Shown here one piece after another: positions 1 through 43,113 of a stretch of 43,113 nt of DNA. A program made the position numbers and the translations under genes. Origin of the DNA: a virus (Duplodnaviria > Caudoviricetes); the IMG/VR virus record IMGVR_UViG_3300017565_000026, positions 1 through 43,113 of that record; one strand, written 5' to 3'. Below the pieces are notes generated by a model. That model saw only the letters and a program-made list of their open reading frames with translations. It was not told where the DNA came from and made no database searches. Position 1 is the first letter of the stretch. The number at the start of each line of letters is the position of its first letter.

Positions 1-40
1 GTCCGGCCCCTCAAAGGCCCAAACTTTCGACCGCCCCCCT
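1..40. other. Genome end, half of the putative cos packaging region
   Basis: On the - strand it reads ...AGGGGGGCGGTCGAAAGTTTGGGCC...GGCCGGAC. It lies after the HNH gene and, on circularisation, before terS, the usual cos position in HK97-like phages. Confidence 0.55.
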
Positions 41-341
41 ATGCAGGGAACCTCACGTTCGACGCATTGCACATCGAGTGGATCTGGCCCACCAAGCTGA
101 ATGGCAAGCAATCCTCGACCGCATGGTCTACCCTTATCGGAAGAGATGCGCCCATCAGCTCATTCAGATGGCAGGGCTGGTTCACCACAACAATCCGACA
201 CCGATTGGCGACCGCGTCACCCCGGACAGAACGCACCATTGACCGGACGTAAGCTCGCATCGAAACACTATGAACGACAACGAAAGCGCCCGTTTCAGGC
301 AGCGCCTGCACCATGGCTTTCGTCAAGCCCTCACCACGCAT
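39..341 (-). CDS. Hypothetical protein
   Basis: 100 aa ATG-start ORF co-oriented with late genes; no recognisable motif. Confidence 0.5.
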   Translation of the reverse strand: MRGEGLTKAMVQALPETGAFVVVHSVSMRAYVRSMVRSVRGDAVANRCRIVVVNQPCHLNELMGASLPIRVDHAVEDCLPFSLVGQIHSMCNASNVRFPA

Positions 342-360
342 GGTACGCCTCGCATTGCTA

Positions 361-759
361 TCAATTGAAAATGATGCGGGTCAGATGAACCGCCGCCTTG
401 CTGTTCAAGCGGAGATCCGCCGCATTTAGCAGCCCTTGCTCGTACTGACGCTCCAGCTGCTGCTTGACGATATCGTGGTGCTTGGTGCAGCACGGTTGCC
501 AATTGGCTTGATCCCAGAACAGGACATCGTCGCCCTTGTGAGGAATAATGTGGTCGACAACGGATGCCAGCTCGACCCGATCGACAGCTTCACAGCCGAT
601 GCATAGCGGGTTATCCCGCTTGAAGGCTGCTGCAGCCCTGTCCCATCTTGCTGTGTAGCCCCGCTCGCGGGCGCTGCCCCTTCTCGCCTCATAGTCACGT
701 TGCGATTGCTGCACCGTGCCCAGATGAGAAGGCCGGAAGGATTTCGGCTTGGAAGCCAT
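361..759 (-). CDS. HNH endonuclease, terminase-associated (HK97 gp74-like)
   Basis: RGSARERGY..W..CIGC..VVDHIIPHKGD..LFWD..NWQPCC..HH motifs; next to the cos region. Confidence 0.9.
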   Translation of the reverse strand: MASKPKSFRPSHLGTVQQSQRDYEARRGSARERGYTARWDRAAAAFKRDNPLCIGCEAVDRVELASVVDHIIPHKGDDVLFWDQANWQPCCTKHHDIVKQQLERQYEQGLLNAADLRLNSKAAVHLTRIIFN

Positions 760-959
760 CACCGGATCCGATTGATAATAACCCGCTCAATTTTGTTCGA
801 GCGTAACGCCAGTGATAGCAAGCCATTGCTTGAGGTCAGCACAACAGACCTCTGCTGTGGTTTCCTCTTACGCGCCACGCCCAGTATGCGCAGGAAAGCC
901 CGACGCTTCATAATGGCCTCACATATGGTGAAATGGAAAGAGCGCCTCGCGGCGCTCAT
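759..959 (-). CDS. Small basic hypothetical protein
   Basis: 66 aa ORF filling the gap upstream of HNH; start uncertain. Confidence 0.3.
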   Translation of the reverse strand: MSAARRSFHFTICEAIMKRRAFLRILGVARKRKPQQRSVVLTSSNGLLSLALRSNKIERVIINRIR

Positions 960-974
960 TGTCGTCGGTGAATA

Positions 975-1075
975 TTGGACATAGCTTACGCACTGGCCCT
1001 GAATCGATGTCTGCCATGCTGGCAGTCAGGGCGGGGTCCGAGCGCGACCACCTCAGGAACTAGTCCCCACGTTTT
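975..1075 (-). promoter_or_regulatory. Structured late-operon leader, candidate antiterminator loading site
   Basis: Nested inverted repeats GCCCTGA(996-1002)/TCAGGGC(1026-1032) and CTGCCA(1011-1016)/TGGCAG(1020-1025) just downstream of the NusG-like gene. Confidence 0.45.
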
Positions 1076-1129
1076 ACCGTGTATCGAGGTTCACTATTCA
1101 TACCGGATCATCCCGTGACCGGATTACGT

Positions 1130-1786
1130 TCATAAAGGTTCGAGAATTGCAATAGGCACCGTCATGGCAACCGGTCTGCCCATGACCGAAACCTCGACCA
1201 CAACCAGACCATTTCCTTTCGAGCCGCCAGAGACCAACTCAGCACGGCACCCGGCAAATGGGCCGTCAGCAACCCGCGCCCATTTCACACCAATGAACCT
1301 GCGATGGAAATGTTCATAATCGTATTTACCATCTTCCGCTTTCGCTCTGAAAACAAAGACCTTTTCAGCGCTGACAAGAAATGGCGTCTCGTACCCACCG
1401 AGGATGGAAATGACATGATCGAAGCTCAACAGACCGGCAAGGCATTCGTTCAAAACTGCACAGCGTACCAGCACATAACCATTCATGACGGGCTGCTGTT
1501 TGGCCGGAATGACTCGATGCTGTCGACGAACTACTGGACCCATTTTCATGGGGACAAGCACTTCAATATTCTCACTGCCGAGCGCATCACGTACCGAAAG
1601 TTCGCGTCCTGACACCACTTGAAGCACCAGCCACGGAGAATCATCGCAGACGCGATTCGCTGCAGCGGCCCTCATTCGAGCTACCCGTCGGCGCTCAGAC
1701 AGCACCTTGTCTATAGCTCTGCACTGGTCAGTAGTCGGCTGCATTGATAGCGCCGCGTCGATCTGCTTGCGGTCAATTGCCATCAT
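1130..1786 (-). CDS. NusG/RfaH-family transcription antiterminator (late regulator)
   Basis: NGN domain (WLVLQVVSGRE..PVMNGYVLVRC) plus KOW motif (ARVADGPFAGCRAEL); occupies the Q-gene position. Confidence 0.85.
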   Translation of the reverse strand: MMAIDRKQIDAALSMQPTTDQCRAIDKVLSERRRVARMRAAAANRVCDDSPWLVLQVVSGRELSVRDALGSENIEVLVPMKMGPVVRRQHRVIPAKQQPVMNGYVLVRCAVLNECLAGLLSFDHVISILGGYETPFLVSAEKVFVFRAKAEDGKYDYEHFHRRFIGVKWARVADGPFAGCRAELVSGGSKGNGLVVVEVSVMGRPVAMTVPIAILEPL

Positions 1787-3011
1787 GTTCACCCAATCCC
1801 CTCAAAGCAGATTCAAATTCATAAAGCGCGTCAGGCCCGCCTTTTGGGCAGTAGACAACTGCCAATCGATCAAACTCACCTGGCCAAGGCCATGCCCTTC
1901 GCCTGAATTCGTCCCTCCATGCAGCCAGCATTGTCGTGTCTTGCGGCACAGGCTCCATCAGGGAAGCCGCCTCATGCCACATAGCCGGGAACACAGCCCC
2001 GCCCTTCTGTTGCTGGATATCCCGGAACCGGGCTATCGCCGGCCATGCCTTCACAAGCTGCGATTTCGGCAAGAATGAGCTGCGAGCCAATTCACGATCA
2101 GCAGGACCATCGAGCAAATGTGCAAACATTCGGGCCAGACCCACCGGGCCAAGGCAGGAAGCCCAGCCGTCCGGCTTGCGTTCCTCGCTACGCGAAGCCT
2201 GCGCCTTGACGGTTTCCACCCGTTTCAGAATTTCAGGATCCAAAGCGGTCCATGTGCGGTCCCGCAGGAAATTGCCTACAGCTTGCGGGCTTTTCTTCCT
2301 TGCGGCCACATCCAGCAGATAGGCATCGCGCCACTGTTCGGCCTTCCGCCGCTCTTCCGGTGTCAGGCTGGCAAAACGCTTTGCTATCCAGTCCAGTGCA
2401 GCGCCTACGTCCCAGTCCTTCCAAGGCCCAGCAACAAATCCGGTGCCGTTGCAGAACCGGGCAACACGTTTCTGGAAAGCGGCAGACGCCGGATTGTCTT
2501 CTGCTGGCATCGCCACTGCATCATTCCCTCTTTCCTCATTTTCGCTCGCGCGCGCCTCTCTCTCTTCGTTAAAAGGGGTTGTTAAAGAGGGGTCGTTAAT
2601 AGGTGCCGGTCCAGAACCGGCAGGGGGTGCCGGTTCTAGGGCGGCAGGGGGTGCCGATATACCGGCAGGGGTGCCGACATAGCGGCAGGGGTCATCGGCG
2701 TCGGAAATGCTCGTCACATCCAGGTGCTTCGGATCAAGAACGACCCGATACCAATGCGCGCTATCGCGCCCGCTGTCCGACTCTTGGACGTGACGCTCCA
2801 AATAACCGGCATCCACCAGACGATTGATCGCATCGAAAACGGTTGAACGGGCGCAGCCCATCTCGTCCGCCATTCTCACCTGACTGCGCCGACACCAGCC
2901 CAGATCATCGGTATGCCTGCCGAGGACGCAAAGCACCTGCAAGTCACGAGGTTTCAACGCCTTGTCGGTGGCCGCACGGGCCGGAATAATGGAAAGACGT
3001 GGCCCGCTCAT
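1773..3011 (-). CDS. Phage replication initiator with N-terminal HTH
   Basis: LQVLCVLGRHTD..GWCRRSQVRMADEMGCARSTVFDAINRLVDAGYL winged HTH; Pro-rich linker encoded by iterons. Confidence 0.8.
   Translation of the reverse strand: MSGPRLSIIPARAATDKALKPRDLQVLCVLGRHTDDLGWCRRSQVRMADEMGCARSTVFDAINRLVDAGYLERHVQESDSGRDSAHWYRVVLDPKHLDVTSISDADDPCRYVGTPAGISAPPAALEPAPPAGSGPAPINDPSLTTPFNEEREARASENEERGNDAVAMPAEDNPASAAFQKRVARFCNGTGFVAGPWKDWDVGAALDWIAKRFASLTPEERRKAEQWRDAYLLDVAARKKSPQAVGNFLRDRTWTALDPEILKRVETVKAQASRSEERKPDGWASCLGPVGLARMFAHLLDGPADRELARSSFLPKSQLVKAWPAIARFRDIQQQKGGAVFPAMWHEAASLMEPVPQDTTMLAAWRDEFRRRAWPWPGEFDRLAVVYCPKGGPDALYEFESALRGLGEHDGN
2565..2695. repeat. Iterons of the putative replication origin
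   Basis: Palindromic CGGCA-G4/5-TGCCG units at 2618-2632, 2642-2656 and 2663-2676, a partial copy at 2683-2693, and GTTAA repeats at ~2568-2600; inside the rep gene like lambda ori in O. Confidence 0.7.
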
Positions 3012-3066
3012 TGAGCACCGCCTTTCCAACGCACCCACGCGTTAGGCCGAAATACCTGTCCAGCCA

Positions 3067-3582
3067 TCAGTTGCCCACCTTTCTCCATGCCTCGAAAGAT
3101 GCGCGCAGGGATCGCCACCGATCCGCCGCCGCGTCATCCTTGTTCAGTTCGCTTCTGGATGTGATGCCGAGGATTGTGCGCAACTTCTGCGCCGCCCGTT
3201 CGGCGGTTAAAGGCCGCTCAAGGCCGTGCTTTTCTTCGAGAAACACCTTGAAAGCGGCGTCATCGCACTTCATCGCCGCTTCCGCCGCGAAATCCTTGCG
3301 CTTGCTCCGATATTGCTGTCGCGGCGTTTCGTGACGCGCCTTCGCGATTGCCCGGTCTACAAGGCGCAACAGAAACGCGACCATATCCGGCGCGTTAACG
3401 AGGAAGTCTATTTCATCTGGCAGCGCGCCCGGATGAAAACGGGCTATTTCGTTGAGTTCGCCTTTTGGCGTGCTGGCTTCTAAAAACTCGCCGCGCGCAT
3501 CAGCGGACCGAAACCATTTCGTCTCGGCCAGCGCCGCCATACGGACTCTAATTCTGCGCAGCTCCACAGCCTCGGTGCTCAT
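3067..3582 (-). CDS. Phage hypothetical protein
   Basis: Coupled to the upstream gene by ATGA overlap; C-terminal AAQKLRTILGITSRSELN motif typical of phage replication-region genes. Confidence 0.65.
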   Translation of the reverse strand: MSTEAVELRRIRVRMAALAETKWFRSADARGEFLEASTPKGELNEIARFHPGALPDEIDFLVNAPDMVAFLLRLVDRAIAKARHETPRQQYRSKRKDFAAEAAMKCDDAAFKVFLEEKHGLERPLTAERAAQKLRTILGITSRSELNKDDAAADRWRSLRASFEAWRKVGN

Positions 3583-3926
3583 TCTGCACCTCGCCACTCG
3601 ACAACATGCAGACCGAGATAGTGGGCAAGCGACAGCTCAATCCCCGCACCCTTCGATGTTTTCCAGCCCGAAAGCAGCACGATCGTATCGGCGCACTGGC
3701 ATAGAAATGCGCAATGCGCGGCCATCGCATCCCGAATGGGATACTCTTCCATTGGGCCATCAAATGGGAATTCAGCCGGGTTGTAGACGTAATGGCCGCT
3801 CGCCCGTAGTTCGCGAGCGACACGGTGAAACGCCGGATAATTGAATTCCGGTAGACCCGTCATTGGACCGGATAAATAGATGGTTTTTCCGCGCTCGCCC
3901 GCGCGCACTGGCGGACAGCCTGTCAT
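3579..3926 (-). CDS. DUF4406 / nucleoside 2-deoxyribosyltransferase-like protein
   Basis: IYLSGPMTGLPEFNYPAF..YNPAE..CADTIVLLSGWKTSKGAGIELSLA signature. Confidence 0.8.
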   Translation of the reverse strand: MTGCPPVRAGERGKTIYLSGPMTGLPEFNYPAFHRVARELRASGHYVYNPAEFPFDGPMEEYPIRDAMAAHCAFLCQCADTIVLLSGWKTSKGAGIELSLAHYLGLHVVEWRGAE

Positions 3927-5104
3927 CGCTCTGGCCCCGCAGCTTCATAACCCCAGGCATCCCAGCCGGGACGCGGCGAACGGCAGAACAGTTCAAGCTT
4001 TGGAACATCGGGATAAAGCCGCTCGATCTGCTCGGCGAACCATGCTGGCTTTGCCGAATGCTTGCCCTTGCGCTCGCGGTGCACTGTTTCAGGCTGGGTA
4101 CCAGCCAGCGGCGCAGGCGGGTTACCGCGCTTGCCGATCAGCAACAGTTCATGCCGGTCGCGGCCCCAATATCCGGTCCCTGCGACTTCCTTGTCCCAGA
4201 TCCAGTGATGGACATAGGTGAAGCCCCAAGCCCGCATGACCCCAACCGCGTCCAGCAGCATCGGATTGGTGGCCCAGAGAAAGAGCAACGCATCGGGCGT
4301 GAATGGTGAGCCGATCTCAGCAAGAAGGCCGGATATCGACGCTATATCCATTGTCGGATAATGGTTTTCCGCGCTCTTTTCCCGTCCCGTTTCTTCCGAG
4401 TAAACCCCGAACCGCCATGGCGGATCAGCGTAGATGATCGGAAAAAGACGCTCGACCTTTCCTGGGGCCGTTTCCCTCCCCTTTTCGGCAACCATTGCCA
4501 TTGTCGTAAGCCGAACCGCATGGCGAACCTTTTGCTGCTCGGACCGAATTTTCTTGGCCTCAGCAACAATCGCTTTCTTTTCCTTCCGAACAACCCGCGC
4601 CTGTTCGGCATGCTGGAGTTCAGACAATGCCTCGCCCGAATGCACCGACACTTTGCCGGTACGGATCGCGTCAATGAGTTCCGGCGCACCATGTTCGCGC
4701 ACACGCCGAGCAGCCGTCACCGCACGTTCGGAAACAGATAGCTTTTCCGCCGCGCGTCGGGTCGGCAAATTTGCCGACCCAGCAGTGGCCTGATTAACAC
4801 CCCGCTCCCAATCCACGATCATCGCCGCCGCAATGGCGCGCTGGCTTTCGCTAAGGTGACGCCTGTGCAGGTTCTTCGACAGTACGAAGCTGAGAGGATC
4901 AGAACCAGTAAACTCGGCATAGACCGGATCGACACCGGCCAGACCGCAGGCGGCCTGCCGGTTGCGCCCGTCCAGAACCTTCCCCTCCAACAGTAGGATA
5001 GGCTCGACCTGACCGTTTGCAGCGATGTCAGCAGCGAGAACCTTCAAATCGGCTTCCGCGATCATCGGAAAAATGTCGGCGAGTGGATGCGACGGATATG
5101 TCAT
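3923..5104 (-). CDS. ParB-like domain fused to MT-A70 family N6-adenine methyltransferase
   Basis: N-terminal HPLADIFPM..EPI..VLDGRNR..KNLHRRHL; C-terminal IYADPPW, LFLWAT, HSAKP, LELFCR..GWDAWGYE. Confidence 0.9.
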   Translation of the reverse strand: MTYPSHPLADIFPMIAEADLKVLAADIAANGQVEPILLLEGKVLDGRNRQAACGLAGVDPVYAEFTGSDPLSFVLSKNLHRRHLSESQRAIAAAMIVDWERGVNQATAGSANLPTRRAAEKLSVSERAVTAARRVREHGAPELIDAIRTGKVSVHSGEALSELQHAEQARVVRKEKKAIVAEAKKIRSEQQKVRHAVRLTTMAMVAEKGRETAPGKVERLFPIIYADPPWRFGVYSEETGREKSAENHYPTMDIASISGLLAEIGSPFTPDALLFLWATNPMLLDAVGVMRAWGFTYVHHWIWDKEVAGTGYWGRDRHELLLIGKRGNPPAPLAGTQPETVHRERKGKHSAKPAWFAEQIERLYPDVPKLELFCRSPRPGWDAWGYEAAGPER

Positions 5105-5424
5105 GCCGCAACCCCGCGTTTCCGCGATTTCGCCGAAGCGGTCGCCGCCTTGGCCCGATGCCCTTCCAGCAGAAGAACGGCCCGTTCCAGTGTTGCCGCG
5201 CCGACGCCATCCGCCAGCGCCGTGGCAAAGCGAACATGCAAATCCAGTTCCCGATCCGAAACCGGGTTGCCTTGCTCCTGACCAACGCGGGCCGCAAAGG
5301 CCGCATCGAAAAGCATCTGCGCGAAGGCTGATGGCTTGTAGCCTTTCCTTTCGGCCATTGCGGTAAGGCTTCCATAAGCCTTGGCATTCAGGCGAACCGC
5401 AACCTTAAAACTTGACGGATTCAT
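5101..5424 (-). CDS. Hypothetical DNA-binding protein (ribbon-helix-helix-like)
   Basis: FKVAVRLNAKAYGSLTAMAERKGYKPSAFAQMLF fits an RHH pattern; good SD (GGAGG). Confidence 0.5.
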   Translation of the reverse strand: MNPSSFKVAVRLNAKAYGSLTAMAERKGYKPSAFAQMLFDAAFAARVGQEQGNPVSDRELDLHVRFATALADGVGAATLERAVLLLEGHRAKAATASAKSRKRGVAA

Positions 5425-5551
5425 ATGAACGAACCTCCGCGAGATAGATGACGACGAAAAATGGAGAAGCCGCCCCGAGGACACAGAGGGTCGCCAGAAG
5501 AGCTGCGAAGAAGAGGTCGTGTTTGCGGATGAAACTAATCATCGGTCAGCC

Positions 5552-5935
5552 TCACGACATGCCAAGCGCGTCCATGTAGAGCTGCAGCATCGCCTGCTCT
5601 TCCTGACGCTCGTGATCTTCTTTCTTGCGAAGGCGGATGATTGCCCGGACGGTTTTCGCGTCGAAACCCGAACCCTTCAGCTCGGCATAGACGCCCTTGA
5701 TATCGTCGACGATTTCGGATTTTTCCCCTTCCAGCCGCTCGATACGCTCAATGAAGGCGCGAAGCTGGCCCGCCGCGATAGTCTGGACTTCCGAGGTGAT
5801 ATTGTCGCCTGCCGTCGGAAGGACTTCGGGCGCATCCTGCTCTTCAGCCTCAATATCGACGGCCTTGGTACGCCTTTTCCCTGACTTCACCGGTTGGGTG
5901 CTCCACGGATCATATCCCTCCTGAGCGTCAGCCAT
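5552..5935 (-). CDS. gapR: GapR / DUF2312 nucleoid-associated protein homolog
   Basis: [58 protein letters not shown] is the DUF2312 signature. Confidence 0.9.
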
Positions 5936-6131
5936 GACCAACCACCTTTCCAGCACGAAGGCGCGAGCCACCTTCGACGGTGACCCGCGCTATCGCATCT
6001 GCTTTTTCAGGATATCGATTGAGGATCCGGCGCGACCTGTCGCAACCATAACGACCGACTGCCTGCCGCCAGCACATAACGCCGACATCACCATCGATGA
6101 TCAGGAATTTCATGCGCCAGCCAGCGATCAT
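5928..6131 (-). CDS. Small hypothetical protein
   Basis: 67 aa, overlaps both neighbours in operon fashion. Confidence 0.45.
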
Positions 6132-6604
6132 GCCCCTGCCTCCAGTCGGCGGACAAGATCGTCCATTACGCGCATAAGTTCGCGAGCTTCCTTGCCGATG
6201 TTCTTGCGCTCGGCGGCATCGATGCGGTTATCCGTCAGGGCTTCGATGATCGCCTGCGAAACATCCATCCCCTCTTTCATGATGCGCATCGCATCTTTTT
6301 CGGAAATAGGGACAGGCGACGCCGCGACACCGCTGCGAATGCCGACCGGCACCAGCTCGTAACCGAGGAGCGCAGCCATTTCCTTCGTAATCGTCGGCGA
6401 CTTGGCGGCGCGGTCAATCTCGATCGCCACGTCGATCGGCGCGAAACTGTCGGTGTTGTCCTCGCCGAAAGACGCGTACTTCGAAAGCTGCGAGGTTGAG
6501 ACACGAGTAAAGTCCAGAATGCGGGAAATGCCACCCGACAACACATATGCACCGTCGGTTGCAGCCTTAAGAGTCCGGCGTTCCGGCTCGGAAATAGTGC
6601 GCAA
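6128..6604 (-). CDS. Phage CII-like regulatory protein
   Basis: Downstream of cro; LKAATD..GG..VSTSQLSKYAS..FAPIDVA and EALTDNRIDAAER..KEAREL pattern of the phage CII family. Confidence 0.65.
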   Translation of the reverse strand: MRTISEPERRTLKAATDGAYVLSGGISRILDFTRVSTSQLSKYASFGEDNTDSFAPIDVAIEIDRAAKSPTITKEMAALLGYELVPVGIRSGVAASPVPISEKDAMRIMKEGMDVSQAIIEALTDNRIDAAERKNIGKEARELMRVMDDLVRRLEAGA

Positions 6605-6733
6605 GAGAACCTCCCTGAAACGTCAAGGAAAAATTTCGGTCAAAGGATTCGGTGAATTTCGCCAGCCCTACCGATAGGACTGTCTGGTCAAGTCAAACAG
6701 GTGGCCCGCAGGCCGGAGAACAACGAGATGAAT

Positions 6734-7204
6734 TCATCGCAAGCCCTCCGAAATTGCTGCCGGGGCGCATCTGGCGTCTCTCAAACCGTGCGCCCCGGCG
6801 CTTCCGTCCGACTGGGAGGAGGAATCGGACGAATGGAAACTGGTTGCAGGGACCGGAATCGAACCGGCGACCTCCGGGGTATGAACCCGGTGAGCTACCT
6901 CTGCTCTACCCTGCTCAGAAATAGCTGGAGCGCCGCTGGGGTTAGCGGGGGGCGACGACGCTCCAGCCTCACCCGCAGAGGAACCGACGGGCGAAAAATG
7001 CGGCTTTCCAAATACGTCAGGTCGCAGCAGGTGGCGGGAAATACCCGTCAAACGCTCCACATCAAGAACCCTCTCAGGCGGCACAACGAACCACTGGTTC
7101 ACCGCCTGCGGTGTGATGCAAAGCGAACGCGCCAAGGAACTGGCACCCCTTGCCCGGTCTTTAGCGGCCTCAAGGGCCATATGCATTTCGTCTCTGTCAG
7201 CCAT
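6734..7204 (-). CDS. cro: Cro-like / YdaS-family HTH regulator with long low-complexity C-terminal extension
   Basis: GASSLARSLCITPQAVNQWFVVPPERVLDVERLTGISRHLLRPDVFG; divergent from cI. The extension overlaps a tRNA and hairpins. Confidence 0.85.
   Translation of the reverse strand: MADRDEMHMALEAAKDRARGASSLARSLCITPQAVNQWFVVPPERVLDVERLTGISRHLLRPDVFGKPHFSPVGSSAGEAGASSPPANPSGAPAISEQGRAEVAHRVHTPEVAGSIPVPATSFHSSDSSSQSDGSAGAHGLRDARCAPAAISEGLR
6802..6838 (-). ncRNA. Cuckoo-type hairpin with CCUCCUCCC anti-SD loop
   Basis: The - strand reads CGUCCGAUU-CCUCCUCCC-AGUCGGACG, a 9 bp stem with the loop at 6814-6822. Confidence 0.6.
6841..6915 (-). tRNA. tRNA-Met(CAT), initiator-like
   Basis: Full cloverleaf: AGCAGGG TA GAGC AGAGGTA GCTC A CCGGG TTCATAC CCCGG AGGTC GCCGG TTCGATT CCGGT CCCTGCA A CCA. 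Unpaired 1:72 (A/A), three G:C pairs closing the anticodon stem, encoded CCA. Confidence 0.9.
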
Positions 7205-7214
7205 GCGCCGTTTT

Positions 7215-7250
7215 AAAGCATAGCTTTCATTGCAATGCAAGGGATACTTA
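7215..7250. promoter_or_regulatory. Operator pair between cro and cI (OR-like)
   Basis: AAAGCATAGCTTT (7215-7227) and CAAGGGATACTTA (7238-7250); matching pair with the same 10 nt gap at 8330-8365. Confidence 0.7.
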
Positions 7251-7251
7251 A

Positions 7252-7983
7252 ATGGACGAATTTATCCACATTGAGTCACATCCCATTATGGATGAGACAC
7301 AACTATCGCAAAAAATTGGCTTAGCCCTTCGCACCGCACGGAAACAGCGCGGGCTTGTTATGCGCGACATTGCGGCAGCCGCTGGCGTTAGCACTGGCGC
7401 AGTCGGCAACTGGGAACGTGGCGCGAACGTCATGTCGATGGAGAATCTTCAAGCGGTTGCATCCTTCCTCGACATTGACCCAATTGCATTGAGCAAGGGA
7501 ACCGTTCGTTACCTGTCCAATCAGAGCGATGTTTCGGATGCGGAAATCGTATCCGACATGACCCACATTGATACCGGCCCACTCGATGTGGAGATACTGG
7601 GCGTAGCCGTAGGCGGCGATGATGGCGACTTCACCTTAAATGGAGAAGTCGCAGGTTATGCTCGCCGACCGGCTGGCATCGCTCATCTGAGAAAAGTGTT
7701 TGCACTTCATGTACTTAGTGACAGCATGGAACCGCGATACGAGCCGGGAGAACTGCTATATTGCGGCGGACGTGACGCGGTGGCTGGTGATGATGTCGTT
7801 ATAGAGACCTTTCCTGCAGAGGGCGAAACAGTAGGAAAAGCCTATATTAAACGCCTTGTTAAACGGTCGAAAACTGAAATTATTTGCAAGCAATACAACC
7901 CTGCTAAGGAACTGGTTTTCGACCCCTACGCTATCAAGAATATGTGGCGAGTGATACCTACGCGCGAGCTTCTCGGCTATTGA
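7252..7983 (+). CDS. cI: CI-like repressor (XRE HTH + S24 autopeptidase); start may be 7288
   Basis: HTH IAAAAGVSTGAVGNWERG; S24 Ser motif SDSMEP and Lys motif YIKRL. Confidence 0.92.
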   Translation: MDEFIHIESHPIMDETQLSQKIGLALRTARKQRGLVMRDIAAAAGVSTGAVGNWERGANVMSMENLQAVASFLDIDPIALSKGTVRYLSNQSDVSDAEIVSDMTHIDTGPLDVEILGVAVGGDDGDFTLNGEVAGYARRPAGIAHLRKVFALHVLSDSMEPRYEPGELLYCGGRDAVAGDDVVIETFPAEGETVGKAYIKRLVKRSKTEIICKQYNPAKELVFDPYAIKNMWRVIPTRELLGY

Positions 7984-8245
7984 TCATGTACGCATCAGCA
8001 TAGATTCGAGCATTCGAGGATACGAATCTCGGACTCAGACTGATGTTGCGTCCAGGCATCCCCTCATCCCTACAACCAGTGCAAAACAGCTTCAAGCCGA
8101 GCTGCCGAATGGTTGTCTGGGGCGTAACCTTAGCCCGTGACCGATACAGATCATGGGGTTTAAGCCAGCGGATCCGCCCGCAATCAGCACATTCAATCTC
8201 AATCACCGACGTAGACCCTACAGTTGGCTCCTGCACACAAGACAT
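7958..8245 (-). CDS. Small Zn-ribbon protein, LexA-boxed, convergent on cI
   Basis: IEIECADCGR..LKLFCTGCRD (two CxxC motifs); ATG at 8245 just downstream of an SOS box. Confidence 0.65.
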   Translation of the reverse strand: MSCVQEPTVGSTSVIEIECADCGRIRWLKPHDLYRSRAKVTPQTTIRQLGLKLFCTGCRDEGMPGRNISLSPRFVSSNARIYADAYMINSREARA

Positions 8246-8259
8246 TCCACAACCACCCT

Positions 8260-8274
8260 GTTCTAATTTTGTTC
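8260..8274 (-). promoter_or_regulatory. Alphaproteobacterial LexA (SOS) box
   Basis: GTTC-TAATTTT-GTTC is a perfect GTTC-N7-GTTC match. Confidence 0.8.
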
Positions 8275-8329
8275 TCACTATTGATTCTTTTTTTCGCGTT
8301 GTCGAATCGATTTTCGCTTTAACGATTTT

Positions 8330-8365
8330 AAAGTATCACTTGCATTTGTTTTAAAGCAGTGCTTT
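8330..8365. promoter_or_regulatory. Operator pair and early promoter (OL/PL-like)
   Basis: AAAGTATCACTTG (8330-8342) and AAAGCAGTGCTTT (8353-8365); a TTGCAT -35-like hexamer overlaps the first site. Confidence 0.7.
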
Positions 8366-8413
8366 CTTTCACCGCGCAATCTGGCTCGCCAGACAGATAA
8401 CGGATGGAAGAAG

Positions 8414-8644
8414 ATGATTCAATTTCAACCCAAAACACAATCACCCGTAGCCCGCACTTGCATCAGTAGCGTTGAAAGCCGGCTAGCCGACAAGATGCGC
8501 GAGATGGCATTTGCAGGCGAGAACGTTACGCCTGAAACCCTCAAAAACCATGGCTTTTCCCGCGAAATCGTTGCGAAGCTCGGCCAGCGTGCGGCTGCCC
8601 TCGCCCGTCGCCAGTCGATCAAAAGGATCGACCGCCATGCGTGA
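8414..8644 (+). CDS. Hypothetical early protein
   Basis: First ORF after PL; purine-rich RBS. Confidence 0.65.
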   Translation: MIQFQPKTQSPVARTCISSVESRLADKMREMAFAGENVTPETLKNHGFSREIVAKLGQRAAALARRQSIKRIDRHA

Positions 8645-8798
8645 TGAAGTCCAATTCCACACCGAGGCGGGGTTTTCTCTGCCCGCAAACTACAAGATCG
8701 AAGATCGAGAAACGACATTTCGCATCATGCTGATTGTCTTCGGATGCTGCTTTGCGGCTGGCACCGTACTCGGGTTGCAGATGGCGGGGTTGATATGA
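8637..8798 (+). CDS. Small membrane protein
   Basis: MRDEVQFH..IMLIVFGCCFAAGTVLGLQMAGLI hydrophobic C-terminus; overlaps both neighbours. Confidence 0.5.
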   Translation: MRDEVQFHTEAGFSLPANYKIEDRETTFRIMLIVFGCCFAAGTVLGLQMAGLI

Positions 8799-9928
8799 CT
8801 GGACCGACCGCCATCAGATTCACCATCGAACGGCGCGCACTGCTTCCGGCCTTGTCGGCTGTCAACCGCGCCGTGGAAAAGCGAAACACGATACCTATTC
8901 TCGGCAATGTGTTAATAAAATCGGAAGAAGGTTATCTGACGATCACCGGCACTAATCTCGATATCGAGGTTAAGTCTCGAGCCAGGCAGACCGGCATACC
9001 CGACTTCCCACCATTTACGGTTCCTTCCGCTCTCCTACATGCTGCGGTCAGTAAGTTTCCGGACGGTTGCGAAATCGAGTTCACTGTCGACAGCGCTGCG
9101 GTCACCATTCGGGCCGGACGATCGCGACTTCAGTTGCCGCTTTTACCAGCGAAAGACTTCCCGGCAATGAGTGAAGGCGATTTCACTCATCAATTCGCGA
9201 TGACGAGCAACGATCTGTCACGGGCCATATCCACTGTTGGATTTGCCGTTTCAACAGAAGAAACCCGATACTATCTCAATGGCATATTTATGCACCGCGA
9301 TCAGGACCAGTTGGCATTTGTAGCCACTGACGGGCATCAATTCGCTTATATGAAGATTTCTGCGCCAGAAGGCAGTAGTGATATTCCGGGAGTGATTATC
9401 CCTCGCGGTGTGCTCACGTTGCTCGCCCACTGCGCCAAAGTCGATGGTGAAGTTGCATTCTGTCTGTCAGATCGCAAGATCCGCACTGCATTTCCCGATG
9501 GGGTGACTGTCACGTCGAAACTTGTCGACGGCACCTACCCGGATTATCGACGCATCATTCCTTCCGGACATGACAAGACATACAGCGTTGACCGCGAGGC
9601 ACTGCTTGCCGCCGTTGGTCGTGTGAGCCTGGTGGTGCCGGAGAAATCTGATGCTGTCAGGTTCACTTTTGGATCTGAAGACGTGCGTCTGGAGATCAAT
9701 AATCCAGAAGCCGGTCATATGGAGGATGCTGTCACTCTTTCCGATAGCCATCCAGAAGATACCGTCATCGGCCTAAGCTATCGATATTGCACCAACGTGT
9801 TGAGCGCCACAGATGCGAGCGAGATGCGCTTTTCGCTCAACGATCCCACGAGTCCATGCCTTGTCTCACCAGTAATGGATCCAGAGGCTGGAGATCCTCC
9901 CCTTTTTCTCATTATGCCAATGCGTTGA
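8795..9928 (+). CDS. dnaN: DNA polymerase III beta sliding clamp
   Basis: AVEKRNTIPILGNVLI, TGTNLDIE, STEETRYYLNGI, VATDGH, SKLVDGTYPDYRRIIP, LIMPMR; full three-domain length. Confidence 0.95.
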   Translation: MTGPTAIRFTIERRALLPALSAVNRAVEKRNTIPILGNVLIKSEEGYLTITGTNLDIEVKSRARQTGIPDFPPFTVPSALLHAAVSKFPDGCEIEFTVDSAAVTIRAGRSRLQLPLLPAKDFPAMSEGDFTHQFAMTSNDLSRAISTVGFAVSTEETRYYLNGIFMHRDQDQLAFVATDGHQFAYMKISAPEGSSDIPGVIIPRGVLTLLAHCAKVDGEVAFCLSDRKIRTAFPDGVTVTSKLVDGTYPDYRRIIPSGHDKTYSVDREALLAAVGRVSLVVPEKSDAVRFTFGSEDVRLEINNPEAGHMEDAVTLSDSHPEDTVIGLSYRYCTNVLSATDASEMRFSLNDPTSPCLVSPVMDPEAGDPPLFLIMPMR

Positions 9929-9944
9929 TAGGAGCGCGGGAACC

Positions 9945-10133
9945 ATGCCGGATAAAGCAAGGCCGACCGAGGCCGAAATCAAATATGCGATCGAATATGC
10001 CCTGCGGAGCGAAAAGATCACTGCAGAGGTGTCGGACGGATGCGGCGGCTCGCAGGAAGATGTTGTCTATATGACCGTTACCGACATCGAGCCATTCACC
10101 ATGCGCTTGCTGCAGCAGCTCAACGTTATTTGA
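9945..10133 (+). CDS. Small hypothetical protein
   Basis: 62 aa with AGGAG RBS, in the early operon. Confidence 0.55.
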   Translation: MPDKARPTEAEIKYAIEYALRSEKITAEVSDGCGGSQEDVVYMTVTDIEPFTMRLLQQLNVI

Positions 10134-10147
10134 GAGAGGCGTGAACG

Positions 10148-11035
10148 ATGAATCTCACCAATTTGCGCGCCGCCAATGTCGCCCGCGATCAGGAATGGAA
10201 CACCGGCAGCGAACGTGTTTCGATGACATTTCGCGCCACTGAGCTTGCCGGTGAAGTCGGCGAGGCCTGCAACGTCATCAAGAAGCTGGAACGCGAGCGC
10301 ATCGGGCTTGTCGGATCCCGCGACACGAAAGAACATCTTGCCGAGGAACTGGCAGATATTGTCATCTGCACGGATCTTGTCGCGATGGATGCCGGTATTG
10401 ATCTGGATGCGGAAATTGCCGCCAAGTTCAACGCCACGAGCGAGAAGAACGGATTAACGACCCGGCTGTCCATATCTATGCCCGCCATGGCACTCCCTTT
10501 CGAAGCAACCCAAGGAATGATCAAAGCTGCGCTCGATCTGGTCTGGGAAGAAAGCGAGACACATGACGATCTCGTTTGCCGTTTGTGGCGCGCCATGGCG
10601 GCGGTCGCTCCAGACCAGCCATCCGCAGCGCCTGAACTGGCGTTGGATGGACATGAAATAAATCTAGCGCAAACCCTGTGCCGTGATGTTTGCGGCAACG
10701 ATAGCTGGCATGATGTTTATACCTATAGGACTGATTACTACCGTTCATTAGCTCGCAGCGCTATCCGCTCCCTATCCTACCCGGACCATGCCGAAGCCAG
10801 CAAGGTCGAGGGGGGCGGCTGGTTGCCGTTTGAGAGCGCGCCAAGGGACGGGACTGTCATTGATCTTTGGTGTGAACCTCACGATGCCTTTGAGGTTGGC
10901 AACGCTTGCCGGTGGCCCGGCGCTCGCTTCGATGGTGCTAGATGGCGCACCCGATACGTTGAAAACATCGAAGATTGCTGGAAGCCCACCCACTGGCGTT
11001 CTCTCCCCACCCCTCCAAGCACTGAGGTGGCGTGA
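10148..11035 (+). CDS. MazG-like NTP pyrophosphohydrolase fused to a DUF551-like domain
   Basis: ELAGEVGEACNVIKK..LAEELADIV; C-terminal WLPFESAPRDGT..PTHWRSLPTPP. Confidence 0.8.
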   Translation: MNLTNLRAANVARDQEWNTGSERVSMTFRATELAGEVGEACNVIKKLERERIGLVGSRDTKEHLAEELADIVICTDLVAMDAGIDLDAEIAAKFNATSEKNGLTTRLSISMPAMALPFEATQGMIKAALDLVWEESETHDDLVCRLWRAMAAVAPDQPSAAPELALDGHEINLAQTLCRDVCGNDSWHDVYTYRTDYYRSLARSAIRSLSYPDHAEASKVEGGGWLPFESAPRDGTVIDLWCEPHDAFEVGNACRWPGARFDGARWRTRYVENIEDCWKPTHWRSLPTPPSTEVA

Positions 11036-11799
11036 TGGCTGAGAATAGCAAAATCGAATGGACCGACCACACCTTTAACCCGTGGATCGGCTGCACCAAG
11101 GTATCGCCAGCTTGTGATGGCTGCTATGCGGAAAACCTCATGCAAAACCGTATGGGCCGCGTCCACTGGGGAGCCGGCGAAGATCGCCAACGCACAAGTG
11201 AAGCCAATTGGCGCAAGCCTTTGACTTGGGACCGCGCCGCAGCAGCTAGCGGAAAGGGAACCTTTGTATTCTGCGCTTCACTCGCAGACGTTTTCGATAA
11301 TGAGGTTGAAGACCTCTGGCGCGCCGATCTGTTCCGCTTGATCGAGAGCACGCCGCACCTGACATGGCTGCTGCTGACCAAGCGCATTGGCAACGTTCGA
11401 AAGATGACAGACCCAATGCGTGGCAATCCATTGCTGCCAAGCAATGTCGGGGTCGGAGCAACTATCGTAAGTCAGGATGAATACGACCGCGATGCGCCTA
11501 AGCTTTCGGACGTAAAAGAATGCTGCGGCCCGCTCTTCACCTTTGTCAGCATGGAGCCGTTGCTAGGTCCAATCAAGCTCGACCGACATGCCCCAGATTG
11601 GATAATCGTCGGGGGCGAGACAGATCAGGGGCAGCACAAAGCGCGCTATGCTGATCCAGCTTGGTTCCGTTCTATCCGTGATCAAGCTCACGCTCTGCAC
11701 CGAGCGTTCTTCATGAAGCAGATGTCGCGCAAAGCTGAAATTCCGGTCGATTTGCTTATTCGCGAGTTTCCATCAGGAGGCGACCGTCATGGCGATTAA
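11035..11799 (+). CDS. Gp37/Gp68 family (DUF5131) radical-SAM-like protein
   Basis: SKIEWTDHTFNPWIGCTKVSPACDGCYAE, FCASLADVF, LLLTKR, FVSMEPLLGPI, DWIIVGGET, FFMKQ. Confidence 0.92.
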   Translation: MAENSKIEWTDHTFNPWIGCTKVSPACDGCYAENLMQNRMGRVHWGAGEDRQRTSEANWRKPLTWDRAAAASGKGTFVFCASLADVFDNEVEDLWRADLFRLIESTPHLTWLLLTKRIGNVRKMTDPMRGNPLLPSNVGVGATIVSQDEYDRDAPKLSDVKECCGPLFTFVSMEPLLGPIKLDRHAPDWIIVGGETDQGQHKARYADPAWFRSIRDQAHALHRAFFMKQMSRKAEIPVDLLIREFPSGGDRHGD

Positions 11800-12058
11800 G
11801 TTCTTGGTTGACCCACGCGATGTACCACCGGAGAAGGCTGCTCGCCGCCTTGGCCTCACATTGGAGAGATTCGGCGAACTATTACCGCGCTTGCTACAGC
11901 GAGGCTTTCCGCCATCAGACCCAGATACCGGATATTACGATCTCGACGCCATCGATGAATGGCGCGCCTCGCGTCACAAGCGCATCTTGCAAACGAATCA
12001 ATCTCCTGCGCAATCTAGCGGCTTGGTGGCAGCAAGATTGGAGCGTCTTGGTGGGTAA
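11789..12058 (+). CDS. Excisionase-like winged-helix protein
   Basis: Small, directly upstream of int; AARRLGL..GFPP..YDLDAIDEW. Confidence 0.7.
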   Translation: MAIKFLVDPRDVPPEKAARRLGLTLERFGELLPRLLQRGFPPSDPDTGYYDLDAIDEWRASRHKRILQTNQSPAQSSGLVAARLERLGG

Positions 12059-13169
12059 AGTGGATATCCCTTATTACGTGGTTAAAAAGGGCAAGTACGG
12101 CTATTGGCAACCCACCAAAGTGATGAAGGAAGCTGGCTTCCTGCCGGTCCGCTGCGGCGTGGACGGCCCCGCAGCATGGAAAATAGCTGCGGAATGGAAC
12201 GAGCGCTGGCAGAGACACAGGCAGGGCCGGGCGCAGGACACCAGCCCACGTTGGCCTATCGGGTCGATAGGCGAAGCGTTCGAGCGCTATAAGAAAACAG
12301 AGGAATGGTCCAAAAATAAAAAACCGCGCACCCGCGAAGAGTGGGAGCGCGCCTGGGTGAGAATTTCACCTGTATTCGGAGATCTGCCACCAACCAGCCC
12401 CGAAATCTCGCTTGAAACCCTCTCTCGCTTTCGAGCGATGATCGAGACAAACGTATCACTGCGCGAGGCATGGCGAACGATTAAGATCTGGCGGGCGCTC
12501 TGGAATGTCTGCAAGGGGCTGAATTACACCGGCCAGAAAAACGACCCGTCATCTGCGATATCCAATCGTGCACCACAACCCCGCTCCAGTTCGTGGCGCG
12601 AATGGGAAGTTGTGCGGCTGGCGAAAAGAGCTTGGCGTGAAAAATATTACGGCCTCGCTGTCACTATCGCGCTCGCGTGGGATACTCAGTTCTCCCCGGC
12701 AGATCTGCGCAAATTGACAATTAGTGGAATCGAAGGAAAGGGAATGGACCGCTACTTCCCTGTGGGACGCGCCAAGACAGGTCGATCCGCTATTGGCACG
12801 TTGGGAAAGCGTTCCCTCGCCTTGATGGACGCCTATTTGAAAGACAGCCCCTGCGAGGTTGGTGCGTTCCTCCGCAATCGCAGCGGTGCTCCTTATTCCC
12901 GATTCACGCTGCCAGACGATTTTGCGGTTATTCGCGAACTTTGCTTCCCCGGCGATAAGCGCACACTCGCCGACATGCGGCGCTCTGGCGCGATTGAAGC
13001 TCAGGCTGGAGGAGCCACACCAGCCGAGACAGCCGCAAAGATGGCGAACTCGATTTCGAGCGCCAACGCCATTCATAAAACGTATCAGCCGGTGGATCTA
13101 ACTGCCGTTCGCCAGGCAGATGCTGCACGCCGACGAGGGCGCCAGAGAATGCGCGATCAGAACAAATGA
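12051..13169 (+). CDS. int: Tyrosine-recombinase-fold integrase with atypical catalytic motifs
   Basis: Size, position between xis and attP, KTG loop, DMRRSG box and C-terminal Tyr (HKTYQP). GTG start at 12051 has a GGAG RBS. Confidence 0.8.
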   Translation: MGKVDIPYYVVKKGKYGYWQPTKVMKEAGFLPVRCGVDGPAAWKIAAEWNERWQRHRQGRAQDTSPRWPIGSIGEAFERYKKTEEWSKNKKPRTREEWERAWVRISPVFGDLPPTSPEISLETLSRFRAMIETNVSLREAWRTIKIWRALWNVCKGLNYTGQKNDPSSAISNRAPQPRSSSWREWEVVRLAKRAWREKYYGLAVTIALAWDTQFSPADLRKLTISGIEGKGMDRYFPVGRAKTGRSAIGTLGKRSLALMDAYLKDSPCEVGAFLRNRSGAPYSRFTLPDDFAVIRELCFPGDKRTLADMRRSGAIEAQAGGATPAETAAKMANSISSANAIHKTYQPVDLTAVRQADAARRRGRQRMRDQNK

Positions 13170-13177
13170 TGAAGAAA

Positions 13178-13371
13178 AGTTGGAACTCGAAAATTATCGA
13201 GTTGGAACTTTCGCAATTTGATGGAGCTAAGCTATTGAAAAGGTGGCGATCCCGACAGGATTCGAACCTGTGACCATCGGCTTAGAAGGCGGTAACATAC
13301 TCAGCAATTACAGCAGTAGTTCCAACTTTTGAAGGGCGCTCGCGGCCCCTAAAATGGCAAGAGTTGGAACT
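13178..13371. repeat. Integrase arm-type sites of attP
   Basis: AGTTGGAACT at 13178-13187, 13200-13209 and 13362-13371, and inverted at 13318-13327, flanking the core. Confidence 0.8.
13244..13290 (-). mobile_element. attP core, 3' half of tRNA-Arg(TCT)
   Basis: The - strand reads GCCTTCTAAGCCGATGGTCACAGGTTCGAATCCTGTCGGGATCGCCA: anticodon loop, T arm and CCA, with no 5' half. Confidence 0.88.
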
Positions 13372-13390
13372 TTTGATCTTCGCGCTACCA

Positions 13391-13428
13391 AAATATCCAG
13401 TATGCGATTAGTCGCAAACTGGATATTT
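13391..13428. terminator. Long hairpin downstream of the HNH defence gene, probable terminator
   Basis: AAATATCCAGT-A-TGCGA TTAG TCGCA-A-ACTGGATATTT, 16 of 17 positions paired. Confidence 0.5.
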
Positions 13429-13480
13429 CAGCTTCGAGCAAGAGAATCAATAGCTCCGTAAGAAGCAGGACGCATACGCA

Positions 13481-14101
13481 TTAGGGAAGTATCTGACCGC
13501 GATGCTGGAAGGCTATATGTGCATAACCATTCGCGGTCCCGTCTTCCCGAATGTAGTCGTCGAGTTCAAGCTCCTCCCCATCAAGATATTCGAGGACTTT
13601 CTCGCGATCCTTGCGTAATTCAGGGTGATTTAATTGGAGCACATCAATCATTACCTCTGCAGCTAGATCGCCAAGTACTGAAGGCACAACTTCGCCGCTC
13701 CGCCGAAACGAGAAACGCGAGGTACATGCGGCATAGATCGGCTCGACATGATTATTCTCATCGAACCAATCATCCTTGACATTGCCACAGGTTGGAGATG
13801 GCGCGCCGTGGGCGTCGCGCTGACCACAACTTAGGAACAGATTATTGTACTCCACTTGGAGTTCAGGAAAGGTAGCCCTGGGTCGGAAATGCTCAATATG
13901 AAACGTCTGCCCAGGGTAGGACAAATCAAGTCGACGTCCGCAGTACACACACAATCCTCGCTGCTCACGAAAAAACTCGCAAACCAATGCTTTTCTTACA
14001 TTCTTATCGAGATTCCTGTATGTGGGCCGCCAATCCTCATTCTCATCACCCAGCCAACTAATAAATTCAGCTGGCGCGGCTTCTTTACGACTGCCCTTCA
14101 T
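13481..14101 (-). CDS. ptuB: PtuB-like HNH nuclease (TIGR02646-type)
   Basis: EQRGLCVYCGRR..HIEHFRPR..YNNLFLSC..CGNVK..IDVLQLN; directly after an ABC ATPase. Confidence 0.8.
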   Translation of the reverse strand: MKGSRKEAAPAEFISWLGDENEDWRPTYRNLDKNVRKALVCEFFREQRGLCVYCGRRLDLSYPGQTFHIEHFRPRATFPELQVEYNNLFLSCGQRDAHGAPSPTCGNVKDDWFDENNHVEPIYAACTSRFSFRRSGEVVPSVLGDLAAEVMIDVLQLNHPELRKDREKVLEYLDGEELELDDYIREDGTANGYAHIAFQHRGQILP

Positions 14102-14103
14102 TT

Positions 14104-15354
14104 CTAACCCCTGAGTTTTTTAAGACGCTTCATCAAAAGCAACAACTCAGGCGGGTCACCTTCAATTTGCTTCTTAATCTGCTCAAACAACAACTCAGCG
14201 TGATCCAAGTTCTTGGTATCTATTGCATCGTTAAATCTGTCAATTAGACGGTCGCTCTCCGGGAAGCGCTCATGAGCACCAAATACGCCTTCTAACAAGT
14301 AGTTACTGGTTTGCCCTTTTGTTTTTAAAGGTATCTTTACTTCATGCCCCCCGTCTTCATTTCTTTCCAATATACGAACATGCTCTCGTTCTATCGATGA
14401 TATTACTTGTGGAGAATGTGTTGTTATTATAAATTGGCATTCCTTGAATACACGGCGCAATGTAACAAGAATTTTACTTTGCCATTCCGGATGGAGGTTC
14501 AGTTCAATTTCATCTATTAATACGATACCTGGTATATCGCTCAACGAAGCGTCTGGCTTCATTAACTGAAGCCGTCGCGCTAAGTCTGCCAGAAGTATAA
14601 TGAAAGATCGCTCCCCCGAGGAAAGCATGCTGACATGAACAGACGATCCGTCCTGCTTGTCAAAATAGAGTCCCACTGGATTGCGTGTCGAGGAATAAGT
14701 GACGCGTTTGAAGCCGTCAATCTCAGTGATGAGTTTTCTTATCGCCTCCAGTTGAGGATCTCTGAATTCTCTATCTAGGTCTCGTACGGTTCTAGCTTCC
14801 TGGGCGTCGTGTCTATCCCACCAAGATTCCAAATGACTAATAGCTTTAAGCTCGCCCTGCAGCGACGTTATGATAGTGGCTTTTTTGTCAACTAGTTCAC
14901 CCGACATACCGCCATTGTTTTCAAACCCTCTGTCCTGTCGATAGTATACCATCAAAGGTCGTTCGACCTTTGCAAAGCCACCACTGTAAGCAGTATTGAA
15001 GAAGTTCAAAAGATCCGGGTTTTCATGCAAACCTTGATGCTCTGAATAGAGGTTTAATTTTTCCGGGAACCCAATTCCTTTAAATTCGCCCCAATTTACT
15101 TTGATGCTGATAAAAGTCGCCTGATCAGGCCGCTTCTTATCTGTTGCGGGGATCCTTGTATCCGGCCCCATCGGCTCAAACTCGTCAGAGCGCCAGGAGA
15201 ATTGTATTACTCTTAACAGGGTGGCGGCGGCATCAAGGACAGAAGACTTGCCTACACCGTTTCGCCCCACAATAATGGTGAGGTCGTGATTGAACTCTAA
15301 GGCTAGCCTGTCAATCCCGCGATAATTTTCAAGGTAGAGCCTATCAATTTTCAT
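14104..15354 (-). CDS. ptuA: PtuA-like ABC ATPase (Septu-type defence)
   Basis: Walker A GRNGVGKS, signature LSSGERS, Walker B IVLIDEIELNLHPEWQ, QFIITTHSP; visibly AT-richer than the flanks. Confidence 0.8.
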   Translation of the reverse strand: MKIDRLYLENYRGIDRLALEFNHDLTIIVGRNGVGKSSVLDAAATLLRVIQFSWRSDEFEPMGPDTRIPATDKKRPDQATFISIKVNWGEFKGIGFPEKLNLYSEHQGLHENPDLLNFFNTAYSGGFAKVERPLMVYYRQDRGFENNGGMSGELVDKKATIITSLQGELKAISHLESWWDRHDAQEARTVRDLDREFRDPQLEAIRKLITEIDGFKRVTYSSTRNPVGLYFDKQDGSSVHVSMLSSGERSFIILLADLARRLQLMKPDASLSDIPGIVLIDEIELNLHPEWQSKILVTLRRVFKECQFIITTHSPQVISSIEREHVRILERNEDGGHEVKIPLKTKGQTSNYLLEGVFGAHERFPESDRLIDRFNDAIDTKNLDHAELLFEQIKKQIEGDPPELLLLMKRLKKLRG

Positions 15355-15672
15355 TTTTATTATCCGCTACTAGGACGCAATCTAAAGCACTTTATAGACA
15401 ATTGCGTCGAAACAGCAATCAGACCAGACATGCAATGTGAGGTTCTCGTACCGCTACTACACGCGTTTGCAATACGATCTAAGATTAGAGTCCCGGAGGT
15501 TCTACGGATTTCGGGTCTTTTCAATGGCTTGCAAAAAAGGGGACAGAAAACGGTCCCTTATTTTCATTATGCCTTTTATGCGGCCTGCCCCAGTCAAATC
15601 CTGTCAGCAGCGCCAGCTTATGCACCGTGTTTCCACAGCCGGAAAATGCGGATTGACTAATCTTCAAAATGA

Positions 15673-15687
15673 GAACATTTTAGGAAC
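15673..15687 (+). promoter_or_regulatory. Alphaproteobacterial LexA (SOS) box
   Basis: GAAC-ATTTTAG-GAAC, ~80 bp upstream of the polymerase gene. Confidence 0.82.
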
Positions 15688-15768
15688 TTACTCCCACTGA
15701 GAGGAATATGTTCCTGAGCGCCCCTGCACTCGGGCGCGGTTCCGCGCATTCTGATTTTGGAGCGTGTC

Positions 15769-17043
15769 TTGCGCCTTCCTGAGACTATCGAGCGTCTGTA
15801 CCTCGACTTTGACGGCTTCTTCGCGAGCGTCGAACAGCAATGCGATCGCCGCCTACGCGGTCGGCCAATCGGCGTTGTTCCCTTCGAAGGGACAGACCGC
15901 ACAGCAGTCATCGCCTGCTCAAAAGAGGCGAAGGATTTCGGCGTAAAAAACGTTATGCCTATCAAGGAAGCAAAACGGCTCTGCCCAGACCTTATCCTGG
16001 TCCCCCAGAAACCCGACCTTTACAGGCGCGCTCATAACGCGCTGCTCTGCGAGATCGAGACCGTCATCGCCATCGACACGGCCAAGAGCATCGATGAACT
16101 GACGTGCGTGCTGGACGACAGCGGCAAGCGAGATCCTGAGCTACTGGCAGCTAGAATCAGAGCCGCGATTTCGGAGAACATCGGCCCCTACATCACCTGC
16201 TCGATCGGTTTCGCGGCCAACCGGCAGCTGGCGAAAATAGCCTGCAAAGCAGGGAAGGAAGAGACAAAGCGTCGAGGCGCTTACGGAAACGGATTGGCAA
16301 TTTGGTGGCCCGCTATCATGCCGGACCCGCTGTTGCGCGTCGAACTGGAGGACATACCCGGCGTTGGATCTAATATGGCGAAGCGGCTTTATCGCAATGG
16401 CGTGTTCACAACCACCCAGCTTTACGCTCTGCAGCCGAAACACATGCGCAAGATCTGGAACAGCGTCAACGGTGAACGACTTTGGTATGCCTTGCACGGC
16501 TACGATATCCAGGCGCCAGCGCAGCAGCGTGGCATGTTCGGCCATGGTCGCGTTCTGCCACCAGAAGCCCGGTCGATCAGCGGTGCCTATGAAATCTCCC
16601 GCCTTCTGCTGACCAAAGCCGCCCGTCGCCTTCGCCGGGAAAACTTCTATGCAGCTGGCCTCTGGCTTTGGCTATCGGTGCGCGACGGTTCATGGTTCGG
16701 CAAACACTATCTGCCGGTCGTGAACGATGACCAAGCTATTCTGTCGGCTCTGCGCTTGCTCTGGAAGCGCGTGCGCGACGATCATCCGCGAGGTGTAACC
16801 ATCTTCCGCGTCGGCGTGACGCTCTATGATTTGTCACCAGCTGGCGAACGGCAGATGGACATGCTGAATAATGACGATGCAGTGCGCCAAAAATGGGAAA
16901 AGGCAAACAACGCCGTCGATACGCTAAATACCAAGTATTCCGGCACCATCGTCAGTATGGGCGAGTGGAAGCCGCCAACTGGCGGGCACGTCGGCGGTAA
17001 GATCAGTTACACTCGCATCCCGTCGGCTGAGGATTTCTGGTGA
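15769..17043 (+). CDS. Y-family translesion DNA polymerase (DinB/UmuC superfamily)
   Basis: YLDFDGFFASVEQ, SIDE, SIGFAANRQLAKIA, DIPGVG; clamp-binding-like QMDML. TTG start has a GGAG RBS. Confidence 0.92.
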   Translation: MRLPETIERLYLDFDGFFASVEQQCDRRLRGRPIGVVPFEGTDRTAVIACSKEAKDFGVKNVMPIKEAKRLCPDLILVPQKPDLYRRAHNALLCEIETVIAIDTAKSIDELTCVLDDSGKRDPELLAARIRAAISENIGPYITCSIGFAANRQLAKIACKAGKEETKRRGAYGNGLAIWWPAIMPDPLLRVELEDIPGVGSNMAKRLYRNGVFTTTQLYALQPKHMRKIWNSVNGERLWYALHGYDIQAPAQQRGMFGHGRVLPPEARSISGAYEISRLLLTKAARRLRRENFYAAGLWLWLSVRDGSWFGKHYLPVVNDDQAILSALRLLWKRVRDDHPRGVTIFRVGVTLYDLSPAGERQMDMLNNDDAVRQKWEKANNAVDTLNTKYSGTIVSMGEWKPPTGGHVGGKISYTRIPSAEDFW

Positions 17044-17297
17044 TGGGCAATTGGAAATCGACAATCAAGGTCCGCGATCTGGACGATGAGCAGCGGCTTG
17101 AACTGACCTGCAAAAAATGCGGACGCGTGACCTACGCAACAAAGCAGCTGCTTTGCGAGGGAACCGATCGTTCACAAAAATATCTGGACGAGATCGAAGC
17201 GAAGGTCCGCTGCAAGGCGCGCGGCTGCCACGGGCACATGCGCATGGCAATGGTTCGCCTGCAGGAAATGAGCGGCTTTGTCGGAGGGCTGGCATAA
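17043..17297 (+). CDS. Small Zn-ribbon protein coupled to the polymerase
   Basis: TGATG overlap with the pol stop; LELTCKKCGR..RCKARGCHG. Confidence 0.75.
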   Translation: MGNWKSTIKVRDLDDEQRLELTCKKCGRVTYATKQLLCEGTDRSQKYLDEIEAKVRCKARGCHGHMRMAMVRLQEMSGFVGGLA

Positions 17298-17312
17298 ACA
17301 CCTAAAAGCAAA

Positions 17313-17340
17313 AGCCCGTCAGCTAACCGGCTGGCGGGCT
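17313..17340. terminator. Hairpin closing the polymerase operon
   Basis: AGCCCGTCAGC-TAACCG-GCTGGCGGGCT; A-tract upstream, no clear U-tract on +. Confidence 0.5.
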
Positions 17341-17443
17341 CAATATTCTGCGGCGCCGCGTTACGTAACACTAATTGATAAAATTTTGCTTTTTAGCGAT
17401 CGCTAATAAGGTAGAGTTACGCCTTTAGTATAAGGAGGCTGAC

Positions 17444-17725
17444 ATGCCGTTTTTCAACGAAGCGAGCCGAATATATACGCCTGTCGAAGTCGATTTCTTA
17501 CGCAGCTGTTTCACGAATGCAGCCGTCCTCCTCGAAGAAAGCGACCGCGATTATTCGGCCAGTGAACTCTCATCCTGCGTTATGAGGCTATACGAGCATG
17601 GATTGCGTGATTGCAATCATCTCTGCGAGCTCGCCGCCCGGCTTGCCCATCAGAAGTATGCAGTTCGAAATCACATGCCCGCATTGGAAGCCAACTCGAA
17701 CGATGCCGAGGGAACCTTTTCCTAA
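17444..17725 (+). CDS. Small hypothetical protein
   Basis: 93 aa with strong TAAGGAGG RBS and AT-rich upstream region. Confidence 0.75.
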   Translation: MPFFNEASRIYTPVEVDFLRSCFTNAAVLLEESDRDYSASELSSCVMRLYEHGLRDCNHLCELAARLAHQKYAVRNHMPALEANSNDAEGTFS

Positions 17726-17863
17726 GCGCGCGGTTTGGAGCCCCTGGTGTCAGTGACCGTTTTCCAAGCTCGGAAGCTGCGCCTACCCTGCACCGTCATG
17801 TGGGGTGCCCTTATGGGGGACGGGGACGGCGCGAGGTGCCCCCACTGACCACTACCTTGCGCA

Positions 17864-17903
17864 GCCCCGGCGACCTCAAAAGGCGCCGGGGTTTCGCGTT
17901 TTT
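17864..17903 (+). terminator. Rho-independent terminator
   Basis: GCCCCGGCG..CGCCGGGGT stem followed by TTCGCGTTTTT. Confidence 0.65.
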
Positions 17904-17917
17904 CGCAAGAACAAAAA

Positions 17918-17989
17918 TGATTCGCATACACCGGAACGAATCAAAGAGTGATTCGTTCGGACTCGGTTGAAAGTGATTCGGATGAATCG
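17918..17989 (+). promoter_or_regulatory. ku promoter region: EcfG/RpoE2-type promoter overlapping a GANTC cluster
   Basis: GGAAC(17933-37)-N16-CGTT(17954-57); GANTC at 17919, 17938, 17950, 17960, 17975 and 17984. Confidence 0.65.
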
Positions 17990-18015
17990 CTTTAGTTGTG
18001 CCAGGAGTATGCGAG

Positions 18016-18906
18016 ATGGTTGCACCAAGAGCGAATTGGAAGGGCTATATCAAGTTCGGAGAGGTTTCTTGTCCAGTAGCTTTGTACACCGCCGCGTCTA
18101 CTTCCGAGCGGATTTCATTTCACACAATCAACCGCAAAACCGGCAACCGGGTCAGAAGAGAATTCGTCGACAGTCAGACCGGCAAACCCGTTGAACGTGA
18201 AGATCAGGTCAAGGGATACGAAGTGGATGATCACCGATACGTGGTTCTTGAGCCCGATGAGGTAGCCGCCGCGATCCCCGAAAGCGACAAGACCTTGCAG
18301 ATCGAAGCCTTTATCCCATGCGACCAGGTTGATACTGCTTATTTCGACAAGCCCTACTATCTCGCTCCCGATAAGATGGGCACGGAGGCGTTCGTCCTGC
18401 TTCGTGATGGCATGAGGAAGGCCAAGGTGGCCGCCATAGCGCGCACCGTTTTATTCCGCCGCATGCGAACGGTGCTTATCCGTGCCCACGGAAAGGGGCT
18501 GACCGCTTCCACGCTCAATTTCGATTACGAGGTGCGTTCTGCTCAAAAGGCTTTCGATGATGTGCCGGATATCAAGATTGAAGGCGAAATGCTGGAGCTA
18601 GCGGAACACATCATCGGCACCAAGGCTGGCGAATTTGACGCCAGCAAATTTGACGACCGATATGAGGAGGCTGTGGCCGAGCTGGTCAAGGCAAAGATCG
18701 AAGGTAGAACCCTTCCTAAGAAAAAGGCGCCCGTCGCGTCCAAGCCGAGCGATTTGCTGCAGGCTCTCCGCGAAAGTGCCGGTCTTGGCGCCGCGAAGAC
18801 GAAGCGCACGGCAGCTAATGCGGATCGTGCCCCAGCTCGAAGAAAGGCAGCCAAAGCTGCCACAAATTCCAGAAAGTCTGCTTCCCCCACGAGACGGGCA
18901 AGTTAA
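18016..18906 (+). CDS. ku: Ku protein (NHEJ end-binding), copy 1, with basic tail
   Basis: PRANWKGYIKFGEVSCPVALY, VKGYE, YFDKPYYLAP, FDDRYEEAV, DLLQALRES. Confidence 0.95.
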   Translation: MVAPRANWKGYIKFGEVSCPVALYTAASTSERISFHTINRKTGNRVRREFVDSQTGKPVEREDQVKGYEVDDHRYVVLEPDEVAAAIPESDKTLQIEAFIPCDQVDTAYFDKPYYLAPDKMGTEAFVLLRDGMRKAKVAAIARTVLFRRMRTVLIRAHGKGLTASTLNFDYEVRSAQKAFDDVPDIKIEGEMLELAEHIIGTKAGEFDASKFDDRYEEAVAELVKAKIEGRTLPKKKAPVASKPSDLLQALRESAGLGAAKTKRTAANADRAPARRKAAKAATNSRKSASPTRRAS

Positions 18907-18918
18907 GGAAAATTTGAG

Positions 18919-19731
18919 ATGGCCGTTCGTCCATACTGGAAGGGATACCTGAAGCTCTCGCTTGTCACCTGCCCTGTCGAAATGATGCCCGCGACTTCGG
19001 AAAGTGAGAAGGTCCGCTTTCACACCTTAAACCGACAGACCCAAAACCGCGTTATCAGTCACTATGTCGACGCGGTGACCGGCAAGGAAGTCAGGGAGGG
19101 AGATGAGGCCAAAGGCTACGAGCGAGGAGAAGGTGAATATGTTCTCCTCGAAGAGGAAGAACTGGAGAATGTTGCGCTCGACAGTACCAAGACGATCGAC
19201 GTTGAAATGTTCTCGCCTCGTGAAAGCATCGGGTGGATTTGGCTCGACACCCCCTACTATCTGTCTCCTAGCGATCCCGTCGGCGAGGAAGCTTTCGCGG
19301 TTATTCGCGAGGCTATGAAAGCTGAGAACAAGGTTGGCATATCGAGGTTGGTGCTGTCTCGGCGTGAACGGGCCGTTATGCTTGAGCCGCGCGGCAAAGG
19401 GATAGTTCTCTGGACACTGCGCTACGGCGACGAAGTGCGTGACGAAGACCTCTATTTTGAAAGGATTGGCGAGGAGAAGGCCGATCCGGACGCACTGCCG
19501 CTGATAGAAAAGTTCATAAAAAAGCAAACCAGGGACTGGAAGCCCGACCTGGTCCACGACCCGGTTCAGGAGCGCCTGCTTGACATCATCGCAGCCAAAA
19601 AGAAGACACTAAAAAAGCCGACGAAAGCAAAGCCGAAAGCGTCCGACGCCGAACCGCAACGTGGTAACGTGATCAACATCATGGACGCTTTGCGGAATTC
19701 GTTGAAGAACGAGACTCGAAAGTCGAAGTGA
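18919..19731 (+). CDS. ku: Ku protein, copy 2
   Basis: RPYWKGYLKLSLVTCPV, KGYE, DTPYYLSP, TLRYGDEVR, NVINIMDALRNSL. Confidence 0.95.
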   Translation: MAVRPYWKGYLKLSLVTCPVEMMPATSESEKVRFHTLNRQTQNRVISHYVDAVTGKEVREGDEAKGYERGEGEYVLLEEEELENVALDSTKTIDVEMFSPRESIGWIWLDTPYYLSPSDPVGEEAFAVIREAMKAENKVGISRLVLSRRERAVMLEPRGKGIVLWTLRYGDEVRDEDLYFERIGEEKADPDALPLIEKFIKKQTRDWKPDLVHDPVQERLLDIIAAKKKTLKKPTKAKPKASDAEPQRGNVINIMDALRNSLKNETRKSK

Positions 19732-19811
19732 GCAATGGAAACGACGGCTTTACTTTTTTGACCGGCTGGATAAAAATTCGTTGTCCTGGCTAGGAGGGAC
19801 ACAGTTGCCTT

Positions 19812-19845
19812 GCCCCGCGCGGTTTTCGCTGCGGGGTTCTTTTTT
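19812..19845 (+). terminator. Terminator between the ku operon and the convergent late operon
   Basis: GCCCCGC..GCGGGGT followed by TCTTTTTT. Confidence 0.65.
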
Positions 19846-19847
19846 GA

Positions 19848-20021
19848 TCATGGCGTAGAGTGAGCGGACGCTACAAATGCTGCCCCCACCTCTCTAGCCC
19901 AAGCCTGCAGGATCAGGTTTGCCTGCATCGGCGATAGCTTCTTTTCTTGCCCGTTGATGGTGACGAATATGTCCGCCCCTCGCCGCTCTGGATAAAGATC
20001 TCGAATTGCTGTGACGGTCAT
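19848..20021 (-). CDS. Small hypothetical protein
   Basis: ATGA overlap with the upstream gene; last gene of the late operon. Confidence 0.45.
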   Translation of the reverse strand: MTVTAIRDLYPERRGADIFVTINGQEKKLSPMQANLILQAWAREVGAAFVASAHSTP

Positions 20022-20269
20022 CTGTGAAACCATGCCCACATTTTCACTGCGTTCTCATACAGTGAGACAATGCCGACAACGATTGCAAGAATGCCGAGCA
20101 CAAGCCAACGCATGAAGCGTCCAATGGTCCGCATAGAGCGGACCAGATCCAGCCCATCTTTCAGGAGGTCGATATCCTCCTCGCGCAGCTGAGATAAAAA
20201 CTCTCTGGTTTCCTCGGGAAGCTCGACTAGCCTATGTGCAATAGCCGCGTCTTGATCCATTGGTGTCAC
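20018..20269 (-). CDS. Small membrane protein in the lysis region
   Basis: C-terminal TM segment WLVLGILAIVVGIVSL. Confidence 0.65.
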   Translation of the reverse strand: MTPMDQDAAIAHRLVELPEETREFLSQLREEDIDLLKDGLDLVRSMRTIGRFMRWLVLGILAIVVGIVSLYENAVKMWAWFHR

Positions 20270-20565
20270 CTTAATTCCCCCTTCAGCCCATCATAAAAGC
20301 CCGCACACCGGTCTGTTCTGGCGTTCTGCCGATCGAGCGCCTCACGCTCGCGTTTCAAGATCGATAGCTTTTCCTGCCCCTCGACAAGCGGCGCATGCGC
20401 TTCCTTGCGTCGGCAATCTTCGGGATAGTCCGGCAAGTGTGTTCCGGCAGTCACCCGCCCCTCAGTTTCACCCGCTGCGATCAGCTTCCAGTCAGCGGCG
20501 CAGGAACTCAATATCGTCGTTATCAAGCAGGCAAGAGCGGCCCGCCTCAGCAAGCTTGCGTTCAT
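20266..20565 (-). CDS. Putative o-spanin (Rz1-like lipoprotein)
   Basis: Signal peptide with lipobox ILSSC; overlaps the 3' end of the i-spanin; Pro/Cys periplasmic part. Confidence 0.65.
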   Translation of the reverse strand: MNASLLRRAALACLITTILSSCAADWKLIAAGETEGRVTAGTHLPDYPEDCRRKEAHAPLVEGQEKLSILKREREALDRQNARTDRCAGFYDGLKGELR

Positions 20566-20878
20566 AGTCGGCGATCTCCTGTTCGGTTTTTTCAGTCCGA
20601 GCCGCTTCCGCAGCCCAGACATTGCGGATCTGCTCCTGGTATGCGGCGGTCACGAATTCGCTGACCTTAAACTGACGCTGCAGTTCGTCCCGCTCGGCAC
20701 GCGCTGCAGCAAGCTCGAACTGCGGCACAAGCCCTTTCTTGGCTTGCCCTTCGAACAGGAAGCCAACTGCCGGCAGATCTTTGAGAACCGGGACACCGTT
20801 GTAATAGGCCGAGCCGATGACGATCCCGGCCACCACGCCGAGACCGATCTTGAGATAATCGAGAAGGCCGAGCATCAC
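20492..20878 (-). CDS. Putative i-spanin (Rz-like)
   Basis: N-terminal TM, coiled coil and C-terminal Cys; follows the endolysin. Confidence 0.65.
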   Translation of the reverse strand: MMLGLLDYLKIGLGVVAGIVIGSAYYNGVPVLKDLPAVGFLFEGQAKKGLVPQFELAAARAERDELQRQFKVSEFVTAAYQEQIRNVWAAEAARTEKTEQEIADYERKLAEAGRSCLLDNDDIEFLRR

Positions 20879-21384
20879 TGTAGCCCCGCGAGGCAAAGCT
20901 CCAGTTCACCGATCCGCTGCGCATCGCCGTATTCACGGCGCTTCTTTAGGCCTTCGACAATCTTGCCGCCTGCCCGATTGAATAGCGTCATTGCGCTGCA
21001 AGCTGCCTGCCAGTTTTTTTCTCGCAAGCGCTTTGCTGCCGATGATGAACACGCCGCGCCCGTGCCGATGTTGTACGACAGGTCGAGCATCGAGGCCTGG
21101 ACGCTGATCGGCGCACGATCGAAAGTGGCGATGCACTTTTGGAGCGGCTTTCGGAAATCATGCTCCAGGCGTGTTTCCAGCATCTTGAGGCATTGCGCGC
21201 GGGTGTAAGTGTCGCCTGGCTTCACGCCCTTGGTTTCGCCAGCGCAGACCGTCCAGACGCCACCCAGCTTGTCGTAATAAGCCTTGTTTTCGACGCCTTC
21301 CCACGGAACGGTGAGGTAGGCTGCGGTCATAGCAACAAGGCCGAGTCCAGACGCCAGCGCGCCCTTTGCACGTTTACTTTTCAT
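20875..21384 (-). CDS. Endolysin, GH24 lysozyme with SAR-like N-terminus
   Basis: WEG..AYYDKLGGVWTVCAGET (E-8-D triad region), SYNIGTGA, GLKKRR; weakly hydrophobic Gly/Ala N-terminus. Confidence 0.92.
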   Translation of the reverse strand: MKSKRAKGALASGLGLVAMTAAYLTVPWEGVENKAYYDKLGGVWTVCAGETKGVKPGDTYTRAQCLKMLETRLEHDFRKPLQKCIATFDRAPISVQASMLDLSYNIGTGAACSSSAAKRLREKNWQAACSAMTLFNRAGGKIVEGLKKRREYGDAQRIGELELCLAGLQ

Positions 21385-21595
21385 CGGAGGAATCCTTTTG
21401 GGAAATGATGCGCGCCAGAAACGCCGCGATCGTCACGACGAATATCAAGAGGCGAAACCATCGGTCAGGAATGAGGGTTGTGTCGGCCAGATAGGGCAAC
21501 ACGGCTTCGAAGCCGGTCAGAATGCCAGCAACAATCAAAAGGCGGATGCTCCACGCATAGCGAAGCACCCACCTCCAGTCGGAGATGAGTTTCAT
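21374..21595 (-). CDS. Holin
   Basis: MKLISDWRWVLRYAWSIRL..; two TM segments; ARIISQ end; upstream of the lysozyme. Confidence 0.75.
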   Translation of the reverse strand: MKLISDWRWVLRYAWSIRLLIVAGILTGFEAVLPYLADTTLIPDRWFRLLIFVVTIAAFLARIISQKDSSDEK

Positions 21596-21629
21596 GGAGC
21601 AAACTTATGTTAGGGAGTTAACTCAGCGC

Positions 21630-22142
21630 TCAGGCGAACGCGGCGTCGATCTGCTCGACGGTGGTGATTGTCCCAGACGCAATCTCGGCGGCAATTGCGC
21701 GTTCGAGCGCAAACATGCCCTGCACATGATCGCCTACGGCACGGCCAATCGCGATCATCTCTTCAGCGGAAAGCTGGACCCAGCCAGAGGCGGCTTTGAA
21801 GCTCACGTTCTTTGCCGGGTTCTCCAGCGCGTAATTGTATGCGCCATTGATCCTATTCTGGCTTTCAACACTGGTATCGATAATAGCGCCGTCGATCTCA
21901 ATGCCTCCTGTTTCCTTCTCCCAGCGCTTGTTTGACGCGTATGCAACTAAATCGACAGAAGGCGCAAATTCCACGACCTTGCCGTTGATGAATTTCCTAG
22001 TTCCCGGATTACCCAGAAGCTCGGTCCATTGTTGTTCCGTGATGATGACGGCATGAGCTGGGAAATCTGTCGGCCATATATCAGAGGGGTAAAAGCCGGT
22101 TGGAACGCCTTCATCGGAAAATGTTGCTCGAATGGTGATCAT
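21630..22142 (-). CDS. Tail fibre assembly protein (DUF4376-like)
   Basis: GFY..ITEQQW..KRWEKETGGIEIDG..DTSVESQ..FKAASGW..HVQGMFALE. Confidence 0.75.
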   Translation of the reverse strand: MITIRATFSDEGVPTGFYPSDIWPTDFPAHAVIITEQQWTELLGNPGTRKFINGKVVEFAPSVDLVAYASNKRWEKETGGIEIDGAIIDTSVESQNRINGAYNYALENPAKNVSFKAASGWVQLSAEEMIAIGRAVGDHVQGMFALERAIAAEIASGTITTVEQIDAAFA

Positions 22143-22999
22143 GGCGCCCGCCCTATCGCTAGAAAATCAAACTGGATAATAACCGTTGTCGCTGCTCCGT
22201 TTATTGTTTTTCTCCACCCAAACACTGCCGGATTAATAATGTCCGGATTTCGGCTGACCATAACACCTGGATTGAATTGCGAATTGCCGTTTATGCCGAC
22301 AACCACATAATCCGCACTGTCGAATGATGTTGGAAAAACTGTCTGACCATAGTGCGCCCCATCAGGCAGATTTACCTGCCCCCACTGAATCAACGTTTTG
22401 TCGGGTAGTTTCACGTAATAACCAGTCCCAGGAGCGCCGCTTCGAACCCCGCCAATGTGCCCCCATACTGCCGCGCCGGTCTGATCAGCGAGGATTGAAC
22501 GCCCCAGAGCGGTAATATCAGCTAACGCCGCCTGATTTGCAGCGTTGAGATACGGAAATTTGTTTTCTGCTCCAGCGAGCGCGAGCATCGAAACTGCCCA
22601 AGCCTGAATGGCAGACTGCGATAATTTACCCTCGCCATCCGTCGATATAATCTGGTTTGCGATCAGATTCAGTGCATTCAGACCCTCTATATTACCGACA
22701 TTGATTTCACGGATAATCTGGGCCAGCCGTTCGTTCATGGCGATAGCCGATGTCGCTTGCGACCGCTGTCGGTCGATGGCGTAGGCCACGCCGTCTGCAT
22801 CCAAGCCGGTATACGGAATAGCCAGCGTGAGCGTGGTCTCGCTGTCCACCGTTGCAATCGGATAGGCCCCGCCACCGGCATAGAAAACGCCACCTTTGAT
22901 GAGCGCCGTTTCCCACCCCGTTCCGGTACCCGTAACGGTTGGTGAACCGTTAGTCACCTTGACGGTGCCAAGCGTGTAGAATTGATCCTGATAGGCCAT
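22139..22999 (-). CDS. Tail fibre protein
   Basis: N-terminal GTVKVTNGSPTVTGTGTGW; C-terminal YVKLPDKTLIQWG..FPTSF..FLAIG. Confidence 0.8.
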   Translation of the reverse strand: MAYQDQFYTLGTVKVTNGSPTVTGTGTGWETALIKGGVFYAGGGAYPIATVDSETTLTLAIPYTGLDADGVAYAIDRQRSQATSAIAMNERLAQIIREINVGNIEGLNALNLIANQIISTDGEGKLSQSAIQAWAVSMLALAGAENKFPYLNAANQAALADITALGRSILADQTGAAVWGHIGGVRSGAPGTGYYVKLPDKTLIQWGQVNLPDGAHYGQTVFPTSFDSADYVVVGINGNSQFNPGVMVSRNPDIINPAVFGWRKTINGAATTVIIQFDFLAIGRAP

Positions 23000-23048
23000 A
23001 TTCGCTCCTACCTAAGTACATAGAGGATGGTGAGATCGGGAAAGTGGT

Positions 23049-24635
23049 TCATGGCTGCACGATCCCGCGAATGAAGTAGCGAACGCCGATGGGGTTCGGC
23101 AGGTCGTAGGATTCTTTCACATCGGAGCCATCAACGTAGCGCCGTGACCAGTTGTCGGGAGAAGCCCAGAACGTTGCGAGATTGTTATCGATCTGGCCGA
23201 GCATGGAGACGTTTGACGGCGGGCCCCAGCCGCCTGGATAATTGTAGAGAAGGCTCACGAATGGCGTAGAGACGCAGTTCGGGAACACAATTGAGAACTT
23301 CAGGAACGGAAGGAAGCCGTTATTTGTGAACGGCACCGTCGCTTTCACCTTGCCGAAGAGGTTATGTTCGCCAGCTGGCGCAGCACCGAAGGAAGAAATG
23401 GGGATGAAGCCTTCCTTGATGATCTGGAGCGTTGGAAAGCGCGTATCCAAGAGGATATCGTTCGGACGCGACGCCGGATCTGTCGTGCCTGGCTTTTTCA
23501 GTTGTGTGAAGGCGGTCGTTCCGTCGTGGCCGGTGAACTCGACCAGGCTGCCACCAGTCGACGTTCCCGATCGATCAACATTGGTTACGGCAAACCGGAT
23601 GTCGATCGGATCCGTACCTTCGTTGTATATGGTGACCGCATTGGGGGCCACGGAATAGCTGATGTTAAACCGGGTTTCGCGGACGTAGCCGGCGGCGATA
23701 AACCCCGGCACATACCAAGGCTGCCCAACCCGCCGATACATAAACTCAGTTACTGCCGTGTCGGAAATCACCACCCCGACTGGCGGATAGAGGGTGACCG
23801 AGCTGTCAGCCGGAATATTATATCGATCGCCAGCCATAATGCACAAAGCAGGTGAGCGATCGCTGTCGATGATCTTTGTGTGCCAGCCGGCGTCATATAC
23901 CCCGTAACCAGGGCGTGACAGTTTGCACTCTGATCGGTTTTGCACATAGGTGAGCAGGTTCGGCACATAATTATAGGTGCGCATCAGGGAGGCGTCTGCC
24001 GGCAGATCCCAAAGGTTCGGATAGACAACAGCCTGGTCGCGGTTATCGTTATAGACAGTGCGCACGATCGGCACCACCCATTCGCCAAGCCCGATCCGGT
24101 TCAATGCATCATTGAGCAGACCATTATAGGTGAGCTGGGGAACTTGTGTCGTGTATGACGTGGAAAAGCCGGTGACACGCAGCATGCGGTAATTGAACTG
24201 GTAGCTGTCAACATAGCCCTTTTCCGAGCTGCCACTGTCATATACGAGCTGCACCCTGCGGGTTCCCGCAGACACCCTGCCCGTATTCAGGTCTTTTTCT
24301 CGCAGTTCCGGGATCGGCGGGTAGCTCATCTCGGGAAGAATGTAATTCACCCGATAAGCAAGAATGACCGAGTTGAACGACGAACCGCCAGGACCACGGC
24401 GCCCTGATATCCGATTGCCGTATAGATCGAAGTCGATAGGAAGCGCCGCCAGGTCGGCGGCGCGGAAATAGAACGGCTCGGCAGTAAGCCCGTAACTGAG
24501 GTTCTGGTTTTCTGAATTGAACAGATAGCGGTCAAATGCATCGTTCGGCAGGGTCCGAGCATCATCGCCGTTATATTTCAGAACCTTCAGCACAGGACCT
24601 GCACCCGGCTTATACCCCTTGAAGAGCTGGGTCAT
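23049..24635 (-). CDS. Tail tip / putative receptor-binding protein
   Basis: 528 aa beta-rich protein between the central tail protein and the fibre. Confidence 0.55.
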   Translation of the reverse strand: MTQLFKGYKPGAGPVLKVLKYNGDDARTLPNDAFDRYLFNSENQNLSYGLTAEPFYFRAADLAALPIDFDLYGNRISGRRGPGGSSFNSVILAYRVNYILPEMSYPPIPELREKDLNTGRVSAGTRRVQLVYDSGSSEKGYVDSYQFNYRMLRVTGFSTSYTTQVPQLTYNGLLNDALNRIGLGEWVVPIVRTVYNDNRDQAVVYPNLWDLPADASLMRTYNYVPNLLTYVQNRSECKLSRPGYGVYDAGWHTKIIDSDRSPALCIMAGDRYNIPADSSVTLYPPVGVVISDTAVTEFMYRRVGQPWYVPGFIAAGYVRETRFNISYSVAPNAVTIYNEGTDPIDIRFAVTNVDRSGTSTGGSLVEFTGHDGTTAFTQLKKPGTTDPASRPNDILLDTRFPTLQIIKEGFIPISSFGAAPAGEHNLFGKVKATVPFTNNGFLPFLKFSIVFPNCVSTPFVSLLYNYPGGWGPPSNVSMLGQIDNNLATFWASPDNWSRRYVDGSDVKESYDLPNPIGVRYFIRGIVQP

Positions 24636-27079
24636 GAATACATCCTGATATCTGCGAAATCGCCATAGCCCCGGATAATGAGCTTTCCGTTCGTGCTCTG
24701 CAGCTGATCAAAGAAGAGGGTCGCCAAGCGGATATCCTTCAGCTTCAACGTGCCATCTTCAAAAACGAACGGCAGATTGCGGCTTGTGCCGTCCCAGATC
24801 ACAAACTGGTTCGCCAGGTTGACGATGCGGCTCTTGAGAACGCCATTGTCGAGATAGACCTGAATAACCATGCCCGATTGAATGAAAGCGTCATTCACCG
24901 TAGCGCGGGCGAGGATTGCTATTTCGGACAGAACACCAGCAGGCGGAGGAACTTGCGCCTTGAACGAGATCAAGCCGCCTGCAGAGACATTATCAACCAT
25001 GGCCTGGACGCCGAGCATGGCCTCCGCAATAGCCGTGACCTCGCCATCGATTTCCGCAATCGTCGCCTTTTGCTCCAGAAATGATGCAGCCAGAGCGTTA
25101 TTGGTTTTTACGACCGCAGCGGTTGTGTTGAAATTCTGTCCCGCACCAACCGCTGTTGCCGCCGCCAAACGTTCAACCAGATCATCGTAGTCGTCATTGA
25201 TCTTCTGAATGTTCTTGAGCACGTCTTTCAACGACTCGCGGGTCTGTTCGAGATCGACCAGGACGCTTTGCATGCCGGTCGCAGTGACCGTCGTTTTCCA
25301 AGGCGTCCAGGACTTGAAACGATCCGGCACTGTCGTGATCGTCGCCCTACCCTGATAGAACCGGCCTGACTGGACGTTCTTGCCGGTGATGTATGTTCCA
25401 TCTTCTGGAAACTTACAGGTATCTTCCAGAAGTTCCGCATCATCGGCAATGCGATAGGAAAACCGCACTTCCGTGATCGTCGGATCTTCCGGCGGCGTCC
25501 AGGTGAAACGCAAGACGGGCTGTTCATAGCCATCAGTGCCCTTCAACATCCCAACTTCAATGTTGAAGTTCTGCACCGTCGACAGCAGCGACGGATTAAA
25601 CGGTTCGGTCGGGGGGATGACAATCGGACCAGGCTGAATATCATCTTCTGAATAGACGGCGCCGGATGTTTCGCTGAGAATGAGCGTGAAGCGAAAATCC
25701 TCGCTGCAGCGCCATTCCTCGACCATCCAGTCGCGACCTTCATAGGAAACCCAGTCGCCTTCCTGGGCAAATGTGCCGATACGCCAGCTGACAGGCAGCG
25801 TGACCTTGCCGCCCAGTCGCTGCTGGCGGTACCGGATGTTGAGCAGATATTGCGCCGTGTCCGCGTCCGTCACCTGCAGGAAGTCATTGGCCGTCTGCCG
25901 GCGTCGACCATCGGCTGACACATCAGCATTGACGATGATCGGCTTGAGGCTTTCCGATCCCCAATTACTTTCAGGCGAGGTAAATTGCCCCGACATCATG
26001 TTGTAGAGATCGAAGGCCGACTTGCGATAGGAGATCTCACCTTCACGCACGGCAGGAATGTCGTCAGCGCCGATATTCACAACCGGCACCTGCGGCGCAC
26101 CGGCAATCACGCCTGACAAACCCCTGCGATTGAGCGCAAAGCCCGCCATCGCATCCTCAAATTCCTTGAGGATCTCGGTATGATCATCGTCGCCAGTCAC
26201 CCACAGATTGCAGGTGTAGCGAAGCTTGCCCTTGCGCAATTCCTCACAAACGTTGATGGACGCGATATAGGACGATAGATCGAGCTGGCCGATCGTCTTG
26301 CCTTCACCGATGATCGTGCGGCCTGAAACCAAACCGCGCAGGCCCAACTGATAATTCATCCGCTGCAGGGCTGGATTGAGCGTGAATTCCCATGTCGCCG
26401 GATTGTCCAGACTATGCGGTCCGGATCCGCCGGCGACAGATCCATCTTTGCGCACATCATAGCAACGCAGGCCACGAAGCACCCATTCGATCTCGATACG
26501 GCCCTTTTCAAATTTGTCGCCGTCGTATTTTCGCTCGAACACCACATAGGCATGGCCGGCGCATCGGCTGGTAGCTTTCCAGCTGCGCCCCAGAAGAGCA
26601 GTATCATTGACAAGCTTCTGATCGACGGGCTGACCGGGGCGACCATCGTAAAAGCGGATCGAGATCAGATCCTCAAAACCAGCCACTCCGAAATGCGATG
26701 TCTCGCCGCCGATTACAGGGCGAGCGACCAGCTCATAGCGCTGGCCGTAAAAATAGACATACGGCTCCAACCCGTCACACCAGCCATTGGCAAGCAGATA
26801 AACATCGGCATTGTACTTATTTCCGGATCCCCATTTCGCGTAAAAAACCCGGTGCCCGCGTGTCTTGCCGACGCCAAAGAGCGTCTGGGCAGCAACGTCA
26901 GCGCCGTACTGGATCTCGCCCTGCACGGCAGAATACTTGCGGGACTTATTACGATTCAGATAGCTGGTAATGCCGAGCTTTGCAGCAAATGCCAGACCGC
27001 CAGCAATAAGCGATGCGGCCAGAAGCGAGCCGCCAAAGAGCGCGCCCGCTATGGCCGTGCCAATAGCAGTAAAAATCAT
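24632..27079 (-). CDS. Central tail tip / host-specificity protein (J-like)
   Basis: 815 aa; LRGLRCYDVR..WEFTLNPAL tail-hub pattern, FN3-like segment, coiled coil, C-terminal ANQFVI..PFVFE. Confidence 0.75.
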   Translation of the reverse strand: MIFTAIGTAIAGALFGGSLLAASLIAGGLAFAAKLGITSYLNRNKSRKYSAVQGEIQYGADVAAQTLFGVGKTRGHRVFYAKWGSGNKYNADVYLLANGWCDGLEPYVYFYGQRYELVARPVIGGETSHFGVAGFEDLISIRFYDGRPGQPVDQKLVNDTALLGRSWKATSRCAGHAYVVFERKYDGDKFEKGRIEIEWVLRGLRCYDVRKDGSVAGGSGPHSLDNPATWEFTLNPALQRMNYQLGLRGLVSGRTIIGEGKTIGQLDLSSYIASINVCEELRKGKLRYTCNLWVTGDDDHTEILKEFEDAMAGFALNRRGLSGVIAGAPQVPVVNIGADDIPAVREGEISYRKSAFDLYNMMSGQFTSPESNWGSESLKPIIVNADVSADGRRRQTANDFLQVTDADTAQYLLNIRYRQQRLGGKVTLPVSWRIGTFAQEGDWVSYEGRDWMVEEWRCSEDFRFTLILSETSGAVYSEDDIQPGPIVIPPTEPFNPSLLSTVQNFNIEVGMLKGTDGYEQPVLRFTWTPPEDPTITEVRFSYRIADDAELLEDTCKFPEDGTYITGKNVQSGRFYQGRATITTVPDRFKSWTPWKTTVTATGMQSVLVDLEQTRESLKDVLKNIQKINDDYDDLVERLAAATAVGAGQNFNTTAAVVKTNNALAASFLEQKATIAEIDGEVTAIAEAMLGVQAMVDNVSAGGLISFKAQVPPPAGVLSEIAILARATVNDAFIQSGMVIQVYLDNGVLKSRIVNLANQFVIWDGTSRNLPFVFEDGTLKLKDIRLATLFFDQLQSTNGKLIIRGYGDFADIRMYS

Positions 27080-27103
27080 AGTGATTTTGCCCTTGATGTC
27101 CGC

Positions 27104-27505
27104 TTAGACGCGAAACGCAGCGATACAGTCACTCACGCGGTGATATGTCGGACCATCGGCGGTTTTGGTCACAAATCGGCCTGATGCGCCGAGGCAAACA
27201 CCAACGTGCTCGCCGCCGTCGATCACGATGACGACGATATCGCCAACTTGCGCCGACGCCGGCCCGATGGGAGTAAGGTGAGTTTCGAAGAAGGTCACAA
27301 GCGACTTGTGTCCGCGCCGGCGCAGCGCCTTTTGTGCCCCGGCAAGTGTTTTATAGGTTCCGCCATAGCGGCCCACCAGGTCGCGGCTGGCATCGAATGC
27401 GTCCGCCACCTGGCAACCAAGCATGAAACAGTCAGCCAGCCCATAGATGTATGGCTTTTCCAGTTCTTCCTGCAGTACGGGCCGCAAAATCTCATAGCGC
27501 GTCAT
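27104..27505 (-). CDS. NlpC/P60-like tail tip protein (DUF6950-like)
   Basis: PYIYGLADC..AQVGDIV..HVGVCLG with Cys/His dyad. Confidence 0.75.
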   Translation of the reverse strand: MTRYEILRPVLQEELEKPYIYGLADCFMLGCQVADAFDASRDLVGRYGGTYKTLAGAQKALRRRGHKSLVTFFETHLTPIGPASAQVGDIVVIVIDGGEHVGVCLGASGRFVTKTADGPTYHRVSDCIAAFRV

Positions 27506-28092
27506 CGCTGCCCCCATTCCTCGATATCAGTCGAGGTGACTGACGCATATTCCATGCATGTATCGTTTGGATCATTGTCGAACTGCTGTTCGGCCTGCGA
27601 GCGGCGCACGAGTGTTGCGCCGCGCGCCGACCGGCCAGGCGGCTGCAGGTCGATTTTAATGTTGAGCGTGCGCGTGCCATCTTTTTGCATGGCACCCTTG
27701 GGATACGTCACCCGGTCGATTTCGTAGATGTACGAAACCATCACGCCGACCACTTCATTCGTATCCCGAACACCGGCCAGATGACTGATCACAACGGGAG
27801 CGTTGAGATAATCAAATTGCTCGATCTTGGCGATCAGATCGTCCGGATCTGCCGTTGGAATATTCGAGAACTTGATCGTCCGCGTGGTCACTGAAACGCC
27901 GATCGCGCTGTTCATCGACCCCGGCTCCAGGAAGCGGTTAGGAAGGTACCGCAACCCGTTATAGGTGAATGGTCGACCACCGCGATGATACCCGACCGAC
28001 CTGCCCGGCAGATCAAAGCGTATGAGATCGAGGCGCGCCATATTGCCGGTATTGACCAGAGACTTAACGGCGGGATCGAGACTATTACTCAT
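27502..28092 (-). CDS. Minor tail / hub protein
   Basis: Between Dit and the NlpC-like gene; RRSQAEQQ..D..MEY..IEEWG end. Confidence 0.65.
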   Translation of the reverse strand: MSNSLDPAVKSLVNTGNMARLDLIRFDLPGRSVGYHRGGRPFTYNGLRYLPNRFLEPGSMNSAIGVSVTTRTIKFSNIPTADPDDLIAKIEQFDYLNAPVVISHLAGVRDTNEVVGVMVSYIYEIDRVTYPKGAMQKDGTRTLNIKIDLQPPGRSARGATLVRRSQAEQQFDNDPNDTCMEYASVTSTDIEEWGQR

Positions 28093-28717
28093 AATAGAAC
28101 ATCTCCGTTGCCGAAAAACTCACGTTGCGATCGGCCATCGACCTCGGCGCAGACCAGCTGCCGGCATCAATCTGCATAAGGCAGCTGGCCTGATAGAAAT
28201 TGACCACGCACGGAACTACAAAATGCTGCAGATCGACGGGATAGCTAAACTGCACGGTAGCCCGGCCCACTGCGCTGGCTGTCGCAGCAGCTACAATCCG
28301 ATGCAAAGATCGAACGAAGGTCGAGCGCCTGAATTCCAGGTAATCGCCCTCGACCAGCTGGAAGCCTGCCGGCAGATCCTGCAGCTCAGCAGACACCGCA
28401 CTGATGAATGACCGAACATTCGCCAGACCGGTAAAACCCGCAGGAAAGCCGCCCAGGTATTTCAACGGTTTCTGCCGATCGACGTCGTAACCCAGAAAGA
28501 AGCCGCCATTGTCGGAACACTTCATCTGAAACGCAGTCATTAGACCAGCTTGCTCACGCGTCAGAAAATCGGTTCGGTATTTTGCGACCCAGTAAGGCGT
28601 GCCGGTCGATTGAGCTTCGACCCGCCGCCCATCCATACGCTCAGTGCTAGATGGACGGATCGGATCAAACTCACATTGCGAAAATGGAACCGACGGAAGA
28701 TTGACAACCGCTACCAT
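28085..28717 (-). CDS. Distal tail protein (Dit-like)
   Basis: First gene after the tape measure, 210 aa. Confidence 0.6.
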   Translation of the reverse strand: MVAVVNLPSVPFSQCEFDPIRPSSTERMDGRRVEAQSTGTPYWVAKYRTDFLTREQAGLMTAFQMKCSDNGGFFLGYDVDRQKPLKYLGGFPAGFTGLANVRSFISAVSAELQDLPAGFQLVEGDYLEFRRSTFVRSLHRIVAAATASAVGRATVQFSYPVDLQHFVVPCVVNFYQASCLMQIDAGSWSAPRSMADRNVSFSATEMFYYE

Positions 28718-31629
28718 GAATCACCGTTCTGCCGTCTGTTTTGATGGTTTTCGTCATTTTGCTGGACGATGCTCACGGCCTGTTTTCCGCTCTGCTCAAG
28801 GATGCTGCCAACGAGATCCGGAGACAGCTCGACTGTTATGACCGTTCGCCCGTCACCGCTGGAAGCGCCAGCGTCAGACGTTGACGAGCGCCCAAAGGTT
28901 CGAACCCCGAGGCTGCCATCGCTGCCACGTGCAAGCGGCATGATTGCTTCCTCACCCGCTTCACCCATCAGGCCAACGCCCTTTGCAAAAGCAAACATCG
29001 TCGGCTTTGAAACGATCTGATTGGTGAAATTGCCACTGAAAGACGACAATCGGTTCGGGAAAACGCCGCCATTTGCATAGAGTCCGACGCCTGGTGCAGA
29101 AGGGAAGAAGCTGGAGCCGCCGCCACTGAAAAGCCCGCCAAGAAAGCCGAACAGTCCGCCGCCGCCACCACCAATCCCAGCGCCAGCCTGCCCCACCTGC
29201 ATAATGGCGTTGATCACGTCATTGAGCATCTTGTCGACCAAACGATCGAGAACACTGAGACCGGCTTTGCCCAGTTCCTCAATCGTTATCTTGCCGTCGT
29301 CGAAAGCGCTCACCAAAGACTGGCCGAAACTCAAAGCCATATCCCTGTTTTCTGCGAGCTGCTCATTCAAGCGGATCTGGCCTGCCAGCAACTGCCCCTG
29401 GCTGGACACTGGATCAATGCCGGAACTGCGAAGCGTTGAGGCAACGCGCTGTTCAGTCGAGCTGCGAAACAACTGGTCACGTTCAAAGCGCAGTTCTTCA
29501 GACAAGGTTAGCGCGGCAACACGCTCCGCGACCTTGCCGTAAGACACTGCCAGGCGCTCCAATTCCTGCCGATGTTCATCAGAGAGCGCCCTGCCCTTGT
29601 CCTGTGCCTTCTGGATCAGCTCAAGCTTCATCCTGTATGTATCGGCAGCAACGCCGGTTTTACCGACAAGCTGCTCTTCCAGGCCCATCTGGTCGATGCG
29701 GTCCTGTGCGGATTTCACCAAATCGCGATAGGCATTCGCATCACGCTCTGCTTGACGTTCCGCCGACGATTTTCGTGGCTGCCTCTCAAGTTCCCGCTTT
29801 TGGGTCTGAAGCTTACTGACCGCGTCGTTTTCAGCGCCGAAACGAGAATTGAAATTCAAATCGCTTAGTGGTCGATTAGGCTGTGAAGGATCATAGCCCA
29901 AGTCGTTTTTGGGTGTCGTATTGGCAAAGCCGCTGGCAGTTTCCTTGGCGAGCTGCATCGCTTCCACGAGCGAAAGGATCTCGCCACGCGCATCCCGGAG
30001 ATCAGGACTCGCGAACGACAGATTATTGATCGCCGTAAACAGACGCTGCGCGCTCAGCTCGCCGCCCTTGAACTTCTCCCAGAGATCCTGAAGCTCTCGA
30101 TTGGCACGGTTCGGCTGCAGTCGATTGATGGCGGTTTCGACATTTTGCACGGATGTCGCATAATCATTTAAAGTGCCGGAGACTTCACCCAGCTTGCGTT
30201 GAGACACCGCCGCCTCTTCCGTGGCTCTAATCAGTGATTGAGCAACCTCTTCTGAGATCACACCGGCCTCACGAAGCTTGCCTATGTCCTCACGGAATTT
30301 GATGACTGCCGGTCGGCCACGTTCGACTGATTGCTGGAAAGCTTCAATCTCCTTGCTCGCAGCTTCAAAGCGAGATCCAAACAGTGAAAAGCCTTCAGTT
30401 TTGGCCAACTCACCGAGCGCAACTTGTGCATCCGCCAGCAATCGCTTTCGTGCGTCACCTTGATCGACGCGAAGCTTGATCGCAACCACGGCCTCAGACT
30501 CCGCAAAAAAGCGCTTTTGGTCTTCGATAACCTTTGCGTATGCGGGACCGATCGACAGAATGTTCTCGCGATGACGCGAAAGAATGTCGTCGGCTGAGGG
30601 GATCTTGTCCTCTAGATTGATAACATACTGCAGCAACGCCACACCGGCAGCGATCGAGCCAATAGTGACCAACGATATGGGATTGACGAGCTGCATGAAA
30701 GCAGACGCGACAGACGGGCCGATCCGCTCACCGCTAGCCTTGATATCGTTAAAAACCTGCGCGACTTGCGGACCCTGCTGTAGAGCAACCGTGTAGAACG
30801 GCATAAAGCCCGCCGTCGCGACAATGTCGAAACCCTGAGCAGCAAGATTGGACGTGTTGAAGTGACTCGGGCCACCAGACCGGGCGTCATTCCGCTGCTT
30901 CAATGCCGCTATGTTTTCGAGCGCCGCCTTGCGTTCACGCTGCAACGCTGAGGTCATTTCATCGACCGAGAGCGCGCCTACGGAATGCGCCTGCCGGATA
31001 TCTGCCTGCACCGCACGATACTGCTGTATCACAGCGAAGAGCGGATTGTACTTTGCCCGTAAATTATCGAGTTCACGCCCATAGGCCGCAATATCGCTGC
31101 CACGAGCATCGCTCGTAATGCCATCGGTTACGCCAAGGCGTCGATTGTAGGCGAGTTGGGCAGACTGGGCCACTGCAAGCTTATTTTGCGCGCTCGCCGC
31201 ACGTTCGGCCACGAGAGCCTGCACTTCAAGCCGTTGATTGAGCAACGAAACCAACGGAGCGAGACTCACATGGCCTTGCTGCACGAGGGTCATCGCGTCG
31301 GCGACCAGACCGTATTTCTTATAGGCAGCATCCAGCAGCACCGCAGCGCGATCAAGGTCCATGCCGCGATCGACGCCACGACCGATGGCCCGAAGCGTGC
31401 TTTCGAACTTGGCCGCATTGTTATAGCCGTCAATAAGCGCCTTGCTTAGTCGAACAGAGCCATTGGCCGTCTTTTCCATCGCCGCATCAGTTTGGGCCAA
31501 CGCTGCACCCACCGATTTGCTCGACTGCGCACCGGCCTTGTCGGCAGCGACCTTTTGGTCCATGCCCCGCTTATAATTGGCCGGGTCAAAGTCAGCGGCA
31601 ACCCGTAGCGAACTAAGCTGAATTGTCAC
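28711..31629 (-). CDS. Tail tape measure protein
   Basis: 972 aa helical Ala-rich; VALQQGPQV motif; C-terminal ANGGVF..PTMF..GLMGEAGEEAIMPL. Confidence 0.92.
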   Translation of the reverse strand: MTIQLSSLRVAADFDPANYKRGMDQKVAADKAGAQSSKSVGAALAQTDAAMEKTANGSVRLSKALIDGYNNAAKFESTLRAIGRGVDRGMDLDRAAVLLDAAYKKYGLVADAMTLVQQGHVSLAPLVSLLNQRLEVQALVAERAASAQNKLAVAQSAQLAYNRRLGVTDGITSDARGSDIAAYGRELDNLRAKYNPLFAVIQQYRAVQADIRQAHSVGALSVDEMTSALQRERKAALENIAALKQRNDARSGGPSHFNTSNLAAQGFDIVATAGFMPFYTVALQQGPQVAQVFNDIKASGERIGPSVASAFMQLVNPISLVTIGSIAAGVALLQYVINLEDKIPSADDILSRHRENILSIGPAYAKVIEDQKRFFAESEAVVAIKLRVDQGDARKRLLADAQVALGELAKTEGFSLFGSRFEAASKEIEAFQQSVERGRPAVIKFREDIGKLREAGVISEEVAQSLIRATEEAAVSQRKLGEVSGTLNDYATSVQNVETAINRLQPNRANRELQDLWEKFKGGELSAQRLFTAINNLSFASPDLRDARGEILSLVEAMQLAKETASGFANTTPKNDLGYDPSQPNRPLSDLNFNSRFGAENDAVSKLQTQKRELERQPRKSSAERQAERDANAYRDLVKSAQDRIDQMGLEEQLVGKTGVAADTYRMKLELIQKAQDKGRALSDEHRQELERLAVSYGKVAERVAALTLSEELRFERDQLFRSSTEQRVASTLRSSGIDPVSSQGQLLAGQIRLNEQLAENRDMALSFGQSLVSAFDDGKITIEELGKAGLSVLDRLVDKMLNDVINAIMQVGQAGAGIGGGGGGLFGFLGGLFSGGGSSFFPSAPGVGLYANGGVFPNRLSSFSGNFTNQIVSKPTMFAFAKGVGLMGEAGEEAIMPLARGSDGSLGVRTFGRSSTSDAGASSGDGRTVITVELSPDLVGSILEQSGKQAVSIVQQNDENHQNRRQNGDSW

Positions 31630-31692
31630 AGCAGCACCTCAGCTGAAAAGAATCGGTTATCGTCAACCGTAATCAGGGACAGGGAACGGGAC

Positions 31693-32004
31693 ATGGCAGT
31701 CGACAGACAACAAATGCAGGTGATTATTGGTGCAGCACTGACAGCCGCACTATTTGTTGCAGGCGGATCCGCAATCTACCTCAAGCACAAGGACGATCAG
31801 CTACGCGCCGAACAAAGTGAGAGGGATTCTATCGATAGGTGCGAAGAAGCCATAAAGCGAACAAACAAGTACTCGCTTGTCCTCACAGACGATAATGTTC
31901 GACTGGGTCTGGAATGCAGCTGGATGTATCCGCAATTCAAATGGTTCAAAGCGTTGTATGACGAGCGCTCCCCAAATTCCCCCACAAGGAAGCCCGATAA
32001 CTAA
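31693..32004 (+). CDS. Counter-oriented moron, single-TM membrane protein
   Basis: N-terminal TM VIIGAALTAALFVAGGSAIYL, two Cys; inserted between the tail chaperone and TMP. Confidence 0.7.
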   Translation: MAVDRQQMQVIIGAALTAALFVAGGSAIYLKHKDDQLRAEQSERDSIDRCEEAIKRTNKYSLVLTDDNVRLGLECSWMYPQFKWFKALYDERSPNSPTRKPDN

Positions 32005-32363
32005 CCGGACTTCTGTTTCTGCAGCTCATGCAGATGATCGAGCCATTCGGCATCGATAGCCATAACCAACGCCCGGAACACATCGAACGCAACGCCCTCG
32101 ATGTGATACCGTCGGGCATAAATGTCCAATGCCTGAAAGCTGATAGGGCTTTCACCCCCAAGCGCACCGTATTGGCGATCATACCGAAGGAAGTGCCAAG
32201 CGCGGATGTAATAGCCATACCATTCCGGCCCGGTCGCCTCTGGTGGAGGCTTTGGGGCGGGGATTGCATCAAATGCATCAGGCTCAGACGCTCGCAGCTT
32301 GGATAGCCAGTCATCCTGCCCCTTCCGCTTGAGCTGATAGCGGAAGGCGACTCTCAGTTTTTT
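32001..32363 (-). CDS. Tail assembly chaperone, -1 frameshift extension (gpT-like)
   Basis: The -1 frame from the slippery site reads KKLRVAFRYQL..AWHFLRYDRQYG..PISFQALDIYARRY. Confidence 0.75.
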   Translation of the reverse strand, partial: KKLRVAFRYQLKRKGQDDWLSKLRASEPDAFDAIPAPKPPPEATGPEWYGYYIRAWHFLRYDRQYGALGGESPISFQALDIYARRYHIEGVAFDVFRALVMAIDAEWLDHLHELQKQKSG

Positions 32364-32773
32364 TCTGCGACTTGCAGAAACTCGACCTGACGCTTGCCCA
32401 CCTGACCGGCGCACCAGTACACCATATTGCGCACCAGTCGGCCTTCCTGCGAGGCAAGAAGCTGGCGAGCACCTACCGGGTGATATTTTTCATCAAGCCC
32501 GCGCCAATCGAGCAGTAAATGATCGGCGGCAAGCTCACCGTCGGCTGCACCAACCTCTTCGACCGGCACCGGGTCATTGTTGTATTTCTGCGCAAATTCC
32601 ACCTGCCGTTCTGTTTTGGCGGTCAGGTAGGCTGGAAAGTTGGTCGACCGCACCTTGAACGCCAGTCCGGGCAAATCACCGAGTCCAGGCCAACTCTTGA
32701 TGGGTACCCACTCGCCATCACGTTCGATTGCAACATCAGCCTTCAAGCTGCTGAGTTTGATTGTCTTTTCCAT
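32354..32773 (-). CDS. Tail assembly chaperone (gpG-like)
   Basis: After the major tail gene; LLLDWRGL motif; ends in slippery A AAA AAC TGA. Confidence 0.8.
   Translation of the reverse strand: MEKTIKLSSLKADVAIERDGEWVPIKSWPGLGDLPGLAFKVRSTNFPAYLTAKTERQVEFAQKYNNDPVPVEEVGAADGELAADHLLLDWRGLDEKYHPVGARQLLASQEGRLVRNMVYWCAGQVGKRQVEFLQVAEKN
32357..32363 (-). other. Programmed -1 ribosomal frameshift site
   Basis: GCA GAA AAA AAC TGA contains an X XXY YYZ heptamer, and the -1 frame stays open to 32001. Confidence 0.75.
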
Positions 32774-32862
32774 TGCATGATCCTTTGTCGGAAGGAGGCG
32801 GGACAGCGTCCGACACCGCTATCCCGCCGTTTTCGCGCGAAACCCGTATCGGCGGTACGATG

Positions 32863-34335
32863 TCACTTTTCGTAGTATTCGAAGCGATCCACGATCAGGT
32901 GAGCAGAGGTAAGCGGATCCTTGCTGGCCTGCCCGGTGAGCGGCAGCATCACATCCTGATTTTTGCCACCGGCAGAAACTGCACCGTCGGTGTAGACATA
33001 ACGCGGCACGGCAAAGATCAGCGCCTGGCCATCCTTTTCAATGCGGGTGCTGATATTGGTCGGCGTACCTGCAAAAAGCTTGGTAAGAAGCGCATTGTTA
33101 CCGAAATAGGTGGATAGCTCGATCTGTACGTCAAAGCTGCCCTGTCCGATCGCCACTGGCCCGACCTTGTCATCGCTTCGAATGGCGTTGATCATGCGGA
33201 GGTTGTTGTTCACGGACAGTTTGAAAGACTGCACGAAGTTCGGACCACCGACCGCAACGCCGTTCTCGGCAATCCTGCCAACGTTGACCGCAGCGGCCAT
33301 GATCGGATTGCTGGTTTCTGGATCCGGTGTGTCATCGAGCGCAACAGTCGACTGATTACCAGTCGTGCCGCTGAACGTCATAACCCACTTGGCTATCTGT
33401 TCAGCTTCAAAGGTGAATTCACCCTGCCCAACTGCCATCGAGCTTTGTACAATATAGGTGGGCTGCGCCTGGCTCATGAAACCGCGTTCAAGCGTTCCTG
33501 TGAACAGATCTACGCCATTGCGGATTGTGTCGCCGTAAAACACGCGGATTGTCTTGCCTGCGCCGGCATTTGCAGCCCATGCAACAGGCAGATTGTCGAG
33601 TGTGATTTTATTGGCCGAGACTGCGATCACGCGCGCGAAACTGTTCAACCCCTCGGCATCGAAGCGGAAAGCAGCACCGGAGCCGCCGATCTTGATCCAC
33701 TGCCCCACCAGTAGTCCAAAGGTAGTGAAATCCAATGCCGTCGACGTAATGCCGTCAGCAACCGCCTTGATGTCGCCTGCCGACCCTTCGAAACCGACAG
33801 CGGCCATGCGCGCCGTCATCGGCGGCGCGGCCTCATCAACCAGCTTATCGGCACCGACTGCCGGGACCGTTGCCGATCCCGTCGTGATTGTGAAAAGCCC
33901 GTTATTGGCGGCCTCAGCGAACCCCGACAGCCGGACAAGATGGCCCGTCGCGAATGCCGGCCCCGCGACAACAGCCACAACGCCCGTCGCGCCGGTGACA
34001 TCCGAAATCACACTACCGGCAGCGCCATCGTTTTCGCGACTGGGACGAAGGGTCCAAGGGGCCGACAAAAGAGAGCGCAGCCAGCTGGAGAATGGGCTGC
34101 CATCAGGAGGAAACGACAACTCGCCGTTCACCGCGCCCTGCGACTGGACGTTGACCTTGATCGGATCCGAGTTCATGCGATCGGCGCGGATTTCTTCCGA
34201 CTGCACGAACACAGGCTTGTATTGGAGGGATTCCCCAGTCAGGCGCACAACGCGCATGCGCGGGTTTTCAGGAAGTACGCCCGGCGTGAGTTCATCACAC
34301 CAGGCCATGCGCAGCCGATTGCTGTCCATTGTCAT
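32863..34335 (-). CDS. Major tail tube protein
   Basis: 490 aa; RLTGESL..SEEIRADR..GAVNGELS and LSVNNNL..STYF tail-tube pattern with a central insertion. Confidence 0.8.
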   Translation of the reverse strand: MTMDSNRLRMAWCDELTPGVLPENPRMRVVRLTGESLQYKPVFVQSEEIRADRMNSDPIKVNVQSQGAVNGELSFPPDGSPFSSWLRSLLSAPWTLRPSRENDGAAGSVISDVTGATGVVAVVAGPAFATGHLVRLSGFAEAANNGLFTITTGSATVPAVGADKLVDEAAPPMTARMAAVGFEGSAGDIKAVADGITSTALDFTTFGLLVGQWIKIGGSGAAFRFDAEGLNSFARVIAVSANKITLDNLPVAWAANAGAGKTIRVFYGDTIRNGVDLFTGTLERGFMSQAQPTYIVQSSMAVGQGEFTFEAEQIAKWVMTFSGTTGNQSTVALDDTPDPETSNPIMAAAVNVGRIAENGVAVGGPNFVQSFKLSVNNNLRMINAIRSDDKVGPVAIGQGSFDVQIELSTYFGNNALLTKLFAGTPTNISTRIEKDGQALIFAVPRYVYTDGAVSAGGKNQDVMLPLTGQASKDPLTSAHLIVDRFEYYEK

Positions 34336-34372
34336 GGCTCCATAGGGTTGAATTATCGGGAAGTTTGCCGGA

Positions 34373-34552
34373 TCAGCGCGATCGGCGTTTTGTTTTCACC
34401 GGCTGCAGGTCAGGTGCAGCGAGGTAGCCTGCAGATTTCAGGCTATCGGCAGTGTGAGGCGACAGATCCGCATCGACCTCTACTTTGTCGCCCACGCCAA
34501 AACGCTGAAGCGCCGAGTTGAAGGTCTGAATTACTTCAAGTGTAACAGTCAT
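34373..34552 (-). CDS. Small hypothetical protein (59 aa, below the ORF-track cutoff)
   Basis: Manual translation MTVTLEVIQTFNSALQRFGVGDKVEVDADLSPHTADSLKSAGYLAAPDLQPVKTKRRSR; ATGA overlap with the upstream stop. Confidence 0.6.
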   Translation of the reverse strand: MTVTLEVIQTFNSALQRFGVGDKVEVDADLSPHTADSLKSAGYLAAPDLQPVKTKRRSR

Positions 34553-34962
34553 CCTTCATCCCTCTCGAAATCAATGGTGACAGTCATGCGGTAATAGTTG
34601 CCGTCCATCTCGCCCGGCTCGCCAGCACCAATTGACGCCGTGCCAAACCTGATCGATCCGATCTCCTGTCCCCGGAACAAGTCATAGAGCTGGCGCGACA
34701 ACTGGCGTGCCGTGCGCGTACCGCCGCCATTCGGGACCAGCACATGCAGACTAAGCTGGCCATTCTCGCGCCAGCGGTTCGCGGCCTGTGTCTCGGCTCC
34801 GATCGATGCCTGATCCATCAGGTCGCCGAAGACCTCGACAAAGACGAAATCTGCAGGCTCACCATCCAGCGGCCATGCCTCATTCTCAAAAACGAGAGGC
34901 GTAAGCGTCCATTGCGACCGGAGGAAATCCTCGATCGGCTCAAATGCCTGCGGAGTTGCCAT
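34549..34962 (-). CDS. Tail terminator / completion protein
   Basis: 137 aa upstream of the major tail gene; QASIG..WRENG..HVLVP..G.G pattern. Confidence 0.7.
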   Translation of the reverse strand: MATPQAFEPIEDFLRSQWTLTPLVFENEAWPLDGEPADFVFVEVFGDLMDQASIGAETQAANRWRENGQLSLHVLVPNGGGTRTARQLSRQLYDLFRGQEIGSIRFGTASIGAGEPGEMDGNYYRMTVTIDFERDEG

Positions 34963-34964
34963 AA

Positions 34965-35681
34965 TTAGCGGACCAGATTGATGACCAGTGATGGATAGGT
35001 GAGAGGCTTGCCCGCCTCGGTATCTTTGCGGCGGGCAAGCGTTGAACGGCCTGCCCGATGGGCGCTCGACTGGCGAACAGCCTTGGCGGCGACAGTGCGC
35101 TGATGACCCTTCAGGATGTAAGGAACGAGCGGCGATATTCCGGCCGGCAAATTGAGGAATTTGACCTGCACACTGATGAATGACTGCCCGAAGCGCCGAA
35201 ACATGCGCTGGCGTGCGCGCTCGAACAGACGCGGCGGCACAGACATTTTCATGGCGCCGACATGGATCTTGCGCGTGTAGGGCTGCACATTGGTGATGAT
35301 AATCTCGGCATCCGCTGAGACATCATCGAAGTTTGTCACCAAGCGTTGATCAGCCAGCACAATAAAGGAATCCTGATATCGGCCTGACTTGCGCGGGCTG
35401 TATTCGCGCAAACCCGTCAGAGCTTCATTGATGACCGCTTGCCACCAGACGAATTCATATACGATCGGTCCCGGCGCTGAGACGCTTTCTTCCGGCGCAT
35501 CCTTCACGCGGTTGACGTATCGCTCATAAATCGGACTCCCTTCGCCAGACCGCAACGCTTTCGCCAGTTCCTCCCTCGCCATCTTCGCTAGAGCCACCGA
35601 TATGGCTTCCTGCGAAAGCCCTTCGGTTGCAACAGCAATGGCGCGATCGAAGAACTCGAATTTGGTGGTTGTAGAAGCCAT
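34965..35681 (-). CDS. Neck / tail completion protein (HK97 gp10-like region)
   Basis: SPRKSGRYQDS..NVQPYTRKI motif and position. Confidence 0.6.
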   Translation of the reverse strand: MASTTTKFEFFDRAIAVATEGLSQEAISVALAKMAREELAKALRSGEGSPIYERYVNRVKDAPEESVSAPGPIVYEFVWWQAVINEALTGLREYSPRKSGRYQDSFIVLADQRLVTNFDDVSADAEIIITNVQPYTRKIHVGAMKMSVPPRLFERARQRMFRRFGQSFISVQVKFLNLPAGISPLVPYILKGHQRTVAAKAVRQSSAHRAGRSTLARRKDTEAGKPLTYPSLVINLVR

Positions 35682-36007
35682 CAGCCACGCACCCTCAAAT
35701 TCACCCGCACCGGCTTGTCATCCATCAGGACTATTTCAGCCGACTCGATATTGGTCACTGCGCCCAGAACAACAATCTTGTCAGTCTTTCTAAGCGCCAG
35801 TGCCGGCACGTCAGGCAGCAAAACCACATTGCGGTCGCCCTGCTGGATCTGCCCCACCAATTCCTCGGGCTTGTATCCGCGAACGAAAGCTCGCACCCCT
35901 TTCGTTTCAGAAGTGATAGCGCCACCTGACATTTTGCGCAGATCTACATGCTGACCATGGCGTGTGAGCTGGCGTGTCAATTTCGCTATCGCATGCGCCG
36001 GCGTCAT
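35681..36007 (-). CDS. Head closure / head-tail adaptor
   Basis: 108 aa beta-rich protein after the connector. Confidence 0.65.
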   Translation of the reverse strand: MTPAHAIAKLTRQLTRHGQHVDLRKMSGGAITSETKGVRAFVRGYKPEELVGQIQQGDRNVVLLPDVPALALRKTDKIVVLGAVTNIESAEIVLMDDKPVRVNLRVRG

Positions 36008-36630
36008 CCGATGATCCTCAGCGTATTGAGCAAGTTCTCTGCCGCCTGGCGCGTAACTTCTGCGGCCCGATCGGCATCCAGATATTGAGTGGTGCCGACG
36101 CCTTCAACGTCCTCAGATCTGACCAGACTTGACGGCGAAGCAACTGAAACAAGTTGTTGTGTTGCAAGGATAATGGCTTGCCGGGCACGCTGCGGGACCG
36201 GACCGATACCAGCACCGCCGTCGTATCCAGCACGATAACGGATCCGAACGGCGTCCGGCTCCTGGGCAAGATCTGTGGGCCACCGGAAGCCCGGCACACG
36301 GACCAGCTCAGCGTAGTGATTGGTTTTCGCCACACGATAGTTTTCAGGCGGAACGAACCATTTTTCACCCTGCCGATCGGTAAACTCGATAGACTCGACA
36401 TCGATGACAGGAACGTAGCAGATGCGCCCGTTGCGAAAGTCAGGTTGTTGCTGTTCCAACAACTGGGGACCGAGGCAACGGCCCAACCAACCAGAGGGAC
36501 CGTCGATCGCTTCCGTTACAGCCTCGATAATGGCTGCCACCAATGGATCGTCCGCGCTGTGATCGCCAGCAATATCCGCTGGCGCCACAATCGGCTCCGC
36601 CGGTTCAATAACGACGGTCCTCATGGTCAC
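36004..36630 (-). CDS. Head-tail connector protein (gp6/gp8-like)
   Basis: IDGPSGWLGRCL..WP..DAVRIRYRAGY..VP..RQAIIL. Confidence 0.8.
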   Translation of the reverse strand: MTMRTVVIEPAEPIVAPADIAGDHSADDPLVAAIIEAVTEAIDGPSGWLGRCLGPQLLEQQQPDFRNGRICYVPVIDVESIEFTDRQGEKWFVPPENYRVAKTNHYAELVRVPGFRWPTDLAQEPDAVRIRYRAGYDGGAGIGPVPQRARQAIILATQQLVSVASPSSLVRSEDVEGVGTTQYLDADRAAEVTRQAAENLLNTLRIIG

Positions 36631-37163
36631 TTTTCCTTGGTTCCGGTCTTGCCAGCAGTCTCAGTACTTGCGGTTTCCTTGCGGCTAGTATCCTTGTCAG
36701 CACCAGAATCACCCGTGGTGTTGCCGCGTTCCTTAGCCGCAACCACTTCTTTTGCTATCTCAGCAATTTCGGCATCAGCGGCTGCGCGGGTATCAGCGAC
36801 AAGCTGATTGATAGATTCGATTTCAGCGTCGGCTTTGGCCTTCGAGTCCGATACAATCTCGGCAATCTTGGTATCAGCCGCTTGCTGCGCGTCCGCGACC
36901 AACTGTGCGATGGCCGCGATATCGGTGTCCGCCTTGGCTTGCGCATCCACTACGGATTGACTGATCTTCTTCAGCGCTTCCACATCCGAGGCTTCAAAGC
37001 CGCTGAGATCGTCAGGGATATCAGCACCTTCCGGCACCGCCCAGCCCTGCGCGATGGCAACGCCTGCAAGCTTGCCTTCCACCACATCCCTCAGTTTGAA
37101 GTCGTGAACGTGAACTTCACCGTCCGGCACCCCCGGAAAAGCCTTAACAACTATCGCTTTCAT
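36627..37163 (-). CDS. Capsid-adjacent protein with Ala-rich helical repeats
   Basis: N-terminal MKAIVVKAFPG..GWAV domain followed by a duplicated 33 aa unit. Confidence 0.65.
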   Translation of the reverse strand: MKAIVVKAFPGVPDGEVHVHDFKLRDVVEGKLAGVAIAQGWAVPEGADIPDDLSGFEASDVEALKKISQSVVDAQAKADTDIAAIAQLVADAQQAADTKIAEIVSDSKAKADAEIESINQLVADTRAAADAEIAEIAKEVVAAKERGNTTGDSGADKDTSRKETASTETAGKTGTKEK

Positions 37164-37239
37164 GGAACTCTCCAATTGCAACGAAGCGCGCAGCGCCTGA
37201 TTGGCGCTGCGACAGCTTCAAACGGAATTGATGGATGGG

Positions 37240-38550
37240 TTATGCAGCCGCGACGCGGTGATAGCGAAGCCATTCCGGGTTCCAGATGCCGCCGCCAACA
37301 CGCTTGCGCGTGTAGAACAGGACGTACGGCTTCTTGGTGTATGGGTCGCGAAGGATCGACATGCCGACGCGATCGAAGATGCGATATGCTTCCTTCATAT
37401 TTCCAAAGACCAGAGGAACCGCGTTCGCAGCAACGTCCGGCATGCCGGCCAGCTCGTTGAACGGATTGCCAAGCACCTGCGCTGGCTGGCCCGCCTGGAA
37501 TGGCGGCTGCCAGAGATAATTGCCCTGCCCATCCTTCATCTTGCGGATCTTCGCATGGGTTTTCCGGTTACCAAAAAGGGCCGCTCCGACCGAGCGATCT
37601 TCCGGCAAACCGTAAACAAGATCGATAATGCCGTCAGAAGTCAGATCATCCGCCACACCGGTAACGACCTCCTGCACTGGCCCCAGTGGGTGACGGTTGG
37701 CTTCCGGCAACGCCGCCTCAGTGGTGGCGTCGTACATCAGGAAACCCTTTGGCTTGTTGACGCCGTTTCCGGCGACAAAGGAAATGCCTTCCTGCCGCGC
37801 AAATTCGGTATTGACCTCACTCTCCAGCCACGCTGCAAGATCAATGGAGGAATCCTCCAGTATGGTTTGCGTCGCAGCGGGATTGGCATAGATCTCACCG
37901 AAGCCGAATGAATATTCGCGAAGCTTCGATGTGGCTGTCTCTGGGCGAGCATCTGTCTCCCCAACCCAGCCGGCTTCCGTGCCGCGCATATTGTAAAGCC
38001 GCTTGAAGCCGGCACCCGACACGGTCTTAACCGCCGCAAACCGACGCATTGGCGAGACTTCTACACGGGCGTCGGTAATGCTTCGATCCCATTCAACAGG
38101 GGCACTCAAACCACCGTCAGGATCCGAACCAACCGAGTAGGCCGCAGAAATATTGCCATCACGAACCATGGCCTTCAGGCCGTTTTCGCCGTCACCGTCA
38201 CGGAACCAAGAATCGAACTTCGCCTGATATTCTCGATCCTCGGCGGAGAGTTCGACATGATCCCCGCCGCCTGCGCCAACAGTCATAGCAGCGATCTTGG
38301 TGTTTGCTTCATCGAGCGCTTTGATCAGATCAGAGATGCTTGCATCGATACGCTGCACCTTTTCGGTGGTAACAACGTCCTCGAATTTCTTCTTGATGCC
38401 GGCAACTTCCTGCTCATGCGCCGCCTTGAACTCGGACCAGTCCTTGTTCATAGCTTCGATGATCGCGGTAGGATCCGACTGATCGGCCCGAACGGCAAGA
38501 ATACCGCTCGACATAAGGGCGGCAGATGCAAGTGCGATACGCTTAGTCAT
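37240..38550 (-). CDS. Major capsid protein, HK97 family
   Basis: Coiled-coil delta domain, DGGLSAPVE, AGWVGE, KPKG, KMKDGQGNYLWQP, LRDPY..RVGG. Confidence 0.95.
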   Translation of the reverse strand: MTKRIALASAALMSSGILAVRADQSDPTAIIEAMNKDWSEFKAAHEQEVAGIKKKFEDVVTTEKVQRIDASISDLIKALDEANTKIAAMTVGAGGGDHVELSAEDREYQAKFDSWFRDGDGENGLKAMVRDGNISAAYSVGSDPDGGLSAPVEWDRSITDARVEVSPMRRFAAVKTVSGAGFKRLYNMRGTEAGWVGETDARPETATSKLREYSFGFGEIYANPAATQTILEDSSIDLAAWLESEVNTEFARQEGISFVAGNGVNKPKGFLMYDATTEAALPEANRHPLGPVQEVVTGVADDLTSDGIIDLVYGLPEDRSVGAALFGNRKTHAKIRKMKDGQGNYLWQPPFQAGQPAQVLGNPFNELAGMPDVAANAVPLVFGNMKEAYRIFDRVGMSILRDPYTKKPYVLFYTRKRVGGGIWNPEWLRYHRVAAA

Positions 38551-38562
38551 TAGATAGACCTT

Positions 38563-39423
38563 TCAGGAGATTTGGAGGGTTGAACGGGCGCGCATAACAG
38601 CGTCCCGTAGTCTGTCAGCGTCTCGCTTGACGTTAAGGGCATCATCACGCTTGCCCGATTTGAATTGGGATATGAGCGCCTTGGCGTCTGCCGCGCTTGA
38701 TCCGGATGCCATCAAGGCGCGCTCAATGGCCCGTTCGACCGGCACGGGCTTAGTGGACACATCGGCCTTGACCAACTTGACCGCGCCGGCAGCCATTTTC
38801 TTGTCAGCCAGACCTTTTTCGATGGCGCCAGCGGCGGAGAACATCGTGCCCTTGCCCCGGCTCTTGTCCATCCATGACAGCGCCATGGACTTTTCTACGC
38901 CAGCTCGTGCCGCATAAAGCTCTGCCATCGCATCGTCAGCGTCGGCCAGCATTTCTGCAGCGTCACGCGCATCATGATGGTTTCCTGCGATAAGTGCCGA
39001 TGCCCGATGGATCATGATTACCGAACCGTCGGCCATATTGATTTCATCACCGGCCATGGCGATTACAGATGCCGCAGAACCGGCCATACCGATCACATTG
39101 ATCGTCACTTTGGCAGGGTGCGCACGAAGCAAATTATAGATGGCCAACCCGTTGAAGAAATTCCCGCCCGGTGAATTGACATTGACAGTCACATCACGCG
39201 GACCAATCGCCCGCAATTCATTGCCGACACGACGTTCCGTGTTGTCGACATCCGTGAAGATCGATGTTCCGATCTGGCCGTAGATCGATATGACGGCCTC
39301 GCCCTTGCCGGCAGCAGCTTGGATCTCTGGCCGGTATTCTGCGGCCGTCTCGGCTGGCGGCTCGAAATGAAGGATATCGCTTTGCTGGAAAGCGCGGATT
39401 TCAGGCAGATTGCGAAGGGACAT
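38563..39423 (-). CDS. Prohead protease, ClpP/S14 family
   Basis: VNSPGG, MAGSAASVIAMAGD (Ser), MIH (His), AIEKGLAD. Confidence 0.92.
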   Translation of the reverse strand: MSLRNLPEIRAFQQSDILHFEPPAETAAEYRPEIQAAAGKGEAVISIYGQIGTSIFTDVDNTERRVGNELRAIGPRDVTVNVNSPGGNFFNGLAIYNLLRAHPAKVTINVIGMAGSAASVIAMAGDEINMADGSVIMIHRASALIAGNHHDARDAAEMLADADDAMAELYAARAGVEKSMALSWMDKSRGKGTMFSAAGAIEKGLADKKMAAGAVKLVKADVSTKPVPVERAIERALMASGSSAADAKALISQFKSGKRDDALNVKRDADRLRDAVMRARSTLQIS

Positions 39424-40663
39424 TGGTCGGCTCCTGCTTGACGTTGGCTGGCTTTCCCAGCGTGTTTCCATCGGGATCTTCGGGCATATCCTGCAGCCCG
39501 CGCACTTCGTTCGCCGTCATCCACGGCTGGTGACCGCCCGCGCCGAGCGCCTTGGCGAAGAACTCACCCTGATCTTTCATGGAGCCGCGCAGCAATCCGC
39601 CCGCGTTGAACTTGAACTCGTACCGTTCTTTCTCTTCGTCGGTGAGAAACGAGCGAGCGCCGGCCTGCTCCCATGCGGTAAACCACGGCTGCAGGCTGTA
39701 CCGGACAAAGAGTTGACCCAGCGCATCCACGCCGCTGCCCCAGTTGGTGTCATCCAGGCTAAGAAGCGGCCTCGGCGTTCCGAACACTCGCCCGACTTCC
39801 TCAATCTGGAGCTTTCGTGTTTCCGCCTGCTGGGCATCAACTGCCGACAGTTCAAAAGGCTCGGCGTCCATATCCTCTTCAAGGAGCATCCACTTTCCGG
39901 AATTGTCTGCGCCGGAGTATTTTTCCTCGAAGCCCTTTTTGATATTTGCCTTTGCTTCCTCAGAGAGCTTCTTCGGGTAACGGATCTTGCCCCCAACCAT
40001 CATGCCGTTTGTGAAGAGGCGAACGGCGGCATTCTGGGTCTGCATGGCAAGCGCGATCGCTTCAGCCGCCGCCTTCACCAAAGACATGCCATTGAAGCCG
40101 TCATCACTCATCCCGCGCAAATGGAAGATATCGGTTGCTGGAAACTTCCGAACCGAACCGTTCGGCAGGGTCACGGAATACTCCAGCGACCAATCCGGAA
40201 GCTGGCGAACAATGACCCGAGACGATGGCAGTGGTACAAGATGGATGATGCGCCCCATCGATCGCACAATCAGGGCGTAACCATTGCCGGTCGTGAGCGC
40301 CTGATACTGCAAATACGCCCGGAAATCGAAGGCGGTCTGCCAAGAGTTCGGTTGGCGATGTAGCAGACGAAACAGCGTGTGCTCGCGAGCCTTTTCCTTG
40401 GTTTCCGCATCAAGCAGATGAAAAGGCAACATGCCTATTGAGTTAGAGATCAGACTTACGCTTCGAAACACAGCGGGGATTTTCATCGCATCCGCGACGG
40501 AAATCGATACCCCTGATTGCGTCGTGTAGACTTCGCGCAGGGCCTTGGCGATATCGTGAGAAGTGATGACGCCACTGCCCTGTGATGGCTCTGCCATGGC
40601 GCTAATCTGCAGATCCCCGCGAGCATCAGCGCTGCGGCGAAACCAAGAGCCTAGAATTCCCAT
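39401..40663 (-). CDS. Portal protein, HK97 family
   Basis: AVFRSVSLIS, QPNSWQT, GNGY, IFHLR..G.S, MTANEVR. Confidence 0.95.
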   Translation of the reverse strand: MGILGSWFRRSADARGDLQISAMAEPSQGSGVITSHDIAKALREVYTTQSGVSISVADAMKIPAVFRSVSLISNSIGMLPFHLLDAETKEKAREHTLFRLLHRQPNSWQTAFDFRAYLQYQALTTGNGYALIVRSMGRIIHLVPLPSSRVIVRQLPDWSLEYSVTLPNGSVRKFPATDIFHLRGMSDDGFNGMSLVKAAAEAIALAMQTQNAAVRLFTNGMMVGGKIRYPKKLSEEAKANIKKGFEEKYSGADNSGKWMLLEEDMDAEPFELSAVDAQQAETRKLQIEEVGRVFGTPRPLLSLDDTNWGSGVDALGQLFVRYSLQPWFTAWEQAGARSFLTDEEKERYEFKFNAGGLLRGSMKDQGEFFAKALGAGGHQPWMTANEVRGLQDMPEDPDGNTLGKPANVKQEPTNVPSQSA

Positions 40664-40666
40664 GGA

Positions 40667-42418
40667 TTACACCATTTCTATGCCACGCGTCTCGTAGACC
40701 GATGGCCCTTCGTTTTCGCTTGCGAGGCTAAGTCCGACAGCCATGATGCTGGCGACGATACCGTCGATCTTCTCGGCGCTCTTTTTCTTGGTGGGCGCAT
40801 AGTTGAGGTTTTCATCAAACCTCACAGCCGTATTGCGAGCCATCCACTTTAGGACTGGATGCCCGCCGTGATCGAACATTCCTGACATGATAAGGCGCTC
40901 GACCTGTTTGGTTGGCTCTCCGAGAGTGGGGATGCCTTGCCGCATCAGGGCAAACAGATCCTCATCAACACCGGCCTTCTGCATGTCGGTTATCAACTTG
41001 GTGGCGTTCCACGGATCGTAGCCGATATTGAGAACGTCATAGCGCGACAGATCCTCTTCCAGCGCTTTCTTGACGTAGTCCTGATCGACGTAATCACCGG
41101 GCGTTAACTCAAGCGCGCCCATCTGCACCCATTTGTCGTAGGCCAGCTGATCGTTTTTAGTACGCCGGATCATGGTTTCTTCCGGCACCCAGAACCGGGC
41201 GGATATAATCCACCTGCCGAAGTCCTCATCAGGCGGGAAAGCCAGAATCCGAGCAGTGATATCTTCGTTCGAGGACACGTCGAACGCCGCATAACAACGA
41301 CGCCCCTCCAGTCCCTTCCCCTCGGCCCAGCCCTTCCATGCCTTGGCGTCTTTCGCACAGGCATCCCATTTTTTCATATTGAGCCAGCGGGAAACGGCAT
41401 CGATCCACTGGTTGCAGTGGTAACAGCGGAAACTCTGCTCCGCGCGGGGATTGTCTTTAGCGTCAGCCACTTCGCGCCGCAGAAACTGGATCGTCGGCGA
41501 CACACCCAGCGACGGGTTGGCTTTCGGCCAGTTGGCCTCATCTGCCCAGTCATCATCTGGATCCAGTGCGAAAATCACAACCAGAGTGGTGGGATCGTCA
41601 ATGCGCCCTTCCAGAATGGCGGTGCTACGTTCCCAGAGGCTCCAACCGGTACGGTTCGATTTCAGACCCGCTGTCGATGCGTATAGCTCCATCGGCTCAA
41701 GGCGGGCACCGGTACCTTGGCGCAAAGTGGTGGCAAGCTCCGCCGTTTCCCACTCGTGCATTTCGTCGCCAACGATGACGGTAGGCGATCGACCGTGCTT
41801 TCCTTCAGGCTTGCCAGTAAGCAGCTCGAACAGCGAACGGATCTTCGGGATATAGATCGACTTCTTGAATGACTTCGCATCGCCCAGACTGGGCGACATG
41901 CTGATCATTGCCTTCATCTTGTCGAAGACGATCTTCGCCTGTTTTTCATCGCGGGCGAAGGCAAAACCCTGCCCACCGATCACGCCATCGAGAATGAAGA
42001 ATAACAGCGCCAGAGCAGACAGAAACTCCGACTTGCCGTTCTTGCGCGGCACCCAGAGCATGAGGCAACGGAATATGCGGACATGAACACTGACAGGCTT
42101 GCCGGTCTGTTCGTCAATAATCTCAATCGGCGCTTTCCAGCCGACCAGCAAGCGAACAATGATTTCCTGCCATAGACCCAGACGAAATGGCTTGCCGGCG
42201 AAACGATCTTCCGTCAGGCGAAATACCTTCGGGAACAACTTGACGGCAGCATCAGCTTTCGCGTGATCGAACCATGCGCCCTCGACTGCTGCGCACCTTT
42301 GCCATGCTATCCGCGCCCACGCCCAACCCCGAACGTCTGCCGCTTCCCGAAGCCAGTCAGGTTCGGGGATTGTAGGCGGTGCAATCTGCTGACTGGCTTC
42401 CGCCGTGATGGTTTCCAT
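40667..42418 (-). CDS. terL: Terminase large subunit
   Basis: VPRKNGKS (Walker A), VIVGDEMHE (Walker B), STAG, ANPSLG, FDVS, YDPWNA, KIDGIVA. Confidence 0.97.
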   Translation of the reverse strand: METITAEASQQIAPPTIPEPDWLREAADVRGWAWARIAWQRCAAVEGAWFDHAKADAAVKLFPKVFRLTEDRFAGKPFRLGLWQEIIVRLLVGWKAPIEIIDEQTGKPVSVHVRIFRCLMLWVPRKNGKSEFLSALALLFFILDGVIGGQGFAFARDEKQAKIVFDKMKAMISMSPSLGDAKSFKKSIYIPKIRSLFELLTGKPEGKHGRSPTVIVGDEMHEWETAELATTLRQGTGARLEPMELYASTAGLKSNRTGWSLWERSTAILEGRIDDPTTLVVIFALDPDDDWADEANWPKANPSLGVSPTIQFLRREVADAKDNPRAEQSFRCYHCNQWIDAVSRWLNMKKWDACAKDAKAWKGWAEGKGLEGRRCYAAFDVSSNEDITARILAFPPDEDFGRWIISARFWVPEETMIRRTKNDQLAYDKWVQMGALELTPGDYVDQDYVKKALEEDLSRYDVLNIGYDPWNATKLITDMQKAGVDEDLFALMRQGIPTLGEPTKQVERLIMSGMFDHGGHPVLKWMARNTAVRFDENLNYAPTKKKSAEKIDGIVASIMAVGLSLASENEGPSVYETRGIEMV

Positions 42419-42422
42419 GGCC

Positions 42423-43049
42423 TCAATTAAGTTTGCCGGGCGGCGGCGAATTGTGTCCGCCGAGGACGCCGATCATGTCCTCGGCGATGGCTTCGCCCGA
42501 TGGAGTTTCTAAAGGTGCGTGGTCATCCGGCGCATCTGCCGGAGAGTTCCCGAAGAGTGGCAATCCGCCGAGGCCGGCAGCTGCAGCCTGATCGCGCATG
42601 ATCTTGTATCGAGCGTCGGGCCGCATGCCGAATGTTGCCTCCAGATCCCGCAGCATCTTTTCGATATCTTGGCATGCCTGCCATGCGGGATGGCGCTTTT
42701 TGGTGCGATTGCCGTTCGTGTCGGTTGCCTCGAACCAAGTTCCCTCTTTCTGAACCGACAGATCCGCCGCGACCCATTCAACGATGTAACGGCAGTACCG
42801 ACCCAGCGCAGATGAATCGAGATCGGAAAGAAGATTGAGCCGCATCAATTTTGGCGCGAGGTCGTTCCAGACTTCGGTCGCCTTGCGGCTTCTCTTCAGC
42901 CATTTCGGCGGCTTGACGTTGCCGACGGCAACCGGAATGACCTTGGTGGCGTTTCGAACAGCTTGTGTTTCCTGCTGCGAAAGCCGCTTTCCGGGCGATC
43001 CTTTCGCGACCTGTTGTTCTGCCGTGTCGGGCTTGCGACCACGAGCCAT
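42423..43049 (-). CDS. terS: Terminase small subunit (P27 family)
   Basis: MARGRKP..PPKWL..W..LGRYC..KRHPA..FGMRPDAR. Confidence 0.93.
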   Translation of the reverse strand: MARGRKPDTAEQQVAKGSPGKRLSQQETQAVRNATKVIPVAVGNVKPPKWLKRSRKATEVWNDLAPKLMRLNLLSDLDSSALGRYCRYIVEWVAADLSVQKEGTWFEATDTNGNRTKKRHPAWQACQDIEKMLRDLEATFGMRPDARYKIMRDQAAAAGLGGLPLFGNSPADAPDDHAPLETPSGEAIAEDMIGVLGGHNSPPPGKLN

Positions 43050-43113
43050 CGTCCGCCCTCCATCATGGCGAGAAAAAAATATTTCGGTAATTTCGCGGCG
43101 ACACACGCGTGCA

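Follow-up and report, generated by a model that had tools for sequence, protein, structure and literature searches.

The phage DNA analyzed here (a virus record of 43,113 nucleotides, IMGVR_UViG_3300017565_000026, called the window below) contains a lysis-lysogeny control region in which ribosomes leaving cro could be passed along coupled open reading frames (ORFs) almost to cII, and in which the opposite strand carries a Shine-Dalgarno (SD)-like sequence, an ATG and a long ORF directed towards cI. From this arrangement we put at roughly one half the probability that the region is a convergent switch of the lambda/186 type with both transcripts covered by ribosomes. Comparison of related loci shows conserved open frames, a peptide that is not under selection, covarying RNA stems, the antisense SD-ATG and operator-like repeats.

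Control region of the phage

The window is the record of a temperate, alphaproteobacterial phage and carries cI, cro and a CII of the CP76 type in the canonical order of a lambda/186-type lysis-lysogeny switch (Table 1). Downstream of cII a GapR-like gene and a methylase gene are followed by the replication genes. The nearest labelled relatives are prophages of Brucella in the broad sense (B. pecoris, B. rhizosphaerae). The tRNA type described below was found in 6 of 44 genomes of Brucella in the broad sense and, in a genome scan at the family level, in 2 of 401, one of these outside a cro context.

Other features of the genome were recorded. The products encoded downstream of cII are a GapR-like DNA-binding protein (5552-5971, minus strand) and a fusion of ParB-like and MT-A70 methylase domains (3923-5104, minus strand). 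No SD-like sequence was present upstream of cro (7205-7222, minus strand), and cro may be leaderless. A NusG-family protein (1133-1792, minus strand) closes the early-middle operon and is a candidate late antiterminator. An AAA ATPase (AAA_15/AAA_21) followed by an HNH protein (13484-15354, minus strand) is oriented opposite to the flanking genes, and from its sequence the pair looks like a two-gene anti-phage defence module. The phage also encodes a Y-family polymerase (IMS) with two tandem Ku genes (15757-19728, plus strand) and a homologue of the DNA polymerase III beta clamp (8744-9928, plus strand).

Table 1. Features of the cI-cro-cII region of the window. Hairpin z-scores are overstated, each folded piece having been trimmed to its stem.
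Feature	Position	Strand	Basis
CII-like activator, CP76 family, TTG start	6128-6604	-	Pfam PF06892; PHROG 101
Untranslated spacer, predicted CII site and promoter towards cI	6605-6692		Repeats, candidate -10
14-codon mini-ORF, ends Gly-Pro-Pro-Val-stop	6693-6737	-	ATGA overlap with cro stop; SD 6744-6749
Antisense ORF, 162 aa, in register with cro	6728-7216	+	SD-like GGAGA 6715-6719; no Pfam match
cro tail, 90 codons and stop, in frame	6734-7006	-	Frame kept open, peptide unselected
hp3, 11-bp GC stem, variable loop	6759-6799	-	z -5.1
hp2, loop CCUCCUCCC (cuckoo/ar14-like motif)	6805-6831	-	z -4.0
Initiator tRNA-fMet(CAU), encoded CCA, read through in cro frame	6841-6915	-	ARAGORN; Rfam RF00005, 61 bits
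hp1, 13-bp GC stem, variable 18-nt C-rich loop	6924-6967	-	z -5.2
hp0, anti-SD-like pyrimidine loop, resembles hp2	6969-6994	-	97% paired, no two-sided change
Cro domain, YdaS/P22_Cro type	7007-7204	-	Profile match; without own stop codon
cI repressor (HTH and S24 peptidase)	7252-7983	+	Pfam HTH_3, Peptidase_S24; PHROG 4

Initiator tRNA and hairpins within the cro frame

A preliminary description of this DNA, made from the sequence alone, had proposed that the end of cro forms a cassette of four RNA modules, a tRNA and three hairpins. ARAGORN, Rfam and folding confirmed all four at their positions on the minus strand, and a fifth hairpin, hp0, which that description had missed, completes a layout in which the tRNA is flanked by two hairpin pairs; in some relatives a third pair is present as a 78-nt insert. 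When the cassette was compared in 24 relatives, 98% of the cells were paired and 13 of 57 base pairs were changed on both sides (6 in the tRNA, 3 in hp1, 1 in hp2, 3 in hp3 and 0 in hp0), which supports the stems as structured elements; the shuffle control for this covariation is lenient, since the structure was taken from the window and the sequences are related. Insertions and deletions in the hp1 loop measured 6 and 9 nt. The 5' end of hp0 is a sharp mosaic boundary to the Cro domain, and by this boundary, at 6996, lies a loose end.

Initiator tRNAs are identified by an unpaired 1:72 position, three G-C pairs at the base of the anticodon stem and a purine 11-pyrimidine 24 pair. All these marks were found in the window tRNA, in which A1 and A72 are unpaired, and the CAU anticodon, cloverleaf and CCA end are all present. 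Some tRNA call was made in 37 of the 91 listed loci anchored on CII (defined in the next section), and each of the 31 copies that could be parsed has retained CAT and sits in an open frame; 4 of 35 tRNA sequences were unparsed and left out of the CAT count. Its anticodon loop has U32/C38 in 32 of 47 listed loci, as against C32/A38 in the chromosomal copies of a labelled relative. This difference would suit evasion of nucleases; most simply, the tRNA would supply initiator tRNA early in lytic growth. Individual copies deviate and are still in frame: those of L059, L167, L168, L170 and L198 have an extra acceptor-stem mismatch beside position 1, the anticodon arm of L254 is disrupted and the anticodon of L287 is CAA.

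The frame of cro is indeed open beyond the RPDVFG end of the Cro domain, for 90 codons and not the approximately 95 first counted. Openness alone is weak evidence, as the tail stayed open in 18% of dinucleotide shuffles of the window sequence. The combination of open frame and structures is nevertheless, on comparative grounds, more than chance, because it is conserved across relatives: both frame openness and module order are kept in those bearing the tRNA, and the homologs there do not stop after the HTH domain, which the preliminary description had named as an outcome that would speak against it.

A protein search returned the cro tail fused to many different Cro domains. Since such a search favours in-frame cases, loci were gathered with a DNA pattern on the tRNA, which listed at least 221 loci, or at least 136 after exact duplicates were dropped (L221 duplicates the window). 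Local profiles identified a cI or CII neighbour in 47 of the listed 136, and the other 89 were used as controls. In 28 of these 47 listed loci, the window included, cro itself runs through the tRNA, and in 17 the ORF spanning the tRNA starts on the stop of cro or of the following gene, so that the tRNA is fused or coupled in 45 of the 47; the misfits are L114, where the start lies 27 nt after the cro stop, and L234, which has no cro upstream. Among the listed controls 4/89 were coupled and 24/89 had 50 open bases upstream. None of these counts are independent, because the loci are related and recombining. The fused Cro domains fell into 8 sequence clusters (L199 was left unclustered), so at least 8 unrelated families enter the cassette in one frame, and by this measure the Cro domain is an exchangeable module. 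That the distances from start to tRNA are all 2 mod 3 is true by construction and was discarded as evidence.

In the cassette alignment (A6, with 4 loci carrying large insertions left out) all nine gap blocks were multiples of 3, and no stop codon was found where about 6.9 were expected from 302 parsimony changes, an expectation that ignores constraint from RNA structure. The peptide itself is free to change. Its pN/pS was 0.92 in 22 tails, compared with 0.37 for CII, and within the same 7 loci 0.96 in the tail and 0.17 in the Cro domain (6 loci were left out of the pN/pS set). If dual coding is taken to mean that the Cro tail works as a protein, these values speak against the proposal, and a functional C-terminal domain of Cro was rejected on the pN/pS near 1 together with a flat codon-position pattern.

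The exact form of the CCUCCUCCC loop occurs once in the window, in hp2, which scored 20 bits against the ar14 model (RF02344, gathering score 58.8). With one exact motif and this score, the cuckoo/ar14 architecture of 2-4 consecutive motif-bearing hairpins above the gathering score is absent. Neither a put/nut antiterminator nor a P1 C4-type RNA was detected at the Rfam gathering score, where only the tRNA was found, or among 7 weak matches; the suggestion of a put/nut-like antiterminator is further weakened by the lack of such an element across the phage family as a whole. A blastn search with the whole cassette against named phages matched 34 records, in the tRNA part only. The reverse strand of hp2 was considered as a second ribosome-binding site and rejected, its start codon not being conserved.

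Relay of coupled ORFs before cII

Loci were also collected by CII. Of 98 loci, 91 were kept once 3 with short upstream DNA and the duplicates were taken out, one of the sources contributing the best 80 of 104 matches. In these loci cro usually ends in an ATGA overlap, from which a chain of unrelated ORFs leads on, with or without a tRNA, and in 74 of the 91 listed loci this relay ends on PP(x)-stop shortly before cII, as against 1, 0 and 2 of 91 in control stretches. As 54 of the 91 listed loci are without a tRNA call and most of these keep relay and Pro-Pro-stop, the view of the cassette as the core of the system is not supported. The core, as far as sequence comparison goes, is the coupled ORF relay from cro to the Pro-Pro-stop, which is present in phages lacking the tRNA as well. 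The cassette is optional, and on the best reading tRNA and hairpins would be in-frame cargo. Hairpins with an anti-SD loop were found at 8 of 60 relay ends and at 0 of 60 controls.

The relay ORFs encode 4-250 aa of unrelated sequence, with no conserved arrest residues upstream of the Pro-Pro-stop across them. In 65 of 75 loci of the family the stop stands directly after PP (TGA 29, TAA 20, TAG 16), and all four Pro codons are used before it. The following 50 nt contain 33% C and 19% G, and the distance from relay stop to cII is 75-195 nt. The mini-ORF at 6737-6693 is the last sense link in the window; it ends PPV-stop, so that Pro is not directly before the stop. The same pattern is seen in phi2LM21, phi3LM21, PPF1, RR1-A and MseS-P1, where the linking ORF is mostly unannotated, and in AmM-1 cro is coupled straight to cII, without a spacer. 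Extra ORFs of 56-245 aa lie within the relay of L173/L075, L086, L211, L174 and L197, even between hp1 and the tRNA, with the start/stop chain intact. Judged by what its members carry, the relay is an insertion hotspot for cargo genes.

The spacer between relay and cII has direct repeats in the window (6623-6629 and 6640-6647) and a candidate -10 sequence at 6675-6680 on the plus strand; both occur in spacers of the window's type, and the repeats are conserved there. Spacers of the sister type contain paired palindromes with co-varying half-sites in 67 of 71 cases, 65 of them at a spacing of 28 bp. These operator-like repeats sit upstream of the antisense start described below, and from this arrangement we infer a CII-activated promoter in the spacer, which would fire towards cI as in 186. 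The SD of cII lies within a short hairpin (6613-6628, minus strand) that spacers of this type conserve; the start codon of cII is TTG or GTG.

Antisense ORF towards cI

Read on the opposite strand, the Pro-Pro-stop motif gives GGNGG, five bases and an ATG. Of 54 non-redundant loci, 37 have this ATG at a distance of exactly 11 nt from the motif, and 5 more have it at 14 nt, in the same frame. The frame it opens has a median of 120 aa, compared with 26 and 37 aa for the other frames, and reaches at least 60 aa in 33 of the 37 loci (4 were shorter), against 36% of control ATGs. Among loci that have the ATG, 42 of 43 show A or G as the middle base of the antisense SD; of those that lack it, 4 of 14 do, a bias that a Shine-Dalgarno sequence predicts. 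The antisense ORF extends to cI, its stop overlapping the cI start, in 7 of 41 loci; many of the ORFs fall short of cI by 50-250 nt or more.

The group to which the window belongs has mostly lost the usual ATG, and another with a weaker SD serves. In 23 of 30 loci of the group this substitute is found in register 6-30 nt beyond the stop of the tail, and 26 of 30 have an in-register antisense frame that spans the cassette. In the window this frame ends 35 nt before the cI ATG. Neither this ORF with its ribosome-binding site, nor the mini-ORF, nor the probable CII-activated promoter figured in the preliminary description. The frames of both strands were open in 1% of shuffles. Antisense stops do occur within the cassette, though fewer than expected: 3 of 24 sequences have them, at 4 codons where about 11.5 would be expected if constraint from RNA structure is again ignored. 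Across cro itself a long antisense ORF is cheap, because GC-rich genes often have an open antisense frame in register; for the genes of this phage such frames have 1.4% stops per codon. A protein function for the antisense ORFs was rejected, as 0 of 18 matched Pfam. In RR1-A (L352) a hypothetical gene annotated on the minus strand (1559-1855), located between tRNA and cII, overlaps with where the antisense ORF lies.

Proposed mechanism and alternatives

In the reading that we prefer, ribosomes on the lytic RNA would leave cro, pass one or more filler ORFs by start/stop overlap and stop 75-150 nt before cII; in the window the cro frame would span the cassette and then hand ribosomes to the 14-codon ORF. 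At establishment, CII bound in the spacer would fire the promoter towards cI, and the SD and ATG at the start of this RNA would open an ORF in register through cro. The peptides of both filler frames would be irrelevant. What would matter is the trailing ribosome, which would shield each RNA polymerase from Rho and help it to survive head-on collisions, and polymerase survival would set the odds of lysis and lysogeny. Inserts such as the initiator tRNA, hairpin pairs and extra genes would have to stay readable, hence in-frame insertions and deletions and the avoidance of stops. The tRNA, once released, would be a working initiator tRNA in the earliest operon, and the cassette would double as a homology boundary where cI-cro modules are swapped. 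An extended form of this reading, which we advance tentatively, is a natural two-way escort switch in which ribosome-coupled polymerases collide and the outcome reads the translation state of the host; here the tRNA would be a translation-gated cut site which, when ribosomes thin, would release tRNA-fMet, strip cro of its stop and tip the race to cI.

Four rival explanations can coexist with ribosome cover on both strands. In one, tRNA processing itself is the switch: where ribosomes are sparse, the tRNA would fold and be cut out by RNase P and RNase Z, a shortage of initiator tRNA thereby favouring lysogeny, the upstream piece would be a stop-less cro mRNA whose product is tagged by tmRNA and destroyed, and the downstream piece would start with two stabilising hairpins and carry cII. 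Selection on the tRNA as a tRNA (CAT in 31/31 parsed copies, 6 two-sided pairs), the hairpin pairs on both of its flanks and the fusion to cro in 28 listed loci are as this account would have it, yet most listed CII-anchored loci keep the relay without a tRNA, in 17 listed loci a filler ORF and not Cro would lose its stop, and the antisense SD-ATG goes unexplained; we regard it as rather doubtful. The account sharpens the idea of the preliminary description, and small RNAs may indeed be processed out, with translation competing against folding. An attenuator is, in our estimate, unlikely. It would use the relay to bring a ribosome to Pro-Pro-stop, where its pause would hide a site at which Rho loads or reshape the cII leader, as in TnaC. 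The use of all four Pro codons and all three stops directly after PP, the C-rich and G-poorer stretch downstream, and the retention of PP in 14 loci without the antisense ATG fit such a pause, and Pro-Pro-stop stalls ribosomes in a plant system according to the available text of PMC11077094. CCN-CCN is, however, the reverse complement of the antisense SD, and since its variable base tracks the antisense ATG, PP may be a shadow of that SD; the finding of the antisense SD-ATG thus demoted Pro-Pro-stop as a pure stall signal. The window moreover has PPV-stop, conserved arrest residues are lacking upstream and the spacing to cII varies between 75 and 195 nt. The sense frame is selected too, as is shown by an in-frame stop that occurs in all three forms.

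It is improbable, in our view, that the open frames are a by-product of GC content, RNA constraint and shared ancestry in a phage that gained an initiator tRNA and a recombination linker. The 18% of shuffles that stay open, the lack of amino-acid selection and the mosaic boundary at hp0 would follow from it, and U32/C38 (32/47 listed) in place of the host C32/A38 is expected for tRNA supply or nuclease evasion. Against it stand the entry of at least 8 unrelated Cro families in one frame, though other frames would give a harmless early stop, the coupling in 45/47 as against 4/89 listed loci, insertions and deletions all in threes and the fixed spacing of the antisense SD-ATG. Least probable to us is that the anti-SD hairpins are the active elements, as small RNAs of the cuckoo/ar14 kind, as cis blockers of the SD of mini-ORF or cII, or through kissing loops with the antisense transcript. 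hp2 has the exact CCUCCUCCC loop and a weak ar14 match, the hairpin unit occurs two or three times per cassette and is enriched at relay ends (8/60 against 0/60), and both SDs downstream are possible pairing partners of the loops (-9.8 and -11.2 kcal/mol); but any anti-SD loop pairs with any SD, no test of loop-target covariation was passed, the ar14 score is far under the cut-off and 52 of 60 relay ends are without such a hairpin.

If ribosome cover on both RNAs is real, the outcome of lysis or lysogeny would read the translation state of the host. A large phage group seemingly loading ribosomes on both convergent RNAs would be a natural test of coupling, Rho and collisions, and culturable phages in which this could be tested are phi2LM21, phi3LM21 and PPF1, which lack the tRNA, and MseS-P1, which has it. 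It would also be an instance, found repeatedly, of translation running through a conserved initiator tRNA, and would account for the long junk tails in annotations of these Cro proteins and for the small ORFs missed here.

Comparison with known systems

TnaC-type leader peptides are short ORFs with Pro at the stop, followed by a C-rich untranslated spacer, and the end of the relay resembles them, with Pro directly before the stop in 65 of 75 family loci though not in the window. Unlike TnaC it has no conserved arrest peptide or ligand, and its motif doubles as an antisense SD. The cuckoo/ar14 small RNAs, as presented in the accessible text of PMC4615179 (RF02344), share the CCUCCUCCC hairpin loop, the modular repeats and the bacterial families found here. 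The cassette differs from them: it has one exact motif, alternating with stems that lack it, and lies within an ORF in a phage operon; the words 'phage' and 'prophage' do not occur in the text available for that paper.

Parts of the locus have been recorded before. In RR1-A a tRNA-Met is annotated between cro and cII, as a plain tRNA gene, although it lies inside an unannotated coupled ORF of 209 aa. A CAU tRNA was reported for 15 of 25 phiLM21-like prophages without its placement, and the portion of the paper available makes no mention of a tRNA inside a coupled ORF (PMC12429752). For the control region of the phages only cI and cro are named in the sections available of PMC5537653. The Creative Commons content of PubMed Central and bioRxiv, which omits most subscription papers, yielded no account of such a relay, of the antisense ORF or of a tRNA in frame.

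The known switches are pR-apl-pE-cII in phage 186 and PR-cro-tR1-PRE-cII in lambda. The region resembles 186 in its CII, which is of the 186 (CP76) family, and lambda in having cI and cro back to back; with both it shares operator-like repeats just upstream of cII and, as predicted here, convergent lytic and establishment transcription. Interference between PR and PRE has been described (PMC5001618, available text). In current models of lambda and 186 the establishment RNA goes untranslated and is at a disadvantage when polymerases collide. According to the accessible sections of PMC6593788, no translation takes place in the overlap on the RNAs from 186 pE and lambda PRE, polymerases with and without translation are removed by collisions in a ratio of 7%:93%, and the establishment RNA loses; the RNA predicted here would instead carry an SD-ATG and a long ORF. 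In the sense gap after cro, where lambda has nutR and tR1, coupled ORFs are found. An engineered parallel also exists: in the expressome-on-expressome interference described in the available part of bioRxiv 2020.09.23.310730, an ORF was likewise extended through the antisense of the opposing gene, the ribosome protecting the polymerase from Rho, and interference rose about 6-fold. That system is synthetic and, per its authors, the first of its kind, whereas the one proposed here, if real, would be natural and widespread.

Follow-up and report, generated by a model that had tools for sequence, protein, structure and literature searches.

The interval between cro and cII in an alphaproteobacterial temperate phage is apparently part of a conserved, translated and so far undescribed leader, in which an initiator-type tRNA gene and a hairpin exposing an anti-Shine-Dalgarno (anti-SD) loop are read in frame with cro. 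We explain this arrangement best, with a probability of roughly 0.45, by a cis-acting anti-SD gate that would operate under translational coupling and be cut loose by tRNA processing. Annotations of temperate phages of alphaproteobacteria treat the cro-cII interval as intergenic or assign it to over-long cro genes. In our literature search, which covered mainly open-access papers without their supplements (the cuckoo tables could list prophage loci), neither a tRNA within cro nor a leader of this kind came up in a title or abstract.

The phage and the sampled loci

The window, that is, the whole stretch of DNA analysed here (43,113 nucleotides), is one virus record in full and belongs to a temperate phage of alphaproteobacteria with the cI-cro-cII layout. 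The nearest named relatives of its cII are from Brucella tritici, B. anthropi and B. intermedia, followed by Rhizobium, Agrobacterium and Ensifer, and GapR-like, methylase, replication and NusG-like genes lie downstream of cII. The immunity genes are:

7252..7983, plus strand: cI-like repressor, divergent from cro (Pfam HTH_3 and Peptidase_S24; PHROG repressor families)
6734..7204, minus strand: cro, 156 aa with a long C-terminal tail; no internal stop in the translation, P22_Cro/YdaS-type HTH in the N-terminal part
6128..6631, minus strand: cII-like gene (6128-6604, TTG start; PF06892, phrog_101) with its SD hairpin

Elsewhere the window carries a low-GC, defence-like pair of an AAA ATPase and an HNH protein (13481-15354, minus strand), and two tandem Ku-like genes (17998-19731), a DNA polymerase family gene (15757-17043) and a processivity-clamp-like gene (8744-9928, plus strand) occur together in this one prophage.

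Eighty viral loci were fetched through cII similarity, blind to the motif; 34 of them have a tRNA-Met upstream of cII, 24 belonging to the lineage of the window and 10 to a second lineage (L235-L250). By "lineage", our own label, we mean the window and the 24 viral loci with the same trailer type (n = 25). As controls served 120 viral tRNA-Met genes among the matches listed, chosen by tRNA pattern only and hence blind to the motif, and, for the open-frame comparison, 75 motif-blind viral tRNA-Met genes with enough flank, again among the matches listed. A pattern scan of the genome collection gave at least 121 loci, chiefly host-type tRNA-Met genes, which were left out as support; the frame is open in 9 of 77 such loci among the matches listed.

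A tRNA gene read in frame with cro

The tail of cro, whose start ATG is at 7204, is encoded by module 1, the tRNA gene and two hairpins (HP1 and HP2); a 14-codon ORF begins at an ATG that shares bases with the TGA of cro:

6923..6994, minus strand: module 1, an upstream two-hairpin module, which folds and resembles HP1+HP2 in layout and stem sequence
6841..6915, minus strand: initiator-type tRNA-Met(CAT) (ARAGORN and Rfam, 61 bits), CCA encoded, anticodon in frame with cro
6835..6840, minus strand: GUUUCC, candidate RNase E site, directly past the CCA
6803..6833, minus strand: HP1, 9-11 bp stem with the anti-SD loop CCUCCUCCC at 6814-6822
6759..6799, minus strand: HP2, 11-bp GC-rich stem with a variable loop that lacks the motif
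6693..6749, minus strand: SD GGAGGG (6744-6749) and the coupled 14-codon ORF MNSSRCSPACGPPV (6693-6737), the predicted cis target of HP1

The first-pass annotation had pictured the hairpin as part of a plain tRNA trailer, a picture that was not supported: hairpin and tRNA sit inside the cro frame, and the closest site with which the hairpin is predicted to pair is the ribosome-binding site (RBS) that follows in cis. In all 25 lineage loci the frame contains no stop over the 270 nt or more that precede the tRNA, and it closes only where its stop codon overlaps or adjoins an ATG or GTG. In favour of the cis gate, the open tRNA frame is held across eight length classes, including insertions of 78-141 nt, and all gaps in a 17-row alignment are multiples of three. 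Twenty-two of the 25 loci are direct Cro fusions, comprising 8-10 Cro sequence types as sorted by eye, and in the other three (L203, L204 and L216) the chain is carried by inserted ORFs; the tRNA gene stays in frame beneath many exchanged immunity types. Taking a one-in-three chance per junction, we estimate the probability of this outcome at about 1e-4. The frame is open in 23 of 32 cII-selected loci and in 2 of the 75 motif-blind viral tRNA-Met genes (among the matches listed), one of these two belonging to the lineage. In the second lineage, the end of cro reads EAAE-stop, with an ATG overlapping the stop; the ORF that starts there, coupled to cro and 107-309 codons long, contains the tRNA in the frame seen in the lineage of the window. 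The same holds for gp13 of Mesorhizobium phage vB_MseS-P1, an ORF likewise coupled to the stop of cro, and this phage also has a CCUCC loop. Leader inserts of 400-900 nt, with the sense frame open throughout, occur in L007, L009, L010, L012, L206, L216, L232 and L246, and their translations resemble antisense readings of other genes.

That the tRNA is an initiator, as had been proposed, holds: read from the sequence, tRNA-Met(CAT) at 6841-6915 has a CAU anticodon, unpaired A1/A72, A11-U24, three G-C pairs closing the anticodon stem and the CCA end, and thus all the features that we take to mark tRNA-fMet (unpaired 1:72, A11-U24, three G-C pairs). It was the sole match in an Rfam scan at gathering level. 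Its anticodon loop UUCAUAC (6877-6883, minus strand) is a frequent form among these phage tRNAs and may matter for resistance to anticodon nucleases. GTTT stands at the tRNA end in 25/25 lineage loci, compared with 4/120 motif-blind genes among the matches listed. GUUUCC is also the reported RNase E cleavage site at the 5' end of CcsR1 (PMC8034643), and this match with the GUUU(C) run makes an RNA released from the 3' side of the tRNA plausible.

Structure and conservation of the hairpins

A 9 bp stem exposing exactly this loop about 10 nt after the CCA had been described in the first-pass annotation, and our analysis confirms it: the core stem of 9 bp begins 10 nt past the CCA (6831), two U-G pairs lengthen it to 11 bp, and CCUCCUCCC forms the loop. 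Folding z scores are -2.34 for 46 nt and -3.03 for 101 nt that include the second hairpin (6759-6799), with the caveat that, once the downstream RBS is included, the lowest-energy predicted fold opens HP1 and pairs it with the RBS. The 9-mer matches once in the 43-kb window and at least once in 27 of 100 shuffles, so that its presence alone is not beyond chance. Its position is: among the matches listed, the 9-mer lies in the tRNA trailer of 5/25 lineage loci against 1/120 motif-blind ones, and CCTCCC lies between tRNA and stop in 23/25 against 4/120.

Across 17 aligned modules, 93.5% of cells pair, compared with about 40% in slid controls (the shuffle control ignores kinship). For HP2 the figure is 98%, with both-sided changes in three pairs, and the HP1 stem shows one both-sided and three one-sided changes while the loop core CCUCCC stays. 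The loop variants CCUCGC and CUUCCC occur; at the RNA level CCUCCC is kept in 23/25 loci while the stem varies, so that the refuting condition named in the first-pass annotation, a loop that is not conserved, did not apply. As the loop motif is read in two frames (SSSQ and ILP/LLP), the constraint is on RNA and not on peptide.

The hairpin had also been tied to the tRNA, a dependence that was not borne out: modules of the HP1-HP2 type are found without tRNA in L215 and L218 and 140 nt from the tRNA in L217, and the loop core recurs in unrelated stems and tRNA-less leaders (L226, L230, L261; Sinorhizobium phage phi3LM21). Module 1, whose first loop carries UUCCUCU, was found in 22/24 loci and is absent from L202 and L216; U-rich linkers precede each module, and the module is doubled in L212/L213. 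In the second lineage CCTCC lies further down in 10/10 loci. When loops were counted within 260 nt of 51 non-redundant leaders, Pro-Pro codons excluded, CCUCC was the commonest 5-mer, occurring in 16/51 loci, whereas six shuffled sets gave 0-3 and cII coding DNA gave 1; the 35/51 leaders in which no CCUCC loop was found within these 260 nt speak against the cis gate.

Related trailers are seen in other phages. In L002, L005, L028 and L041, unrelated phage tRNA-Met genes are followed by perfect hairpins with CCUCC loops, and L002 and L005 have a coupled start in frame, 15-19 codons ahead of the anticodon. A pattern scan for any tRNA end followed by CTCCTCCC, motif-selected and serving as a lead only, gave 67 hits, 52 of them on ARAGORN tRNAs, of which 22 are tRNA-Met. 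CTCCTCCC stands 6-13 nt past the CCA of solitary tRNA-Gly, -Thr, -Tyr, -Trp, -Gln and -Met genes (L014, L021, L023, L026, L034, L046, L051, L068, L069, L071, L072 and L074), often unpaired and followed by terminator-like hairpins, and these solitary tRNAs possibly form a wider class with anti-SD trailers.

Predicted partners of the loop

When the part of the window that runs from HP1 as far as the stop is folded, the 5' arm and loop of HP1 pair with the SD and AUG in the predicted structure of lowest energy (-48.5 kcal/mol), and the alternative predicted fold, with HP1 closed and the RBS free, reaches -44.4 kcal/mol. The predicted probability of loop-SD pairing in the window is 0.81, or 0.74 with the tRNA attached. 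In L012 loop and SD change together, which favours the cis gate. Against it, this long-range fold dominates in 6/12 sequence types, five being near zero with the RBS held by local hairpins; L215 and L218 keep the loop before a weak downstream SD; and cognate HP1-RBS pairs exceed mixed ones weakly (p = 0.0045 for 22 redundant pairs, p = 0.053 for 12 types). It also counts against the gate that any anti-SD pairs with any SD.

A candidate second target of HP1, put forward on predicted duplex energies, is:

6129..6153, minus strand: RBS of a 67-codon gene after cII, the best non-self complement of the HP1 loop and 3' arm in the window

The duplex is predicted at -31.5 kcal/mol, the next site among 8,616 windows at -28.1, and it ranks top of 44 start regions. 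The cognate test gave p = 0.003 on 14 types, confounded by kinship, and the complement is missing in L013 and L201, both of which share HP1.

Coupled reading frames towards cII

In the window, the chain of coupled ORFs is unbroken from cro to about 90 nt ahead of cII. In 68 of 71 loci (cII identity of about 35% or more) a leader stop lies 57-110 nt before cII, and 67 of these 68 stops can be traced upstream, from one stop/start overlap to the next, as far as an ORF of 60 codons or more; such links persist across inserts of several hundred bases. When 66 presumed cro ORFs were compared with PHROGs, 33 matched regulator or DNA-binding families, 17 matched families of unknown function only and 16 had no match, so that 33/66 in the last two classes weigh against the cis gate. 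A looser test flagged 18 of 91 genome loci, with 0 among the 30 of them that came from a Rhodobacterales-type search, and the trait thus marks a subgroup. Of 301 genomes sampled around G003 (a Neotabrizicola record) from its order, 185 have a single weak match to cII, without a PP-stop leader (L460-L488), which suggests a domesticated chromosomal gene.

The leader ORF ends on Pro-Pro in 55 loci (in some with 1-11 further residues) and on G-C/S-G in 13, and a PP-stop stands at the leader end in 65/71 loci versus 0-8 at shifted positions. An in-frame sense stop is common to all leader ends, whatever their class. Leader ORFs of 10-309 codons with CGPP-stop or a like ending roughly 90 nt ahead of cII, half of them also with an antisense SD and ATG, occur in the window and in L221-L262, L398, L400, L401, L428, L431-L433, L436, L437, L439 and L450-L453; in L229 and L257 Cro itself ends in this way. 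CGPP varies at third positions only in 30 distinct sequences, and 34/55 PP-class ends coincide with an antisense SD followed by 5 nt and ATG. Stalling at a Pro-stop has been reported (bioRxiv 2021.08.16.456513), and a Pro-Pro-stop arrest peptide was the reading favoured at first; it was then ranked lower because in these 34/55 an antisense RBS and ATG are spelled by the very same letters, although the window keeps CGPP without the antisense ATG. By eye, no second module of a put/nut-like antiterminator was seen after cI.

The cII SD lies inside a conserved short hairpin or inverted repeat (6610-6631, minus strand). Just upstream of it, the aligned leaders suggest a convergent promoter:

6652..6680, plus strand: candidate CII-activated establishment promoter (pE/pRE-like), from columns of the aligned leaders

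The candidate has a weak -35 (6652-6657) and a -10 (6675-6680), 17 nt apart, and is directed through the leader to cI. In 32 aligned leaders its TA columns are invariant and its CAC-GAA columns conserved; a sigma-70 scan did not find it.

A proposed cis gate and what it may do

The proposed cis gate starts from the observed open frame, stop/start overlap, conserved loop, GUUU run and ORF chain, and from the two predicted folds. In the early lytic transcript HP1 would keep the next RBS closed unless ribosomes arrive from cro; on their way through the tRNA and the two hairpins these would melt the gate, and they would start anew at the AUG that overlaps the cro stop. Continuous translation would presumably shield the transcript from Rho, keep it ribosome-covered up to the convergent establishment promoter and strengthen it against that promoter. 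On a poorly translated message, the tRNA would be expected to fold and to be excised by RNase P and by RNase E at GUUUCC. Its excision would break the ORF chain, leave a stop-less cro message, supply an initiator tRNA and free an HP1-HP2 RNA with its own RBS shut, which may also act in trans; removal of the tRNA would then act as a switch on the route to the lysis/lysogeny gene cII. The steps have precedents in IsrK-orf45-anrP (see below) and in the coupling of ribosome and RNA polymerase in transcriptional interference (bioRxiv 2020.09.23.310730), which argues for the cis gate.

More speculatively, the in-frame initiator tRNA and the anti-SD gate could together form an initiation sensor on the lysis/lysogeny switch, an idea that we consider possible but rather doubtful. 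With charged initiator tRNA ample, ribosomes would pass and translation would be relayed to cII and the replication genes; with initiation failing (starvation, tRNA-fMet-cutting toxins), the tRNA would fold, be excised and refill the pool, Cro would be tagged by tmRNA, the relay would shut and the freed hairpin RNA would silence more RBSs. If the gate model is true, one RNA stretch would be either mRNA or tRNA, tRNA processing would be an input to a developmental decision, and there would be a reason for a single phage tRNA-Met beyond codon supply or nuclease escape. Cuckoo-type anti-SD loops would likewise extend from host sRNAs to phage leaders.

Alternative explanations

The HP1-HP2 module could instead be freed by RNase E and act mainly in trans, as a CcsR-like sRNA on RBSs of phage or host, a role that is compatible with one in cis and that we judge possible without thinking it probable. 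The GUUU at the tRNA end of 25/25 loci, the U-rich linkers and the duplication in L212/L213 resemble the RNase E-cut CcsR1-4 array, loops are exposed in tRNA-less loci, and the post-cII RBS is the best non-self complement in the window, with the cognate p = 0.003 on 14 types; alpha-r14 loops repress targets in such a manner (PMC10746234). However, the module has neither a terminator after it nor a promoter of its own before it, it has one motif loop as opposed to the 2-4 of cuckoo RNAs, and the predicted fold of the window buries this loop on the cis RBS. In addition, L013 and L201 share HP1 without the post-cII complement, the p value is confounded by kinship, and the conserved frame is left unexplained. 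Alternatively, the C/U-rich loops could be Rho loading or protein-binding sites of a tR1-like terminator, masked by translating ribosomes, with an incidental likeness to an anti-SD; the ORF chain would fit protection from Rho equally well. Lambda tR1 lies between cro and cII, as the leader does, and C+U amounts to 62% in leader loops and 50% in cII coding loops, which are points for this explanation. We regard it as unlikely, since the enriched words are CCUCC, UCCUC and CUCCC and not any pyrimidine run (UUUCC 6 versus 1-4 in shuffles), and the folding of the leader is strong, with a median z of -3.1 over 40 loci, a state that Rho disfavours.

It is still less likely that the hairpin is a mere processing or stabilising structure for the tRNA and the downstream message, its loop kept by descent. 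The lineage is closely related, the exact 9-mer occurs in 5/25 loci only and the variants CCUCGC and CUUCCC exist, all of which would suit such a structure, but the loop core survives stem changes and reappears in unrelated stems and in tRNA-less leaders. Least probable of all is that the complement, GGGAGGAGG, and not the loop has the function: on an antisense establishment transcript it would serve as an SD or hold ribosomes. In the window GGGAGGAGG is followed by an ATG (6833) from which 127 codons stay open on the plus strand, up to 36 nt from cI; a convergent promoter is also likely, and HP1 folds nearly as well on the other strand, antisense being lower in 6/24. Yet an ATG is present in 4/24 loci only, at a spacing of 10-14 nt and with ORFs of 16-127 codons whose ends are not shared; an antisense ATG or GTG at 4-10 nt is found for 0/17 loop motifs versus 17% in the background; and the sense strand folds better in 44/51 whole leaders (coding control 26/51). 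A usable antisense SD in the complement of the HP1 loop was rejected on these counts of starts (0/17 and 4/24). We retain the cis gate as the best explanation.

Comparison with known systems

Membership of the hairpin in the cuckoo family, as first proposed, was not upheld: it has one motif loop only, and RF02344 (ar14), a model that assumes three hairpins, scored 20 bits in the Rfam check, below the gathering cut-off of 58.8 (E = 0.21). Like the cuckoo/alpha-r14/CcsR RNAs (RF02344; PMC4615179, PMC8034643, PMC10746234), the phage element has CCUCCUCCC in a hairpin loop on a variable stem, adjacent-hairpin modules, at times repeated, behind a small-protein gene, a GUUUCC 5' edge and an alphaproteobacterial host. 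Cuckoo RNAs are described as 2-4 adjacent hairpins with the motif in each, intergenic and typically beside a DUF1127 gene (CIN1) (PMC4615179). HP1-HP2, unlike these, has the motif in one loop per module, with the exact 9-mer a minority form, and it lies inside an ORF, in a prophage cro-cII leader whose neighbours are cI, cro and cII, without DUF1127.

A scan of the window leader against Rfam gave no match to families of the P4 CI/P1 C4 type. The C4 RNA of P1 is an immunity leader RNA of the same kind as P4 CI. In P4, as summarised in PMC4825925, CI is a small RNA processed from the leader that pairs with its own transcript and shuts downstream genes, in which it is like the proposed phage element; unlike it, CI comes from an untranslated leader, whereas the unit processed in the phage would be a true tRNA with its trailer. 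Phage 186 pR/pE (PMC7708051) and lambda cro-tR1-cII share with the window the cI-cro-cII layout, a PF06892-type CII and a likely convergent CII-activated promoter; they differ in the cro-cII interval, which here is spanned by ORFs coupled one to the next, a conserved arrangement that overlies arrays of hairpins and, optionally, a tRNA. For phage 186, pE was judged not to interfere significantly with pR (PMC7708051). Solitary initiator-type tRNAs of temperate phages have been described (PMC10264068; the solitary tRNA-Met of phiLM21-like prophages, PMC12429752), and here too an altered anticodon loop could resist anticodon nucleases; in the accessible parts of both papers they are treated as free-standing genes, and an in-frame position within cro is not mentioned.

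In Gifsy-1, the IsrK-orf45-anrP region (PMC4825925) is a prophage leader that is both structured RNA and message, with two alternative folds (predicted in our phage), and its upstream ORF, conserved in nucleotides and not in amino acids, has a stop that forms AUGA with the following start, which the ORF controls through translational coupling. The phage leader differs in that its upstream ORF is Cro, its gate is an anti-SD loop, it holds an intact in-frame initiator tRNA, and its downstream gene is cII and not an antirepressor; no relation in sequence was seen. As a comparison of how the two may work, IsrK-orf45 is the closest analogue, for the phage leader likewise has an upstream ORF with a variable peptide and a stop overlapping the next start.

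Follow-up and report, generated by a model that had tools for sequence, protein, structure and literature searches.

An initiator-type tRNA nested in frame within the cro reading frame of a lambdoid phage control region

Introduction

The closest described counterpart of the arrangement treated here is selC, the gene of tRNA-Sec, which is nested in the selB open reading frame (ORF) of Alphaproteobacteria and which was presented by its authors as the first bacterial report of this kind (Mukai 2021, PMC8124441). As in the present locus, a whole sense-strand tRNA with a length that is a multiple of 3 is located in a C-terminal extension, the stop of the ORF overlaps the next start, and an either-or expression by means of tRNA processing was proposed in that work. 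In contrast with selB-selC, where SelB and tRNA-Sec are functionally tied, the tRNA studied here is accompanied by Cro or by an unrelated small ORF, and these partners are interchangeable, including at least seven Cro families or coupled ORFs. Moreover, the tRNA here is of the initiator type, belongs to phages, lies in a lysis-lysogeny operon inside a hairpin array, and is optional.

Two further systems show partial likeness. Genes for tRNA-Met/fMet(CAU) have been reported in rhizobial prophages of the phiLM21-like type, which resemble the present case in carrying a single CAU tRNA, in being temperate Rhizobiales phages, and in that this tRNA is distinct from the integration-site tRNA; the available part of that account gives neither the position relative to cro nor any nesting (PMC12429752). 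The cuckoo or alpha-r14 sRNAs of Brucellaceae and Rhizobiaceae (Rfam RF02344) are built from hairpins with CCUCCUCCC loops, and one such hairpin also occurs here; the members described in the accessible text are intergenic sRNAs with 2-4 motif hairpins, whereas the array discussed below lies inside a translated ORF and is split by a tRNA (PMC4615179).

Within the main texts of the open-licence PMC and bioRxiv literature, nothing on point concerning a nested phage tRNA or such a cro arrangement was found apart from Mukai 2021. On the comparison of sequences, the novelty lies in the initiator type of the tRNA, in its location in a lysis-lysogeny operon and in a frame that is preserved across interchangeable host genes; the same RNA appears to be both message and tRNA. 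The single published bacterial case that was found, selB-selC, is thereby joined by one that involves an initiator tRNA and host genes that can be exchanged. Annotation pipelines usually drop either the tRNA or the ORF when the two overlap, and the comparison indicates that both are kept by selection; meanwhile, the odd "Cro" proteins of 130-210 aa in the databases would be explained as RNA structure read as peptide, and the locus offers a natural test of the competition between translation and RNase P on one transcript.

The Control Region

The DNA studied is a virus record of 43,113 bases, which as a whole is termed the window and which contains one lambdoid control region. The phage is temperate and lambdoid, and its phage and host group is probably Brucella/Ochrobactrum, as judged from a single named homologue (P0033) together with one record from Rhizobiaceae (L282). 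A cI-like repressor gene with HTH_3 and peptidase S24 domains (7252..7983, + strand; Pfam and PHROGs) is divergent from the cro ORF (6734..7204, - strand), which encodes 156 aa from its ATG and is composed of a YdaS/Cro helix-turn-helix domain (about aa 1-67) and a disordered tail of ~90 aa, as assigned by Pfam, PHROGs and pLDDT; the Pfam match itself comprises aa 18-67 (E 2e-12). This tail covers four hairpins and the tRNA. Sequence and translation further reveal a 14-codon ORF (6693..6737, - strand), the ATG of which overlaps the cro stop as ATGA and is preceded by a GGAGGG Shine-Dalgarno-like stretch. The cII-like activator gene (6128..6604, - strand; Pfam and PHROGs) possesses a GGGAGG ribosome-binding site within its own 9-bp hairpin (window 6610-6631, - strand). 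No match to a sigma-70 promoter was obtained within 6550-7400, and the two terminator-like sites are within chance.

Small ORFs 5' of cII often end in GPP or CGPP codons shortly before the stop, as at window 6693-6712 (- strand) and in L543, L544, L081, L518 and L536. This ending is found in phages with and without the tRNA, which suggests that a DNA or RNA element at some distance ahead of cII is conserved.

Sampling of Loci and Controls

Loci were gathered by DNA pattern, by blastn or by cII, and 333 distinct initiator-like CAT tRNA loci were extracted. Forty-seven of these are context loci, defined by local profiles blind to frame as having a divergent cI-like gene on the upstream side or a cII-like gene on the downstream side, and 286 are non-context loci, of which 189 had enough flank for scoring and were employed as controls (28 at GC>=0.52 and 161 below). 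Protein searches yielded 63 matches, many of them Cro-like proteins with the same tail, which were left out of the frame count because such searches find only read-through cases; every one of the 47 counted loci was recovered by DNA searches, whether or not a protein search had found it as well. With the tRNA pattern, 2 of 401 genomes were positive family-wide and 14 of 43 scored genomes in the genus.

Several properties of this sample determine how the counts are to be read. The invariance of G30/G31, the acceptor end and CCA carries no weight, as these are largely fixed by the search patterns and the filter, and conservation of the anticodon is without evidential value because the anticodon was fixed by the search. 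The 47 loci are related, and the independent events are by our estimate nearer to seven Cro families, ~10 coupled junctions and ~10 indels. Some upstream ORFs are called Cro by position only, and those of L372, L391 and L409 have no Pfam match.

Identity of the tRNA

An intact initiator-type tRNA-Met had been described within the cro ORF in an earlier note on this DNA, and this identity is borne out by the present analysis. The tRNA-Met(CAU) of 75 nt, including an encoded CCA, occupies 6841..6915 on the - strand, where it is in frame as cro codons; it is the sole gene call of ARAGORN in the window at the default threshold, and it scores 61 bits against Rfam RF00005 (gathering score 29, E 6e-11), and every pair of the cloverleaf apart from 1:72 is standard. 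Its bases include A1/A72, G2:C71, C3:G70, A11:U24, A73 and the CCA, its anticodon stem is G29:C41/G30:C40/G31:C39, and its anticodon loop is UUCAUAC. The cro frame translates the tRNA as QGRAEVAHRVHTPEVAGSIPVPAT, with the anticodon read as a His codon, and TAG triplets inside the tRNA interrupt both remaining sense frames.

The determinants of the formylase are an unpaired 1:72, G2:C71 and C3:G70 (PMC5389676), all of which are present in the window tRNA. Among 30 distinct tRNA variants, 1:72 is unpaired in 25 and U:A in 5, and seven show a second mismatch at 2:71 in the register used here. A purine at position 11 facing a pyrimidine at position 24 is a feature of initiator tRNAs, and it is kept in 30/30 variants (A:U in 23, G:C in 7). 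Both tRNA-Ile2 and elongator tRNA-Met have a paired 1:72 and a pyrimidine 11 with a purine 24, and these identities are ruled out by the A1/A72 mismatch and A11:U24.

The three G:C pairs of the anticodon stem, which the earlier note had counted among the initiator features, are present in the window (29-31:39-41) but do not hold as a constant of the family, as 29:41 is G:C in only 17 of the 47 context loci and U:A in the other 30. A presumed host initiator (L348), taken from a genome in the genus of G001, carries A29:U41, which is a rhizobial initiator variant, and G30 is the key base (PMC5389676). The U29:A41 pair is absent among the natural variants named in the accessible portion of that paper, and the initiation efficiency of tRNAs with this pair is therefore uncertain.

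Reading Frame across the tRNA

That the tRNA is nested in the cro ORF without an intervening stop was likewise claimed before, and the arrangement proves to be kept far beyond the window. At the window locus alone, the flanks are stop-free in the fixed frame in 41% of 5000 dinucleotide shuffles (p=0.41), an open frame that is not above chance, and the case for nesting is accordingly a comparative one. This value is also what speaks for an annotation artefact, in which Cro would have lost its stop and the GC-rich hairpins would be stop-free by accident. The cro-type frame is open across the tRNA in 47/47 context loci; over the tRNA itself, an open frame is common in the controls too, with 25/28 of the GC-rich and 113/161 of the GC-poor ones, so that the upstream link, rather than the open frame itself, is the discriminating property.

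After two truncated loci were dropped, this link could be evaluated in 45 of the 47 context loci, where it was classed by hand: 31 are fused to the ORF in the Cro position, 13 start at an ATGA/GTGA overlap, and one (L368) has its own start. Long or coupled ORFs were encountered in 4/28 controls at GC>=0.52 and in 4/161 below, one of which, L499, has a YdaS gene upstream. The fused Cro domains fall into at least seven clusters at 45% identity (29 of the 31 being clustered), and in L372 and L409 foreign sequence separates cro from the tRNA, which is nevertheless spanned by a series of overlapping ORFs. Moreover, the stop of the ORF overlaps or abuts an ATG or GTG in 40/47 context loci versus 48/235 controls, the junction in the window being ATGA. 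Hairpin 1 is separated from the tRNA by 57, 60, 63, 69 or 72 nt. When 27 modules were aligned without regard to codons, the length of each of the 15 internal gap runs was a multiple of 3; as some of these share one origin, the number of independent gaps is put at about ten, for which the odds of such an outcome are estimated to be near 1 in 50,000. A chance ORF is rejected on these comparative counts, and with the same frame in every Cro family and coupled junction, with all gaps in multiples of 3 and with the frequent stop/start overlap, an artefact is regarded as highly improbable. The comparison supports the reading that the cloverleaf and its flanking hairpins are under selection for pairing, and that the frame has survived the exchange of Cro domains, indels and the insertion of genes.

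The cultured Mesorhizobium phage vB_MseS-P1 has the same arrangement, with the tRNA inside gp13 and coupled to the gp12 repressor gene, which makes it directly testable.

Some related loci were observed alongside. The contig of run X1 matches the tail up to window 6996, with gaps totalling 12 nt, and continues with different sequence, which we read as another Cro family and which would mark the point of a module swap. Four sequencing runs were compared, all represented by contigs, and three of them are marked as probably DNA. The same tRNA type is also seen in L386 and L045, phages without a detected cI or cII, where it lies at the beginning of an ORF that either overlaps the preceding ORF or begins shortly behind it. 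Outside the cro context, Ochrobactrum phage POI1126 and a Brucella pseudintermedia plasmid (L083 and L085, each at 2501-2575) carry a related tRNA-Met with an identical loop; in both, it overlaps the end of a small annotated gene by ~10 nt.

The Hairpin Array and the Tail Peptide

All four hairpins are located on the - strand. Hairpin 1 (6972..6991), with UUCCUCU in its loop, is the start of the conserved module that is joined to differing Cro domains, and 98% of its cells are paired, with one-sided changes only. Hairpin 2 (6924..6967) possesses an 11-bp stem and a C-rich loop of variable length, and is 99.6% paired with two pairs changing on both sides. Just past the CCA, hairpin 3 (6804..6832) displays the CCUCCUCCC loop, which is of the anti-Shine-Dalgarno and cuckoo-like type (91% paired, one pair changing on both sides), and hairpin 4 (6759..6799) again has an 11-bp stem (96% paired, four such pairs). 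Over 21 aligned modules, pairing holds in 97.4% of the cells, and both partners have changed in 13 of the 55 pairs, seven of which lie in the flanking hairpins; none of 500 shuffles reaches this level, a test in which related sequences can beat shuffles, and slid controls are 39-45% paired. The stems of the tRNA itself covary among the 30 distinct sequences at 7:66, 11:24, 13:22, 27:43, 28:42, 29:41 and 50:64-52:62.

Cuckoo-type motifs are represented in the array by one full copy, namely the CCUCCUCCC loop of hairpin 3, and one partial copy in hairpin 1. Membership in ar14 was rejected, as the Rfam model gives only a weak match, at hairpin 3, of 20 bits against a gathering score of 58.8 (E 0.21); with a score so far below the threshold, the array resembles cuckoo/ar14 without being a member. 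Hairpin 3 presents CCUCCC in its loop (window 6814-6822, - strand), to which the GGGAGG of cII is complementary, a match of 6 bp only that may be due to chance.

A conserved, covarying array that resembles cuckoo/ar14 modules raises the thought that the cloverleaf is not used in translation at all, and would instead be an RNase P processing signal that releases the C-rich hairpins as small regulatory RNAs, or a decoy for a toxin. The complementarity to the cII site, the U29:A41 pair of many loci and the second mismatch at 2:71 would all be in keeping with such a role. Nevertheless, the compensatory changes in the acceptor, D, anticodon and T stems, together with the invariant purine 11 and pyrimidine 24, go beyond the needs of a bare cleavage signal, and the hairpins persist in relatives without the tRNA, so that we consider this explanation improbable.

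The peptide encoded by the same stretch was assessed by pN/pS in 10 YdaS-type loci, where the counts are small: the Cro domain gives 0.08 and the tRNA 1.59, while the hairpins give 0.32 on the 5' side (10 synonymous and 8 non-synonymous changes) and 0.58 on the 3' side. Over the 30 distinct tRNAs the value is 1.26. Given the small counts and the 0.32 of the 5' hairpins, some constraint on the peptide is possible. The AlphaFold model of the cro ORF has a pLDDT above 82 for aa 1-70 and of ~41-52 beyond, with less than 50 in most of the tail. Selection acting on RNA pairing and on the open frame, and hardly on the peptide, with a disordered tail, is thus the reading supported by the comparison. 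A frame kept for the sake of a functional tail peptide, be it a linker, a degron or an interaction site, could draw on the pN/pS of 0.6 in the tail, on the lower value in the 5' hairpins and on the presence of the tail on at least seven Cro families; against it stand the low pLDDT, the change of amino acids along with RNA covariation, the 13 loci with the tRNA in a separate ORF, and the fact that a segment of 25 codons can be lost. Only a very slight probability is assigned to this proposal.

The tRNA as an Optional Cassette

The tRNA is missing from L349 and L350, although both retain a Cro domain, the hairpin array, an open tail and a terminal ATGA. The proteins P0008 and P0025 are otherwise 78% identical, and one is longer than the other by 25 residues, as many as the tRNA has codons. 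The tRNA was found in 7/7 close relatives by cII and in 1/24 cII loci order-wide, and the cultured phages phi3LM21, Nsp-JY10 and AmM-1, which have a related cII, show no tRNA in the region examined. Poorly conserved ORFs coupled by ATGA are found in many, though not all, tRNA-less cro-cII intervals (e.g. L516, L526, L532, L533, L536 and L543). By sequence, then, the tRNA is an optional cassette of 75 nt (25 codons) in a translated array of C-rich hairpins; its optional nature, the array and the exchange of Cro domains all go beyond the earlier note. As the tRNA-less relatives keep open or coupled ORFs, ribosome cover looks like a property of the operon that the tRNA had to respect, and the frame needs no cause specific to the tRNA.

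On release by RNase P and 3' trimming, a tRNA embedded in an mRNA leaves behind an upstream fragment without a stop codon and a downstream message that is detached, and its folding is prevented by ribosomes that cross it. Our preferred explanation, which we hold to be rather likely, is that a working initiator tRNA is carried as a passenger cassette in the cro-cII early transcript of temperate alphaproteobacterial phages, in frame in the coupling tail. The tRNA would then sit where ribosomes cross, which is the 3' tail of cro in some lineages and a small ORF coupled to the cro stop in others. The frame would be maintained because ribosomes can then cover the hairpins and move on to the next gene, by way of translational coupling and protection from Rho polarity. 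Folding of the tRNA and its excision by RNase P and 3' trimming would take place only on transcripts that are not being translated at that time. Each tRNA released would leave a non-stop cro fragment, which is a substrate of tmRNA, and a detached downstream message, which means that the cro-cII message would have to be cut for the tRNA to be released. The product may supplement initiation at the early lytic stage, perhaps at times when initiator tRNA of the host runs short.

The Anticodon Loop and a Possible Switch

The canonical initiator loop has C32 and A38, which form a Cm32-A38 pair in the initiator tRNA of E. coli (PMC2528185), whereas the UUCAUAC loop of the window, with U32 and C38, alters both bases of this 32:38 pair. 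UUCAUAC is found in 35/47 context loci versus 16/286 other loci and 0/120 of a genome-contig set, the last of which came from a pattern scan that gave mostly unrelated host tRNAs and was used only as a loop reference; the canonical CUCAUAA is retained in 12/47 context loci. This enrichment may reflect shared descent. Evasion of anticodon nucleases by the altered loop, as suggested in the earlier note, is a plausible hypothesis. An alphaproteobacterial VapC that targets tRNA-fMet exists (PMC8522696). Phage tRNAs with nuclease-evading changes in the anticodon loop have been described, in which the loop differs from that of the host beside the stem-loop junction, as it does here (PMC10264068). 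According to the accessible text of that study, phages generally avoid encoding tRNA-fMet where VapC-LT2 targets it (PMC10264068); in the literature covered, no assay of a U32/C38 loop was found.

The loop is one of the reasons to ask whether the nesting might itself be a device of the lysis-lysogeny switch. Excision would limit Cro through a non-stop mRNA and tmRNA tagging and would uncouple cII; because excision needs a ribosome-free transcript, it would moreover sense stalled translation, for example when the host initiator tRNA is lost to a toxin, and would answer with an initiator of altered loop. Besides the change of both bases at 32:38 and the existence of a suitable VapC, this idea gains from the recurrence of the tRNA between cro and cII in phages of several lineages and from the same either-or model having been proposed for selB-selC. 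It is weakened by the open tails and coupled ORF chains that occur without the tRNA (L349, L350 and the tRNA-less intervals named above), by the rarity of the tRNA among order-wide cII loci, by the canonical loop in about a quarter of the context loci, and by the definition of context, which itself selects the cro-cII position. A switch of this kind is therefore judged unlikely. A more elaborate version, to which we give still less credence, is a translation-gated valve for the release of the tRNA: translation of the tail would yield Cro and lead translation on towards cII, and when initiation fails, as after cleavage of tRNA-fMet by a toxin, the tail would fold, RNase P would free a nuclease-resistant initiator and the anti-Shine-Dalgarno hairpin RNAs, and the truncated cro message would be tagged for destruction. 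If such a valve existed, one cut would restore initiation and reset the balance of Cro and CII.

Other Features of the Window

Behind a putative integrase ORF, which has no Pfam or PHROGs match, lies the 3' half of a tRNA with the anticodon TCT (Arg) at 13243-13291, as read from the sequence alone. Given this tRNA-Arg(TCT) half, the Met tRNA can be dismissed as the att core, in agreement with what had been proposed earlier; a role as an attP/attB fragment was rejected for the Met tRNA, which is whole and ~4.9 kb away from the integrase ORF.

A poor tRNA-Ala call in a coding region (3663-3759, - strand) was returned by ARAGORN at a lowered threshold only, was absent at the default and in Rfam, and is probably false. 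Behind the att core, an HNH-like ORF and an ATPase-like ORF (13481-15354, - strand), which by resemblance we take to be a defence-type pair, and ORFs that are presumably Y-family polymerase-like and Ku-like (15757-19731, + strand) make up what is assumed to be cargo. In addition, a full DNA polymerase III beta clamp with all three Pfam domains is encoded at window 8744-9928 (+ strand).
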